Of a stretch of DNA of 49,326 nucleotides, positions 1 to 49,326 are shown piece by piece; position 1 is the first letter of the stretch; every line of letters starts with the position of its first letter. The notes below the pieces were generated by a model, which searched no databases, was not told the DNA's origin, and saw only the letters and a program-made list of their open reading frames with translations. The stretch is from sequence record DRR723986_10545; one strand, 5' to 3'. The position numbers were made by a program, and so were the translations under genes.

Positions 1-2
1 CG

Positions 3-30
3 AAAAAGCGACTAATATTAGTCGCTTTTT
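3..30. terminator. Bidirectional intrinsic terminator downstream of bcp
   Basis: Perfect 28-bp palindrome AAAAAGCGACTAAT|ATTAGTCGCTTTTT with A/T tails, 17 bp past the bcp stop. Confidence 0.85.
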
Positions 31-47
31 TTCTTTAATCATTTCTA

Positions 48-503
48 TTAGTTCGTAAGAATTTGGTCAGTATGTTCTTTTGTTTTAACCTTAGTTATTA
101 CATCTTCTAAAATACCATTTTCATCAATAACAAAAGTTGTTCTGTGAATACCATCATACTCTCGTCCCATAAATTTCTTCGGTCCCCAAACTCCAAATGC
201 ATTGATTACAGCTTTATCTTCATCAGCAAGAAGTGGATATTGAAATCCATATTTATTTTTAAAATTTGATTGTCTTTTAGCACTATCTGCACTTACTCCT
301 ATTATATCGTAGCCTTGTGCCTTAAACCTGTCATAGTTATCGTTTAGATTACAAGCTTCAGCCGTACAGCCTGGTGTACTTGCTTTGGGATAGAAAAAAA
401 CCACAAGTTTCTTTCCTTTATAGTCTGATAATGAAATAGAATTTCCATCTTGATCTAGTGCTGAAAAATCTGGTGCTTTATCACCTGCTTTTAAGTGTGT
501 CAT
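48..503 (-). CDS. bcp: Thioredoxin-dependent thiol peroxidase (Bcp/PrxQ)
   Basis: FYPKASTPGCTAEAC peroxidatic CxxxxC motif and GDKAPDF N-terminus; start moved to ATG at 503 (MTHLKAG) to avoid overlap with nth. Confidence 0.93.
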   Translation of the reverse strand: MTHLKAGDKAPDFSALDQDGNSISLSDYKGKKLVVFFYPKASTPGCTAEACNLNDNYDRFKAQGYDIIGVSADSAKRQSNFKNKYGFQYPLLADEDKAVINAFGVWGPKKFMGREYDGIHRTTFVIDENGILEDVITKVKTKEHTDQILTN

Positions 504-509
504 ATTGCT

Positions 510-517
510 TAAATTTG
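510..517 (+). promoter_or_regulatory. Bacteroidota -7 promoter element for nth
   Basis: TAAATTTG matches TAnnTTTG, 22 bp upstream of the ATG at 540. Confidence 0.6.
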
Positions 518-539
518 TGTTTCTGTAAAAATACAATGA

Positions 540-1196
540 ATGACTAAGCAAGAAAAGGTAAAGTTTGTTATAAATACGTTAAATCAGCTTTATCCCGAAA
601 TTCCAATACCATTAGATCATAAGGATCCATACACCTTATTAATTGCAGTATTAATGTCGGCACAGAGTACAGATGTACGTGTTAATCAAATCACTCCGTT
701 ATTATTTGAACATGCGGATAATCCTTATGACATGGTTAAACTAAGTGTTGATGAAATACGAGAGATTATTAAACCAGTAGGACTATCGCCTATGAAAAGT
801 AAAGGTATCCACGGATTATCTCATATTTTAATTGATAAGTATAATGGAGAGGTACCGCAAACTTATAAAGCTCTTGAAGATTTGCCAGCCGTTGGACATA
901 AAACGGCTGCTGTTGTCTTGTCTCAAGCCTTTGGGATACCAGCATTTCCTGTCGATACGCATATTCATCGTTTAATGTATCGTTGGAATTTAACAAATGG
1001 TAAAAATGTTGTACAAACTGAAAAAGATGCCAAACGACTATTTCCTAAAGATCTTTGGAATGATCTTCATCTTCAAATTATATGGTATGGTAGGGAATAT
1101 TCTCCTGCACGTGGATGGGATTTAGAGAAAGACATAATTACTAAAACCATTGGAAGAAAATCCGTAATAGACCAATATTACAAAGGCAAAAAATAG
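540..1196 (+). CDS. nth: Endonuclease III (HhH-GPD DNA glycosylase), lacking Fe-S cysteines
   Basis: LLIAVLMSAQSTD, HhH LPAVGHKTA (catalytic Lys) and FPVDTH (catalytic Asp); the protein contains no Cys. Confidence 0.9.
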   Translation: MTKQEKVKFVINTLNQLYPEIPIPLDHKDPYTLLIAVLMSAQSTDVRVNQITPLLFEHADNPYDMVKLSVDEIREIIKPVGLSPMKSKGIHGLSHILIDKYNGEVPQTYKALEDLPAVGHKTAAVVLSQAFGIPAFPVDTHIHRLMYRWNLTNGKNVVQTEKDAKRLFPKDLWNDLHLQIIWYGREYSPARGWDLEKDIITKTIGRKSVIDQYYKGKK

Positions 1197-1201
1197 CATT
1201 A

Positions 1202-1236
1202 AAAAAAATCCTGAATCTTTTGATTCAGGATTTTTT
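1202..1236. terminator. Bidirectional intrinsic terminator between nth and the convergent sigma/small-ORF unit
   Basis: AAAAAATCCTGAATC-TTTT-GATTCAGGATTTTTT inverted repeat. Confidence 0.88.
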
Positions 1237-1242
1237 ACCAAC

Positions 1243-1386
1243 TTAATTTAGAAGTGCTTCAAACTTCAATTTATTATAATTTATAACACTTAAAGCCTTA
1301 GAATAATTCAAAAGGAAACTAATAGTTTCATCTTTTGGTGTTAGGTTGTTCTTTTTTGGGGTTGCATTAGAGTAAATTTTTTCCAT
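1243..1386 (-). CDS. Small 47-aa hypothetical protein downstream of the ECF sigma factor (absent from the ORF track)
   Basis: Hand translation MEKIYSNATPKKNNLTPKDETISFLLNYSKALSVINYNKLKFEALLN*; A-rich leader; stop lies just before the terminator. Confidence 0.7.
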   Translation of the reverse strand: MEKIYSNATPKKNNLTPKDETISFLLNYSKALSVINYNKLKFEALLN

Positions 1387-1443
1387 TTTAATATTTTAGG
1401 GATTATTATATGGACATAACGCAACAAAAAATACTTTATTGTA

Positions 1444-2028
1444 TCAATTTGTTAAAACGATATTATTTTGCTCAATGACCTTGCGCATATTAATAAGTGC
1501 ATAACGCATTCTACCAAGTGCAGTATTAATACTAACACCTGTTCGTTCTGAGATTTCTTTAAAACTCATATCTTGATACATACGCATTAACAATACTTGT
1601 TTTTGGTCTTCTGGTAATTCCTCAATAATTCGTCTTACATCAGATTCTACCTGATCTTTTATTATACTTTTTTCAGCATTTAAACTAGAATCACTTAAAA
1701 CAGAAAAAATACTAAACTCGCCAGCATTATCAAATTTAGGCATACGACTATTCTTTCTAAAATGATCTATCACCAAATTATGTGCAATACGCATAACCCA
1801 AGGTAAAAATTTACCTTCTTCATTATATTTTCCTCGTTTTAAAGTTCTAATTACTTTAATAAAAGTATCCTGAAAAACATCTTCAGTGATATCTCTATCG
1901 TAAACTTTAGAATAAATAAAACTGTAAATTTTCTGTTTGTGACGTTCTATCAAAATTGATAGTGCCCTTTCATCTCCTTTAATGTAGTTGCTAACCAACT
2001 CTGCGTCTTGGATAAGTTCTTTTTTCAT
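1444..2028 (-). CDS. ECF-family RNA polymerase sigma-70 factor
   Basis: Region 2 EDVFQDTFIKV..FLPWVMRIAHNLVIDHFRK; region 4 MSFKEISERTGVSINTALGRMRYA; start taken at MKKELIQ (2028). Confidence 0.92.
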   Translation of the reverse strand: MKKELIQDAELVSNYIKGDERALSILIERHKQKIYSFIYSKVYDRDITEDVFQDTFIKVIRTLKRGKYNEEGKFLPWVMRIAHNLVIDHFRKNSRMPKFDNAGEFSIFSVLSDSSLNAEKSIIKDQVESDVRRIIEELPEDQKQVLLMRMYQDMSFKEISERTGVSINTALGRMRYALINMRKVIEQNNIVLTN

Positions 2029-2133
2029 AATTATTACTTTAGCACCTAGAAATAGCTTTCTAAGCATGGGGTTTTAGCTGTTTTCTTAAAGTAATATTAT
2101 GCTATACGCAGTTGTTTTTTAAATGATTTTGTT

Positions 2134-2141
2134 CAAATATA
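2134..2141 (-). promoter_or_regulatory. -7 promoter element for the ECF sigma gene
   Basis: Minus-strand TATATTTG matches TAnnTTTG. Confidence 0.5.
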
Positions 2142-2231
2142 ACAACAATCATTCCGAAAAAACAAAACTTAAGGCTAAATTTTAACATTTAATCTAACAT
2201 TTTCAGACTTTAACAGCTGAAATAGTTAACG

Positions 2232-2239
2232 TATCTTTG
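2232..2239 (+). promoter_or_regulatory. -7 promoter element for uvrA
   Basis: TATCTTTG followed by C, 24 bp before ATG 2264. Confidence 0.65.
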
Positions 2240-2263
2240 CAAAATTATACCCGTAAAAATCCT

Positions 2264-5053
2264 ATGAATACTACTACTCTAGATGTAAATCCAAAAGAAA
2301 ATATCATCATTAAAGGTGCAAAACTGCATAATCTTAAAAATATTGATGTAGTTATTCCTAGAAACAAATTGGTAGTGATTACTGGTTTATCAGGATCTGG
2401 AAAGTCTAGTTTAGCCTTTGACACACTATATGCAGAGGGACAACGACGATATGTAGAAAGCTTATCTAGTTATGCACGTCAGTTCTTAGGGAGATTAAAC
2501 AAACCAAAAGTAGATTACATAAAAGGTATTGCTCCAGCAATTGCAATAGAGCAAAAGGTTAATTCAACCAATCCACGTTCTACCGTTGGCACAACCACAG
2601 AAATTTATGATTATTTAAAATTATTATTTGCAAGAATAGGAAAAACTTACTCACCAATTTCTAGAAAAGAAGTAAAAAAGCACACTGTAACAGATGTAAT
2701 AGAACATATTATAACTTTTGAAGAAGGTTCGAAACTATTGCTCTTATCTCCTATAATTTTAGAAGAAGGACGAACGGTAGAAAATAAACTTCAAACTTTA
2801 CAGCAACAAGGTTATGCCAGAATCAAGTACAATGACGACGTTATCCGTATAGATGATGCTTTAAAACAAAATATAAAAACTAGTAAAAATCTTTTTTTGG
2901 TAGTAGATAGAATAGTTTTTAAAAATGATGAAGACTTTTTAAATCGGTTAGCAGATGCAATTGAAACCGCATTTTTTGAGGGTATTGGGACATGTATAGT
3001 AGAATCATTAAAAGATAATAAAACAACCCATTTTAATAATAAGTTTGAACTAGACGGTTTAACCTTTTTAGAACCAAACTCACACTTGTTTAGTTTTAAT
3101 AATCCTTATGGTGCCTGCCCAAAATGCGAAGGTTATGGTGATGTTATAGGTATTGATGAAGACTTAGTTATTCCTAACACAGCCTTGTCTGTTTACGAGA
3201 ATGCGATTTTTCCATGGAGAGGTGAAAGCATGAGTTGGTACAGAGACCAATTAGTAAATAACTCTCATAAATTTAATTTCCCAATTCATAAACCATTCTT
3301 TGAGTTAACTGATGAACATAAGGCATTAATTTGGAAGGGGAACCAGTATTTTGAAGGTCTCAATGGTTTCTTTACAGAATTAGAATCCAAGGCTTATAAA
3401 ATTCAAAACCGTGTAATGCTATCTCGTTACAGAGGAAAAACTAAATGTAATGTTTGTAAGGGCAAGCGCTTAAGGGAGGAAGCTGATTACGTTAAAATAA
3501 ATGACACCACGATTACCAACCTAGTAGATTTACCACTTAAAGAATTGGTAAGTTTTTTTAAAAATCTAAAACTTAATAAGTACGACACTAAAATAGCAAA
3601 GCGATTACTAGCGGAAATAAATACTAGGTTAGAGTTCTTAACTAATGTAGGATTAGATTATTTAACTCTAAATAGACGATCTAATACTTTATCTGGTGGC
3701 GAAAGTCAAAGAATTAATTTAGCCACATCATTAGGCAGTAGTCTTGTAGGTTCTATGTACATTTTAGATGAACCAAGTATCGGTCTACACCCAAAAGATA
3801 CTGAGCGTTTAATAACCGTATTAAAGTCATTAAGAGATCTAGGAAATACCGTTATCGTTGTAGAACATGATGAAGACATTATGAAAGCTGCAAACGAAAT
3901 AATAGATATAGGCCCAGAAGCTGGTACATTTGGAGGTGAAGTTGTTGCCGTTGGAGAATTCAAAGATATCTTAGCTTCAGATACACTTACTGCTAAATAT
4001 TTAAATGGGCAATTGTCTATTGATATTCCTGAAAAAAGAAGAACATCGAAGTATCAATTAGACATTATTGGTGCCAGAGAGAATAATCTAAAAAATATAG
4101 ATGTTACATTTCCACTTGAAATGTTAACTGTTGTCACTGGAGTTTCAGGTAGTGGTAAGAGTACTTTGGTGAAAAAGATTCTTTTCCCGGCAATACAAAA
4201 AAAATTAACCGGATTCAGTGATAAAGCAGGTCAGTTTACTGAACTGAAAGGAAATCACAGTATTATTCAACATGTCGAATTTGTAGATCAAAACCCAATA
4301 GGACGTTCATCACGCTCTAATCCTGTTACATATATAAAGGCTTATGATGATATAAGAGCTTTGTTTGCATCGCAAAAATTAAGTAAAATTAGAAATTACC
4401 AAGCCAAGCATTTTAGTTTTAATGTAGATGGTGGTCGTTGTGAAACTTGTAAAGGTGAAGGTGAAGTTACTATAGAAATGCAGTTTATGGCAGATGTTCA
4501 TTTAACATGTGACACTTGTGGTGGTAAGCGTTTTAAGAAAGAAGTTTTAGAAGTACATTTTGAAAGCAAATCTATTGATGATGTCTTAAATATGACTATT
4601 GATGATGCTATAGATTTCTTCAAAACCAACAACCAGCCTAAGATTAAGAACAAATTGCAACCCTTACAAGATGTTGGTCTTGGCTATGTAACATTAGGTC
4701 AGTCCTCTTCTACTCTTTCTGGTGGTGAGGCACAACGAATAAAACTCGCTACCTTTTTAGGTAAAGGCAGTAAAAGTGATAATGCACTTTTCATTTTTGA
4801 TGAGCCAACGACGGGTTTACATTTTCATGATATACAGAAATTATTAAAATCATTCCAGGCACTAATTGCTAAAGGCCACTCTATTATCGTTATAGAACAT
4901 AATCTTGATTTAATTAAATGTGCTGATTATATTATAGATCTAGGGCCTGAAGGTGGTAAACAAGGTGGCCAATTATTGGCATGTGGAACACCAGAAGAAG
5001 TTGCTAGAAATAACAAATCAGTTACAGGTAAATACCTTAAAGAAAAGCTATAG
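2264..5053 (+). CDS. uvrA: Excinuclease ABC subunit A
   Basis: Two ABC ATPase domains (GLSGSGKSS, GVSGSGKST, LSGGESQRI, LSGGEAQRI), EGQRRYVES, Zn ligands CPKC/CNVC and CETC/CDTC; start at ATG 2264, downstream of the -7 box. Confidence 0.95.
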   Translation: MNTTTLDVNPKENIIIKGAKLHNLKNIDVVIPRNKLVVITGLSGSGKSSLAFDTLYAEGQRRYVESLSSYARQFLGRLNKPKVDYIKGIAPAIAIEQKVNSTNPRSTVGTTTEIYDYLKLLFARIGKTYSPISRKEVKKHTVTDVIEHIITFEEGSKLLLLSPIILEEGRTVENKLQTLQQQGYARIKYNDDVIRIDDALKQNIKTSKNLFLVVDRIVFKNDEDFLNRLADAIETAFFEGIGTCIVESLKDNKTTHFNNKFELDGLTFLEPNSHLFSFNNPYGACPKCEGYGDVIGIDEDLVIPNTALSVYENAIFPWRGESMSWYRDQLVNNSHKFNFPIHKPFFELTDEHKALIWKGNQYFEGLNGFFTELESKAYKIQNRVMLSRYRGKTKCNVCKGKRLREEADYVKINDTTITNLVDLPLKELVSFFKNLKLNKYDTKIAKRLLAEINTRLEFLTNVGLDYLTLNRRSNTLSGGESQRINLATSLGSSLVGSMYILDEPSIGLHPKDTERLITVLKSLRDLGNTVIVVEHDEDIMKAANEIIDIGPEAGTFGGEVVAVGEFKDILASDTLTAKYLNGQLSIDIPEKRRTSKYQLDIIGARENNLKNIDVTFPLEMLTVVTGVSGSGKSTLVKKILFPAIQKKLTGFSDKAGQFTELKGNHSIIQHVEFVDQNPIGRSSRSNPVTYIKAYDDIRALFASQKLSKIRNYQAKHFSFNVDGGRCETCKGEGEVTIEMQFMADVHLTCDTCGGKRFKKEVLEVHFESKSIDDVLNMTIDDAIDFFKTNNQPKIKNKLQPLQDVGLGYVTLGQSSSTLSGGEAQRIKLATFLGKGSKSDNALFIFDEPTTGLHFHDIQKLLKSFQALIAKGHSIIVIEHNLDLIKCADYIIDLGPEGGKQGGQLLACGTPEEVARNNKSVTGKYLKEKL

Positions 5054-5120
5054 AATTAAAATGCTTTTATTTTAAGGTAATTTTTAAACATCGCAATTTG
5101 CTTTCATAAAACCAAAATAA

Positions 5121-6191
5121 TTAATAAAATAAAAAGGCTATCATACCAAGAATTGTAAAAGACAATGGCAATACAAATAACAGAAATAAGAAGCTCACTA
5201 ATCCACTCTTTATAAAACTTAAAAACCAATTCTGGTTGTAAAACTTAATTATTGCAATCAATAAATAAAAAAAGGTTGATAGTACTATTAGCCAATCAAT
5301 CCAGTCTGGTATATCGGTTATCCACCAGTTTATAGCCAATAATATACTAAATATGGTAAACAAAAAAGAGAAGTAATAAAAACTAAAAACCAAGTGATGT
5401 GAGTATCGACCTTTTTTAAAAAAGAATAACTTTAATAGTAATGCAAATATTGGTAGTAAGAAAAACATTGCTAATGGTATACTATCAATAAACGTCTGAT
5501 AAATTTGACCTAAACCCATAGTTTTGTAAAATTTTAAAATCTGGGCATAAAATTTTCTTGTGAAATAACCTGCGTCATCATCCATTCCCATATATCTAAT
5601 AATTTCTTTATCAGATGCTCCAATAGATATAAGTGAATCTATTTCACGTTCATTAAAACTGAACGATTTTCCAATATTTTTTTTGGGAATTTTAATAGTA
5701 GAAATAGAGTCTAATGCCTTTAAATCCTCTTCGTCTAAGCCAATAGTTACACCATTGTCCTTTATAGGTTTTATATACTTATCAATTTCTATTGAATCTT
5801 GAGGAATGCTATCTTGAGTAATAACTTTTTCCTTACGATTGGCTAAAACACGTTCCATATTTTTATCGAGTTCTTTTCTGCCCTCTCTCACATAAAAATT
5901 GAAAATAAAAAAGAAAATAACTGCAACAAATAAATACATCTGTGCAGGATGCAGATATAATAATCTTTTACCTTTAATAAATTCTGATGCTAAATATCCA
6001 GGTCTAAAAACCAATGGAAAAAAACTTTTTAAAAAACGCGCATCAAAAGAAAAGTAGTTGCTTATGGTATTATAGAATAATACTCCAATTGTTAGTTCAT
6101 CGTTTGTCTTCTGACCACAATGTGGGCAAAACTCAAAGCCATCTTCATAAGGCTTTTCACAATTTTGGCAATTTACTTGGTTTGGTTCCAT
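5121..6191 (-). CDS. DUF3667-type membrane protein with N-terminal zinc ribbon
   Basis: CQNC..FCPHCGQK zinc ribbon, RPGYLASEFIKGKR..YLHPAQMYLF motif, several C-terminal TM helices. Confidence 0.8.
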   Translation of the reverse strand: MEPNQVNCQNCEKPYEDGFEFCPHCGQKTNDELTIGVLFYNTISNYFSFDARFLKSFFPLVFRPGYLASEFIKGKRLLYLHPAQMYLFVAVIFFFIFNFYVREGRKELDKNMERVLANRKEKVITQDSIPQDSIEIDKYIKPIKDNGVTIGLDEEDLKALDSISTIKIPKKNIGKSFSFNEREIDSLISIGASDKEIIRYMGMDDDAGYFTRKFYAQILKFYKTMGLGQIYQTFIDSIPLAMFFLLPIFALLLKLFFFKKGRYSHHLVFSFYYFSFLFTIFSILLAINWWITDIPDWIDWLIVLSTFFYLLIAIIKFYNQNWFLSFIKSGLVSFLFLLFVLPLSFTILGMIAFLFY

Positions 6192-6256
6192 TTTAAGTAA
6201 TTAGCTTTCTTTAAAAGTATTTCTTAAACAGTAATTAAAAAACTGGTAAACAGATT

Positions 6257-7681
6257 TTAATCTAATTTAACAGAATAGTTTTGATGAGCTTTTGCTCTGT
6301 ATACTTTACCATCTTTATCTCTTTCAAAAACCATAGTCTCACCTAATTCTCCATTATTTTTCATCCTTTTAAATGTATCTCCAGATATATGTATATAAAT
6401 CTTAGCATCTCTTATAGGATCATCGGAAGGTAGTCTTAATAACACCAATTTTCCATTCCAACTTCCAACATAACTCTCACTTCCCCAAGGTTGACTATTG
6501 TAATAACCAACATAATCATCAATAATAAAATCAGGTTTTGGCTTACTTAAAACCTCAGTTTTACCCATAATTGCATTTATTGCCTTTAAATACTTGCCAG
6601 GATTAGTACCACCTGCATTTATCATTACAGAATATGCCATTTTAGATTTTAAATTAAGTTGAAGTGTACTTCTATACCCAGGACAACTACCGCCATGACC
6701 AACCCATTTTGCACCATCATCACCTTTGTAAACTGAAAACCCTAAACCCCATGTTAAATCAAAATCAGGGTTTGTCCAATGGACATTATGCATGTTTTTT
6801 AGAGTTGATGGTTTAAGTATTTCTTTTGCTATTGTATCTCTTAATCTAAATTGCCAAGACGCAAATTTTGCTAAATCAATTACGTTAGATGAGAAACCAG
6901 CTGCAGGTGTAATACCCTTAGCATCAAACAATGGGACTTCATCTCTTTTATGGTTTCTATCAATAGCTGTGTAACCTATGGCCAGTTGATTTCCATATAA
7001 ATCTTCAGGCAAGCTAGGTCTCGTGTCATTAAGTTGCAATGGCTCTAGAATATGTTTTATGACATAGTCTTCGTATGACATTCCCGATAATTCTGCTACA
7101 ACTTCGCCTAATAATGATAAAGCCAAATTACTATATTGAAAATTATCTGAGGCCGGATATAATGTTTCTTGGTTTTCCATAGCTTTCTTCATTTCCTCTA
7201 TAGTTGGAAAGGGAAAATCTGGCGCTGTCCAATATGCAACGTCAGACTGTCTTGGTAAACCAGACGAATGTGTTAATAATGATCGAATTGTAATTGGGCC
7301 ACTATCAGCATATTGTTGCTTTAGATTAAACCATGGCAAAATATCTTTTAATTCGTCATCTAAACGCAATTTACCGTCGTCATATAGTTTCATTATTGCA
7401 ACGGAAGTAAACAATTTAGAAATTGAACAGATACTGCATAATGTACTTACTTCTGCATCAATATCGTCATTTACATTTGCCTTTCCGAAGGCTCCGCTCC
7501 ATAATAATTCCTGATCATGAACAATGGCTGCTGATATGCCTGGCAAAGATTCAAAATCTTTCTGAGCCTCTAACCAAACCTCAATAATTTTAAATGCTTC
7601 TTCATAATTCTTTTTGCCATTTTGAGAAAAACAATTAAGTGTGAAAAATAGTAATGCGATTAGTAGAAGTGATTTCTTCAA
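6257..7681 (-). CDS. Secreted serine hydrolase, beta-lactamase/AmpC-like family
   Basis: Signal peptide; SISK (SxxK), LLTHSSGL, YSN and HGGS motifs; TTG start. Confidence 0.85.
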   Translation of the reverse strand: MKKSLLLIALLFFTLNCFSQNGKKNYEEAFKIIEVWLEAQKDFESLPGISAAIVHDQELLWSGAFGKANVNDDIDAEVSTLCSICSISKLFTSVAIMKLYDDGKLRLDDELKDILPWFNLKQQYADSGPITIRSLLTHSSGLPRQSDVAYWTAPDFPFPTIEEMKKAMENQETLYPASDNFQYSNLALSLLGEVVAELSGMSYEDYVIKHILEPLQLNDTRPSLPEDLYGNQLAIGYTAIDRNHKRDEVPLFDAKGITPAAGFSSNVIDLAKFASWQFRLRDTIAKEILKPSTLKNMHNVHWTNPDFDLTWGLGFSVYKGDDGAKWVGHGGSCPGYRSTLQLNLKSKMAYSVMINAGGTNPGKYLKAINAIMGKTEVLSKPKPDFIIDDYVGYYNSQPWGSESYVGSWNGKLVLLRLPSDDPIRDAKIYIHISGDTFKRMKNNGELGETMVFERDKDGKVYRAKAHQNYSVKLD

Positions 7682-7779
7682 AATAATGAGATTTAATTAA
7701 TAGCTTCTGAAATATATAATAAATATATGTAATAAATGAGTATAGATTACTTTTTGATGAAGTAGCATATATTATAATA

Positions 7780-7822
7780 ATCTGTAAACCAGCATATTAA
7801 AAATTGTGGCACGCTAATTGAA
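7780..7822 (+). promoter_or_regulatory. Sigma54-type -24/-12 promoter with upstream conserved box
   Basis: TGGCACG-CTAA-TTGAA at 7807-7822 (consensus TGGCACG-N4-TTGC); ATCTGTAAACCAGCATATTA at 7780-7799. Confidence 0.65.
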
Positions 7823-7889
7823 TTTCTAAACTCAAATAGCGTAAGCCGAAAAGCTAAATATGAGTAGGCACAATCTAAATTTTATAACT

Positions 7890-8588
7890 ATGAAAAAAAT
7901 AGTTTTACTTTTTACAGGAATGTTAATGGGATTAACAACTGTAACCGCAGCAGAAACTCATTCTGCATTACAAAACACAGATTTAGATATTACATCACGC
8001 TATCGTTATGCACAACCTATTTTGTTTGTAGAGCGTGGTGTAGAATTCTTAATCTTTGCTGATGGTAGCTTTGATTTTAATACAGATTTATTTTCTACAG
8101 TACCAGACAACGACAATTATTACTACAGACGTTCTAATACCAGAACAAGACGTGGAACAAACCGTACCCATGGTGCACCAGGACATAGATATTCTCATCA
8201 TAACAGAGGAGTTCTGGTAACACATGATAGATTGGGCCGTGTAAGAAGAATTGGCAACGTATTTATTAACTATGACAGACAAGGACGAATTAAACGTGCA
8301 GGTGCAGTATATATGAGTTACCGAAGAGGTCAATTGAAACAAGTTGGTGGTTTGCGTATTATTTATAATAGGTACGGTGAAGTAATTGGAACTAGAGGTC
8401 AGGTAAATTTTAGTAATCAAGGTTCTGGTTTTTGTGGGATATCAGGCTGTACTACAGACCATTTTAATGTGCAATCTCAACATAATCAGTGGGACAATGA
8501 TTGGCATGATGACTGGAATGACGACGATGATTTGTATTATTACAGAAAAAATGGTACAGTTAAAAAACAGAAGAAACTGAAGTTTTGA
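7890..8588 (+). CDS. Secreted hypothetical protein with Y(D/N)xxGR repeats (paralog of 10281..11558)
   Basis: Signal peptide MKKIVLLFTG.. (start 7890); FVERGVEFLIFADGSFDF block; ~16-aa repeats DRLGRVRRIGNVFINY/DRQGRIKRAGAVYMSY. Confidence 0.8.
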   Translation: MKKIVLLFTGMLMGLTTVTAAETHSALQNTDLDITSRYRYAQPILFVERGVEFLIFADGSFDFNTDLFSTVPDNDNYYYRRSNTRTRRGTNRTHGAPGHRYSHHNRGVLVTHDRLGRVRRIGNVFINYDRQGRIKRAGAVYMSYRRGQLKQVGGLRIIYNRYGEVIGTRGQVNFSNQGSGFCGISGCTTDHFNVQSQHNQWDNDWHDDWNDDDDLYYYRKNGTVKKQKKLKF

Positions 8589-8636
8589 AAGATTGATTGA
8601 TTTTGTTTACCATTAAGACGTCTTAATGGCTAATAG

Positions 8637-8672
8637 AAACCCTGAATGCTTCCCCAAGTACTTCAGGGTTTT
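8637..8672. terminator. Hairpin terminator between the convergent 7890 gene and the HD gene
   Basis: AAACCCTGAA...TTCAGGGTTT arms with inner TGCTT/AAGTA pairing. Confidence 0.7.
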
Positions 8673-9246
8673 ATCTTTTTAAAGCTTCTAAATTTCGAAT
8701 TTTTCTAAATGATTTATAGCGTCTACAGTAATTAGTATGATAATTATGATTTGTCAAGAATTCAATTTGTATTTCCTTCCATTCTTGTCTAGTTAAACCA
8801 TTTCTTATATAATTTAACTCCGTATATAGCAATTCACTTACAGGTTCGAATCTGTTAGTAGCTATGTATTCTAGATCTGCATCAGCTACGATCTGTTCTA
8901 ATAAATTTTGAGGATTCTGAGGAATTTTAGTTGCCATAATCATACCGCATATTTTTTCAATATCCTCATTCGAGAATCCGTATTCTCGTAATTGTGGTCT
9001 CACAATCTTACATCCTTCTTCTTCATGATTAATATGAGACGTTATGAACCCTACATCATGATATAGAGCTGCAACTTTAACCAAGGCTAAATTGTGCCCT
9101 TTTACGCCTTCCTTTTTAGCAATATATTCTGCTTTATCAACCACATATAGTGTATGACGAACATTATGGTAGGTTAAATAAGAAGGAAGTTTGTCATTAA
9201 GGCGATGCGTAACATCCTTAAGAAGAGTATTGAATTTTGTTTCCAT
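8671..9246 (-). CDS. HD-domain metal-dependent phosphohydrolase
   Basis: YHNVRHT, AALYHDVGF, HEEEG, IMATKIPQ and DADL motifs; ATG overlaps the upstream TAA (TAATG). Confidence 0.85.
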   Translation of the reverse strand: METKFNTLLKDVTHRLNDKLPSYLTYHNVRHTLYVVDKAEYIAKKEGVKGHNLALVKVAALYHDVGFITSHINHEEEGCKIVRPQLREYGFSNEDIEKICGMIMATKIPQNPQNLLEQIVADADLEYIATNRFEPVSELLYTELNYIRNGLTRQEWKEIQIEFLTNHNYHTNYCRRYKSFRKIRNLEALKR

Positions 9247-10137
9247 TAATGATGGGTTTGTCTACTTATTAAACCTCCTTTAACTTCATTTATATTTTGT
9301 ACAAACATAAAAGCCTTTGGGTCGGCTTGTGCTATTGCTTTTTTTATTTTATGAACCTCTAATCTAGTGACGACCGTTGCAATTATATCACAATCATGAC
9401 TAACATCAAAACTACCAGGTAGATTACCTCTCTCACCTTTGTAAACAGTTATAGGTTTATCAAATTTATTAACTATAATATCTTTTATTACTTTGTCATT
9501 AGGTGAGATAATAGTTAAACAAATAAGTTTTTCAAAACCATCAACTACATAGCCAGAGACTTTAATTACCGTGAAAAAAGTAATTATAGAATACATCGCT
9601 TTTTCTAACCCTAAAAAGAAGGCAATAACTAAAAATACTACAGTATTTATCGCCATTATAATTTCTGATGTCGTTAGTCCAAATTTCTTATTGGTAAATT
9701 CTGCTATGACCTCTAAACCGTCAATTACTCCGCCACTTCGTATAACAAATCCAATTCCTAGTCCTACAAATACACCACCAAAAGCAGCAACTAAAAAGTG
9801 ATCTTTTGTGATTTCTGGAATTGGTAATACATTAAGTGCAATCCCTAATAAAACTAAAGCTAACAAAGAATGCAATGCAAAAGACTTATCTATTTTTTTG
9901 AAACTAATTAAGAACAAATGGCAGATTAAGTAGTAGTAAAGAAATCCAGACATCAATGTGATAAAATTCATGAATTAAAATAGCAATACCTAATAGCCCT
10001 CCATCTAAAAAATGATTCGGAATCATAAAGCCCTTAATAGCAATTGTCGCAGCTAATACGCCTAATAATTTCAGTAAAAGAGATTTAACATTGAAGATTC
10101 TTTTCAGGTCAATTTCTTTTTGGTTGTTCGTACTCAT
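9246..10137 (-). pseudogene. YitT-family membrane protein, frameshifted near 9904-9915
   Basis: N-half (GFMIPNHFLDGGLLGIA..NLPFVL) stops at 9904; C-half (ISFKKIDK..GGVIDGLEVIA..VVTRLEV..DPKAF) continues in the adjacent frame; removing one base restores a full YitT. Confidence 0.8.
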
Positions 10138-10202
10138 GAATAGTGTGCTAGTTAACACTAAAATAAAACATTTGTTTATAACAAGATCAAAATACTTTAT
10201 TT

Positions 10203-10245
10203 ATCTGTTTTACAGAATGTTATAATATTTGGCACGCTGTTTGCT
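10203..10245 (+). promoter_or_regulatory. Sigma54-type -24/-12 promoter with upstream conserved box
   Basis: Exact consensus TGGCACG-CTGT-TTGCT at 10230-10245; ATCTGTTTTACAGAATGTTA at 10203-10222. Confidence 0.75.
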
Positions 10246-10280
10246 CATTATAAATGCATTTAATTTAAAACCCTTTAACT

Positions 10281-11558
10281 ATGAAACGGATTATATTTTT
10301 CTTTGCAGGTTTGCTAGCATTAAGCTACTCTGCACATGCATCAACCAACACAACAACAGAAGCTGAAGCTTCAATTAATAATTATGTGAGAGGTTACAAT
10401 AATTCTTTCATATTTACCGAAGCAGGTATCGAATTTTCGGTATACAGAGATGGCCAATTTGATTTTTATATTCCACAATATGGACCTGATGTAAGTGTTG
10501 GAATTGACACACCTGGTTTTAGACTTAGTTTTAATTCTGGGTTTAACTACAGTCCTTACATACAGTATGATAGTTTTGGCGCTATTATCCAAATAGAAAA
10601 TACACCAATCTATTATGATTATTACGGAAGGGTTAATCAAATAGGAAACATCTTTATAAATTATAATGGTTTTGGACGTATCAGCAGAATTGGTGGATTA
10701 AACGTATTCTACAGAAATAATGTTTTTTGGGGATGTGATGGATTTATCAACATTTACAACAGAGCATATATTTATAGACCGTGGCATCATTTTTTCGCAA
10801 TTCCATCTGTTAACTTTTGCATTGTTAATGTAAATCCATACAGACAGTTTTACACACCTATAAGGCACATTTACTATAGACCTTACACTAATAATGTGAG
10901 ATACTATAACATTAATGGAAGAAGAAACGGAAACCAAATAGGACGACGAGGCAGTAATACTAGAATAAGTGATAGATATGCTCAAACTCCTAGAAATAAA
11001 AGAGAGCGTAGTATTAGAAAACGTGTAGAACGTAACAATGCTGCAATTACAAGAACAAGAGCAACACGATTAGCCGCATCTAACAATACGACGAGAACAC
11101 GAACTACACGTAAAACTGAAGCGACAACACGTACTAATACTGGACGAACAAAAAAAGCGACTACGACTCGTAATAATACGAGAGTAACAAGCCCGACGAG
11201 ATCTAATACGGTACGTAATGGTAAAACTGTTAAAACACGTTCTAATACAAGAGTTACCACACCTACAAGAACAACTCGTAATAGCACAACAAATGTGCGT
11301 ACAACACATACAAAACAAAATGTGACCAAAACAAGAAGTGATGTGTCTAAAAAAGTAGAGAGAACAAGAAATACTTCTACGAGAAAACCGAAAGCGACAA
11401 AATCTCGTACTTATAACAAAGCAAAGTCTCAAAGTACAAGACAAAGAAGTGTTTCGCAAAAGAAAAGTAAATCATCGTCAAAAATGACAAGATCTAATAC
11501 AAGTAGAAAAAGTAATCAAAGTTCTACAAGATCTAGTTCTAGACGATCTAGAGGATAA
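10281..11558 (+). CDS. Secreted hypothetical protein: repeat domain plus long Arg/Thr/Ser/Lys-rich disordered tail
   Basis: Signal peptide; FTEAGIEFSVYRDGQFDF; repeats YDYYGRVNQIGNIFINY/NGFGRISRIGGLNVFY; low-complexity basic C-terminal half. Confidence 0.82.
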   Translation: MKRIIFFFAGLLALSYSAHASTNTTTEAEASINNYVRGYNNSFIFTEAGIEFSVYRDGQFDFYIPQYGPDVSVGIDTPGFRLSFNSGFNYSPYIQYDSFGAIIQIENTPIYYDYYGRVNQIGNIFINYNGFGRISRIGGLNVFYRNNVFWGCDGFINIYNRAYIYRPWHHFFAIPSVNFCIVNVNPYRQFYTPIRHIYYRPYTNNVRYYNINGRRNGNQIGRRGSNTRISDRYAQTPRNKRERSIRKRVERNNAAITRTRATRLAASNNTTRTRTTRKTEATTRTNTGRTKKATTTRNNTRVTSPTRSNTVRNGKTVKTRSNTRVTTPTRTTRNSTTNVRTTHTKQNVTKTRSDVSKKVERTRNTSTRKPKATKSRTYNKAKSQSTRQRSVSQKKSKSSSKMTRSNTSRKSNQSSTRSSSRRSRG

Positions 11559-11581
11559 AATGATTTTTTTGGTTGGTTAGT

Positions 11582-11627
11582 AGAAATCCCGTATGATGTA
11601 TGCCTTAAAGCACCTTACGGGATTTCT
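11582..11627. terminator. Hairpin terminator between the convergent 10281 gene and the flippase
   Basis: 12-bp arms AGAAATCCCGTA / TACGGGATTTCT. Confidence 0.65.
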
Positions 11628-11642
11628 CGTATAAAAAAGTAT

Positions 11643-13097
11643 CTAAAGTTTTAGATACTTTTTTATTTGTTCATAAATATCTTCAGAAATATGCAATTTA
11701 TAAATTGAGAGTATATATAAAATTGTAATAAACAAGGATTTTAAACCTATATTAATTATGGGATGAAATGGAAATTCCCAATAGTAAAATACAATCATAA
11801 ACACACCAATAAGACCAATTATCTTTAAAGAAGAAATTGAATATGGCTGGATGTTAAACTTTTGTTTTACAAATACGATTTTAATAGTGTTATAAATAAA
11901 AACTGCCAAAAATGTGGCAAAAGCTGAGCCTTCTATGCCAAATACAGGAATAAAAACAGCATTTAATACAATAGCCATAATTGCGAGCAGAACACCAAAG
12001 AATAACACCATTTTATAATAATCACTATTAAATAAAATCGCATTATTATTTCCTATACTATTATCGTACAACTTAGCCACACTCACTATAAAGACAACAA
12101 ATAAACCTCCCGTAAATTCGGATGGTAATATTTCATATAACTGATTAATATTTAAAATTATTAGTAAAAAAATTAATCCACTAACAGCTAACAAACTTAA
12201 AGAGCTTCGCTTATATAAGTCTTCTAGAGCTACTCTGTCGTTCTCGTTGAGATACTTAGCGGTTAATGGTAACATTATTTGATGCATTGCTCGTTGTGGC
12301 ACGGCAATAACTGTTGCAATAAAAATTGCCACGCTGTAATAGGCAACTTCTTCAATTTTTAAAATTCTACCTATCATAAATTTATCTATATCAAGAATTA
12401 ACATGGCTACGGAACCAGCAATAATTATTAATAAAGAATAACTTAATATCGAAGGTAAATTTTCAATTTTATGAAATCTTAGCTTTGGTAATCTTACGCT
12501 GTAGGCATAAAGTTTCATTATAAGCATTCGTAAAACATAGACTGCGACTAAGGAAATAATGAATTGGTCTACAGTTATCCATTTAAAGTATACACCCAAT
12601 AACAAAAGCATTATACAAACCCGATGAAATACTTCTTTCATAACATTTCCAAACACAGTTTGCATTTGTACTTTAGACCAAGCGAAAAATATTTCAAAAT
12701 AAGCCATGGCAATGGCTAGAACATAAATATGCCAAATATAATTACCAACAATGTCATTTTCTTTAGAAAGCAAATTACCAATAGTTTCATATGCAAAATA
12801 CCCTAGCAAACCAGCAGGAATAATAAAGACTAATGGCAAATAAAGCATTAACGTTAGAAAACTATTTATACTATTTTTAGTTTTAAAAAAAGAATAAAAC
12901 TTAATTATTGCATTATGTACACCAAACGCCATACAAGGCATCATTAAATTAGCGGTAGATAATAAAAAAGCTACAAGACCATAGTATTGATCAGTTAAAA
13001 AATTTGTGTAGAGAAATAGCGTATTTATGGCTCCAATACCAAAACCTAAGTATGTGCTGATTGTGTTTTTAAAAGATTGGTTTATGACTATTCCCAT
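11643..13097 (-). CDS. Polysaccharide flippase (Wzx/MOP superfamily)
   Basis: Many TM helices; MGIVINQSFKNT..GFGIGAINTLFLY start; IDKFMI..VAYYSVA motif. Confidence 0.82.
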   Translation of the reverse strand: MGIVINQSFKNTISTYLGFGIGAINTLFLYTNFLTDQYYGLVAFLLSTANLMMPCMAFGVHNAIIKFYSFFKTKNSINSFLTLMLYLPLVFIIPAGLLGYFAYETIGNLLSKENDIVGNYIWHIYVLAIAMAYFEIFFAWSKVQMQTVFGNVMKEVFHRVCIMLLLLGVYFKWITVDQFIISLVAVYVLRMLIMKLYAYSVRLPKLRFHKIENLPSILSYSLLIIIAGSVAMLILDIDKFMIGRILKIEEVAYYSVAIFIATVIAVPQRAMHQIMLPLTAKYLNENDRVALEDLYKRSSLSLLAVSGLIFLLIILNINQLYEILPSEFTGGLFVVFIVSVAKLYDNSIGNNNAILFNSDYYKMVLFFGVLLAIMAIVLNAVFIPVFGIEGSAFATFLAVFIYNTIKIVFVKQKFNIQPYSISSLKIIGLIGVFMIVFYYWEFPFHPIINIGLKSLFITILYILSIYKLHISEDIYEQIKKYLKL

Positions 13098-13149
13098 TAC
13101 GGCAATTATTATTCCTACAAATTATCAATTTATTTGACAGTTATAAAAA

Positions 13150-14439
13150 TTAGGTGTTTCTAATTAAATTAGATAGTTTTTCGGTTAAAGATTTACGACT
13201 ATAAGGCTGTAATCCAATAGCATTAACATTTAAGGTATTATTTAGAAATGCTTCAAAATACTCTAATAATTTTGCTTTTAAAATGTCCTTATTATGATAA
13301 TTAAAGTAGGTGCCTGTGTTAGTAGATGTTATAATCCGTTCTATATCAGAACCCTCTGGACCAATAGCCAATATTGGTGTTTCTGAAATGAGATATTCAA
13401 ATAATTTCCCTGGTATAATGGCCTTAGTGTCTTCAGAATCTATTTCTATTAATAATAACAAACGAGACGCCAACTGATATTTAATAGCTTCATTATGTGT
13501 AACATAGCCAACAACTTTAGTATACGCCTTTAGTCCAAATTCATCTAGTGTTTCTTTGACATCATCACTTACGACACCAATTAACTGTAATTCAAATGCT
13601 TTAGAAAATGCGTTGTTCTCTTTTATTAATTCTGAAATCACCTCCCATAGAATAGTTGGGTTTCTATCTGATAATAATGATCCAATATGAGAAAGCGTAA
13701 ATTTCTGATCCTTCTCTTCTACCTTAAGCGAGTGTGAATCATATCCGTTGGTGATTACTGTAATAGGCACACTTGTTTTTTTCTGAAACTCATTTTTTGT
13801 ATGCATACTTGTAACTACCAATTGATCTGCAGAATTTAATACGTTTTGCTCAAGATCTTTATGTTTATCTTGTGAAGAACTGGTTATTTTAAGTGCTTTA
13901 TGATAACCTATTGTAGTCCATGGATCTCTAAAGTCTGCAATCCAATTAATATTAAATTTATTTTTTAATTGCAGTCCTATAAGGTGCAAACTATGTGGTG
14001 GACCTGTAGTAATAATAGTATCTATATGATTATCTTGAATATATTTGCTTAAAAAGGAAACCGATGGTTTTACCCAATTTTTTCGAGCATCTGGTATGAA
14101 ATAATTCCCTCTAATATAAAGCATCATTCTATCTAATAGAGTCTGCTTTCTCTTTTTAGGAATAACACCAGAACTTATAGATGTTGTACTGCGTCTACTA
14201 AATAGATTCGCAATTTTATAAGGTTCGTTAATTGGCTGTTTAATGATTGTAATTCCTTTAGGAATCTCATCCATTAAACTTTCATCCGTTATTGGGTAGT
14301 TTGGATTTTCTGGACAATATACAATTGGTTCTATTTCATACTCAGGTAAGTACTTTACAAATTTCAACCAGCGTTGTACACCTGGCCCACCTGCAGGAGG
14401 CCAATAATATAATATTATGAGAACTTTCTTTGAATTCAT
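13150..14439 (-). CDS. Glycosyltransferase family 4
   Basis: YYWPPAGGPGVQRWLKF, TTGPPHS, WIADFRDPW and IPGKLFEYL motifs. Confidence 0.85.
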   Translation of the reverse strand: MNSKKVLIILYYWPPAGGPGVQRWLKFVKYLPEYEIEPIVYCPENPNYPITDESLMDEIPKGITIIKQPINEPYKIANLFSRRSTTSISSGVIPKKRKQTLLDRMMLYIRGNYFIPDARKNWVKPSVSFLSKYIQDNHIDTIITTGPPHSLHLIGLQLKNKFNINWIADFRDPWTTIGYHKALKITSSSQDKHKDLEQNVLNSADQLVVTSMHTKNEFQKKTSVPITVITNGYDSHSLKVEEKDQKFTLSHIGSLLSDRNPTILWEVISELIKENNAFSKAFELQLIGVVSDDVKETLDEFGLKAYTKVVGYVTHNEAIKYQLASRLLLLIEIDSEDTKAIIPGKLFEYLISETPILAIGPEGSDIERIITSTNTGTYFNYHNKDILKAKLLEYFEAFLNNTLNVNAIGLQPYSRKSLTEKLSNLIRNT

Positions 14440-14447
14440 AATAACGT

Positions 14448-16892
14448 TTAAGCCTCTGCTTTTCGTTGTTTGAATACATGGAATATCCCAAGTAAAAATA
14501 AAAGACCTAATATGGCGGAACTAGCAAATGCAATAGAGCTTCCTGTTTCCACAACTTCTGGTTCAAATTTAAACTCAATAATATGATTACCTCTTGGAAC
14601 TTCCATACCTCGTAAAACATAATTAACGCGATAATGAGGCACCAAATTCCCATCTAAATAGGCATTCCAACCGTGTTTATAATAGATTTCTGAGAACATA
14701 ACAAATCCATTATTTTCATTTGAAGCCTCATACTTTAAATAGTTTGGCTTAAATGATTTTAATGCTATGGTCGCTAATGAATCAGTTTCATATTTTAATA
14801 TGTTTATTCTTTCTCTCAACTCTAATGCTGTTGTAACGGCTACAGTCTTTGTATTAATACTATCCAAAGCCATTATTTCTTCGTTCGCAGAAGCTAAAGA
14901 TCTTAACTCATTAACAAACCAGGCATTACCATTTGGTTGCGTATAATAAGTAACAGGAACAGGTCTTCCCTGTTCATCTTGGTCTATAATATATTTGGTG
15001 TTAAGCATATTAAGAACGTTAACATTGTTCTTATAAATATGAAACTCCATCAACTCATTGTAACGTCCTAATTTCGCTGCGTGATAACCAAACAATGAAT
15101 TATGAAAATAAGCTGCTCTAGCTGGCTGACTCTGCCCTATTCGAGAAACGTCTAAAACCCTAAAGTGTTCTTTGTCTTTTAAAATTTCCTTATCAGCTTC
15201 ACTTGATTGATAAGGCGTATCTACATATCGCGCTGGCTTAAAATTATCGTTATTAACGTATTGTCTATCTATAGTTACCAAATCAAACAGAATCAAAATT
15301 ACAAAAATCACCAGTACAAGTCTTTCGGATAACTTCTTTTGTAAAAAAAGGTAAACAGCACCTGCAGATAATAATACAAGGATAAGTGTTCTGATTGTAT
15401 CTGCCGTAAATAATGCTTTTCTATCCTCTATTACAGCATCAATAAAAGCTTGTCCATAGGCTTCAATATAGCTGTCATCTCTAAAGCTTTCAAAATCAAA
15501 TAATGAAGATTTAAATAATAAAAAGACTAAAGCTAATCCTGCTGTTATACCAACAGTATACTTTAAAGCTCTTAACTTTTCTTCATCCTTAGTAAAGTCG
15601 TTGAAGAGCCTAACTAAAGCAAATACAGCGAGCACAGACACACATAGTTCTAATATAACCTGTATTGAACTTACTGCTCTAAACTTATCGTAAAGTGGCA
15701 CATAATTTATAAAGAAATCAGTAAGCAAGTCAAAGTTTTTACCATAGGATAATAATAAGGATAGTAAAGTACCACCAACAAGCCACCATTTTAATCGTCC
15801 TTTTACTAAAAACAAACCAAGAACAAATAGAAATATGACAACAGCACCGATATAAGCGGGAGCTTCAACAATGGGTTGATCTCCCCAATACATAGGTGCA
15901 TTTCTCGAGGCTTCTAATGCTTCTATTGGAGATGCACCAAGATTTACGTAAGCTTTATATGTTTCAGAATCTCTACCGACATCTTCTGAGTTTCCACCAC
16001 CCATAAATTTTGGGATGTATAAATTGAAGGTTTCTAAAATACCATAACTATATTCTGTTATATAATTCTTATCCAAACCAGAAGTGATTTCCTTTTCTGA
16101 ACCATCAGGATTTATAGTAAGTTCGCTTTGTCCACGTGTGCTTTCTTTTACATACTCTTGTGTAGCCATAATGTTCGTTGCATTAAGACCAACAGCTAAT
16201 AAAGCAGCAACCGACAATAAACCTAGAGATTTAAAAAAGTGTGGTAACACTTTCTTTCTATAGGCATCAATTAGATAGGCTAATCCAAGAATAAGAACTA
16301 ATAATAATAAATAGTAAGTCATCTGAAAATGATTGGCTACTATTTCTAATCCTAAAGCAATTGAAGTAAGTAAAAATCCGACTATATATATTTTTCGAAA
16401 AGTTAAAATTATTCCTGCTAATACCATTGGCATGTAGGCAATAGCATGCGCTTTGGCATTATGCCCTACTCCCAATATTATTATTAAATATGTTGAAAAC
16501 CCAAAAGCGAGTGCACCTAAAGCTGCCAGTTTAAAGTCTACTTTGAGCGAACATAATAATATATAAAACCCTAAAAAATATAGAAACAAATAATCTGCTG
16601 GCCTTGGTAAAAAACGTAATGATAAATCTAATTTCTTTATATAATTATGCGGGTATTTAGCGCCTAATTGATATGTAGGCATACCGCCAAATGCACTATT
16701 TGTCCAATAGGTTTCTTCACCAGTTACCTTAGCAAACTCCTTTTGTTGCTGAGCCATACCAATGTAATGCATTATGTCACTTTGAAAAATCTTTTTGTCT
16801 TGCAGAACAGGACTAAAGTATGCTAAGGATAAAGCAATAAAGCCAATTATAATAAGAATATGTGGTAAGAAACGTTTAAGAAATGATGACAT
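14448..16892 (-). CDS. YfhO-family integral membrane protein (putative GT-C glycosyltransferase)
   Basis: QSDI..WTNSAFGGMPTY, NHFQMTYY, GYHAAKL and C-terminal FSEIYYKHGWNAYLDG..RVNYVLRGM. Confidence 0.85.
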   Translation of the reverse strand: MSSFLKRFLPHILIIIGFIALSLAYFSPVLQDKKIFQSDIMHYIGMAQQQKEFAKVTGEETYWTNSAFGGMPTYQLGAKYPHNYIKKLDLSLRFLPRPADYLFLYFLGFYILLCSLKVDFKLAALGALAFGFSTYLIIILGVGHNAKAHAIAYMPMVLAGIILTFRKIYIVGFLLTSIALGLEIVANHFQMTYYLLLLVLILGLAYLIDAYRKKVLPHFFKSLGLLSVAALLAVGLNATNIMATQEYVKESTRGQSELTINPDGSEKEITSGLDKNYITEYSYGILETFNLYIPKFMGGGNSEDVGRDSETYKAYVNLGASPIEALEASRNAPMYWGDQPIVEAPAYIGAVVIFLFVLGLFLVKGRLKWWLVGGTLLSLLLSYGKNFDLLTDFFINYVPLYDKFRAVSSIQVILELCVSVLAVFALVRLFNDFTKDEEKLRALKYTVGITAGLALVFLLFKSSLFDFESFRDDSYIEAYGQAFIDAVIEDRKALFTADTIRTLILVLLSAGAVYLFLQKKLSERLVLVIFVILILFDLVTIDRQYVNNDNFKPARYVDTPYQSSEADKEILKDKEHFRVLDVSRIGQSQPARAAYFHNSLFGYHAAKLGRYNELMEFHIYKNNVNVLNMLNTKYIIDQDEQGRPVPVTYYTQPNGNAWFVNELRSLASANEEIMALDSINTKTVAVTTALELRERINILKYETDSLATIALKSFKPNYLKYEASNENNGFVMFSEIYYKHGWNAYLDGNLVPHYRVNYVLRGMEVPRGNHIIEFKFEPEVVETGSSIAFASSAILGLLFLLGIFHVFKQRKAEA

Positions 16893-16923
16893 GGAATTTG
16901 ACTTAAATCAATTATGCCGAAAA

Positions 16924-17211
16924 TTAATCAATTTCTTCGTAATCGATGTATTCTCCTACCTTTTCATTTGATTTTTTATTCTGATTAGGCATTTTATCAA
17001 TGACCGTTTCTCCCTCTTTCTGTTTTTGTCTTTGCTTAGCTTGATTGTCAAAACCACCAAATTGGTGACCAAACTTTTGTTCTGCTTTCTTTGCTACAAA
17101 ACGTAATAATAATGGCGCAAATAAACGTGCTAAAATCTTAAAACCGAAGTAAAAAAGAAGTATTATTAATATGGTTCTTAATAATCCCATTGCCGAAGCT
17201 TCTTGTATCAT
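16924..17211 (-). CDS. DUF4834-type small membrane protein
   Basis: One N-terminal TM helix and C-terminal GEYIDYEEID. Confidence 0.78.
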   Translation of the reverse strand: MIQEASAMGLLRTILIILLFYFGFKILARLFAPLLLRFVAKKAEQKFGHQFGGFDNQAKQRQKQKEGETVIDKMPNQNKKSNEKVGEYIDYEEID

Positions 17212-17228
17212 AACTAATATTCAATACT

Positions 17229-17298
17229 CAAAAATACGATTATACTGATTTATAATCGGTTAATATTCCTTAAAAAATCTATAAAATATATATATTTG
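17229..17298. promoter_or_regulatory. Divergent -7 promoter pair (DUF4834-YfhO operon versus barrel-GNAT operon)
   Basis: Minus-strand TATTTTTG at 17229-17236 and plus-strand TATATTTG at 17291-17298. Confidence 0.55.
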
Positions 17299-17316
17299 AA
17301 TCTAAACACATATCTA

Positions 17317-18285
17317 ATGCGAATACTCAAATCATTTTTCGTTTTATTCATTTCTTTTTCTTTTACATCAACCTACGCCCAGTATACCGAAGTCATTAAT
17401 TCTAACAGACCTGGAGTTTCGGAAAGTGCATTTTCAGTAGGTACAGGAATAGTACAGTTTGAAGCAGGTGCATTTACAGTTAAAGAAGAGCATACACCTT
17501 TAAATTATGATGTTACTGGCTTTGGACTAGACTTCTCGATTAGATATGGTGTATTGTTTGAACAATTAGAATTTTCATTAGATGGTATTTACCAAAATGA
17601 TAAAATCACATTTAATAATGCCGCTATTCCCATTGAAGACAAACGTGCTAATTTTAAAAACTTAACTATTGGTGCAAAGTACTTAGTTTACGATCCTTAT
17701 AAAAATTCTGAAGAGGCAAAACCCAATTTATATAGCTACCATGCTAATAAAAAATTTCAATGGAAATCACTCATACCTGCTGTTGCTGTGTATGTTGGTG
17801 CTAATTTTGACACAAAAGACAATCCCTTTACTGCACCAGATGTTGAAGGATTTAGCCCTAAAGTAATGATTGCAACACAAAATAATTTTAATGGTGGTTG
17901 GGTGTTTGTTATGAACTTAATTAAAGACAGAATTGGCTCTGAGTTTTCTGAATTTCAATATGTATTGACACTTACACATTCATTTACACCTCAATGGGTT
18001 GTATTTGGTGAAGCTCAAGGTATTAATAGTGATTTTTATGCTGATAATATTTTTAGGGTTGGAGGAGCTTATTTGTGGACACCAAACTTTCAATTAGATG
18101 CTAATATAGCCTTTAACACTAAGGATACTCCATCGGTATTTAACATCGCCTTTGGTGCGTCTTATCGTTTAGATTTTCATAAAGATAAAAAGATTGATAA
18201 TGGTAACGGAAATGATGGGAATTTTAAAAAGAAGAAAAAAAGAAAGAAGAAGAAAAAAAGAAAATCAGACGATTTTGATTCTTAA
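17317..18285 (+). CDS. Outer-membrane beta-barrel 'transporter' (COG4313/MetA-pathway phenol-degradation-like)
   Basis: Signal peptide from MRILKS (17317); NSNRPGVSES..VGTGIVQFEAG N-terminus; alternating beta-strand pattern ending GASYRLDF; polybasic tail. Confidence 0.7.
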   Translation: MRILKSFFVLFISFSFTSTYAQYTEVINSNRPGVSESAFSVGTGIVQFEAGAFTVKEEHTPLNYDVTGFGLDFSIRYGVLFEQLEFSLDGIYQNDKITFNNAAIPIEDKRANFKNLTIGAKYLVYDPYKNSEEAKPNLYSYHANKKFQWKSLIPAVAVYVGANFDTKDNPFTAPDVEGFSPKVMIATQNNFNGGWVFVMNLIKDRIGSEFSEFQYVLTLTHSFTPQWVVFGEAQGINSDFYADNIFRVGGAYLWTPNFQLDANIAFNTKDTPSVFNIAFGASYRLDFHKDKKIDNGNGNDGNFKKKKKRKKKKKRKSDDFDS

Positions 18286-18302
18286 TCATTTACAAAACCC
18301 TA

Positions 18303-19424
18303 ATGATTACAATTAAAGAAGCACGTACTAAAAAAGAGCTTAAGACTTTTGTAAAGTTTCCATTTAAGCTATATTCTAATTCACCTTATTGGGTACCTCC
18401 AATTATTAAACAAGAATTAGCAACTTTTGATAAAGACAAAAATCCAATTTTTAAAGATGCCGAGGCTAGATTCTTTTTAGCCTATAAAAATGGTGAAGTT
18501 GTCGGAAGAGTTGCTGCAATTATTAATTGGTTAGAAGTCAATAAGCAGAACATAAAGAAAATGCGTTTTGGTTGGTTTGATTTTATAGATGATTATAACG
18601 TAAGTGCATCCCTCCTAAGAAAAATTGAAGAGATTGCTATTGCTAATCAACTAAAGTATACTGAAGGACCAGTTGGTTTTTCTAATTTAGATAAGGTTGG
18701 TGTAATGACAGAAGGATTTGAAAGTATAGCACCAATGATTACATGGTATAACCATCCTTATTATGTAAAGCATTATAACAAGCACGGTTATAGCATTGAA
18801 AAAGAGTATTCAGAAAGCGTATTTCCTTTTGAGAATGTGAAACCAGAGTTTTTTAAAAAGGCTCAAGAACTAATTAAAAGACGATATAAGCTCAATGCCT
18901 TAAAATTAACTAAGACCAGTGAAGTTATGCCCTATGCAGATCGTATGTTTGATTTGTTTAACGAAAGTTATGCTAATCTTTCTTCATTTGTAGAAATAAC
19001 AGATATTCAAAAAGAATATTTTAAAAAGAAGTTTATAAGTTTCGTTAACCCTGAATATATAAAATTTGTTACTGATGCAGATGATAATCTAGTGGCATTT
19101 GCTATTGTTATGCCAAAGTTTGCTGAAGCATTACAGAAAGCAAACGGTAAGCTTTTTCCATTTGGTATTAAGCATATATTAAAAGCAAAAAAGAAAAGCA
19201 AAGATGTTATTTTTTACCTTATTGGTGTTCATCCAGAATATCAGAATAAGGGAGTACACGCAGTAATATTTAATGAATATTATGAAACCTTTAAAGAAAA
19301 AGGAATACAAACCTGTTACAGAACTCCAGAATTAGAAGATAATGAAGCTATTCACAAAATTTGGAAGCATATTGATAGTAAGGTTTATAAAAGACGAAAA
19401 ACTTTTAGAAAAGATATTGTATAA
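18303..19424 (+). CDS. GNAT-fold N-acyltransferase resembling bacterial ceramide synthase (bCerS)
   Basis: FVKFPFKLY..YWVPP..KNP..FLAYKNGEVVGRVAAI..RFGWFDFIDD..GPVGFS..EGF..YNHPYY; C-terminal GNAT motif A IGVHPEYQNKGV and ELEDN. Confidence 0.72.
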   Translation: MITIKEARTKKELKTFVKFPFKLYSNSPYWVPPIIKQELATFDKDKNPIFKDAEARFFLAYKNGEVVGRVAAIINWLEVNKQNIKKMRFGWFDFIDDYNVSASLLRKIEEIAIANQLKYTEGPVGFSNLDKVGVMTEGFESIAPMITWYNHPYYVKHYNKHGYSIEKEYSESVFPFENVKPEFFKKAQELIKRRYKLNALKLTKTSEVMPYADRMFDLFNESYANLSSFVEITDIQKEYFKKKFISFVNPEYIKFVTDADDNLVAFAIVMPKFAEALQKANGKLFPFGIKHILKAKKKSKDVIFYLIGVHPEYQNKGVHAVIFNEYYETFKEKGIQTCYRTPELEDNEAIHKIWKHIDSKVYKRRKTFRKDIV

Positions 19425-19451
19425 AAAAAGCCACTTATAAAGTGGCCTTTT
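19423..19451. terminator. Bidirectional terminator between the GNAT gene and capB
   Basis: A7-GCCACTT-ATA-AAGTGGC-CTTTT. Confidence 0.75.
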
Positions 19452-19468
19452 AATTTATATACTAGGTC

Positions 19469-20728
19469 TTATTCACCCATTGCTGCAATAAGAGCAGCAG
19501 ACATTCTTTTATAAGTACCGTTGTTAAGTCTTTCTCTAATAGCATCAAACGCATCTAAAGTTTCTTTTACATCTTCTAATGTATGTGTCGCCGTAGGAAT
19601 CATTCTCAATAAAATAAGCCCTTTAGGGATTACAGGATAAACAACGATAGAACAGAAAATACCGTGATTTTCACGTAAATCTCTTACTAACGCCATAGCT
19701 TCTGGTATACTTCCTTTTAAATAAACAGGAGTTACACAACTTTGAGTTGTTCCTATATCAAAACCTCTCTCTTTTAATCCAGATTGTAACGCATTTACAA
19801 TTTTCCAAAGATTTTCTTTTAACTCTGGCATTGTTCTCAACATATCAAGGCGTTTTAAAGCACCTTTGGTCAAAGTCATTTGCAAAGATTTAGCAAACAT
19901 TTGAGAACGTAAGTTATATTTTAAATAATCTATAATTTCTTGATCACCTGCGATGAATGCACCTGTACTAGCCATTGATTTAGCGAAAGTAGCAAAGTAT
20001 ACATCAATGTCATCTTGAACTCCTTGCTCTTCACCAGCACCTGCACCAGTAGCACCTAATGTACCAAATCCGTGAGCATCATCAACTAAAAATCTAAAAT
20101 TGAACTTCTTCTTTAAAGCTACAATCTCTTTAAGTCTACCTTGCTCACCACGCATACCAAATACTCCTTCAGAAATAACTAATATTCCTCCACCCGTCTG
20201 CTCTGCCATTTTTGTAGCACGCTCTAGATTCTTTTCTAAACTAGCTACATCATTATGTTTGTAAGTAAAACGTTTACCCATATGTAAACGTACACCATCA
20301 ATAATACAAGCATGTGCATCAACGTCATAGACAATGATATCATCTTTACCAACCAAAGCATCAATAGTTGACATAATACCTTGATAGCCAAAGTTCAACA
20401 GGTATGCTGCTTCTTTATTTACGAATTCTGCCAGCTCATTTTGTAATTGTTCATGTAAATCTGTATGGCCAGACATCATGCGAGCACCCATAGGATATGC
20501 AGAACCATATTCTTTAGCAGCTTCAGCATCTACTTTTCTAACTTCAGGATGATTAGCTAGACCTAGGTAATCATTAATACTCCATGTAATTACTTCCTTA
20601 CCTTGAAACTTCATTCTATTAGAAATCTGACCTTCAAGTTTAGGAAACACAAAATACCCTTCTGCCTGTGACGCCCATTTACCTAATGGCCCTTTATCTC
20701 TATAAATCTTTTCGAATAAATCCTTCAT
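19469..20728 (-). CDS. capB: Cysteate-C-fatty acyltransferase (alpha-oxoamine synthase, CapB/SulA) for sulfonolipid synthesis
   Basis: AOS motifs NDYLGL, DAHACIIDG, DDAHG and PLP Lys250 in TFAKS; second Lys280 in QMFAKS where SPT/BioF have FSAS/FTTA-type residues; adjacent to a CBS-like gene. Confidence 0.8.
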   Translation of the reverse strand: MKDLFEKIYRDKGPLGKWASQAEGYFVFPKLEGQISNRMKFQGKEVITWSINDYLGLANHPEVRKVDAEAAKEYGSAYPMGARMMSGHTDLHEQLQNELAEFVNKEAAYLLNFGYQGIMSTIDALVGKDDIIVYDVDAHACIIDGVRLHMGKRFTYKHNDVASLEKNLERATKMAEQTGGGILVISEGVFGMRGEQGRLKEIVALKKKFNFRFLVDDAHGFGTLGATGAGAGEEQGVQDDIDVYFATFAKSMASTGAFIAGDQEIIDYLKYNLRSQMFAKSLQMTLTKGALKRLDMLRTMPELKENLWKIVNALQSGLKERGFDIGTTQSCVTPVYLKGSIPEAMALVRDLRENHGIFCSIVVYPVIPKGLILLRMIPTATHTLEDVKETLDAFDAIRERLNNGTYKRMSAALIAAMGE

Positions 20729-20818
20729 GCGTATTCGTTGCTATTAACCGTCTATAATTACTAAATTAAGTAAAATATAAACTTATAATTTTAGTTAGTT
20801 TAATCTTGTTAGTAGCTG

Positions 20819-20826
20819 CAAAATTA
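20819..20826 (-). promoter_or_regulatory. -7 promoter element for capB
   Basis: Minus-strand TAATTTTG followed by CA, located downstream of the capA terminator. Confidence 0.6.
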
Positions 20827-20886
20827 GGCAATAATATTATGACTGCATAATTTATTTAATCTAAGCTATTAACTAAGTTTTAAACA

Positions 20887-20927
20887 TAAAAATACCTGTT
20901 ACAACAAAGCGTAACAGGCATTTTTTA
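20887..20927 (-). terminator. Intrinsic terminator after capA
   Basis: Minus strand ATGCCTGTTAC-loop-GTAACAGGTAT followed by a T tract. Confidence 0.75.
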
Positions 20928-20940
20928 TATTATTATTTAT

Positions 20941-21978
20941 TTACTTTATATACTCAATAGATGCAGGCGTAGCACTTTTACTATCAAAAAACCCTTGATC
21001 TTGCATCCACTTATCACTATATACTTTACTCATATATCTTGAACCATGATCTGGAAATACAACAACAACCTTATCGCCTTTCTTAAATTCACCTTCTTTA
21101 TTCAATTGCTTTAATGCTTGCATTGCAGCACCACTTGTGTAGCCGACAAAAAGACCTTCTTTATTTGATATTTCGCGAGCTGTATGAGCACTCTCCTCAT
21201 CTGTAACTTTAACAAACTTGTCAATTAAATCAAAATCTGTTGCGGTGGGAATTAAGTTTTTACCCAATCCTTCAATTCGGTATGGATATATCTCTTTATC
21301 ATCAAACTCACGAGTTTCATGATACTTTTTAAGTACTGAACCGTAAGCATCTACTCCAATTACTTTAACCTCTGGATTCTGTTCTTTTAAATACTTTGCA
21401 ATTCCAGATATTGTACCACCAGTGCCACTGCATGCTACTAAGTGCGTGATTTCACCATCAGTCTGATCCCATATTTCAGGACCTGTAGAATTATAGTGAG
21501 CATCAATGTTTAATTGATTGAAATATTGATTAATATAAATAGATCCTTTAATCTCCTCGTGCAAGCGCTTTGCCACCTGATAATATGACCTTGGGTCATC
21601 TGCATTAACATGCGCAGGACAAACGTATACTTTTGCACCCATAGATTTTAACATATCTATTTTATCGCCTGAAGATTTTGAACTTACTGCTAAAATACAC
21701 TCATAACCTTTTATGATACTAACCATAGCAATACTAAATCCGGTGTTACCTGAAGTAGTTTCTATAATAGTATCACCAGGAGTTAATATACCTTGGCGCT
21801 CCGCTTCTTCTATAATATGTAGTGCTATTCTATCTTTAGAAGAATGACCTGGATTAAATGCCTCTACTTTAGCATAAAAATCGCCATCAAAATCGGCAGT
21901 CATTCGGTTTAATTTGATTAGTGGCGTACTACCTACAAGTTGTAGTACATTATCAAATACATTTTTGCTTTTATCCAT
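20941..21978 (-). CDS. capA: PLP-dependent cystathionine beta-synthase-like enzyme, probable cysteate synthase CapA
   Basis: [14 protein letters not shown] (PLP Lys), [20 protein letters not shown] and [11 protein letters not shown]; directly upstream of capB. Confidence 0.72.
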
Positions 21979-22028
21979 AAATGCTATTATTCGGTAATCA
22001 ATTTAATTATTTGACACCTAAAACCCAG

Positions 22029-22036
22029 CAAAAGTA
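22029..22036 (-). promoter_or_regulatory. -7 promoter element for capA
   Basis: Minus-strand TACTTTTG followed by C. Confidence 0.6.
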
Positions 22037-22052
22037 ACATTTTTTTTTGACT

Positions 22053-24110
22053 TTACTCTGTAATACCTTCTAAGTCTAACAGAAATGCATATTCTTCTGC
22101 GTCCTCTTTTAAACTTTCAAATCGACCAGATGCTCCACCATGACCAGCATCCATATTTGTTTTTAGGTAAAGTTTATTTGAGTCTGTTTTTAAATCTCTT
22201 AATTTCGCTACCCATTTTGAAGGTTCCCAATATTGAACTTGAGAATCGTGCAAGCCTGAGGTGACAAGCATATTAGGATATTCTTTTTCTTCAATATTAT
22301 CGTATGGAGAATATGACTTCATATAATTATAATACAAAATATCGTTTGGGTTTCCCCATTCATCATACTCGCCTGTTGTTAATGGTATAGAATCATCTAA
22401 CATCGTAGTGACAACGTCTACAAATGGCACTGCCGCAATAATTCCGTTATATAACTCTGGCGTTTGATTAATAATTGCTCCCATTAATAATCCTCCAGCG
22501 CTACCACCCATGGCATATAAATGTTTTGACGATGTATAACGTTCTTTTATCAAGTGCAAAGAACAGGCAATGAAATCACTGAATGTGTTTTTTTTATTTA
22601 ATAACTTTCCTCTTTCATACCAATTACGACCAAGATATTCACCACCTCTTACGTGTGATATAACAAAAATAAATCCGCGATCTAAAAGACTTAATCTTAT
22701 GGTTGAGAAATACGGATCTACAGTAGATCCGTAACTACCATAAGCGTACTGAAGTACCGCATTCGTTCCGTTTTTTTCAATTCCTTTTCTATAAACAACA
22801 GACATTGGTATTTTAGTTCCATCCTCTGCTGTTGCCCAAATACGCTCAGATTTGTAGTTTTCTTTCTTAAATTTTCCACCTAATACTTCTTGCTCTTTTA
22901 GTACCTTCTTGGTTTGAGTTCGCATATTAAACTCTATTATGGAAGATGGAGTTGTTAAAGCATTATATCCATATCGGAGTAATTCTGTGTCAAATTCTAT
23001 ATTAGTTGTTGTAAAACACGTATAGGTCTCGTTATCAAAAGGTAAATAATATTCTTGAGTCTCATCCCACCTTTTTATTCTGATTTGATTTAAACCATTT
23101 GATCTTTCACTGACAACCAAGTAATCTTTAAATATGTCAACGTTTTCTAGTAAAACATCTTCACGATGAGAAATAACATCTACCCAATTATCAATTTGAG
23201 TATTATTCTCTGGTGTAGACATTAATTTAAAATTAGTGGCCTTATCCTTATTAGTTAGTATGTAAAACTTATTATTATAATGCGAAATACTATATTCTAC
23301 ACCTCTTATTCGTGGCTGAAAGAGCTCAAACTTCCCATCAGGTTTATCTGCATTTAGTATATGATACTCATTAGTCAGTGTACTATAACATGCTATAATA
23401 ATATACTTTCTGGATTTTGATTTATATACAGTTGCACCAAAAGTTTCATCACCTTCTTCAAAAATTAACTCATCTTCTGAATTACCGATTTTGTGCTTAA
23501 AAATTTGAAATGCTCTTAATGTAACTTTATCTTTTTTAGTATAAAATAATGTTTCGTTATCATTTGCCCAACTAGACGAACCAGTTGTGTTTTCAATTTT
23601 ATCCTTTAAGATGGTATTAGTTTCAAGATTCTTAATTTGCACCGTATACTGTCTTCTTCCTGTAGTATCTAAGGCAAAAGATACCATTTTATTATCAGGA
23701 CTAATACTAAGACCAACCATTTTAAAGTAACTCTTCCCTTCTGCCATTTCATTACAATCAAAAAGTAATTCTTCAGGATTGTCTAAAGATTCTTTTTTTC
23801 TTGTATAAATAGGATAATTTTTACCTTTTTTAAATTTTGTGATGTACCAATAGCCATTGTACTTGTAAGGCACAGAAGAATCATCTTCCTTTATTCTGGC
23901 TTTCATTTCTTCAAATAAATCTTTCTGAAATTGTTTGGTGTGTGCCATCTGAGAATCGCAATAACTATTCTCATCATTTAGATAACTAATCACTTCTGGA
24001 TGTTCTCTATCTTTCATCCAAAAGTAATTATCTATACGTACGTCTCCGTGCATTTCTAACTTATGTGGTATTTTCTTGGCTGTTGGAGGCTTAATATTTG
24101 TTTTGTTCAT
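22053..24110 (-). CDS. ptrB: Oligopeptidase B (S9A peptidase)
   Basis: HGDVRIDNYFWM, YGSYG, GGSAGGLL, VPFVDV, DSQVQYWEPSKW and AGHGG motifs. Confidence 0.92.
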   Translation of the reverse strand: MNKTNIKPPTAKKIPHKLEMHGDVRIDNYFWMKDREHPEVISYLNDENSYCDSQMAHTKQFQKDLFEEMKARIKEDDSSVPYKYNGYWYITKFKKGKNYPIYTRKKESLDNPEELLFDCNEMAEGKSYFKMVGLSISPDNKMVSFALDTTGRRQYTVQIKNLETNTILKDKIENTTGSSSWANDNETLFYTKKDKVTLRAFQIFKHKIGNSEDELIFEEGDETFGATVYKSKSRKYIIIACYSTLTNEYHILNADKPDGKFELFQPRIRGVEYSISHYNNKFYILTNKDKATNFKLMSTPENNTQIDNWVDVISHREDVLLENVDIFKDYLVVSERSNGLNQIRIKRWDETQEYYLPFDNETYTCFTTTNIEFDTELLRYGYNALTTPSSIIEFNMRTQTKKVLKEQEVLGGKFKKENYKSERIWATAEDGTKIPMSVVYRKGIEKNGTNAVLQYAYGSYGSTVDPYFSTIRLSLLDRGFIFVISHVRGGEYLGRNWYERGKLLNKKNTFSDFIACSLHLIKERYTSSKHLYAMGGSAGGLLMGAIINQTPELYNGIIAAVPFVDVVTTMLDDSIPLTTGEYDEWGNPNDILYYNYMKSYSPYDNIEEKEYPNMLVTSGLHDSQVQYWEPSKWVAKLRDLKTDSNKLYLKTNMDAGHGGASGRFESLKEDAEEYAFLLDLEGITE

Positions 24111-24189
24111 CTTTTGTTTTAAGAAAAATTTAATTTAAAACGTGCGACAATTTAGTAATTTTACACGCAACTAATTAAACGATGATATT

Positions 24190-24510
24190 ATGTTTGGAGA
24201 TATGATGGGTATGATGAATAAATTAAAAGAGGCCCAAAAAAAAGTAGAAGAAACCAAAGAACGTCTTAATACAGTGCTAATTGACGAATCTAGTTCTGAC
24301 CAAAAACTAAAAGTAACTATAACAGCAAATAGAGAAATAAAAAGCATTTCGATAGATGACGAATTGATTACAGACAAGGAAATGCTTGAAGATTATTTAA
24401 TTCTCACTTTAAATAAGGCTATTGAAAAAGCAACAAGTGTACATGAAGCTGAAATTGCAGCAGTAGCCAAAGAAGGTATGCCAAACATACCTGGTTTAGG
24501 CAATATGTAA
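24190..24510 (+). CDS. ybaB: YbaB/EbfC nucleoid-associated protein
   Basis: [47 protein letters not shown]. Confidence 0.85.
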
Positions 24511-24516
24511 GTTTTA

Positions 24517-25536
24517 TTAAATTCTTTTAATTGTCTTTAATACTTCCTCGTGCATGGCATCTGTATAATCTAAATGGGTAACCATTCTAAGTTTATTACT
24601 ACCCATACCAATAATTTGAATATTATTCTTCTTGAGCGAATTTAAAAACTGTGCTTCGTTTATATGAGATTCTAATTCAAAAATAATAATATTGGTTTCT
24701 ATAGGTTCAACCTTTTTGATAGCTGAATGTTTTGATAAGACTTCACCTAGATCTAAGGCTTTTTTGTGATCATCCTTAAGCCGTTCAAAATGATTGTCTA
24801 AAGCATACAATCCTGCGGCGGCAGCAAAACCAACTTGCCTCATACCTCCACCAAGAATCTTTCTAATCCTTATTGCTCCTTGCATTAATTCTTTTTTACC
24901 AATTAAAACAGAACCCATAGGACAACCCAAACCTTTACTTAAACATACCGAAATAGTATCGAACAACTCTCCATATTGTTTAGGGTTTTCATTCTTCACA
25001 ATCAAAGCATTCCATAGCCTTGCACCATCTAAATGATAACCTAATTTATTCTCATCCGCCACTTTACGAATCCGTTGTAATTCTTCAAAATCCCAGCAAG
25101 CACCTCCACCTTTATTCGTTGTGTTTTCTACCTCAATTAAAGATGTGAGCGGGCTGTGATAAAAATCTGGTGGGTTTATAGAATCTTTAACTTGCTCTGC
25201 TGTAAACATACCGCGATGTCCATCAACTAACTTGCATGAAACACCACTATTAAAGGATGCACCTCCACCTTCATAATTATAGATATGGGCATATTTGTCA
25301 CAAATAACCTGTTCACCAGGATTAGTGTGCAACTTTATAGCAGCTTGATTAGCCATGCTTCCTGTTGGAAAAAATAAGGCTTCATCCATACCAAACATGT
25401 CTGCAAGTCTCTGCTCTAGTTCATTTACGGATGGATCTTCTTTATATACATCATCACCAACATCTGCTGTTAGCATTGATTCTAACATGCCTTTTGTTGG
25501 TTTAGTTACGGTATCGCTTCTTAAATCTATTATCAT
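24517..25536 (-). CDS. ltaE: Low-specificity L-threonine aldolase
   Basis: DLRSDTVTKPT, GDDVYKEDP, HLDGARL, CLSKGLG and GGGMRQ motifs. Confidence 0.92.
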   Translation of the reverse strand: MIIDLRSDTVTKPTKGMLESMLTADVGDDVYKEDPSVNELEQRLADMFGMDEALFFPTGSMANQAAIKLHTNPGEQVICDKYAHIYNYEGGGASFNSGVSCKLVDGHRGMFTAEQVKDSINPPDFYHSPLTSLIEVENTTNKGGGACWDFEELQRIRKVADENKLGYHLDGARLWNALIVKNENPKQYGELFDTISVCLSKGLGCPMGSVLIGKKELMQGAIRIRKILGGGMRQVGFAAAAGLYALDNHFERLKDDHKKALDLGEVLSKHSAIKKVEPIETNIIIFELESHINEAQFLNSLKKNNIQIIGMGSNKLRMVTHLDYTDAMHEEVLKTIKRI

Positions 25537-25538
25537 TT

Positions 25539-27941
25539 TTAATAAAGTGTATAATTACAAATATCACTCCCTATTGGTGAACCATCAGGTATTTTTGGTG
25601 AAACTTCTATTTTAAATTTATCAGGATGCTCATAATATTCCTTAATCATAATTCCGTATTGCATACTAAACGCATCCATTTTTAAACTCTTCTTGGAAAT
25701 ATCAAAAATGGCTTTGTTTGCTATAGCTTTTGTTTGAAAATAGCTTTGGTCGTTTGATGCTAAATTCATTAGATATTTTAGAACATTCACATTTATTTGA
25801 TGCTGAATTTCATTTAAATAAGCATCTTCGTGTGTTTTATAAATTGAGACGTCAAAAACTACATCAATTACATCTTGAAGACTTAACTGACTATCATCTA
25901 AACTCTTTTGTAACACCAAACGATTTGCGCGCTGTGTATGAAATAAAAACTTTAAGGTCATATCACTAGCTATATTTGCAGCACTTAAAGGGTCAAATGC
26001 AACACCTGTTTTTCCCTTAAACGACTCTCTCGTTCTATTATAACCGAATGCACGCGGTGGAAATAACTCGAGCTTTTCTTTTGGTATCGCTAAGACACTA
26101 GCATTAATTGTTTTTAAAATTGTTTTTAAGGTTTCCTTTTGTATATCCACACTAACTGGCTTCGTAGTAAATTGTCCGTCCTTTTTTACTGTATAATTAT
26201 AGTCTAAACCACCAATCACTTTTGTTGCTGCTTCAGTCTGATATCTATGATAAAAATATAACGGAACAAATACATCTTCTAAGACAGAATACGGTTCATA
26301 ACTTCTTATATTTTCAACTGAAAAATTATCAATTGCTTTAGCTCTTAGTTCTATTAAATTGTTTAATTCTTCAGCTGGTGTTTTTCCATTATCCCATAAA
26401 TGTGCTACTGCATGTGCACCACCTGCAGCTCGTGCATCAGTATCTGAAATAAAACGATGACCAGCAAATGTTGCGGCTTTTAGAATATTATTAAGTTCAT
26501 TTCTTTCATCTTTTGATTTGTCAAATTGAGAATAACTATATGCTACAGTAACTTTATCCCACTCACCTATTCCTGTGGCATAAGCATTACTAAAATCAAT
26601 AACTCCGTCTTTCAATTCAATCTGCGGATGCGGATAATCCATTACCGAAGCACGGTTATTTGCACTTGCTGCAAAATTGTGAGCAAATCCGATAGTGTGG
26701 CCTACTTCGTGAGCACTAAGCTGCCTAATTCTAGCAAGTGCCATCTCCAACATTGGCTGATAATTATCATCGCTTTCTGCAAATGGTTTGTTCATTAATG
26801 CCTGAGCAATCATAAAGTCTTGTCGAATCCGTAAACTGCCCAAACTCACGTGTCCTTTAATAATTTCTCCAGTTCTAGGATCTACAACGCTACCACCATA
26901 ACTCCAACCTCGAGTGCTCCGATGTACCCATTGAATAACATTATATCTGCAATCCATAGGATCTATGTCCTTGGGTAACATTTTTACTTGAAAAGCATCT
27001 TTAAAACCAATAGCTTCAAAAGCTTCATTCCACCATCTTGCGCCTTCTAATAAAGCAGATCGAACCGGCTCTGGTGTCCCTGGATCTAAATAATATATAA
27101 TTGGTTCTTTTGCTTCACTTATTTCTTCGTTTGGATTCTTTTTTTCTAACCGATGTCTTACAATAAATCGTTTTTTGATGTCCTCTTGAATTGGTGTTGC
27201 ATAATCCATATACGACATTGAAATTGCACCACTTCTCGTATCAAACACTCTTGGTTTATAATTATCATCTGGAAGTTTTATAAATGAATGATGCTGTACA
27301 ACGCTTACCAAAGAAGCGGTCGGTGTAACACTCCTTAGATTACGACCTGTAGGTTGGCCTTTAAAAGTGAGTAGCGCTTCAAATTCGACATTATAAGGAA
27401 AGGCTTTTGTTCGTTCTAAAGCCAAGGCACTTTTTGAAGTATCAACTTTATAAGTACCTTCCTTATTTCCTTTTAAACGATTACTCACTCCATGAGCATC
27501 TTGCATTAAAAAGGGTGTTATATCAATAACATATTCGTTTTTCTTTTTAGATAATATCTTAAAGCCAAACAATACAGATTTTGCAAATGCCTGTTCAATA
27601 CTTTTTCGTTCTAATTCGTTATCTGTATTTGCTCTATATTTTAAATTAGGTTGTATTAATAACAGCTTATTTCCTGCCTTTTTAAAATAAACAACTCGCT
27701 CATTACCTAATTGCCCTCTATCTAAGCCTAAATCGTTGCTTCCAACACCAGAAGCTAGAGAATTCACATAAAGAAATTGCTCGTTCAACTTTTTTACTTT
27801 TAAGTAAATTTTATCAGAGCTTTCTTCATAATAAAAGTCAAAATAACCTTCGCATTTTTTTAAATCTTTTTTATCTAAAATTTGAGCTTGACTTTGATAA
27901 TTAAAGCATATAAAGCTTACTAAAAGAAGTATTTTTTTCAT
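25539..27941 (-). CDS. Secreted zinc-dependent metalloprotease (DUF5117/EcxA-like)
   Basis: Signal peptide; HEVGHTIGFAHNF zinc motif; SVMDY Met-turn; DPRTGEIIKG. Confidence 0.85.
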   Translation of the reverse strand: MKKILLLVSFICFNYQSQAQILDKKDLKKCEGYFDFYYEESSDKIYLKVKKLNEQFLYVNSLASGVGSNDLGLDRGQLGNERVVYFKKAGNKLLLIQPNLKYRANTDNELERKSIEQAFAKSVLFGFKILSKKKNEYVIDITPFLMQDAHGVSNRLKGNKEGTYKVDTSKSALALERTKAFPYNVEFEALLTFKGQPTGRNLRSVTPTASLVSVVQHHSFIKLPDDNYKPRVFDTRSGAISMSYMDYATPIQEDIKKRFIVRHRLEKKNPNEEISEAKEPIIYYLDPGTPEPVRSALLEGARWWNEAFEAIGFKDAFQVKMLPKDIDPMDCRYNVIQWVHRSTRGWSYGGSVVDPRTGEIIKGHVSLGSLRIRQDFMIAQALMNKPFAESDDNYQPMLEMALARIRQLSAHEVGHTIGFAHNFAASANNRASVMDYPHPQIELKDGVIDFSNAYATGIGEWDKVTVAYSYSQFDKSKDERNELNNILKAATFAGHRFISDTDARAAGGAHAVAHLWDNGKTPAEELNNLIELRAKAIDNFSVENIRSYEPYSVLEDVFVPLYFYHRYQTEAATKVIGGLDYNYTVKKDGQFTTKPVSVDIQKETLKTILKTINASVLAIPKEKLELFPPRAFGYNRTRESFKGKTGVAFDPLSAANIASDMTLKFLFHTQRANRLVLQKSLDDSQLSLQDVIDVVFDVSIYKTHEDAYLNEIQHQINVNVLKYLMNLASNDQSYFQTKAIANKAIFDISKKSLKMDAFSMQYGIMIKEYYEHPDKFKIEVSPKIPDGSPIGSDICNYTLY

Positions 27942-28018
27942 GAGCTAATTTTTGAAACATAAAACTACGGAATTTCTAAAAAACCAATTCAAAATTATGG
28001 CACTTTAATGTGGCTCAC

Positions 28019-28026
28019 TATATTTG
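28019..28026 (+). promoter_or_regulatory. -7 promoter element for prfB
   Basis: TATATTTG 18 bp before ATG 28045. Confidence 0.65.
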
Positions 28027-28044
28027 TAGAAATTACTTCAATAT

Positions 28045-29146
28045 ATGATTACATCAGATCAAATAAAAGATCTTAATTCCCGTCTAGACGCACTTAGACA
28101 GTATCTTTGACTTAGATGCTAAGCTCATAGAAATAGCTAACGAAGAAGAACAGACATTTGATCCTAATTTTTGGAATGACTCTAAAAAAGCCGAATTGGT
28201 AATGAAGTCTATTCGTGAAAAGAAAAGTTGGGTAAATGATTTTAATGCGGCTAGAATACTTTTTGAAGACCTAGAAGTTATTTACGAATTCTATAAGGAA
28301 GACGAAGCGCCTATGGAAAATGTAGTTGCGCGTTTTGAAAAGGCTGTTAATGCGATAGAGAAATTAGAATTTAAAAATATGCTTTCTGAAGAAGGCGATA
28401 GTTTAAGTGCTGTATTGCAAATAACTGCTGGTGCAGGTGGTACTGAAAGTTGTGATTGGGCAAGCATGCTTATGCGTATGTATCTTATGTATGCTGAAAA
28501 AAGTGGCTATAAAGTAAAAGAACTAAATCATCAAGAAGGTGATGTTGCTGGAATAAAAGCCGTGACATTAGAAATTGAAGGTGATTATGCCTTTGGTTGG
28601 CTTAAAGGCGAGAATGGAGTTCATAGACTTGTTCGTATTTCGCCATTTGATAGTAATGCTAAACGACATACGAGTTTTGCTTCGGTTTATGTTTACCCGT
28701 TAGTAGATGATTCTATAGAAATTGATATAAATCCATCTGACTTAGAAATTACAACGGCGCGCTCTAGTGGTGCTGGAGGACAAAATGTCAACAAGGTAGA
28801 AACTAAGGTACAGCTTTTGCATAAACCATCTGGTATACAGATACAATGCTCTGAAACAAGATCTCAACACGATAATAGAGCTAGAGCCTTACAAATGCTT
28901 AAATCACAGCTTTATGAAATAGAGTTGCAAAAGCAGATGGCGCAACGCGATGATATTGAAGCGAGTAAAATGAAGATTGAATGGGGAAGCCAAATAAGAA
29001 ATTATGTGATGCACCCTTATAAGTTAGTAAAGGATGTTAGAACTTCACATGAAACTGGAAATGTAGATGCCGTTATGGATGGTGATTTAGAACCGTTTTT
29101 AAAAGAATATCTAATGATGATGGGACAAAAAGATACGGCACAATAA
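28045..29146 (+). CDS. prfB: Peptide chain release factor 2, translated through a programmed +1 frameshift
   Basis: ORF0 [21 protein letters not shown] ends at CTT TGA C (28105-28111); +1 frame DLDAKL..DPNFWND runs into the ORF with SPF and GGQ motifs. Confidence 0.96.
28102..28111 (+). other. prfB +1 ribosomal frameshift site
   Basis: TAT CTT TGA C canonical slippery stop context. Confidence 0.93.
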
Positions 29147-29162
29147 TTGATAATACATAGAC

Positions 29163-29504
29163 ATGATAACAATTTACCATAATCCGAGATGTTCAAAATC
29201 CAGACAAGGATTATCAATTCTAGAAAATTCTGGTAAGGCTTTCGAAATTGTCAAATACTTAGATGATCCACTTACTACAAACCAATTAGAAACCATTATT
29301 TCATATTTGGGAATTAAACCAATAGAATTGGTTCGTAAAAATGAAGCAATTTGGAAGTCTAATTATAAAGGTAAAGAGCTTTCTAACAATGAATTAGTTG
29401 AGGCTATGATTAAACACCCAAAACTTATTGAAAGACCAATTGTTGTTAATAATAATAAAGCGGTAGTCGGTAGACCACCAGAATCAATATTAAATATTTT
29501 ATAA
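29163..29504 (+). CDS. arsC: ArsC-family (glutaredoxin-type arsenate reductase-like) protein
   Basis: YHNPRCSKSR, HPKLIERPIV and GRPPE motifs. Confidence 0.82.
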   Translation: MITIYHNPRCSKSRQGLSILENSGKAFEIVKYLDDPLTTNQLETIISYLGIKPIELVRKNEAIWKSNYKGKELSNNELVEAMIKHPKLIERPIVVNNNKAVVGRPPESILNIL

Positions 29505-29505
29505 A

Positions 29506-29976
29506 ATGAAAAAGCTTGTTTTTGTACTTTTTGCACTACTTGTAGGATTAAATAACTATGGACAAAGGCGTAGAGATTTCACCCAACCTGTTAGAACCAA
29601 TAGTGAACCTACGAAGCAGCAAATTGAAAAGCGTGATAGGATGATGAAAGAACGTAGGGAAGAATTTATAGCAAATTTTATGTCTACGTTAGAAGCTGAT
29701 GAATTTCAGAAGGTAATCATTAAGCAACATTTAGATAGTTTTTATGAAGCTAAACTAGCCATTCTAAAAACACGTTTTGAGCATAGACTTGACAGAGAAG
29801 CTGCGGTTAAAAAACTAGAAGACACGCATTTTGTAGAACTTGAGGGTTTAATAACAGAAGGTGATATGAAAAAAATTAAAGATATGGTTAGAGGTGGTTT
29901 CGATGAAAAAGAATTCTTAAAAGAAAAGAAAAAGGAAAAACGTAAAAAGAAAAAAAAGGGAAAAATTCCTGATTAA
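29506..29976 (+). CDS. Secreted helical hypothetical protein with Lys-rich C-terminus
   Basis: Signal peptide MKKLVFVLFALLVG; charged helical sequence; starts 1 bp after the arsC stop. Confidence 0.75.
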   Translation: MKKLVFVLFALLVGLNNYGQRRRDFTQPVRTNSEPTKQQIEKRDRMMKERREEFIANFMSTLEADEFQKVIIKQHLDSFYEAKLAILKTRFEHRLDREAAVKKLEDTHFVELEGLITEGDMKKIKDMVRGGFDEKEFLKEKKKEKRKKKKKGKIPD

Positions 29977-30097
29977 AATAGTCGGTTAAATAATAGACAA
30001 TTGCTTTTCACAGGCAAAAGAATGTCGTTGGGGTAATACTATTTGCCAATCATATTTTTCTACTAAACACGGTCTAATAAAAGCGTATTTTTGTGAT

Positions 30098-31126
30098 GTG
30101 AAACCTAAGATAAACACATCACCGTTTAATAAAAAAGAGCTATTATTTCAATTTTCGCTTAATGTAATTGTATTTATATTTTTTGCTTTTGACAGGCGAT
30201 TACCAGGAATCGAAGTACATAAGATTCTTTTTTATCTCAACTTCGCAATTGCTGCATTAATTATTAATTACATACTATTACCAAAATATCTTTATAAAAA
30301 CCGGTATTGGCAGTTTGCTATATTTTCACTTATTGTAATTGCAACTGTAATATTTATTGAAGAAGCCGTTTTAGAGCAAATCTATTATCCTGATACACGA
30401 GGAAAAAGATTTTTGGGTGTCTTTTATAACTTAATGAGCACCTTACCAACTATAACTATTTTAGTTGGGTTTAAATTTGCTTGGGATGCCCTAATTAAGC
30501 AACGCGAAGTTCATGAGTTGAAAAACTATGCAAAAGAAAGTGAATTACAATATTTGAAATCACAGATTAATCCACATTTTTTATTCAATAATATTAATAA
30601 CCTCTATGCCTATGCAGTAGAGCAATCACCAAAAACTCCCGATCTTATCCTGGAATTATCCTCAGTACTTCGTTATATGTTATATGAATGTAGAGCAAAA
30701 TTTGTCCCTTTGCACAAGGAAATAAAGCATCTTAAAAATTATATTAATCTAAGCAAACTACAAATTGAAGGTCGTGGTAAGGTTAATACGAGTATTGGAC
30801 GAATACCAGAAAATTATAATATCGCGCCTCTAGTATTATCTGTATTTATTGAAAACGCTTTTAAACATAGTGCATCAAGTCAAACTGAAAATATATCTAT
30901 TGATATAGAAATTAATGTTAGTGATAATGGAATTCTCAATTTTGATTGCACAAATAGCTACCAATTCGAATCAAATGTGAATAATCTGGATAGAGGAATT
31001 GGTCTGAAGAATGTAAATAAGCGATTGGCTTTGATGTATTCTAATTCGCATAAATTAGAAATCTCTAAGGATAATGGGAGTTATAAAGTGCAATTGATTA
31101 TTGATCTTAACAAAACTAAAAATTAA
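30098..31126 (+). CDS. LytS/YehU-type sensor histidine kinase
   Basis: N-terminal TM helices; LKSQINPHFLFN H-box, FIENAFKH and GIGLKNV. Confidence 0.9.
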   Translation: MKPKINTSPFNKKELLFQFSLNVIVFIFFAFDRRLPGIEVHKILFYLNFAIAALIINYILLPKYLYKNRYWQFAIFSLIVIATVIFIEEAVLEQIYYPDTRGKRFLGVFYNLMSTLPTITILVGFKFAWDALIKQREVHELKNYAKESELQYLKSQINPHFLFNNINNLYAYAVEQSPKTPDLILELSSVLRYMLYECRAKFVPLHKEIKHLKNYINLSKLQIEGRGKVNTSIGRIPENYNIAPLVLSVFIENAFKHSASSQTENISIDIEINVSDNGILNFDCTNSYQFESNVNNLDRGIGLKNVNKRLALMYSNSHKLEISKDNGSYKVQLIIDLNKTKN

Positions 31127-31800
31127 TGAACTGTATTATAATAGAGGATCAATTACCTGCTCAGCGTTTGTTAATGAAATATATAGCAGACATAGACTCA
31201 CTAAACTTAGTAGCTACATTTACTGACGCTTTAGACGCTATTGAGACATTGAACTCTAAACATATTGACATTATATTTTTAGACATACACCTACCTAAAA
31301 TGTCAGGAATGGAGTTTTTAAAAACTTTATCTAATCCGCCTTCAATAATTCTCACAACTGCATTTCAAGACTATGCATTAGAGAGTTATGAGCACAATGT
31401 TGTAGACTACTTATTAAAGCCATTCTCCTTTCAAAGGTTTATTAAAGCTATATCCAAATTAAATACTTCTACGTCTAGCAACAAATCTGCACAAGAGCTT
31501 TATATTAAAAGTGGACACGAGCATATAAGAATTATGCCAGAAGATATTATTTATATAAAGGCAGACTCTGACTATACAGAAATTCATTTTGAAAATAAAA
31601 AGATAATATCTGCCGAGCCCTTACGTCATTGGGAGAAAGAACTATCTAAGGATATTTTTTACAGGCTACATAAATCCTACATAATAAACACCAAAAAAAT
31701 TCTAAAAATTTCAGGAAATGAAGTTTTCACTGAAAGCAATACTAATATTCCTATTGGCAGAACTTTTAAAAATGAATTTTTAAAAAAGTTTACCTCATAA
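31126..31800 (+). CDS. LytTR-family response regulator
   Basis: Receiver FLDIHLP, DYLLKPFSF; LytTR FYRLHKSYIIN, IPIGRTF; TAATG coupling to the kinase. Confidence 0.92.
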   Translation: MNCIIIEDQLPAQRLLMKYIADIDSLNLVATFTDALDAIETLNSKHIDIIFLDIHLPKMSGMEFLKTLSNPPSIILTTAFQDYALESYEHNVVDYLLKPFSFQRFIKAISKLNTSTSSNKSAQELYIKSGHEHIRIMPEDIIYIKADSDYTEIHFENKKIISAEPLRHWEKELSKDIFYRLHKSYIINTKKILKISGNEVFTESNTNIPIGRTFKNEFLKKFTS

Positions 31801-31816
31801 ATCAAAAAACAAAGCA

Positions 31817-34243
31817 ATGAAATTAAAAATCAAATTATTTACGGTACTAATAGCCATTTTATCTTTTAGTTTTAGTCAAGCTCAAAGGGAAGTTAAGGTA
31901 CAAGGCACTGTTGTAGAACAAGATTCAAACATACCATTAGAGTATGCTACAATTACGTTTAAGACCAAACCAAATAACAAAATAGTTACTGGTGGCATAA
32001 CAGATTCTAAAGGAAAATTTAGTATCGATGTACCAGTAGGTATTTATGATATTTCGGTTGAATATATTTCTTATAAAACGAAAACATATGAAAATAAGAC
32101 TATTTCTAAAAGTATTAATCTTGGTACTGTAAGTCTCACTCTTGACGTAGAATCTCTAGATGAAGTTGAAATTATTGCAGAGCGTACAACTGTAGATATT
32201 AAACTAGATAAAAAAATATACAATGTTGGTAAGGATTTAACGGTTCGTGGTGGAACTGTTAGCGATGTTCTTGACAATGTACCATCCGTTTCCGTTGATG
32301 TTGAAGGTAATGTAGAACTAAGAGGAAATGGCGATGTTAGAATTCTTATTAATGGTAAACCATCAGGTTTAGTTGGTCTAAATTCTACAGAAGCCTTAAG
32401 ACAATTACCTGCAGAAGCCATAGAACGTGTAGAAATAATTACATCACCTTCTGCAAGATATGATGCCGAAGGACAAGCTGGAATTTTAAATATAATTCTA
32501 AGACGTAGTAAACTACAAGGACTTAATGGTGCTGTAACTGTTAATGCAGGCTACCCTACTCAAGCAGGAATTTCAGGAAATATTAATTACCGAACTGGAG
32601 ACTTCAATTTCTTTAATACCACTAGTTATAATTACAGGGATGTACCTGGTAATTCGTTTACAAATACAGAATTTCTAAATACAGAAAATAGAGTTAAAGA
32701 AAACCGAGATTTTGAACGTGTTAGAAAAGGTTTAAATACCAATATTGGTGTAGAATGGTATATAAACGAAACATCCTCATTAACTACATCTTTACAATAT
32801 AGAGACAGTAATAACGAACAAGAAACTACCAATATTTTGAGAGAATTTGATAATTCTGGAAATCTCACCAATACAACAACCCGTTTCGACCCAGAATTTG
32901 AAGACGACAAAACAATACAATACACTTTAAACTTCGATAAGCAATTTAATGGGAATTCAGATCATAGATTTATAGCTAACTTTCAATATGAAAGTAGTTC
33001 TGAATTAGAAGAATCACTCATTGTACAAGATGATGTTGATGTTGAAGATGTAGCAACAGATGAAAATCAAGACCGTGTATTTTTGCAGGCAGATTACGTA
33101 CAACCTATAGGTGAAGTTAGCCAGTTTGAAGCTGGTTATCAGGGACGTTTTTTAACCTTAGATACTGATTATACTGTGGCCTTTAATGATGGTTTCGGAA
33201 ACTTTGAATTGGATGAAAACCTTAGTAATAATCTTATTTATAAGGAATATGTAAATGCCTTCTACACGCAATTTGGAAGTAAAATAAAAGAAAAGTTTAG
33301 TTACTTATTTGGCCTTAGAATGGAAGAATCTCGCATTACAATAGATCAAGTGACTAGTGGTGATTATGATAAGAAGAATTATATAGGTTTATTTCCTACC
33401 ATAAATTTAGCCTATGAAATTGGTGAAGATGAAAACATCACTTTAGGTTATAATAGACGAATAAGAAGACCACGTTCTCGTTTTATAAATCCTTTCCCAT
33501 CACGTAGTTCTGCTACTAACTTATTTCAAGGAAATCCAGATCTAGATCCAAGTTATTCTAACACATTAGATTTAGGCTACTACAAGAAATTTGGAAAAAT
33601 GACTCTTAATGGTTCAATTTATATTACAAGAGCAGAAGATATTTTTGTGTTTATAACAGAAGACACTGGGCAAAATGCCATAGTTGGTGGTACAGAAGTT
33701 GCTGTAATTAAACGCTCTCCGATAAACTTGGCAGAAAATGAAAGAATTGGTTTTGAAATCACATTAACCTATCGACCAAATAGAAAGTGGAACATGAATG
33801 GTAATTTTAATATTTTCAATTCTGTGACGGAAGGGTTTTATGAAGGTACCGATTTTGGTGCTGAAAACACAAGTTGGTTTATTCGTTTTAATAATAAGTA
33901 TACCTTACCTGGCGGAATTGATTGGCAAACACGAATGAATTACCGTGGACCTAGCGTTGACGCACAAAACGAAAGACAAGGTATATTCTCTATGAATTTA
34001 GCTTTTAGCAAAGACCTTTTCGATGATAAAGCCTCGTTAGCTTTTAACATTAGTGATGTCTTTAATTCAAGAAAGAGAATTACGGAAACCACTACTCCAA
34101 CATTTAATGGTTATAGCGAATTTCAGTGGCGTGTAAGGTCTTTTAACCTTGCTTTTACTTATCGTTTTAACCAACAGAAAAAACGCGAGCGATCAGGTAG
34201 AGGTAACGGAGACAGTGGTGATGATTTTGATTTTGAAGGATAA
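31817..34243 (+). CDS. TonB-dependent receptor-like outer-membrane beta-barrel protein
   Basis: Signal peptide, carboxypeptidase-regulatory-like N-domain, plug GGTVSDVLDNVPSV..IEIITSPSARYDAEG, GNPDLDP and terminal strand FTYRF. Confidence 0.85.
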   Translation: MKLKIKLFTVLIAILSFSFSQAQREVKVQGTVVEQDSNIPLEYATITFKTKPNNKIVTGGITDSKGKFSIDVPVGIYDISVEYISYKTKTYENKTISKSINLGTVSLTLDVESLDEVEIIAERTTVDIKLDKKIYNVGKDLTVRGGTVSDVLDNVPSVSVDVEGNVELRGNGDVRILINGKPSGLVGLNSTEALRQLPAEAIERVEIITSPSARYDAEGQAGILNIILRRSKLQGLNGAVTVNAGYPTQAGISGNINYRTGDFNFFNTTSYNYRDVPGNSFTNTEFLNTENRVKENRDFERVRKGLNTNIGVEWYINETSSLTTSLQYRDSNNEQETTNILREFDNSGNLTNTTTRFDPEFEDDKTIQYTLNFDKQFNGNSDHRFIANFQYESSSELEESLIVQDDVDVEDVATDENQDRVFLQADYVQPIGEVSQFEAGYQGRFLTLDTDYTVAFNDGFGNFELDENLSNNLIYKEYVNAFYTQFGSKIKEKFSYLFGLRMEESRITIDQVTSGDYDKKNYIGLFPTINLAYEIGEDENITLGYNRRIRRPRSRFINPFPSRSSATNLFQGNPDLDPSYSNTLDLGYYKKFGKMTLNGSIYITRAEDIFVFITEDTGQNAIVGGTEVAVIKRSPINLAENERIGFEITLTYRPNRKWNMNGNFNIFNSVTEGFYEGTDFGAENTSWFIRFNNKYTLPGGIDWQTRMNYRGPSVDAQNERQGIFSMNLAFSKDLFDDKASLAFNISDVFNSRKRITETTTPTFNGYSEFQWRVRSFNLAFTYRFNQQKKRERSGRGNGDSGDDFDFEG

Positions 34244-34322
34244 CAAGTTAAGCTATATCAATTTAGCAACAATATGAGTATTATCATATAACAGCATCTG
34301 TTTTTTGGTTAAAATTGCTGTT

Positions 34323-36206
34323 ATGAACACCATTGCCGAGCGCATATATGACTTTTTAAAGAATTACCAGCCTTTTAATATGCTTAGCAGGGAGCAGCTT
34401 TTAGCTGTTTCTAAAGCTGTTGATGTCATATACCTAGAAGACCGTACTCCTGTGTTTGAAATAGACGAACCAATTGAAAATCACTTTTATGTGGTTAAAG
34501 ATGGAGGCATTGGATTATACAATGAATCCAATAATCTTGTAGATTAATGTGATGAAGGTGATATTTTTGGTCTTAGAGCTGTTTTAAGAAAAGGAAATTA
34601 TGTATTACGAGCTAAGGCTATTGAAGAAAGTATTATTTACAGTATATCTTCAGACTTACTAGAAGAATATATCACTACAAATTCAAAAGCAAGTCAATTT
34701 TTAATGCATGCCTTTGTATCAAATACAAGACTCGATGAAAATACAGACAGCAAAGATGTTTTAACCCAAGGCGAAGAAATTGCAGATTTACAAACGGCAG
34801 ACTATTCCAAAAATCCTATAACTTATCTCGTTAGCACGAATATAAAGGATGCAGCTAAAATAATGACAGATAGCCATGTAGGTTCCATTGTTATTATCAA
34901 TGATAATAAACCTATAGGAATTATAACAGACAAAGATCTGAGAACAAAAGTAGCTACAGGTAAATTTTCGATTACAGATTTGGTTACTGATATCATGTCT
35001 TCACCTGTTAAAACATTTTCGGAAAATATTACTGTAGCTGAAGCTCAGATAGCTATGCTTAAGAATCGTATAACTCATCTATGTATTACTAAAGACGGAA
35101 CTCCTAATTCCGCACTAACAGGTATATTATCTGAACATGACATTATTGTACTAAGAGAAGATAATGCCTCAGCTTTAATTAAAGAAATAAAAAGAAGTAA
35201 AACAGTAGCTCAACTTAAAGATATTAGACAACGAACTCAGAATCTACTACACAGATATCTACAACAAGATATTCCTATCGACTTTATTTCAAGATTAGTA
35301 TCTGCAATTAATGATGCGATAACTGAGCGGATTATCCTATTAGCGCTTTCTGAAATGCATTCACATCCACCAGTGAATTTTGCGTGGCTAGCTATAGGAA
35401 GTCAAGGCAGACAAGAGCAACTTTTATTAACAGATCAGGATAATGCTTTAGTTTTTAAAGACGTACCATCAGAAAATTATGACGATACTAAAGCTTATTT
35501 CTTATCCTTATCACAAAAAATAAATGAAGCGTTAGAAATAGTTAGTTTTGAGTTATGTCCAGCTGAAATGATGGGTAGTAATCCTAAGTGGTGTCTAACC
35601 GTTAATGAATGGTCTCAACAATTCAACCGTCGGATTACAACACCAGACCAAGACAATTTAATGCTATGCACCATATTCTTTGATTATCAATTGGTTTATG
35701 GCAATCAACAATTAGTAAAAAGATTATCACAAAGTATTTTTGAAAGTATTGAAGCTCATGATATCTTTTTGAGTTACTTAGGGAGAAATGCATTACAAAA
35801 TCTTCCACCATTAAGCTTTTTTAGACAGTTTCTCGTTGAAGATAATGGAGAGCACAAAGAACAGTTTGAAATTAAGGTACGTGCAATGATGCCACTAGTA
35901 GATGCAGCAAGATTACTAATCTTATCTCATAATGTAAAATCTATAAACAACACTCTTGAACGCTACGAAAAACTCGTAGAACTAGAGCCTCAAAACAAAG
36001 ATATTTTCCTATTCTGTATTGATGCCTTTAAAGATTTACTCTTTTTTAGAACCGAACAAGGTATTAATAATAAAGACTCAGGACGATTTATAGATCTCAC
36101 TTTCTTAAGCAAAGGTGATAGACTTAAACTAAAACGAAGTTTTAAAGCAGTTAAAGCTGTACAAGAACTAATAAAGACCAGATTCAAACTTTCTCAATTA
36201 ATGTAA
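34323..36206 (+). pseudogene. cNMP-binding/CBS/DUF294 nucleotidyltransferase-like protein with in-frame TAA at 34545-34547
   Basis: The frame stays open across the stop (LVD*CDEGDIFGLRA) and joins ORF 34704; CBS pair and NTase motif GSQGRQEQLLLTDQDNAL. Confidence 0.85.
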
Positions 36207-36207
36207 C

Positions 36208-36870
36208 ATGAAATGGTTTAAATCTAAATCTTATCCCAGCTATTGGCAAGATTACAAAGCTTGCTTTAAGACTAAACCGGTACAGGATTTGAACTCTACA
36301 CGAATTGTGATTTTTGATACTGAGACAACTGGGTTAAATACAAAGGAAGATGTTATTTTATCGATAGGCTGTATCGCTATAAAAGAATTAAAAATAAAGG
36401 TATCTGATCAGTTTGAATGTTATGTTTCTCAGCAACACTTTAATTCTGATACAGTTAAAATTCACGGTTTATTAAAAGAAGGACAAATAGCAAAAGTTAA
36501 TGAAGAAGAGGCTATAATTGAATTTCTGGATTATATAAAAGATGCTGTTTTAGTTGCACACCATGCAGCTTTCGATGTTGCAATGATTAATGCTGCTCTG
36601 AAACGATTACAATTACCTCCATTAAAAAATAAAGTTCTTGATACCGGACATTTATATATGAAAACGAGATTAGACACGTCAAAATCTCACTTTAGTTTAG
36701 ATGAGCTATCAGAACGATTATAAATTCCATTACATGATAGGCATACTGCTTCAGGAGATGCCTTTATCACTGCCTTATTATTTCTTAAAATTGTGGCATC
36801 TTTAAATAAGAACAAGCAACTAAATCTTAATGATTTAATGCGCCCATTAAATCGCAGAGGACTTCTTTAA
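36208..36870 (+). pseudogene. DEDDh 3'-5' exonuclease with in-frame TAA at 36721-36723
   Basis: ExoI FDTETTG and ExoII HHAAFD lie before the stop; ExoIII RHTASGDA is in frame after it; natural stop at 36870. Confidence 0.85.
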
Positions 36871-36890
36871 TTACAACCTTGTTAAAATAA

Positions 36891-36927
36891 AAAAGCACAA
36901 ATAACCTTTTTGGTCATTTGTGCTTTT
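36891..36927. terminator. Bidirectional terminator
   Basis: AAAAGCACAAAT-AACC-TTTTT-GGTC-ATTTGTGCTTTT. Confidence 0.82.
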
Positions 36928-36948
36928 AATCACTTCTTAAAAAACTAA

Positions 36949-39543
36949 TTACTTAATTTCTTTAAGCGCGTTATCAATTAAAGTACGTAAGTGTTGCTTA
37001 TGAGCTTTACTTGAAATATTTCCATTTAATGAGGCCATATTTTTAATCTGTTTAAGATTATATAAAGCCATTGACTTTGCATTATTTGTAAATCGGCCAC
37101 TTTGCTTTCCTGTTAACATATCTATAAGCATGTTAGTATATGAAATCTGTAAATTCTGTCTAAACGAGTTTACATTACCATAAATATCTGCCTTAAAAAT
37201 AGCAGCATTTAAATCAGTCATAAACATTGATAACTTATACTTATTACCGTATAATTCACTATCTGTAATACGTTGTAAGGTATTTGGATGTAAAATATGT
37301 CTTAAGACATTATTTTGATAAGTTAATACTTGTTGGTGAATCTTAGGATCTTCTGGTCCGCCAAAGAAGTTATATCCACGTCTTTGTAATGCTAAATAGT
37401 TGTACAAATCCTTTGGAGCACTAAATGCATTCGGTGCAAAAGCATATTTTTCTAAAGCCTTCATTGCTCGTTTCTGATCTTCTATACTCACTGGCGTATA
37501 CGGTTTAGTACCGCCTTGTTGACCAATCATCGCTCTATCTACGTATACACCACCAATAAATCTTGATATAACATTAGCTGCTGTAGCTCGCTGTCCACTT
37601 AGTAAATAATAAGCTCGTCTAAGCTCTTGATAGGTTTCACCAGTCTTAGAGAATTTTGATTTCACATCGTTCATCATACTATCAACTAGCTTAATTCGGT
37701 CTATAGAATAACCTATTTGATCGTTAGACAAATCACCAATCATTACTCGAGGATCTATAGCTTTTCCCGGTGCACGCATGTCATCTGCATCATTTCCGAA
37801 AATTAGTTCTGGTTCAGTAGACCTATTTAATAAAGCTGTTCTTTCTGCTTCAAACTGAAAAGGAGTATATCCAAATTGAATAGCCCATATATCATAAGGT
37901 CCTACTGAAGTATCATAGTACTGACCTTGCTTAGACTTATCATTGGTAATATTAATTCCTGCATAATCCATTACAGAACCAGTTAAACATTTACCTTCAA
38001 TGAAGTCTTTATCGGCTAATTGTTCTGGTGAGAATAACTGACTCGCCTTCATGTTATGATTAAGACCAAGTGTATGACCAACTTCGTGCATAATTAAAGC
38101 AATCATAGCTTCTTTCTTCATTCGCTCCATCTCTAAATCCGACCCTGCTCTTGCTTCTATTACAGCTTGACCAAACATTGTATTTTCGTGCATTACATGA
38201 CCTGCGGAACATAATACCTTATTTTTTTGCAAATAATCTGCGCCATTAAACTCTACATCAGCTTTTGCTAAATCAAATAATTGATCATAAAAAACTCTAT
38301 TTGTAAAATGCACATACTCTAACATAATATCTGCACCAATAATCTCACCTGTTTTAGGATTTACAAAACTTGGCCCATAACCACCAAAAGGTGCTCTAGG
38401 AGACGATGTCCATCTTAAAACATTATAATTGATATCACCTGCATCCCAATCCGCATCGTCAGGTTGCATTTTTACAATCATTGCATTTTTAAATCCTGCT
38501 TTCTCAAAGGCTTTGTTCCATTCTAGAACACCTTGTCTAATGGTTTCTCTCCACTCTACTGGTGTTGAATTTTCCATCCACCATGTTATTGGTTCAACGG
38601 GTTCTGAAACTGCTGCATTTGGATCTTTCTTTATAAGATTCCAACGATGTACTAAATCTCTGAAGGGTGCTGAATTTGTTGCAGTTTGATCATTTACCTG
38701 TGTAGTGAAGTAACCAACTCTTGGGTCATCTAAGCGGATTTCGTAGTCATCATTTTCTGGCATAGCAATGAGACTGTGAAACACTTTTATACTCACATTT
38801 CTGCCGTCTGTAACTGCATTAGAACCACCATTTAACATTGATGGCTTTGAATACACGTATTCAACTTCTAAATTGGTATTATCATCATAGTTTTTTACAC
38901 TATGTACTTTGGTTTTATTCTTATCAAGGTTTCCTAAACTAAATGCAAAAGGACTAGATCCTGGAAAACGTGGTGGCTTAACTTGAGCAAATGTTTCTTT
39001 TAAAAACAAACCATCCGCTTTAATTAAATATAAACCCTCTTTCTTGTCGTGAGCTTCAACTTTAACTGATGCCATTATACCTTCACTAGTGTTTGCATCT
39101 TTAGATCTTGAGATTGCATTATCAGGATCAAAGTAAAAGGAGGTGTTTTGTGTTACAAATTCTATTTTATTGTAGAATTTTCTAACCTGAAACACTTTAG
39201 ATCCACCATAGGCACCGCGATAGCGTCCTACATCCACTACACCATTTGATACTTGATTGAAATGAATGAATTCTTTATTTAACTGGTCCTCACTCACAAC
39301 CATATGCAAAGTCCCTGTAATTGTATCTCGATACATTGTAAAAAGACCATCTATCTTTTCACTTGACTTAGTTAGTTGCTTTATTGATTTTCCATTTGAT
39401 TTTGGTTTCGGCGCAGGAGCTTCAGTTTTGTCTTTCTTACGTTTCTTTTTACGCTGGGCATCTAAGTTTTGCGGCGCTAAAAAGGCACATAAAAAAAATA
39501 CCAAAGACAATAGCCTAAAGGGATTTCGTTTTTTGATGTTCAT
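36949..39543 (-). CDS. Secreted zinc-dependent metalloprotease (DUF5117/DUF5118/EcxA-like), second paralog
   Basis: Signal peptide; DPRVGYF, NPKTGEIIGADI, HEVGHTLGLNHNM, SVMDY and GPYDIWAIQFGY. Confidence 0.85.
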   Translation of the reverse strand: MNIKKRNPFRLLSLVFFLCAFLAPQNLDAQRKKKRKKDKTEAPAPKPKSNGKSIKQLTKSSEKIDGLFTMYRDTITGTLHMVVSEDQLNKEFIHFNQVSNGVVDVGRYRGAYGGSKVFQVRKFYNKIEFVTQNTSFYFDPDNAISRSKDANTSEGIMASVKVEAHDKKEGLYLIKADGLFLKETFAQVKPPRFPGSSPFAFSLGNLDKNKTKVHSVKNYDDNTNLEVEYVYSKPSMLNGGSNAVTDGRNVSIKVFHSLIAMPENDDYEIRLDDPRVGYFTTQVNDQTATNSAPFRDLVHRWNLIKKDPNAAVSEPVEPITWWMENSTPVEWRETIRQGVLEWNKAFEKAGFKNAMIVKMQPDDADWDAGDINYNVLRWTSSPRAPFGGYGPSFVNPKTGEIIGADIMLEYVHFTNRVFYDQLFDLAKADVEFNGADYLQKNKVLCSAGHVMHENTMFGQAVIEARAGSDLEMERMKKEAMIALIMHEVGHTLGLNHNMKASQLFSPEQLADKDFIEGKCLTGSVMDYAGINITNDKSKQGQYYDTSVGPYDIWAIQFGYTPFQFEAERTALLNRSTEPELIFGNDADDMRAPGKAIDPRVMIGDLSNDQIGYSIDRIKLVDSMMNDVKSKFSKTGETYQELRRAYYLLSGQRATAANVISRFIGGVYVDRAMIGQQGGTKPYTPVSIEDQKRAMKALEKYAFAPNAFSAPKDLYNYLALQRRGYNFFGGPEDPKIHQQVLTYQNNVLRHILHPNTLQRITDSELYGNKYKLSMFMTDLNAAIFKADIYGNVNSFRQNLQISYTNMLIDMLTGKQSGRFTNNAKSMALYNLKQIKNMASLNGNISSKAHKQHLRTLIDNALKEIK

Positions 39544-39639
39544 AATTAATAGTTATTGATTAAATTAAATTTATTTCAAGCTACAAGTTAAGAAATATCT
39601 TATGTAACTAATTGTTAAAAATTTAGCTTATCAAAACTA

Positions 39640-40305
39640 TTATTTCATTGGGAAAAATTGGTTCTGTCTATTAAAGGATATTTCATTAAAATTTGAAATA
39701 ACCTTATTGGCCTTTGAATAATCCTGACCGGCTGAATGAGGGCTTTTAAAGCCTAGACAATAGATATTTGCTGCTTTTGCAGCTGCTATACCATTTGTAG
39801 AATCTTCAATTACCATACACTCTGATTTTTTAAAACCTGTAAAATCAGCAGCTTTTATAAAAATTTCGGGATGTGGTTTCGATTGTTTTAGATCTGCTCC
39901 ACTAAATTTTCCTTTAAAAAAAGGATTTAAATCAAAGCGTTCAAAAATTCTATCAATATTTGGCATTGATGCAGATGAGGCAACTACAAGTGTCAGTCCA
40001 TTATTGAAATAATCTAAAATTCTGTCATAAACACCATCAATAAGTGTTAAATCTTTATCGTGCTCAAACAAATATTTAAAATGTTTACGTTTTAAACTTA
40101 CCAACATTTCTGGCGATTCACTCAATTGAAAATGATCAACTAAACGCTTACATATATTCAATGTAGATTGACCTGTAAACGAAGCATATAATTCTTCACT
40201 CACATCTATGTTAACATCATCAAACATATGATGATATGCCTTGTAATGTAAGGGTTCAGTATCTACAATAACACCATCCATATCAAATAAAACCGCTTTA
40301 AGCAT
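39640..40305 (-). CDS. HAD-superfamily phosphatase (beta-PGM/CbbY-like)
   Basis: FDMDGVIVDTE, SKPHPEIF and IEDSTNGI motifs. Confidence 0.88.
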   Translation of the reverse strand: MLKAVLFDMDGVIVDTEPLHYKAYHHMFDDVNIDVSEELYASFTGQSTLNICKRLVDHFQLSESPEMLVSLKRKHFKYLFEHDKDLTLIDGVYDRILDYFNNGLTLVVASSASMPNIDRIFERFDLNPFFKGKFSGADLKQSKPHPEIFIKAADFTGFKKSECMVIEDSTNGIAAAKAANIYCLGFKSPHSAGQDYSKANKVISNFNEISFNRQNQFFPMK

Positions 40306-40308
40306 TAT

Positions 40309-42216
40309 CTATAATTTATTATCTATAATACTTTGAACAACTTCTGGATTTAACAATGTACTAGTATCGCCCAGCTGATCAACTTCATTACATGCTATTT
40401 TTCTTAGAATTCTGCGCATTATTTTTCCAGAACGAGTCTTTGGTAATCCATAAGTAAATTGCACTTTATCTAGTTTTGCTATTGGTCCAATTCTATCCGT
40501 TATTAACTGATTAATTTCGCTTCTTACATTATCATGATTTCTGGTTTCCCCTGCATCCTTTAACGTAATATAGCCATATAACGCATTGCCCTTAACATCA
40601 TGAGGAAAACCTACAATAGCAGATTCCGCCACTGCATTATGCTCGTTAATAGCATCTTCAATTGGTGCTGTTCCTAAATTATGACCAGAAACAATTATGA
40701 CATCATCTACTCTACCTGTTATTCTGTAATAGCCAACTTCATCTCTTAATGCACCATCACCAGTGAAATACATGTTCTCATATGCCGAGAAATACGTGTC
40801 TTTATATCGTTGATGATTTCCCCAAATAGTGCGAGCCATTGATGGCCAAGGGAATTTTATACAAAGACGACCATCTACCTGATTGCCCTTTATTTCTTGA
40901 CCATTCTCATCCATTAAGGCTGGTTGAATTCCTATAAATGGTAAGGTTGCATATGTTGGTTTTGTTGGTGTTGAAAAAGGTATTGGAGTAATCATTATAC
41001 CACCTGTTTCGGTTTGCCACCAGGTGTCTACTATTGGACTTTTCTTTTTACCTACATTATCATTGTACCAATGCCACGCCTCCTCATTAATAGGTTCTCC
41101 AACAGAACCAAGCACTTTTAATGATGACAAATCGTATTTATCAACTAATTCTGTACCATGCTTCGCTAATGCTCTAATAGCTGTTGGTGCTGTATAGAAT
41201 TGATTCACCTTATGCTTCTCAACAATATCCCAAAAACGTCCAAAATCTGGATAACTCGGAACACCTTCAAACATAACCGTTGTTGCACCATTACAAAGAG
41301 GTCCATATACAATGTAGCTATGACCTGTTATCCAGCCTATATCCGCCGTACACCAGTATACATCATCATCTCTATATTGAAATACATTTTTAAACGTGTA
41401 CGCTGTATAAACCATGTATCCTGCAGTGGTATGCATCATTCCTTTTGGCATACCTGTAGAACCAGACGTATATAGAATAAACAGAGGGTCTTCTGCATCC
41501 ATAACTACTGCCGTATAATCCTTGTACGCATCATCTAAAAGTGGTTGTAACCAATGGTCTCTACCTTCTATCATTTTTATTTCAGAATTAATACGCTTAG
41601 CTACTAAAACCGACTCCACACCAGAACAATCTTCTAATGCTTCATCTACAATACCTTTTAAATCTATAGTTTTAGCTCCTCTGTAAGAGCCATCTGATGT
41701 GATTACCATCTTAGCATCACAATCATTAATTCTCGTGGATAAAGCTGTCGATGAAAATCCTGCAAAAACTACAGAGTGTATGGCACCTATTCTTGCACAA
41801 GCTAACACAGATACGGCAAGTTCTGGAATCATTGGTAAATAAATACAAACGCGATCTCCTTTTTTTATGCCTTTATCATGCAAAACGTTAGCAAATTTGC
41901 AAACACGTTCATGTAATTGCTTGTATGTAATATGCTCAGCAGGTTCATTTGGATCATTAGGTTCAAACAGAATTGCAGTTTTACCTCCACGTGAATGGAC
42001 ATGTCTATCTAAACAATTTTCAGTTATGTTTAGTTTAGCTCCTTCAAACCATTTCACTTCTGGCTTAGAAAAATCCCAACTTAATATATTATTCCACTTT
42101 TTGCGCCAATAAAAATGCTCTTCAGCAATTTCCTCCCAAAATGATTCGGGATTTGATTTTGATTTACGGTACACTTGAAAATATTCTTCAAAGTGTTTTA
42201 TGTGGTAGTTACTCAT
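40309..42216 (-). CDS. acs: Acetyl-CoA synthetase
   Basis: YTSGSTGMPKG, DTWWQTETGG, GRVDDVI and LPKTRSGKIMRRILR. Confidence 0.96.
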   Translation of the reverse strand: MSNYHIKHFEEYFQVYRKSKSNPESFWEEIAEEHFYWRKKWNNILSWDFSKPEVKWFEGAKLNITENCLDRHVHSRGGKTAILFEPNDPNEPAEHITYKQLHERVCKFANVLHDKGIKKGDRVCIYLPMIPELAVSVLACARIGAIHSVVFAGFSSTALSTRINDCDAKMVITSDGSYRGAKTIDLKGIVDEALEDCSGVESVLVAKRINSEIKMIEGRDHWLQPLLDDAYKDYTAVVMDAEDPLFILYTSGSTGMPKGMMHTTAGYMVYTAYTFKNVFQYRDDDVYWCTADIGWITGHSYIVYGPLCNGATTVMFEGVPSYPDFGRFWDIVEKHKVNQFYTAPTAIRALAKHGTELVDKYDLSSLKVLGSVGEPINEEAWHWYNDNVGKKKSPIVDTWWQTETGGIMITPIPFSTPTKPTYATLPFIGIQPALMDENGQEIKGNQVDGRLCIKFPWPSMARTIWGNHQRYKDTYFSAYENMYFTGDGALRDEVGYYRITGRVDDVIIVSGHNLGTAPIEDAINEHNAVAESAIVGFPHDVKGNALYGYITLKDAGETRNHDNVRSEINQLITDRIGPIAKLDKVQFTYGLPKTRSGKIMRRILRKIACNEVDQLGDTSTLLNPEVVQSIIDNKL

Positions 42217-42224
42217 AGTTTTTA

Positions 42225-43952
42225 TTAATGCTCTATCGCTTTGCCAGCTCCACTAGGTATTCTTATATGCTCAACAATATCCTGAACATCTTTTGGAGGT
42301 GCCTTGGTAAATTTCATTATTGTAATTGATACGATAAAGTTAAGCATCATTGCGACAGTTCCAAAACCTTCTGGAGAAATTCCAAACCACCACTCGCTTT
42401 TGTCTGGCAAAACTTCATCAAACCAACCTAGCTTATATTTCATCATATAACACAGCATACTAATAATCCCAACGACCATTCCTGCAATTGCACCTTCTTT
42501 ATTCATTCGTTTATAAAATATTCCAAGAATTATTGCTGGAAAAAATGATGCTGCCGCTAAACCAAAAGCTAATGCTACTACTGCTGCTACAAATCCAGGA
42601 GGGTTTATACCAAAATATCCAGCAATACAAACCGCTCCAACAGCTGAAAAGCGTGCAGCAACTAACTCACCTTTTTCTGAAATCGAAGGTTTTATAATTT
42701 TCTTAATTAAATCATGGGAAACAGATGACGAAATAACCAATAAAAGTCCCGCTGCCGTAGATAATGCAGCAGCTAAACCACCAGCAGCAACTAAAGCGAT
42801 GACCCAATTGGGTAACTTAGCAATTTCAGGGTTTGCTAATACCATAATATCTCTATCGATAGTTAATTCGTTTTTAGACTTATCTGCGACATAACTTATT
42901 AAACCATCTTTATTTTTATCATTAAAAGCGATTAAACCTGTAGTTTCCCATTTTTTAAACCACTCTGGTACATTAGCATAGGATTTGTTAGAAACAGTTT
43001 CTAACATGTTAGTTCTGGCGAAGGCTGCTACAGCAGGGGCAGTAGAATATAGAATAACGATTAGCAATAACGCTATTCCAGCTGATTTTCTGGCATCCTT
43101 AACACGTTTAACTGTAAAAAAACGGACAATTACATGAGGTAAACCAGCTGTCCCAACCATTAATGCTAAAGTAATTGCAAATACATCTATCATAGATTTT
43201 GATCCTTCCGTATATTCTGAAAAACCTAGGTCCACGCTTAAACCGTCCAATTTATCTAATAAATAAGTACCTGAACCATCATTTAATTCTGCGCCAAATC
43301 CCAATTGCGGAATTGGATTACCTGTCATTTGAATCGAAATAAAAATTGCAGGTACCATGAATGCAAAAATTAGTACGCAGTATTGTGCCACCTGTGTATA
43401 GGTAATACCTTTCATACCACCTAAAACCGCATAGAATAATACGATGAGCATACCAATTATAACACCAGTATTTATATCAACCTCTAAGAATCTAGAAAAT
43501 ACAATTCCAACTCCACGCATTTGTCCAGCAACATATGTGAATGAAACCAATAGTGCACAGAATACAGCAACAATCCTTGCCGTTTTAGAATAATAACGAT
43601 CACCAATAAAATCAGGCACTGTAAATTTTCCGAACTTTCGTAAATATGGTGCTAAGAGCAAAGCTAAAAGCACATAACCACCAGTCCATCCCATCAAATA
43701 AACTGCACCATCATAACCAGCAAACGAAATAATACCAGCCATAGAAATAAAGGAAGCAGCACTCATCCAATCTGCAGCCGTTGCCATACCATTGGCTATA
43801 GGTGATACTCCACCACCGGCTACATAAAATTCTTTCGTAGAGCCAGCTCTGGACCAAATGGCAATTCCTATATAAAGAGTAAATGTAAGACCAACTAAAA
43901 TATAGGTCCAGTTTTGTACATCTATTTCGGATATTAGCAAGAAACTATTCAT
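42225..43952 (-). CDS. Sodium:solute symporter, ActP/VC2705-like (probable acetate permease)
   Basis: NGMATAADWMSAASF, GGMKGITYTQVAQY and GTAGLPHVIVRFFT; between a DUF4212 gene and acs; start placed at ATG 43952, overlapping the upstream stop. Confidence 0.88.
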   Translation of the reverse strand: MNSFLLISEIDVQNWTYILVGLTFTLYIGIAIWSRAGSTKEFYVAGGGVSPIANGMATAADWMSAASFISMAGIISFAGYDGAVYLMGWTGGYVLLALLLAPYLRKFGKFTVPDFIGDRYYSKTARIVAVFCALLVSFTYVAGQMRGVGIVFSRFLEVDINTGVIIGMLIVLFYAVLGGMKGITYTQVAQYCVLIFAFMVPAIFISIQMTGNPIPQLGFGAELNDGSGTYLLDKLDGLSVDLGFSEYTEGSKSMIDVFAITLALMVGTAGLPHVIVRFFTVKRVKDARKSAGIALLLIVILYSTAPAVAAFARTNMLETVSNKSYANVPEWFKKWETTGLIAFNDKNKDGLISYVADKSKNELTIDRDIMVLANPEIAKLPNWVIALVAAGGLAAALSTAAGLLLVISSSVSHDLIKKIIKPSISEKGELVAARFSAVGAVCIAGYFGINPPGFVAAVVALAFGLAAASFFPAIILGIFYKRMNKEGAIAGMVVGIISMLCYMMKYKLGWFDEVLPDKSEWWFGISPEGFGTVAMMLNFIVSITIMKFTKAPPKDVQDIVEHIRIPSGAGKAIEH

Positions 43953-44202
43953 CGTAGCCATATTTTTTATCGAGTTTATTCATAAGTCTTACATAGACAA
44001 AAATGAGAATTACAAAAACATACATTGCTCCTTGTTGTGCAAACCAAAAACCTAATTTAAACCCACCAATTTTAATTGTGTTTAGCTCATCTTTAAATAA
44101 AATTCCTGCACAATAAGACACAATGAACCAAATAATCAGTAAGATTAAAACATACTTTATATTGGCTCTCCAATACGATTTTGATTTGTTATCTGAATTC
44201 AT
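43945..44202 (-). CDS. DUF4212 small membrane partner of the symporter
   Basis: YWRANI..GGFKLGFWFAQQG..MNKLDKKYG, two TM helices. Confidence 0.88.
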   Translation of the reverse strand: MNSDNKSKSYWRANIKYVLILLIIWFIVSYCAGILFKDELNTIKIGGFKLGFWFAQQGAMYVFVILIFVYVRLMNKLDKKYGYDE

Positions 44203-44255
44203 TTTAATTTGTATTTACTATTCTAATTTATGCGATTAACAATTTTGAGTGATCT

Positions 44256-45647
44256 TTAATTACTCTTAATTCTATTTGATTTCAATTTTACGAAGTACTT
44301 CTTTGATTCTGCAATAACTTTTGGCGCCAAAATTATCGTTGCCGTCATTGTAGGTATTGCCATTAGAGCAAATACTCCATCAATGAGATTTATCATAGCC
44401 TCAAACTCGGTAGTAGCGGCTAATATGATACTTGCTATATACAAGTAGTTATAATAATGTTTTCTCTCAGCACCTATTAAAAAGGATAAACATTTGTTGC
44501 CATAATACGCATATGAAAACAATGATGACACGCTGAAAAAGAACACACATAACATTAATAAATACTGCCCATAAACTGGTATTGCGCTTTGAAAAGCTGC
44601 TGCAGTTAAACTCACTCCATTATCTGATGTTGTTTCCCAAACACCTGTAACAAGTATCGCTAATGCCGTTAAAGTACAAACTACTAATGTATCAATTGCT
44701 GGACCAAGCATTGCTACTAAACCTTCTCTTACTGGTTCATCGGTTTTTGCCGCACCATGAGCCATAGGTGCCGTACCTAGTCCAGCTTCATTAGAGAATG
44801 CCCCACGTTTTATTCCGTGTAAAATTAAGGCGCCTAAAACTCCTCCTAAAAATGGTTGATCCTTCGGAAAATAATCTGCATTAAATGCATCTGTAACTAT
44901 TAAAGCCAAATACTTTGGAACTTCAGAAAAATTTAGACCAAGAATAATTAGGACTAGAACAAAGTAAAGCACAACCATAGATGGCACTAATTTAGACGCC
45001 ATTTGACTAATACGTTTTAATCCACCAAGTATTACAAGACTTGTGAAAATCACTAATATTGCCGCTATAATAAGATTAGACTGCAAGGACACTTCTACTC
45101 CATTCGGAATTAGAATAATATCATTAATAGCTTGTTTTAATTGATTTACATTGACCACAGGTAATGCACCGAGCATGCCAAAAAAACTAAACATCACAGC
45201 AAGGAATTTCCAATGTTTACCCAGACCTTCAACAATAAAATACATTGGTCCACCTTGTAGCTCACCAGCACTGTCCTTTCCTCTGTATAAAATTGCCAAA
45301 GTAGAGGTGAAATATTTTGTAGACATACCAACGATGGCACTAACCCACATCCAGAACATAGCACCAGGCCCACCTACTGATATTGCCAGAGCTACACCAG
45401 CTATATTACCCATACCAATAGTAGATGATAATGCTGTTGTTAAGGCTTGAAAATGCGAAATCTGCCCAGGATCATTAGGATCATCATATTTCCCTCTTAA
45501 AATACTTATAGCATGTCCCAAATATCGAAATGGTAAAAACTGAGAACGAATTAGTAAGTAAAGACCACCACCAATTAATAAAATAAGTAAAGGTAAACCC
45601 CAAGCTAAGCTTGAGAATTCTGCTAAAATGGTATTGAGTCTATCCAT
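44256..45647 (-). CDS. Alanine/glycine:cation symporter (AGCS family)
   Basis: IGMGNIAGVA..GGPGAMFWMW, GGPMY, RGAFSNEAGLG and IDTLVVCT. Confidence 0.92.
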   Translation of the reverse strand: MDRLNTILAEFSSLAWGLPLLILLIGGGLYLLIRSQFLPFRYLGHAISILRGKYDDPNDPGQISHFQALTTALSSTIGMGNIAGVALAISVGGPGAMFWMWVSAIVGMSTKYFTSTLAILYRGKDSAGELQGGPMYFIVEGLGKHWKFLAVMFSFFGMLGALPVVNVNQLKQAINDIILIPNGVEVSLQSNLIIAAILVIFTSLVILGGLKRISQMASKLVPSMVVLYFVLVLIILGLNFSEVPKYLALIVTDAFNADYFPKDQPFLGGVLGALILHGIKRGAFSNEAGLGTAPMAHGAAKTDEPVREGLVAMLGPAIDTLVVCTLTALAILVTGVWETTSDNGVSLTAAAFQSAIPVYGQYLLMLCVFFFSVSSLFSYAYYGNKCLSFLIGAERKHYYNYLYIASIILAATTEFEAMINLIDGVFALMAIPTMTATIILAPKVIAESKKYFVKLKSNRIKSN

Positions 45648-45693
45648 AAAACATAAAAGTAAAGCAATAAATATAAATTTATTCTCTAAACAT

Positions 45694-45701
45694 TATATTT
45701 G
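45694..45701 (+). promoter_or_regulatory. -7 promoter element for the DUF1624 gene
   Basis: TATATTTG 19 bp before the TTG start. Confidence 0.55.
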
Positions 45702-45720
45702 AAGGACAACTTATTCCCTA

Positions 45721-46815
45721 TTGAGTACAACTAAACGCTTATACTTCATTGATGCCGTAAGAGCTTTTGCCATCTTAATGATGTTGCAAGGGCATTTTAT
45801 TGATACATTACTAGATGAATTTTACAGAGATGAAACTCATACAGCCTTCAAAACATGGGAGTATTTTAGAGGTATAACAGCACCTACATTTTTCACCATC
45901 TCTGGCTTAATCTTTTCTTACTTACTAATTAGAGCAAAACATAGTGGTAATGTTAAGAAACGAATGAGAAAAGGTTTAGAACGTGGATTTATGCTTATTG
46001 GAATAGGATACTTGTTGCGTGTTCCTGTTTTTAAATGGTTAATTGGTGAATTTGATAGTTATTTCTTAATTATCGATGTTTTACAATGTATAGGTCTATC
46101 GCTAATATTAATTGTGCTTATTTATAAAATCACCCTTAGAAGAACACTTGTATTTTCAATATTAATGCTTCTCATTGGCATAATTATTTTCTTAACTGAG
46201 CCATTATACAGATATTTAGAATTACCAAGCGTACCTAAAGTATTCTCAAACTATTTGAGTAAAGCAAATGGTTCTGTATTCACAATAATACCTTGGTTTG
46301 GATATACCGCATTCGGTGCCTTTATTTCCACCATATTTTATCGGTATTTAGATAGAAAAAGATTTAAGACTGCAGTAATTGTAAGCTTTGTAATTGTTGG
46401 AATTGGACTAATATTTAGATCGGCATATATATTAATGCAGCTGTACTTTATTTTTGATATAGAGATTTTAAAAGATGTAGCTTATTATAACTATCTGTTT
46501 ATCCGACTTGGTAATGTACTCATTCTATTTGCATTATTTTACTTAGCAGAAGATTATATAAAACAACCCTTGATTCTTAGAATTGGCCAGAAAACACTCT
46601 CTATTTATGTGATACACTTTATTATTATTTACGGAAGTTTTACAGGACTTGGTTTACATCAGCTTATTGGCAAAACATTAGTCCCGTGGCAAGCTATAAT
46701 TGGCGCTTTGGTATTTTTGACTATAGTTTGTTTTATTTCATTTCATTATGCAAAAACCAATCATTTTGTATATAGTACAACACGTAAAATTATTGATAAA
46801 ATTAAACGAATTTAA
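45721..46815 (+). CDS. DUF1624/HGSNAT-like membrane acyltransferase-family protein
   Basis: RLYFIDAVRAFAILMMLQGH, DVLQCIG, IIPWFGY and IGQKTLSIYVIH; many TM helices. Confidence 0.8.
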   Translation: MSTTKRLYFIDAVRAFAILMMLQGHFIDTLLDEFYRDETHTAFKTWEYFRGITAPTFFTISGLIFSYLLIRAKHSGNVKKRMRKGLERGFMLIGIGYLLRVPVFKWLIGEFDSYFLIIDVLQCIGLSLILIVLIYKITLRRTLVFSILMLLIGIIIFLTEPLYRYLELPSVPKVFSNYLSKANGSVFTIIPWFGYTAFGAFISTIFYRYLDRKRFKTAVIVSFVIVGIGLIFRSAYILMQLYFIFDIEILKDVAYYNYLFIRLGNVLILFALFYLAEDYIKQPLILRIGQKTLSIYVIHFIIIYGSFTGLGLHQLIGKTLVPWQAIIGALVFLTIVCFISFHYAKTNHFVYSTTRKIIDKIKRI

Positions 46816-47735
46816 TAGGCTTCGTACCAGTCAAAATTTTCTTTAATTATCCTGTCTTTTTCCGTTCTAATAAACTCTAAAAACGCTAATGCAGTTGGAG
46901 ATAATTTTTTTGATTTTTGCCAAACTAAATTCCAATTAGTTACAATGGGCAGCCCTTTATAAGGTATTATTTCAAGATCACCATTTTTAAGTTCATTTTT
47001 AATCCCGATTAATGGCATTATCGAATACCCTAAACCTGCTATAACAGCCTGTTTTAATGCTTCATTAGAGGTTAATTCCATTCGTTTTGGTGTTGAAATG
47101 TTATGACTTGCTATAAAAGATTCCATTGCATTACGAGTAGCAGAACCATCTTCTCTATACAACATAGGATAGGTTTCGAATATTTTCTTTTTACTCACTC
47201 TTCTATTAAATTTTTCTTTTGTTCCGCCCACTAAATAAAGCTTGTTAGCCATTAACTGAACTCTTTCTAGATTTAATTGATCTGGTATTACTGAAACCAA
47301 TGAAAAATCTACTTCATTTTTTTCAAGACTTTGAATTACACTTGTTTTATTAGTTACATCAATAATCAGATCTACACCTTTATTTTCATTTGTAAAATCA
47401 GATAAAAAATAAGGCATCACATATTTTCCTGTTGACACAACTGATATTTTTAATCGACCAGCTACCTGACCTTTAAAAGACATTGTTTTGTAATTTATGG
47501 CTTGCACTTCGTTTAATATTTTCTCGGCAGCTTCTGCAATTTCTTTACCAAAATCAGTGACGTATAATTGCCTTCCCACAACTTCTGTTAAAGGAATTGA
47601 AAACTGATCCTGAAATTTTTTCAACTGTATTGAAACGGCTGGTTGACTCAAAAACAACGCTTCAGAAGCTTTTGTAATGCTCTTCAATTGCGTGATCTTC
47701 AAAAAGATTTGAAGCTGATGCAAGGTGTAATTCAT
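46812..47735 (-). CDS. LysR-family regulator, CbbR/CmpR-like
   Basis: TLHQLQIF..LSQPAVSIQLK HTH; GRLKISVVSTGKYVMP; REDGSATR; SNEALKQAVIAGLG. Confidence 0.88.
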   Translation of the reverse strand: MNYTLHQLQIFLKITQLKSITKASEALFLSQPAVSIQLKKFQDQFSIPLTEVVGRQLYVTDFGKEIAEAAEKILNEVQAINYKTMSFKGQVAGRLKISVVSTGKYVMPYFLSDFTNENKGVDLIIDVTNKTSVIQSLEKNEVDFSLVSVIPDQLNLERVQLMANKLYLVGGTKEKFNRRVSKKKIFETYPMLYREDGSATRNAMESFIASHNISTPKRMELTSNEALKQAVIAGLGYSIMPLIGIKNELKNGDLEIIPYKGLPIVTNWNLVWQKSKKLSPTALAFLEFIRTEKDRIIKENFDWYEAY

Positions 47736-47749
47736 AATTTTTATTTATG
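47733..47749. promoter_or_regulatory. LysR/CbbR-type operator overlapping the LysR start codon
   Basis: CATAA-N7-TTATG inverted repeat containing TNA-N7-TNA (T-N11-A). Confidence 0.55.
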
Positions 47750-47843
47750 TATATCATTAAACATATATATAAAAATAAATAAAATATTCTTCTAAACTTT
47801 GCACCGAGAAAAATTTTAATAAACTTTTAATATTACAATTAAC

Positions 47844-48065
47844 ATGTCAAGATTTGAATCTAACGCAACGGTTGAAAATTATAAAAACACCAAAACCAAA
47901 AAATCTGCTTTAAAAACAAAAGTCTCTGCAGCATTAACTCTGTTGGGTCTATCTGGCCTTGTGACATTATCCTATTTAAATGATAATATTTTTATTGAGC
48001 ATATAGCCGTAAGTGCATTTATAATATCATGCATAGCTATAATTAAACTCATGGAAACTAAATAA
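47844..48065 (+). CDS. Small hypothetical membrane protein (73 aa, two TM helices)
   Basis: ATG after A-rich leader, basic N-terminus, two hydrophobic segments; first gene divergent from the LysR. Confidence 0.6.
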   Translation: MSRFESNATVENYKNTKTKKSALKTKVSAALTLLGLSGLVTLSYLNDNIFIEHIAVSAFIISCIAIIKLMETK

Positions 48066-48106
48066 AAAGCAAAATAAAATCTTAAACCATATTAAACCTA
48101 TTAAAA

Positions 48107-48418
48107 ATGTCAAACACAAAAACACAAACAAACGTAAAAGAAGCAAAGCAATCTGTACAATTAGTAGAAGGATTATTTACTCCTTCAGAAGCTTCACATA
48201 TAGTAAATGTTTTAATTGAACAAAAAGTTAATTTCCATAAACTACAAAAACTTAGAATGTGTGAAGGAAATGAAGATTCTGATACCACTTATGAAAATTG
48301 CCGTATAGAAGACCTTTTAAAAGAAAAACAAATTGCCAAAGACTACATTTCTATTGCACGCAAAGAAGGATATAACGTAGTAATAAATGGCACTCTAGAT
48401 ATCTCATTTGTAAAATAG
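48107..48418 (+). CDS. Hypothetical cytoplasmic protein (103 aa)
   Basis: Clean ORF with A-rich leader; LVEGLFTPSEA..KVNFHKLQ..RIEDL pattern recalled from flavobacterial hypotheticals. Confidence 0.72.
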   Translation: MSNTKTQTNVKEAKQSVQLVEGLFTPSEASHIVNVLIEQKVNFHKLQKLRMCEGNEDSDTTYENCRIEDLLKEKQIAKDYISIARKEGYNVVINGTLDISFVK

Positions 48419-48451
48419 TAGCACTATTTAATTGAGTTAAATAAAAATTTA

Positions 48452-49326
48452 ATGGATTTACATTTATTAGTTGATAATTTAACAAATCCAGCTCTTCTTT
48501 TCTTTTTTCTTGGAATAATAGCGGTACAACTAAAGAGTGATTTAGAAATACCACCAAATTCTTCGAAATTTATTTCGCTTTACCTATTGTTATCTATTGG
48601 TTTTAAAGGCGGACAAGAGCTTTCTCATAGCGACCTTAATTTGGAAATAATTTGGTCGCTTTTGTTTGGAATTGTTTTAGCGGTGATTGTACCGATTTAC
48701 ACGTATTTTATTCTAAGACGAAAGTTTACTGTTGCAAATGCAGGAGCTATTGCCGCTTCTTTCGGATCTGTGAGTGCCGTAACATTTGTAACTGCTATTT
48801 CGTTCTTAGAAATTGAACGAATAACCTTTGGTGGTCATATGGTTGCTGTTATGGCATTGATGGAAGCACCATCTATCATTGTTGGCTTGTTATTAATATC
48901 TATCTATGATAAAGATAACCCTGTTAAAATATCAATGGGCAAAGTTGTAAAGCATGCACTGACTAATGGAAGTGTTTTACTGATTTTAGGGAGTTTAGTT
49001 GTTGGCTTTTTAGCAAGTGAACAACAAGCTGAAGGTATTAAACCATTTACAACTGATATTTTTAAGGGCTTTTTGGCAGTATTCTTATTGGATATGGGAA
49101 TTACCAGTGGTAAAAAACTCTCTTCATTTTTAAACAAGGGTTGGTTTGCGTTGCTTTTTGCTGTTATAATACCAATAATTAATGGAGTTATTGTAGCATA
49201 TATCACGTCCGTTTTTACCTCTAGTGAGGGTAATAGATTACTATTTGCGATACTAGCGGCTAGTGCTTCTTACATTGCTGTACCAGCAGCTATGCGTTTA
49301 GCAGCTGCTAAAGCGAATCCAAGTTT
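48452..49326 (+). CDS. sbtA: SbtA-family sodium-dependent bicarbonate transporter (partial, runs off the window; absent from the ORF track)
   Basis: Hand translation MDLHLLVDNLTNPALLFFFLG..KSDLEIP..SIGFKGG..FGSVSAVTF..MEAPSI..DMG..ASASYIAVPAAMR. Confidence 0.88.
   Translation, partial: MDLHLLVDNLTNPALLFFFLGIIAVQLKSDLEIPPNSSKFISLYLLLSIGFKGGQELSHSDLNLEIIWSLLFGIVLAVIVPIYTYFILRRKFTVANAGAIAASFGSVSAVTFVTAISFLEIERITFGGHMVAVMALMEAPSIIVGLLLISIYDKDNPVKISMGKVVKHALTNGSVLLILGSLVVGFLASEQQAEGIKPFTTDIFKGFLAVFLLDMGITSGKKLSSFLNKGWFALLFAVIIPIINGVIVAYITSVFTSSEGNRLLFAILAASASYIAVPAAMRLAAAKANPS

Follow-up and report, generated by a model that had tools for sequence, protein, structure and literature searches.

The window, the whole stretch of 49,326 nucleotides that was analysed (sequence record DRR723986_10545), carries on its plus strand an open reading frame of 373 amino acids with an ATG start (18303–19424), which matches PF00583 and encodes a candidate sulfonolipid N-acyltransferase, a tandem GNAT of the bCerS/YghO family. 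The frame lies tail-to-tail with a minus-strand gene for a capB-type α-oxoamine synthase (AOS) of 419 amino acids (19469–20728; PF00155; cysteate-C-fatty acyltransferase type), which is followed by the minus-strand gene capA for a cysteate synthase of 345 amino acids (20941–21978). The spacer between the GNAT gene and capB measures 44 bp, and a sequence scan located within it an intrinsic-terminator hairpin (19430–19446; no strand assigned) with a 7-bp stem and a 3-nt loop (GCCACTT-ATA-AAGTGGC). The hairpin is preceded by A5 and followed by a T-rich tail (CTTTTAATTT), and the terminator is therefore readable on both strands and common to the two genes. The arrangement described in the first-pass annotation, a 373-residue GNAT tail-to-tail with capB and sharing its terminator, is confirmed by the ORF listing and the hairpin. 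A gene for an outer-membrane β-barrel protein (OMP; 17296–18285, plus strand; PF13557, E 2.8e-36) ends 17 bp upstream of the GNAT gene, with which it is probably co-transcribed. The two genes adjoin in 79 of 80 related loci and in all nine fetched A1 loci.

The 345-residue product scores 655.6 bits against the CapA model NF053679 (CysteaSynCapA), which has a curated cut-off of 600. The 419-residue product reaches 305 bits on the serine palmitoyltransferase (SPT) model NF047600, below the cut-off of 640, and is 76–95% identical to the AOS found beside CapA in relatives. Accessible portions of two papers describe a site with Met277, Phe278 and Lys280/281 at which the lysine is a mark of cysteate enzymes (PMC13692747, PMC9304779); the window CapB, matched by eye, reads M-F-A-K there (QMFAKS). 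The window thus combines a CapA above the curated cut-off with a CapB-type AOS that has the lysine, the gene set by which CapA/CapB sulfonolipid synthesis is recognised.

A Pfam scan of the 373-residue protein returned only PF00583 (GNAT; residues 242–349, E 6.4e-07, 30.1 bits against a cut-off of 20.7). The AF2 model of the protein (pLDDT 95.8) adopts a tandem-GNAT fold, and a loop of the sequence YQNKGVHA is found at 313–320, with Gly317 near-invariant. Both features that define the GNAT superfamily, the GNAT fold and the acyl-CoA-binding β4–α3 loop, are present. A sequence search of the PDB retrieved no structure from the bCerS family. Database entries for close relatives carry the label 'GTP cyclohydrolase' or 'GNAT family N-acetyltransferase', and the matches in the ESM Atlas belong only to 'putative GTP cyclohydrolase' or GNAT clusters. 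No GTP cyclohydrolase family matched the protein in Pfam or NCBIfam (E ≤ 0.01). A GTP cyclohydrolase identity, for which only the database labels speak, is ruled out by the domain results and the tandem-GNAT fold, and the automatic label is without basis, as had been suspected from the sequence.

The motif pattern that the first-pass annotation attributed to bCerS is present in full in the window protein: WVPP (30–33), KNP (46–48), GRVA (68–71), FGWF (89–92), GP (122–123), GF (125–126) and YNHPYY (149–154). Near-invariant positions among 60 family members are Pro32, Pro48, Gly68, Arg69, Gly90, Gly122, Pro123, Tyr149 and Tyr154. Only part of the pattern is conserved in the three proteobacterial members that were aligned, in which neither GF nor the YN-x-PYY string is retained.

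Searches of plasmid records by tblastn with residues 1–373 matched E. coli YghO (24% identity, E 3e-26) and family members from Roseomonas (25% identity, E 4e-34) and Sphingomonas (26% identity, E 1e-27), and the pairwise alignments with the three proteins are colinear (E 4e-35 to 6e-44). These proteobacterial genes sit in sphingolipid clusters together with genes for an ACP, an AOS (spt), an NAD-dependent epimerase-type reductase, a fatty acyl-AMP ligase and LptF/LptG paralogs. The cluster layout in E. coli, Roseomonas and Sphingomonas agrees with the published Caulobacter map, in which, according to the part of the source available, CC_1156/CC_1155 are LptF2/G2 and CC_1154 is cerS (PMC11324152). 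It also agrees with that of E. coli BL21, whose ECD_02850, according to another partially available paper (PMC9386255), shows good homology to the N-acyltransferase of Caulobacter. Judged by its sequence, the window protein belongs to the bCerS/YghO family over its full length. The link to the Caulobacter enzyme runs through the YghO/ECD_02850 homology (PMC9386255, in part) and the Roseomonas and Sphingomonas members; the proposed homology to bCerS-type N-acyltransferases is upheld by whole-length matches to all three.

The distribution of the family was surveyed in a sample of 401 Bacteroidota genomes, in which one genome, G001 (95% CapB identity), served as proxy for the source organism. The family is near universal in the sample (365 of 401 genomes). 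In a family tree built, like the CapB tree, by a quick method with SH-aLRT support only, the window protein falls into Bacteroidota clade II, and the proteobacterial members cluster with a second clade of Bacteroidota, termed clade I. The partners of the family in Bacteroidota are three kinds of oxoamine synthase, namely true SPT, an SPT-like class and CapB. In 17 genomes, the gene directly upstream of a clade-I member encodes an SPT-like AOS (465–505 bits), and a CerR-type epimerase often accompanies the pair; in three genomes (G064, G200 and G216), a true or near-true SPT adjoins a clade-II member.

CapA is found above its curated cut-off in 29 of the 401 genomes. Exactly one family member, 47–85% identical to the window protein, occurs in 27 of these, and a distance of less than 1 kb between the GNAT gene and capB was confirmed in at least 16 of the 27 genomes with an ortholog. 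In five of these 16 (G340, G124, G052, G344 and G308), the GNAT gene lies beside capB with capA 125–620 kb away. Because capA is often distant while capB stays by the GNAT gene, adjacency to capA was set aside as a criterion. A capB gene was found within the flank of the GNAT gene in 71 of 80 close relatives. A contig search with the window protein retrieved close Flavobacteriaceae relatives only. Orthologs occur, by protein names, in the sulfonolipid producers Chryseobacterium and Flavobacterium, including a 90%-identity cluster with an F. johnsoniae protein.

Membership in the bCerS family, and the clade-II relatives beside true SPT in G064, G200 and G216, would also fit an ordinary ceramide synthase that serves a separate SPT-based sphingolipid pathway elsewhere in the genome. 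The survey makes this extremely improbable: none of the 29 CapA-positive genomes, the proxy included, holds an SPT or SPT-like AOS (≥440 bits on NF047600). Each has only one KBL-type and one CapB-type AOS match, and in the proxy the sole AOS other than CapB is a KBL-type protein of 31% identity. A separate SPT-based pathway had been named beforehand as grounds for abandoning the proposal; in these 29 genomes, which stand in for that of the source organism, no SPT gene for it was found.

Within clade II, the window protein belongs to a 19-row subclade (support 93 in the family tree), and all genomes of the subclade have CapB or a CapB-like AOS. A loop on the putative substrate side, residues 125–132, reads GFSNLDKV in genomes with CapB only and GFTDxDxE in genomes with SPT, and the two versions differ in charge. 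Of 18 proteins from CapB-only genomes, 17 have Asn128 and none has Glu132. Conversely, Asp128 and Glu132 occur together in all six proteins of the group that has SPT or an SPT-like AOS and lacks CapB; of their five source genomes, four have true SPT and one, G076, has an SPT-like AOS. All 79 evaluable flavobacterial loci conform to GFSN[LM]DKV. An automatic comparison of specificity positions returned two columns only, 78 and 128, and the pattern at Lys131/Glu132 was read by eye. The genomes G064, G200 and G216 have both SPT and CapB, and their single family member has the Asp128 loop and lies beside SPT; the loop rule may therefore not be general.

The expected co-occurrence with capB in genomes lacking SPT holds for 27 of the 29 CapA-positive genomes and breaks down in 12 of the 52 CapB-bearing genomes found; these 12 lack a clade-II member (11 are without any family member and one, G108, has a sole member that is 22% identical). 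Two genomes, G116 and G092, have CapA and CapB yet no family member even at E ≤ 1. The G092 locus shows the gene order of the window minus the GNAT gene, a clean absence that leaves 48 bp between capB and the OMP gene. Nine more genomes without a family member (E ≤ 1e-20) have a CapB at 63–66% identity. On the CapB tree, a product of the quick method, the 12 exceptions are spread over at least seven places. Strains of Gillisia and Psychroflexus are among those that naturally lack the GNAT. In the CapB genomes that lack the GNAT, either N-acylation is dispensable or another enzyme is capable of it.

The best-conserved neighbours of the GNAT gene in flavobacteria are the genes for the OMP and a YfhO-like membrane protein, which precede it in the order YfhO, OMP, GNAT in all nine A1 loci; capB is its neighbour in only five of the nine. 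Close relatives have the whole neighbourhood in common, and the adjacency of capB and the GNAT gene is therefore to a considerable extent inherited and not independent. These patterns, the 12 CapB-bearing genomes without a clade-II member, and the clade-II members of the CapB-less genomes G326, G386 and G230, whose SPT-like AOS already pairs with a clade-I member, could be accounted for if the window protein acted on some other amine-bearing lipid or envelope acceptor in partnership with the OMP and the YfhO-like protein, and a different enzyme N-acylated the sulfonolipids. We consider this unlikely, given that all family members with an informative context adjoin a long-chain-base oxoamine synthase, that CapB is the sole such synthase in the CapA-positive flavobacterial genomes, and that the OMP link is limited to Flavobacteriaceae. 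Moreover, the known synthases of N-acyl amino-acid lipids (GlsB, OlsB/OlsF) go by other names in the accessible portions of the literature, and we take them to belong to a different protein family.

The existence of CapB genomes without the GNAT would also be explained by a division of labour, in which the window protein is one of at least two sulfonolipid N-acyltransferases and serves a subset of acyl chains, for instance either the 3-hydroxy or the non-hydroxy chains that distinguish sulfobacin A from B. Its absence would then alter the lipid profile without abolishing N-acylation. Dedicated KAS, FabA and SDR genes beside some clade-II members suggest a special acyl supply, and sulfonolipids with 3-hydroxy and with plain acyl chains have both been described (PMC9304779, in part). 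Nevertheless, the nine GNAT-less capB loci examined have no recurrent neighbour that could be an alternative acyltransferase, and flavobacterial genomes carry a single family member, which renders the division of labour distinctly improbable.

The reading that we favour, and hold to be somewhat probable, is that the window protein N-acylates capnine or 3-dehydrocapnine. The sulfonolipid pathway is presented as four steps with the N-acylation enzyme unnamed (PMC11211663, PMC10191378, both in part), and the sulfonolipid literature surveyed, in the portions available, yielded no named enzyme for this step; within these bounds, the statement of the first-pass annotation stands that no capnine N-acyltransferase is known to have been characterised. 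A search for prior descriptions found no experimental assignment in the same partial texts, and it did find a CerS homolog mentioned in 2022 in the sulfonolipid producer Algoriphagus (available part of PMC9825905), so the idea is not wholly new. The window gene, which comes from a marine flavobacterium, is the best candidate so far for the enzyme that attaches the second fatty acid of sulfonolipids, though some related bacteria do without it.

From the homology, the fold, the gene neighbourhoods, the phyletic pattern and the loop difference observed, we infer a substrate, an acyl donor, a role for the loop and a place in the pathway. The protein would be a tandem-GNAT N-acyltransferase of the bCerS/YghO family, located in the cytoplasm and probably peripheral to the membrane, and this flavobacterial lineage would have recruited it to the CapA–CapB sulfonolipid pathway. 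CapA would produce cysteate, which CapB would condense with a fatty acyl thioester to 3-dehydrocapnine. With acyl-CoA or acyl-ACP as donor, the window protein would then attach a second fatty acyl chain to the 2-amino group of 3-dehydrocapnine or its reduced form capnine, which would yield an N-acyl capnine of the sulfobacin type. The acyl donor is predicted to be held by the C-terminal GNAT domain, with the loop at 313–320, and the family-specific N-terminal domain may help to hold the long-chain base. Relative to SPT-linked relatives, the loop at 125–132 has two acidic residues fewer and an additional lysine, a change that would suit a sulfonate head group.

A more far-reaching scheme is advanced tentatively, as a possibility short of probable. 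The bCerS family in Bacteroidota may be split by head group, and the window protein may be the missing fourth sulfobacin enzyme, in which the sulfonate would be read by a charge-swapped loop (Asp128 to Asn, Glu132 to Val or Ala, Lys131 gained). In flavobacteria, the gene would be co-transcribed with that of an outer-membrane barrel that helps to bring the completed lipid into the outer membrane.

Sulfonolipids are known from Chryseobacterium and Flavobacterium (PMC10191378). According to the accessible text of PMC10191378, PMC3463246 and PMC11525784, gliding motility depends on these lipids, choanoflagellates develop rosettes in response to them, and host TLR4 signalling is affected by them. 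Of the four steps that lead to sulfobacin-type lipids, three have an assigned enzyme, and a candidate gene would make the N-acylation gap directly testable. An ortholog adjoins capB in Flavobacterium, a genus with established genetics, at a distance of about 0.8 kb in the F. johnsoniae-type genome G344, and the window gene could be introduced as a fourth into the CFAT and KCR system with which the reductase step was reconstituted in E. coli (PMC11211663, in part). The candidate would also sharpen the search of metagenomes for sulfonolipid producers, which now relies on cysteate synthase and CapB only. The near-universal family and its three oxoamine synthase partners widen the likely range of sphingolipid-like lipids in Bacteroidota.

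A comparison of the window protein with bCerS/CerS (Caulobacter CCNA_01212, which is CC_1154; homolog E. coli YghO/ECD_02850) reveals several common features. Both have about 370–385 amino acids and are colinear from end to end, as aligned with the proteobacterial members, with which the window protein has the motifs W(V/I)PP, KNP, VGR(I/V), GP, a PFG loop and LE-x-N in common. In both cases, the gene is linked to that of an α-oxoamine synthase whose product is a long-chain amino-ketone base. The 373-residue protein has no predicted membrane segment, and bCerS is reported, in the part of the source available, to be peripheral and cytoplasmic (PMC11087976). By contrast, identity to the proteobacterial bCerS/YghO members is only 24–26%, the acyl-donor loop QNKG is intact in the window protein and degenerate in those members, and the partner synthase is CapB (cysteate) rather than Spt (serine).

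In Bacteroidota, the B. fragilis CerS BF9343_4218 was identified as a homolog of CCNA_01212, and 3-ketosphinganine builds up when it is knocked out (bioRxiv 10.1101/2023.05.23.541633, in part). Bacteroidales members (B. finegoldii, 38% identity; Phocaeicola; Barnesiella) fall into clade II, as does the window protein, which differs from them in that the Bacteroidales proteins have the Asp128/Glu132 loop and are encoded in genomes that possess true SPT and lack CapB. The solved tandem GNATs, namely the clavulanate-pathway tandem GNAT (2wpw), MAB_4324 (7q3a), glucosamine N-acetyltransferase (5kf1) and mycothiol synthase MshD (1ozp), have the same two-GNAT-domain fold (Foldseek E 1e-14 to 6e-10, TM-score 0.5–0.7). 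They are, however, only 9–13% identical in sequence, their donors are short acyl groups and their acceptors are unrelated. With respect to the CapA/CapB/CapC pathway (Cys/CFAT/KCR, SulA), capA and capB are immediate neighbours of the window GNAT gene, whose product is not among the three described Cap enzymes and would be the fourth.

The GNAT gene (18303..19424, + strand) encodes a 373-aa protein in which GNAT is the sole Pfam domain (PF00583 at residues 242–349, E = 6.4e-07), and NCBIfam returned nothing above noise. On the opposite strand lies a capB-type α-oxoamine synthase (AOS) gene (19469..20728, − strand, 419 aa), whose 305 bits on the CFB-group model of the serine-type AOS (SPT) fall far under the cut-off of 640 bits, and beyond it the capA cysteate synthase gene (20941..21978, − strand, 345 aa; 655.6 bits on the curated CapA model, cut-off 600 bits). 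In the 44 bp that separate the GNAT gene from capB lies a hairpin (19430–19446) with a 7-bp stem, preceded by A5 and followed by a T-rich tract; it can thus end transcripts of both strands. The first-pass annotation had described the GNAT gene as tail-to-tail with capB and sharing its terminator, and the coordinates bear this out. The closest database proteins, from Winogradskyella and Psychroserpens (80–92% identity), are named either 'GNAT family N-acetyltransferase' or 'GTP cyclohydrolase'. The latter name, already held to be baseless in that annotation, was rejected, as it is unsupported in every domain search (Pfam, NCBIfam).

The GNAT start codon lies 17 bp from the end of an outer-membrane barrel gene on the same strand (17296–18285, +; PF13557, Lys-rich tail), which neighbours a DUF4834 gene (16924–17211, −) and is followed outwards by a gene for an 814-aa YfhO-like membrane protein (14448–16892, −). 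Adjacency of the barrel and GNAT genes is conserved in 79 of 80 relatives, and the DUF4834 and YfhO-like genes travel along. Among nine fetched flavobacterial loci, the YfhO-like and barrel genes stay with the GNAT gene in all nine and capB in five; the trio is more stably linked to the GNAT gene than capB is, and may serve lipid placement or export.

Among 1.84 billion representative proteins searched, 5606 are relatives at E ≤ 0.001 (500 at E ≤ 1e-30), and nearly all those listed match across all 373 residues. Further members came from a tblastn search of plasmid records, part of them in fact chromosomes. Full-length matches include E. coli YghO (24% identity, E = 3e-26), proteins of Roseomonas marmotae (25%, E = 4e-34) and Sphingomonas parapaucimobilis (26%, E = 1e-27), and proteins of Bacteroides, Phocaeicola and Prevotella (35–38%). 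The Roseomonas gene is preceded by LptF/LptG paralogs and followed by a nucleotidyltransferase, in a cluster that also holds ACP, AOS, diacylglycerol-kinase-family, CDP-alcohol phosphatidyltransferase, fatty acyl-AMP ligase and NAD-dependent epimerase genes. Its Sphingomonas counterpart neighbours genes for an NAD(P)H-binding protein, ACP, AOS, LptF/LptG and a desaturase, and yghO neighbours a fatty acyl-AMP ligase, an epimerase, ACP, a gene annotated spt and lptG/lptF paralogs. These layouts agree with the maps given in the accessible text for Caulobacter, where CC_1156/CC_1155 are LptF2/G2 and CC_1154 is cerS (PMC11324152), and for E. coli BL21, where ECD_02850, a putative N-acyltransferase and good homolog of the Caulobacter enzyme, clusters with aasR, a reductase, acpR and spt (PMC9386255). 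Because of the full-length matches to the YghO, Roseomonas and Sphingomonas members and the fit of their clusters to these maps, the window protein is assigned to the bacterial ceramide synthase (bCerS)/YghO family. The likeness to bCerS claimed at first pass thus stands as family homology; the tie to CC_1154 runs via the three proteobacterial members and the published maps. As a side observation, 4549 of the 5426 complete genomes of E. coli searched contain yghO, and in one strain (L087, NZ_AP022222.1 775697–794818) a full set of spt, acpR, reductase, aasR and lptF/G-paralog genes adjoins it; the RefSeq name stays 'protein YghO', yet the accessible text of PMC9386255 presents the cluster for BL21.

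An AlphaFold2 model computed from a 130-sequence alignment (mean pLDDT 95.8, pTM 0.91) retrieved with Foldseek the tandem-GNAT PDB entries 2wpw, 7q3a and 5kf1 and mycothiol synthase 1ozp and 2c27 (E from 1e-14 to about 3e-09; 9–13% sequence identity). The window protein is accordingly modelled as a tandem GNAT of the bCerS family. The usual donor loop, YQNKGVHA, is found at residues 313–320 in the C-terminal half, and most family-invariant residues are in the N-terminal half (P32, G68, R69, G90, G122, P123, G133, G138, Y149, Y154). No hydrophobic segment was found in the protein, the top 19-residue Kyte-Doolittle mean being 0.97.

The distribution of the family was analyzed in a sample of 401 Bacteroidota genomes, with the complete Winogradskyella genome G001 (GNAT 85% and CapB 95% identical to those of the window) as a proxy for the window's own genome. 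The family is close to universal, with a match at E ≤ 1e-20 in 365 of the 401. A maximum-likelihood tree of 64 members, built by a quick method and with SH-aLRT support only, splits into two clades, each with support 100: clade I (20 rows), comprising three proteobacterial members and Bacteroidota proteins 27–33% identical to the window protein, and clade II (44 rows), which includes the latter. Judged by gene coordinates, neighbourhood clustering and Pfam matches, the family has three kinds of AOS partner: clade I pairs with an SPT-like AOS, clade II with true or near-true SPT, and the window type of clade II with CapB. In 17 genomes the clade-I gene is directly preceded, in the same orientation, by an SPT-like AOS gene (465–505 bits on the SPT model), and this type of AOS is present in all 25 tested genomes whose only family match is clade-I-level. 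SPT genes of 606–674 bits adjoin the clade-II gene in G064, G200 and G216, joined in the last two by epimerase, SDR, FabA and KAS genes. Fifteen of 18 tested genomes without a family match have no SPT or SPT-like AOS; the exceptions are G066 (gene cut at a contig end), G039 (AOS at a contig edge) and G108, which holds only a 22%-identical member.

Several further arrangements were observed. The SPT-like AOS with a clade-I gene directly downstream forms a second phylum-wide cassette (L130, L131, L133–L135, L137, L138 and L143, tier-B; L139–L142 and L145), accompanied by a divergent CerR-type NAD epimerase in eight fetched loci and by two GT4 glycosyltransferases in five others. Bacteroidota sphingolipid genes are said to be unclustered in the accessible text of PMC11334938, whereas these loci are clustered. 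Certain clade-II genes have SDR, FabA-like and β-ketoacyl synthase genes after them and, in their flanks, a GT2 with a match to GT21, the ceramide glucosyltransferase family (L102, L106, L124–L127, L108, L109), which suggests dedicated acyl-chain supply and product glycosylation. In G108, CapB (66% identity) is encoded some 1.5 kb from a true SPT (675 bits), with a single gene (379 aa) in between (L150, G108:C3:204000-215000), and the single family member is located away from both. Besides the window-type copy, a Polaribacter-type genome that has both CapA and CapB holds a second, deep-branching clade-II copy of 33% identity (L128, G056:C1:1777055-1786167). The protein P0146 and its cluster represent a 548-aa form in gut Bacteroidales contigs, apparently a GNAT fused to a methionine sulfoxide reductase A-like tail; the cluster includes a 186-aa protein named MsrA of a Phocaeicola.

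Of the 401 genomes, 29 encode a CapA that scores above the curated cut-off. In all 29, the AOS matches at E ≤ 1e-70 are confined to the KBL type (~340–350 bits; one additional match in G356) and the CapB type (~285–310 bits), and an SPT or SPT-like AOS was found in none. Exactly one family member, 47–85% identical to the window protein, is present in 27 of them. It lies less than 1 kb from capB in at least 16 of these carriers (G001, G164, G280, G220, G392, G292, G356, G320, G340, G124, G052, G096, G264, G148, G308, G344), and capB is probably next to it in G296 as well; in the other ten, the distance is 14 kb (G013) or 248 kb (G056), or the genes are on separate contigs. With capA 125–620 kb distant in G340, G124, G052, G344 and G308, the GNAT–capB link outlasts the capA–capB link there. 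The capB gene is also in the flank of 71 of the 80 closest relatives, a count that adds little independent weight because the whole neighbourhood is syntenic among them; the nine others have cut flanks (L020, L069, L075) or full ones (L006, L032, L034, L052, L072, L076). In the quick tree, the window protein belongs to a 19-row subclade (support 93), every genome of which has CapB (60–93% identity) or a CapB-like AOS (49–51%). Judging from the names of identical or 90%-clustered proteins, the subclade is represented in Flavobacterium, Polaribacter, Tenacibaculum, Nonlabens, Aegicerativicinus, Chryseobacterium camelliae and Membranihabitans, and one 90%-identity Flavobacterium cluster contains an F. 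johnsoniae protein.

The proposed co-occurrence with capB in SPT-less genomes is thus seen in most of the CapA-positive set and is not strict: CapB (≥60% identity) or CapA above cut-off was found in 52 genomes, a clade-II gene being present in 40 and absent from 12. The CapB query itself was run on 100 genomes, which were picked deliberately and are no random sample. G116 and G092, which by the names of their proteins would be Psychroflexus and a Gillisia MAG, have CapA, a CapB 85–86% identical to that of the window, and no family member even at E ≤ 1. The G092 locus (L149, G092:C14:39000-50000) reads PepS9, CapA, CapB, barrel protein, DUF4834, YfhO, with 48 bp from capB to the barrel gene; this is the order of window positions 14448–24110 minus the GNAT gene. 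It looks like a natural deletion, and the genome would offer a ready natural control for lipid analysis. Nine more genomes without a family member have CapB at 63–66% identity; comparison of their capB neighbourhoods revealed nothing in common, and the GNAT-less genomes are dispersed over at least seven places in the CapB tree. Either N-acylation is optional in these organisms or another enzyme is able to perform it.

Within clade II, a set of 18 proteins whose genomes have CapB but lack any SPT-type AOS was compared with six from five genomes without CapB (four with true SPT, and G076 with an SPT-like AOS), the two groups being related by descent. The automatic screen yielded two discriminating columns, 78 and 128; the pattern at 131 and 132 was read from the alignment by eye. 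The loop at residues 125–132 reads GF(S/T)N(L/M)DK(V/A) in the CapB group (N128 in 17/18, K131 in 15/18, E132 in 0/18) and GFTD(F/M/L)D(H/S/R)E in the SPT group (D128 and E132 in 6/6). GFSN[LM]DKV is found in all 79 evaluable flavobacterial loci, and D128 in all three proteins adjoining SPT. The N128/K131 form also occurs in G105, G261 and G321; there, a CapB-like AOS coexists with an SPT-like AOS that has its own clade-I partner. Against the loop rule, D128 is present in six proteins from genomes with a 49–51% CapB-like AOS. The loss of two acidic residues and gain of a lysine would fit an anionic sulfonate instead of a hydroxymethyl group, making this a possible specificity loop.

Because the protein is a tandem GNAT of the bCerS family, CapB is the sole long-chain-base synthase in the lineage and the gene lies beside capB, capnine or 3-dehydrocapnine is, with moderate confidence, its likely acceptor; this reading is the best available one. 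It provides a concrete, readily testable candidate enzyme for a recognised gap. The accessible text of PMC11211663 describes a four-step sulfonolipid route with the third enzyme identified, and that of PMC10191378 draws the N-acylation step without an enzyme. This enzyme is unnamed in the accessible text of these two papers and of PMC9304779, PMC13692747, PMC11525784 and PMC12927429, and in full-text searches, so that the first-pass statement that no characterised enzyme is known to N-acylate capnine agrees with the sulfonolipid literature searched; subscription papers and the supplements of PMC9825905 and Stankeviciute 2022 may hold more. In PMC9825905, as far as its text is accessible, an Algoriphagus CerS homolog bound a sulfonolipid probe and a hypothetical pathway figure is referred to; the idea of a CerS-like enzyme was therefore already in the air, and no test of it was found in the literature covered. 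The pairings also open a broader view of AOS and N-acyltransferase partners across Bacteroidota. As to the order of acylation and reduction, the evidence favours neither. For Caulobacter and B. fragilis, the accessible published work points to the keto base as the acylated substrate (PMC11087976; bioRxiv 10.1101/2023.05.23.541633). According to the accessible text of PMC11211663, free 3-ketocapnine is accepted as a substrate by the capnine reductases, both within E. coli and in vitro.
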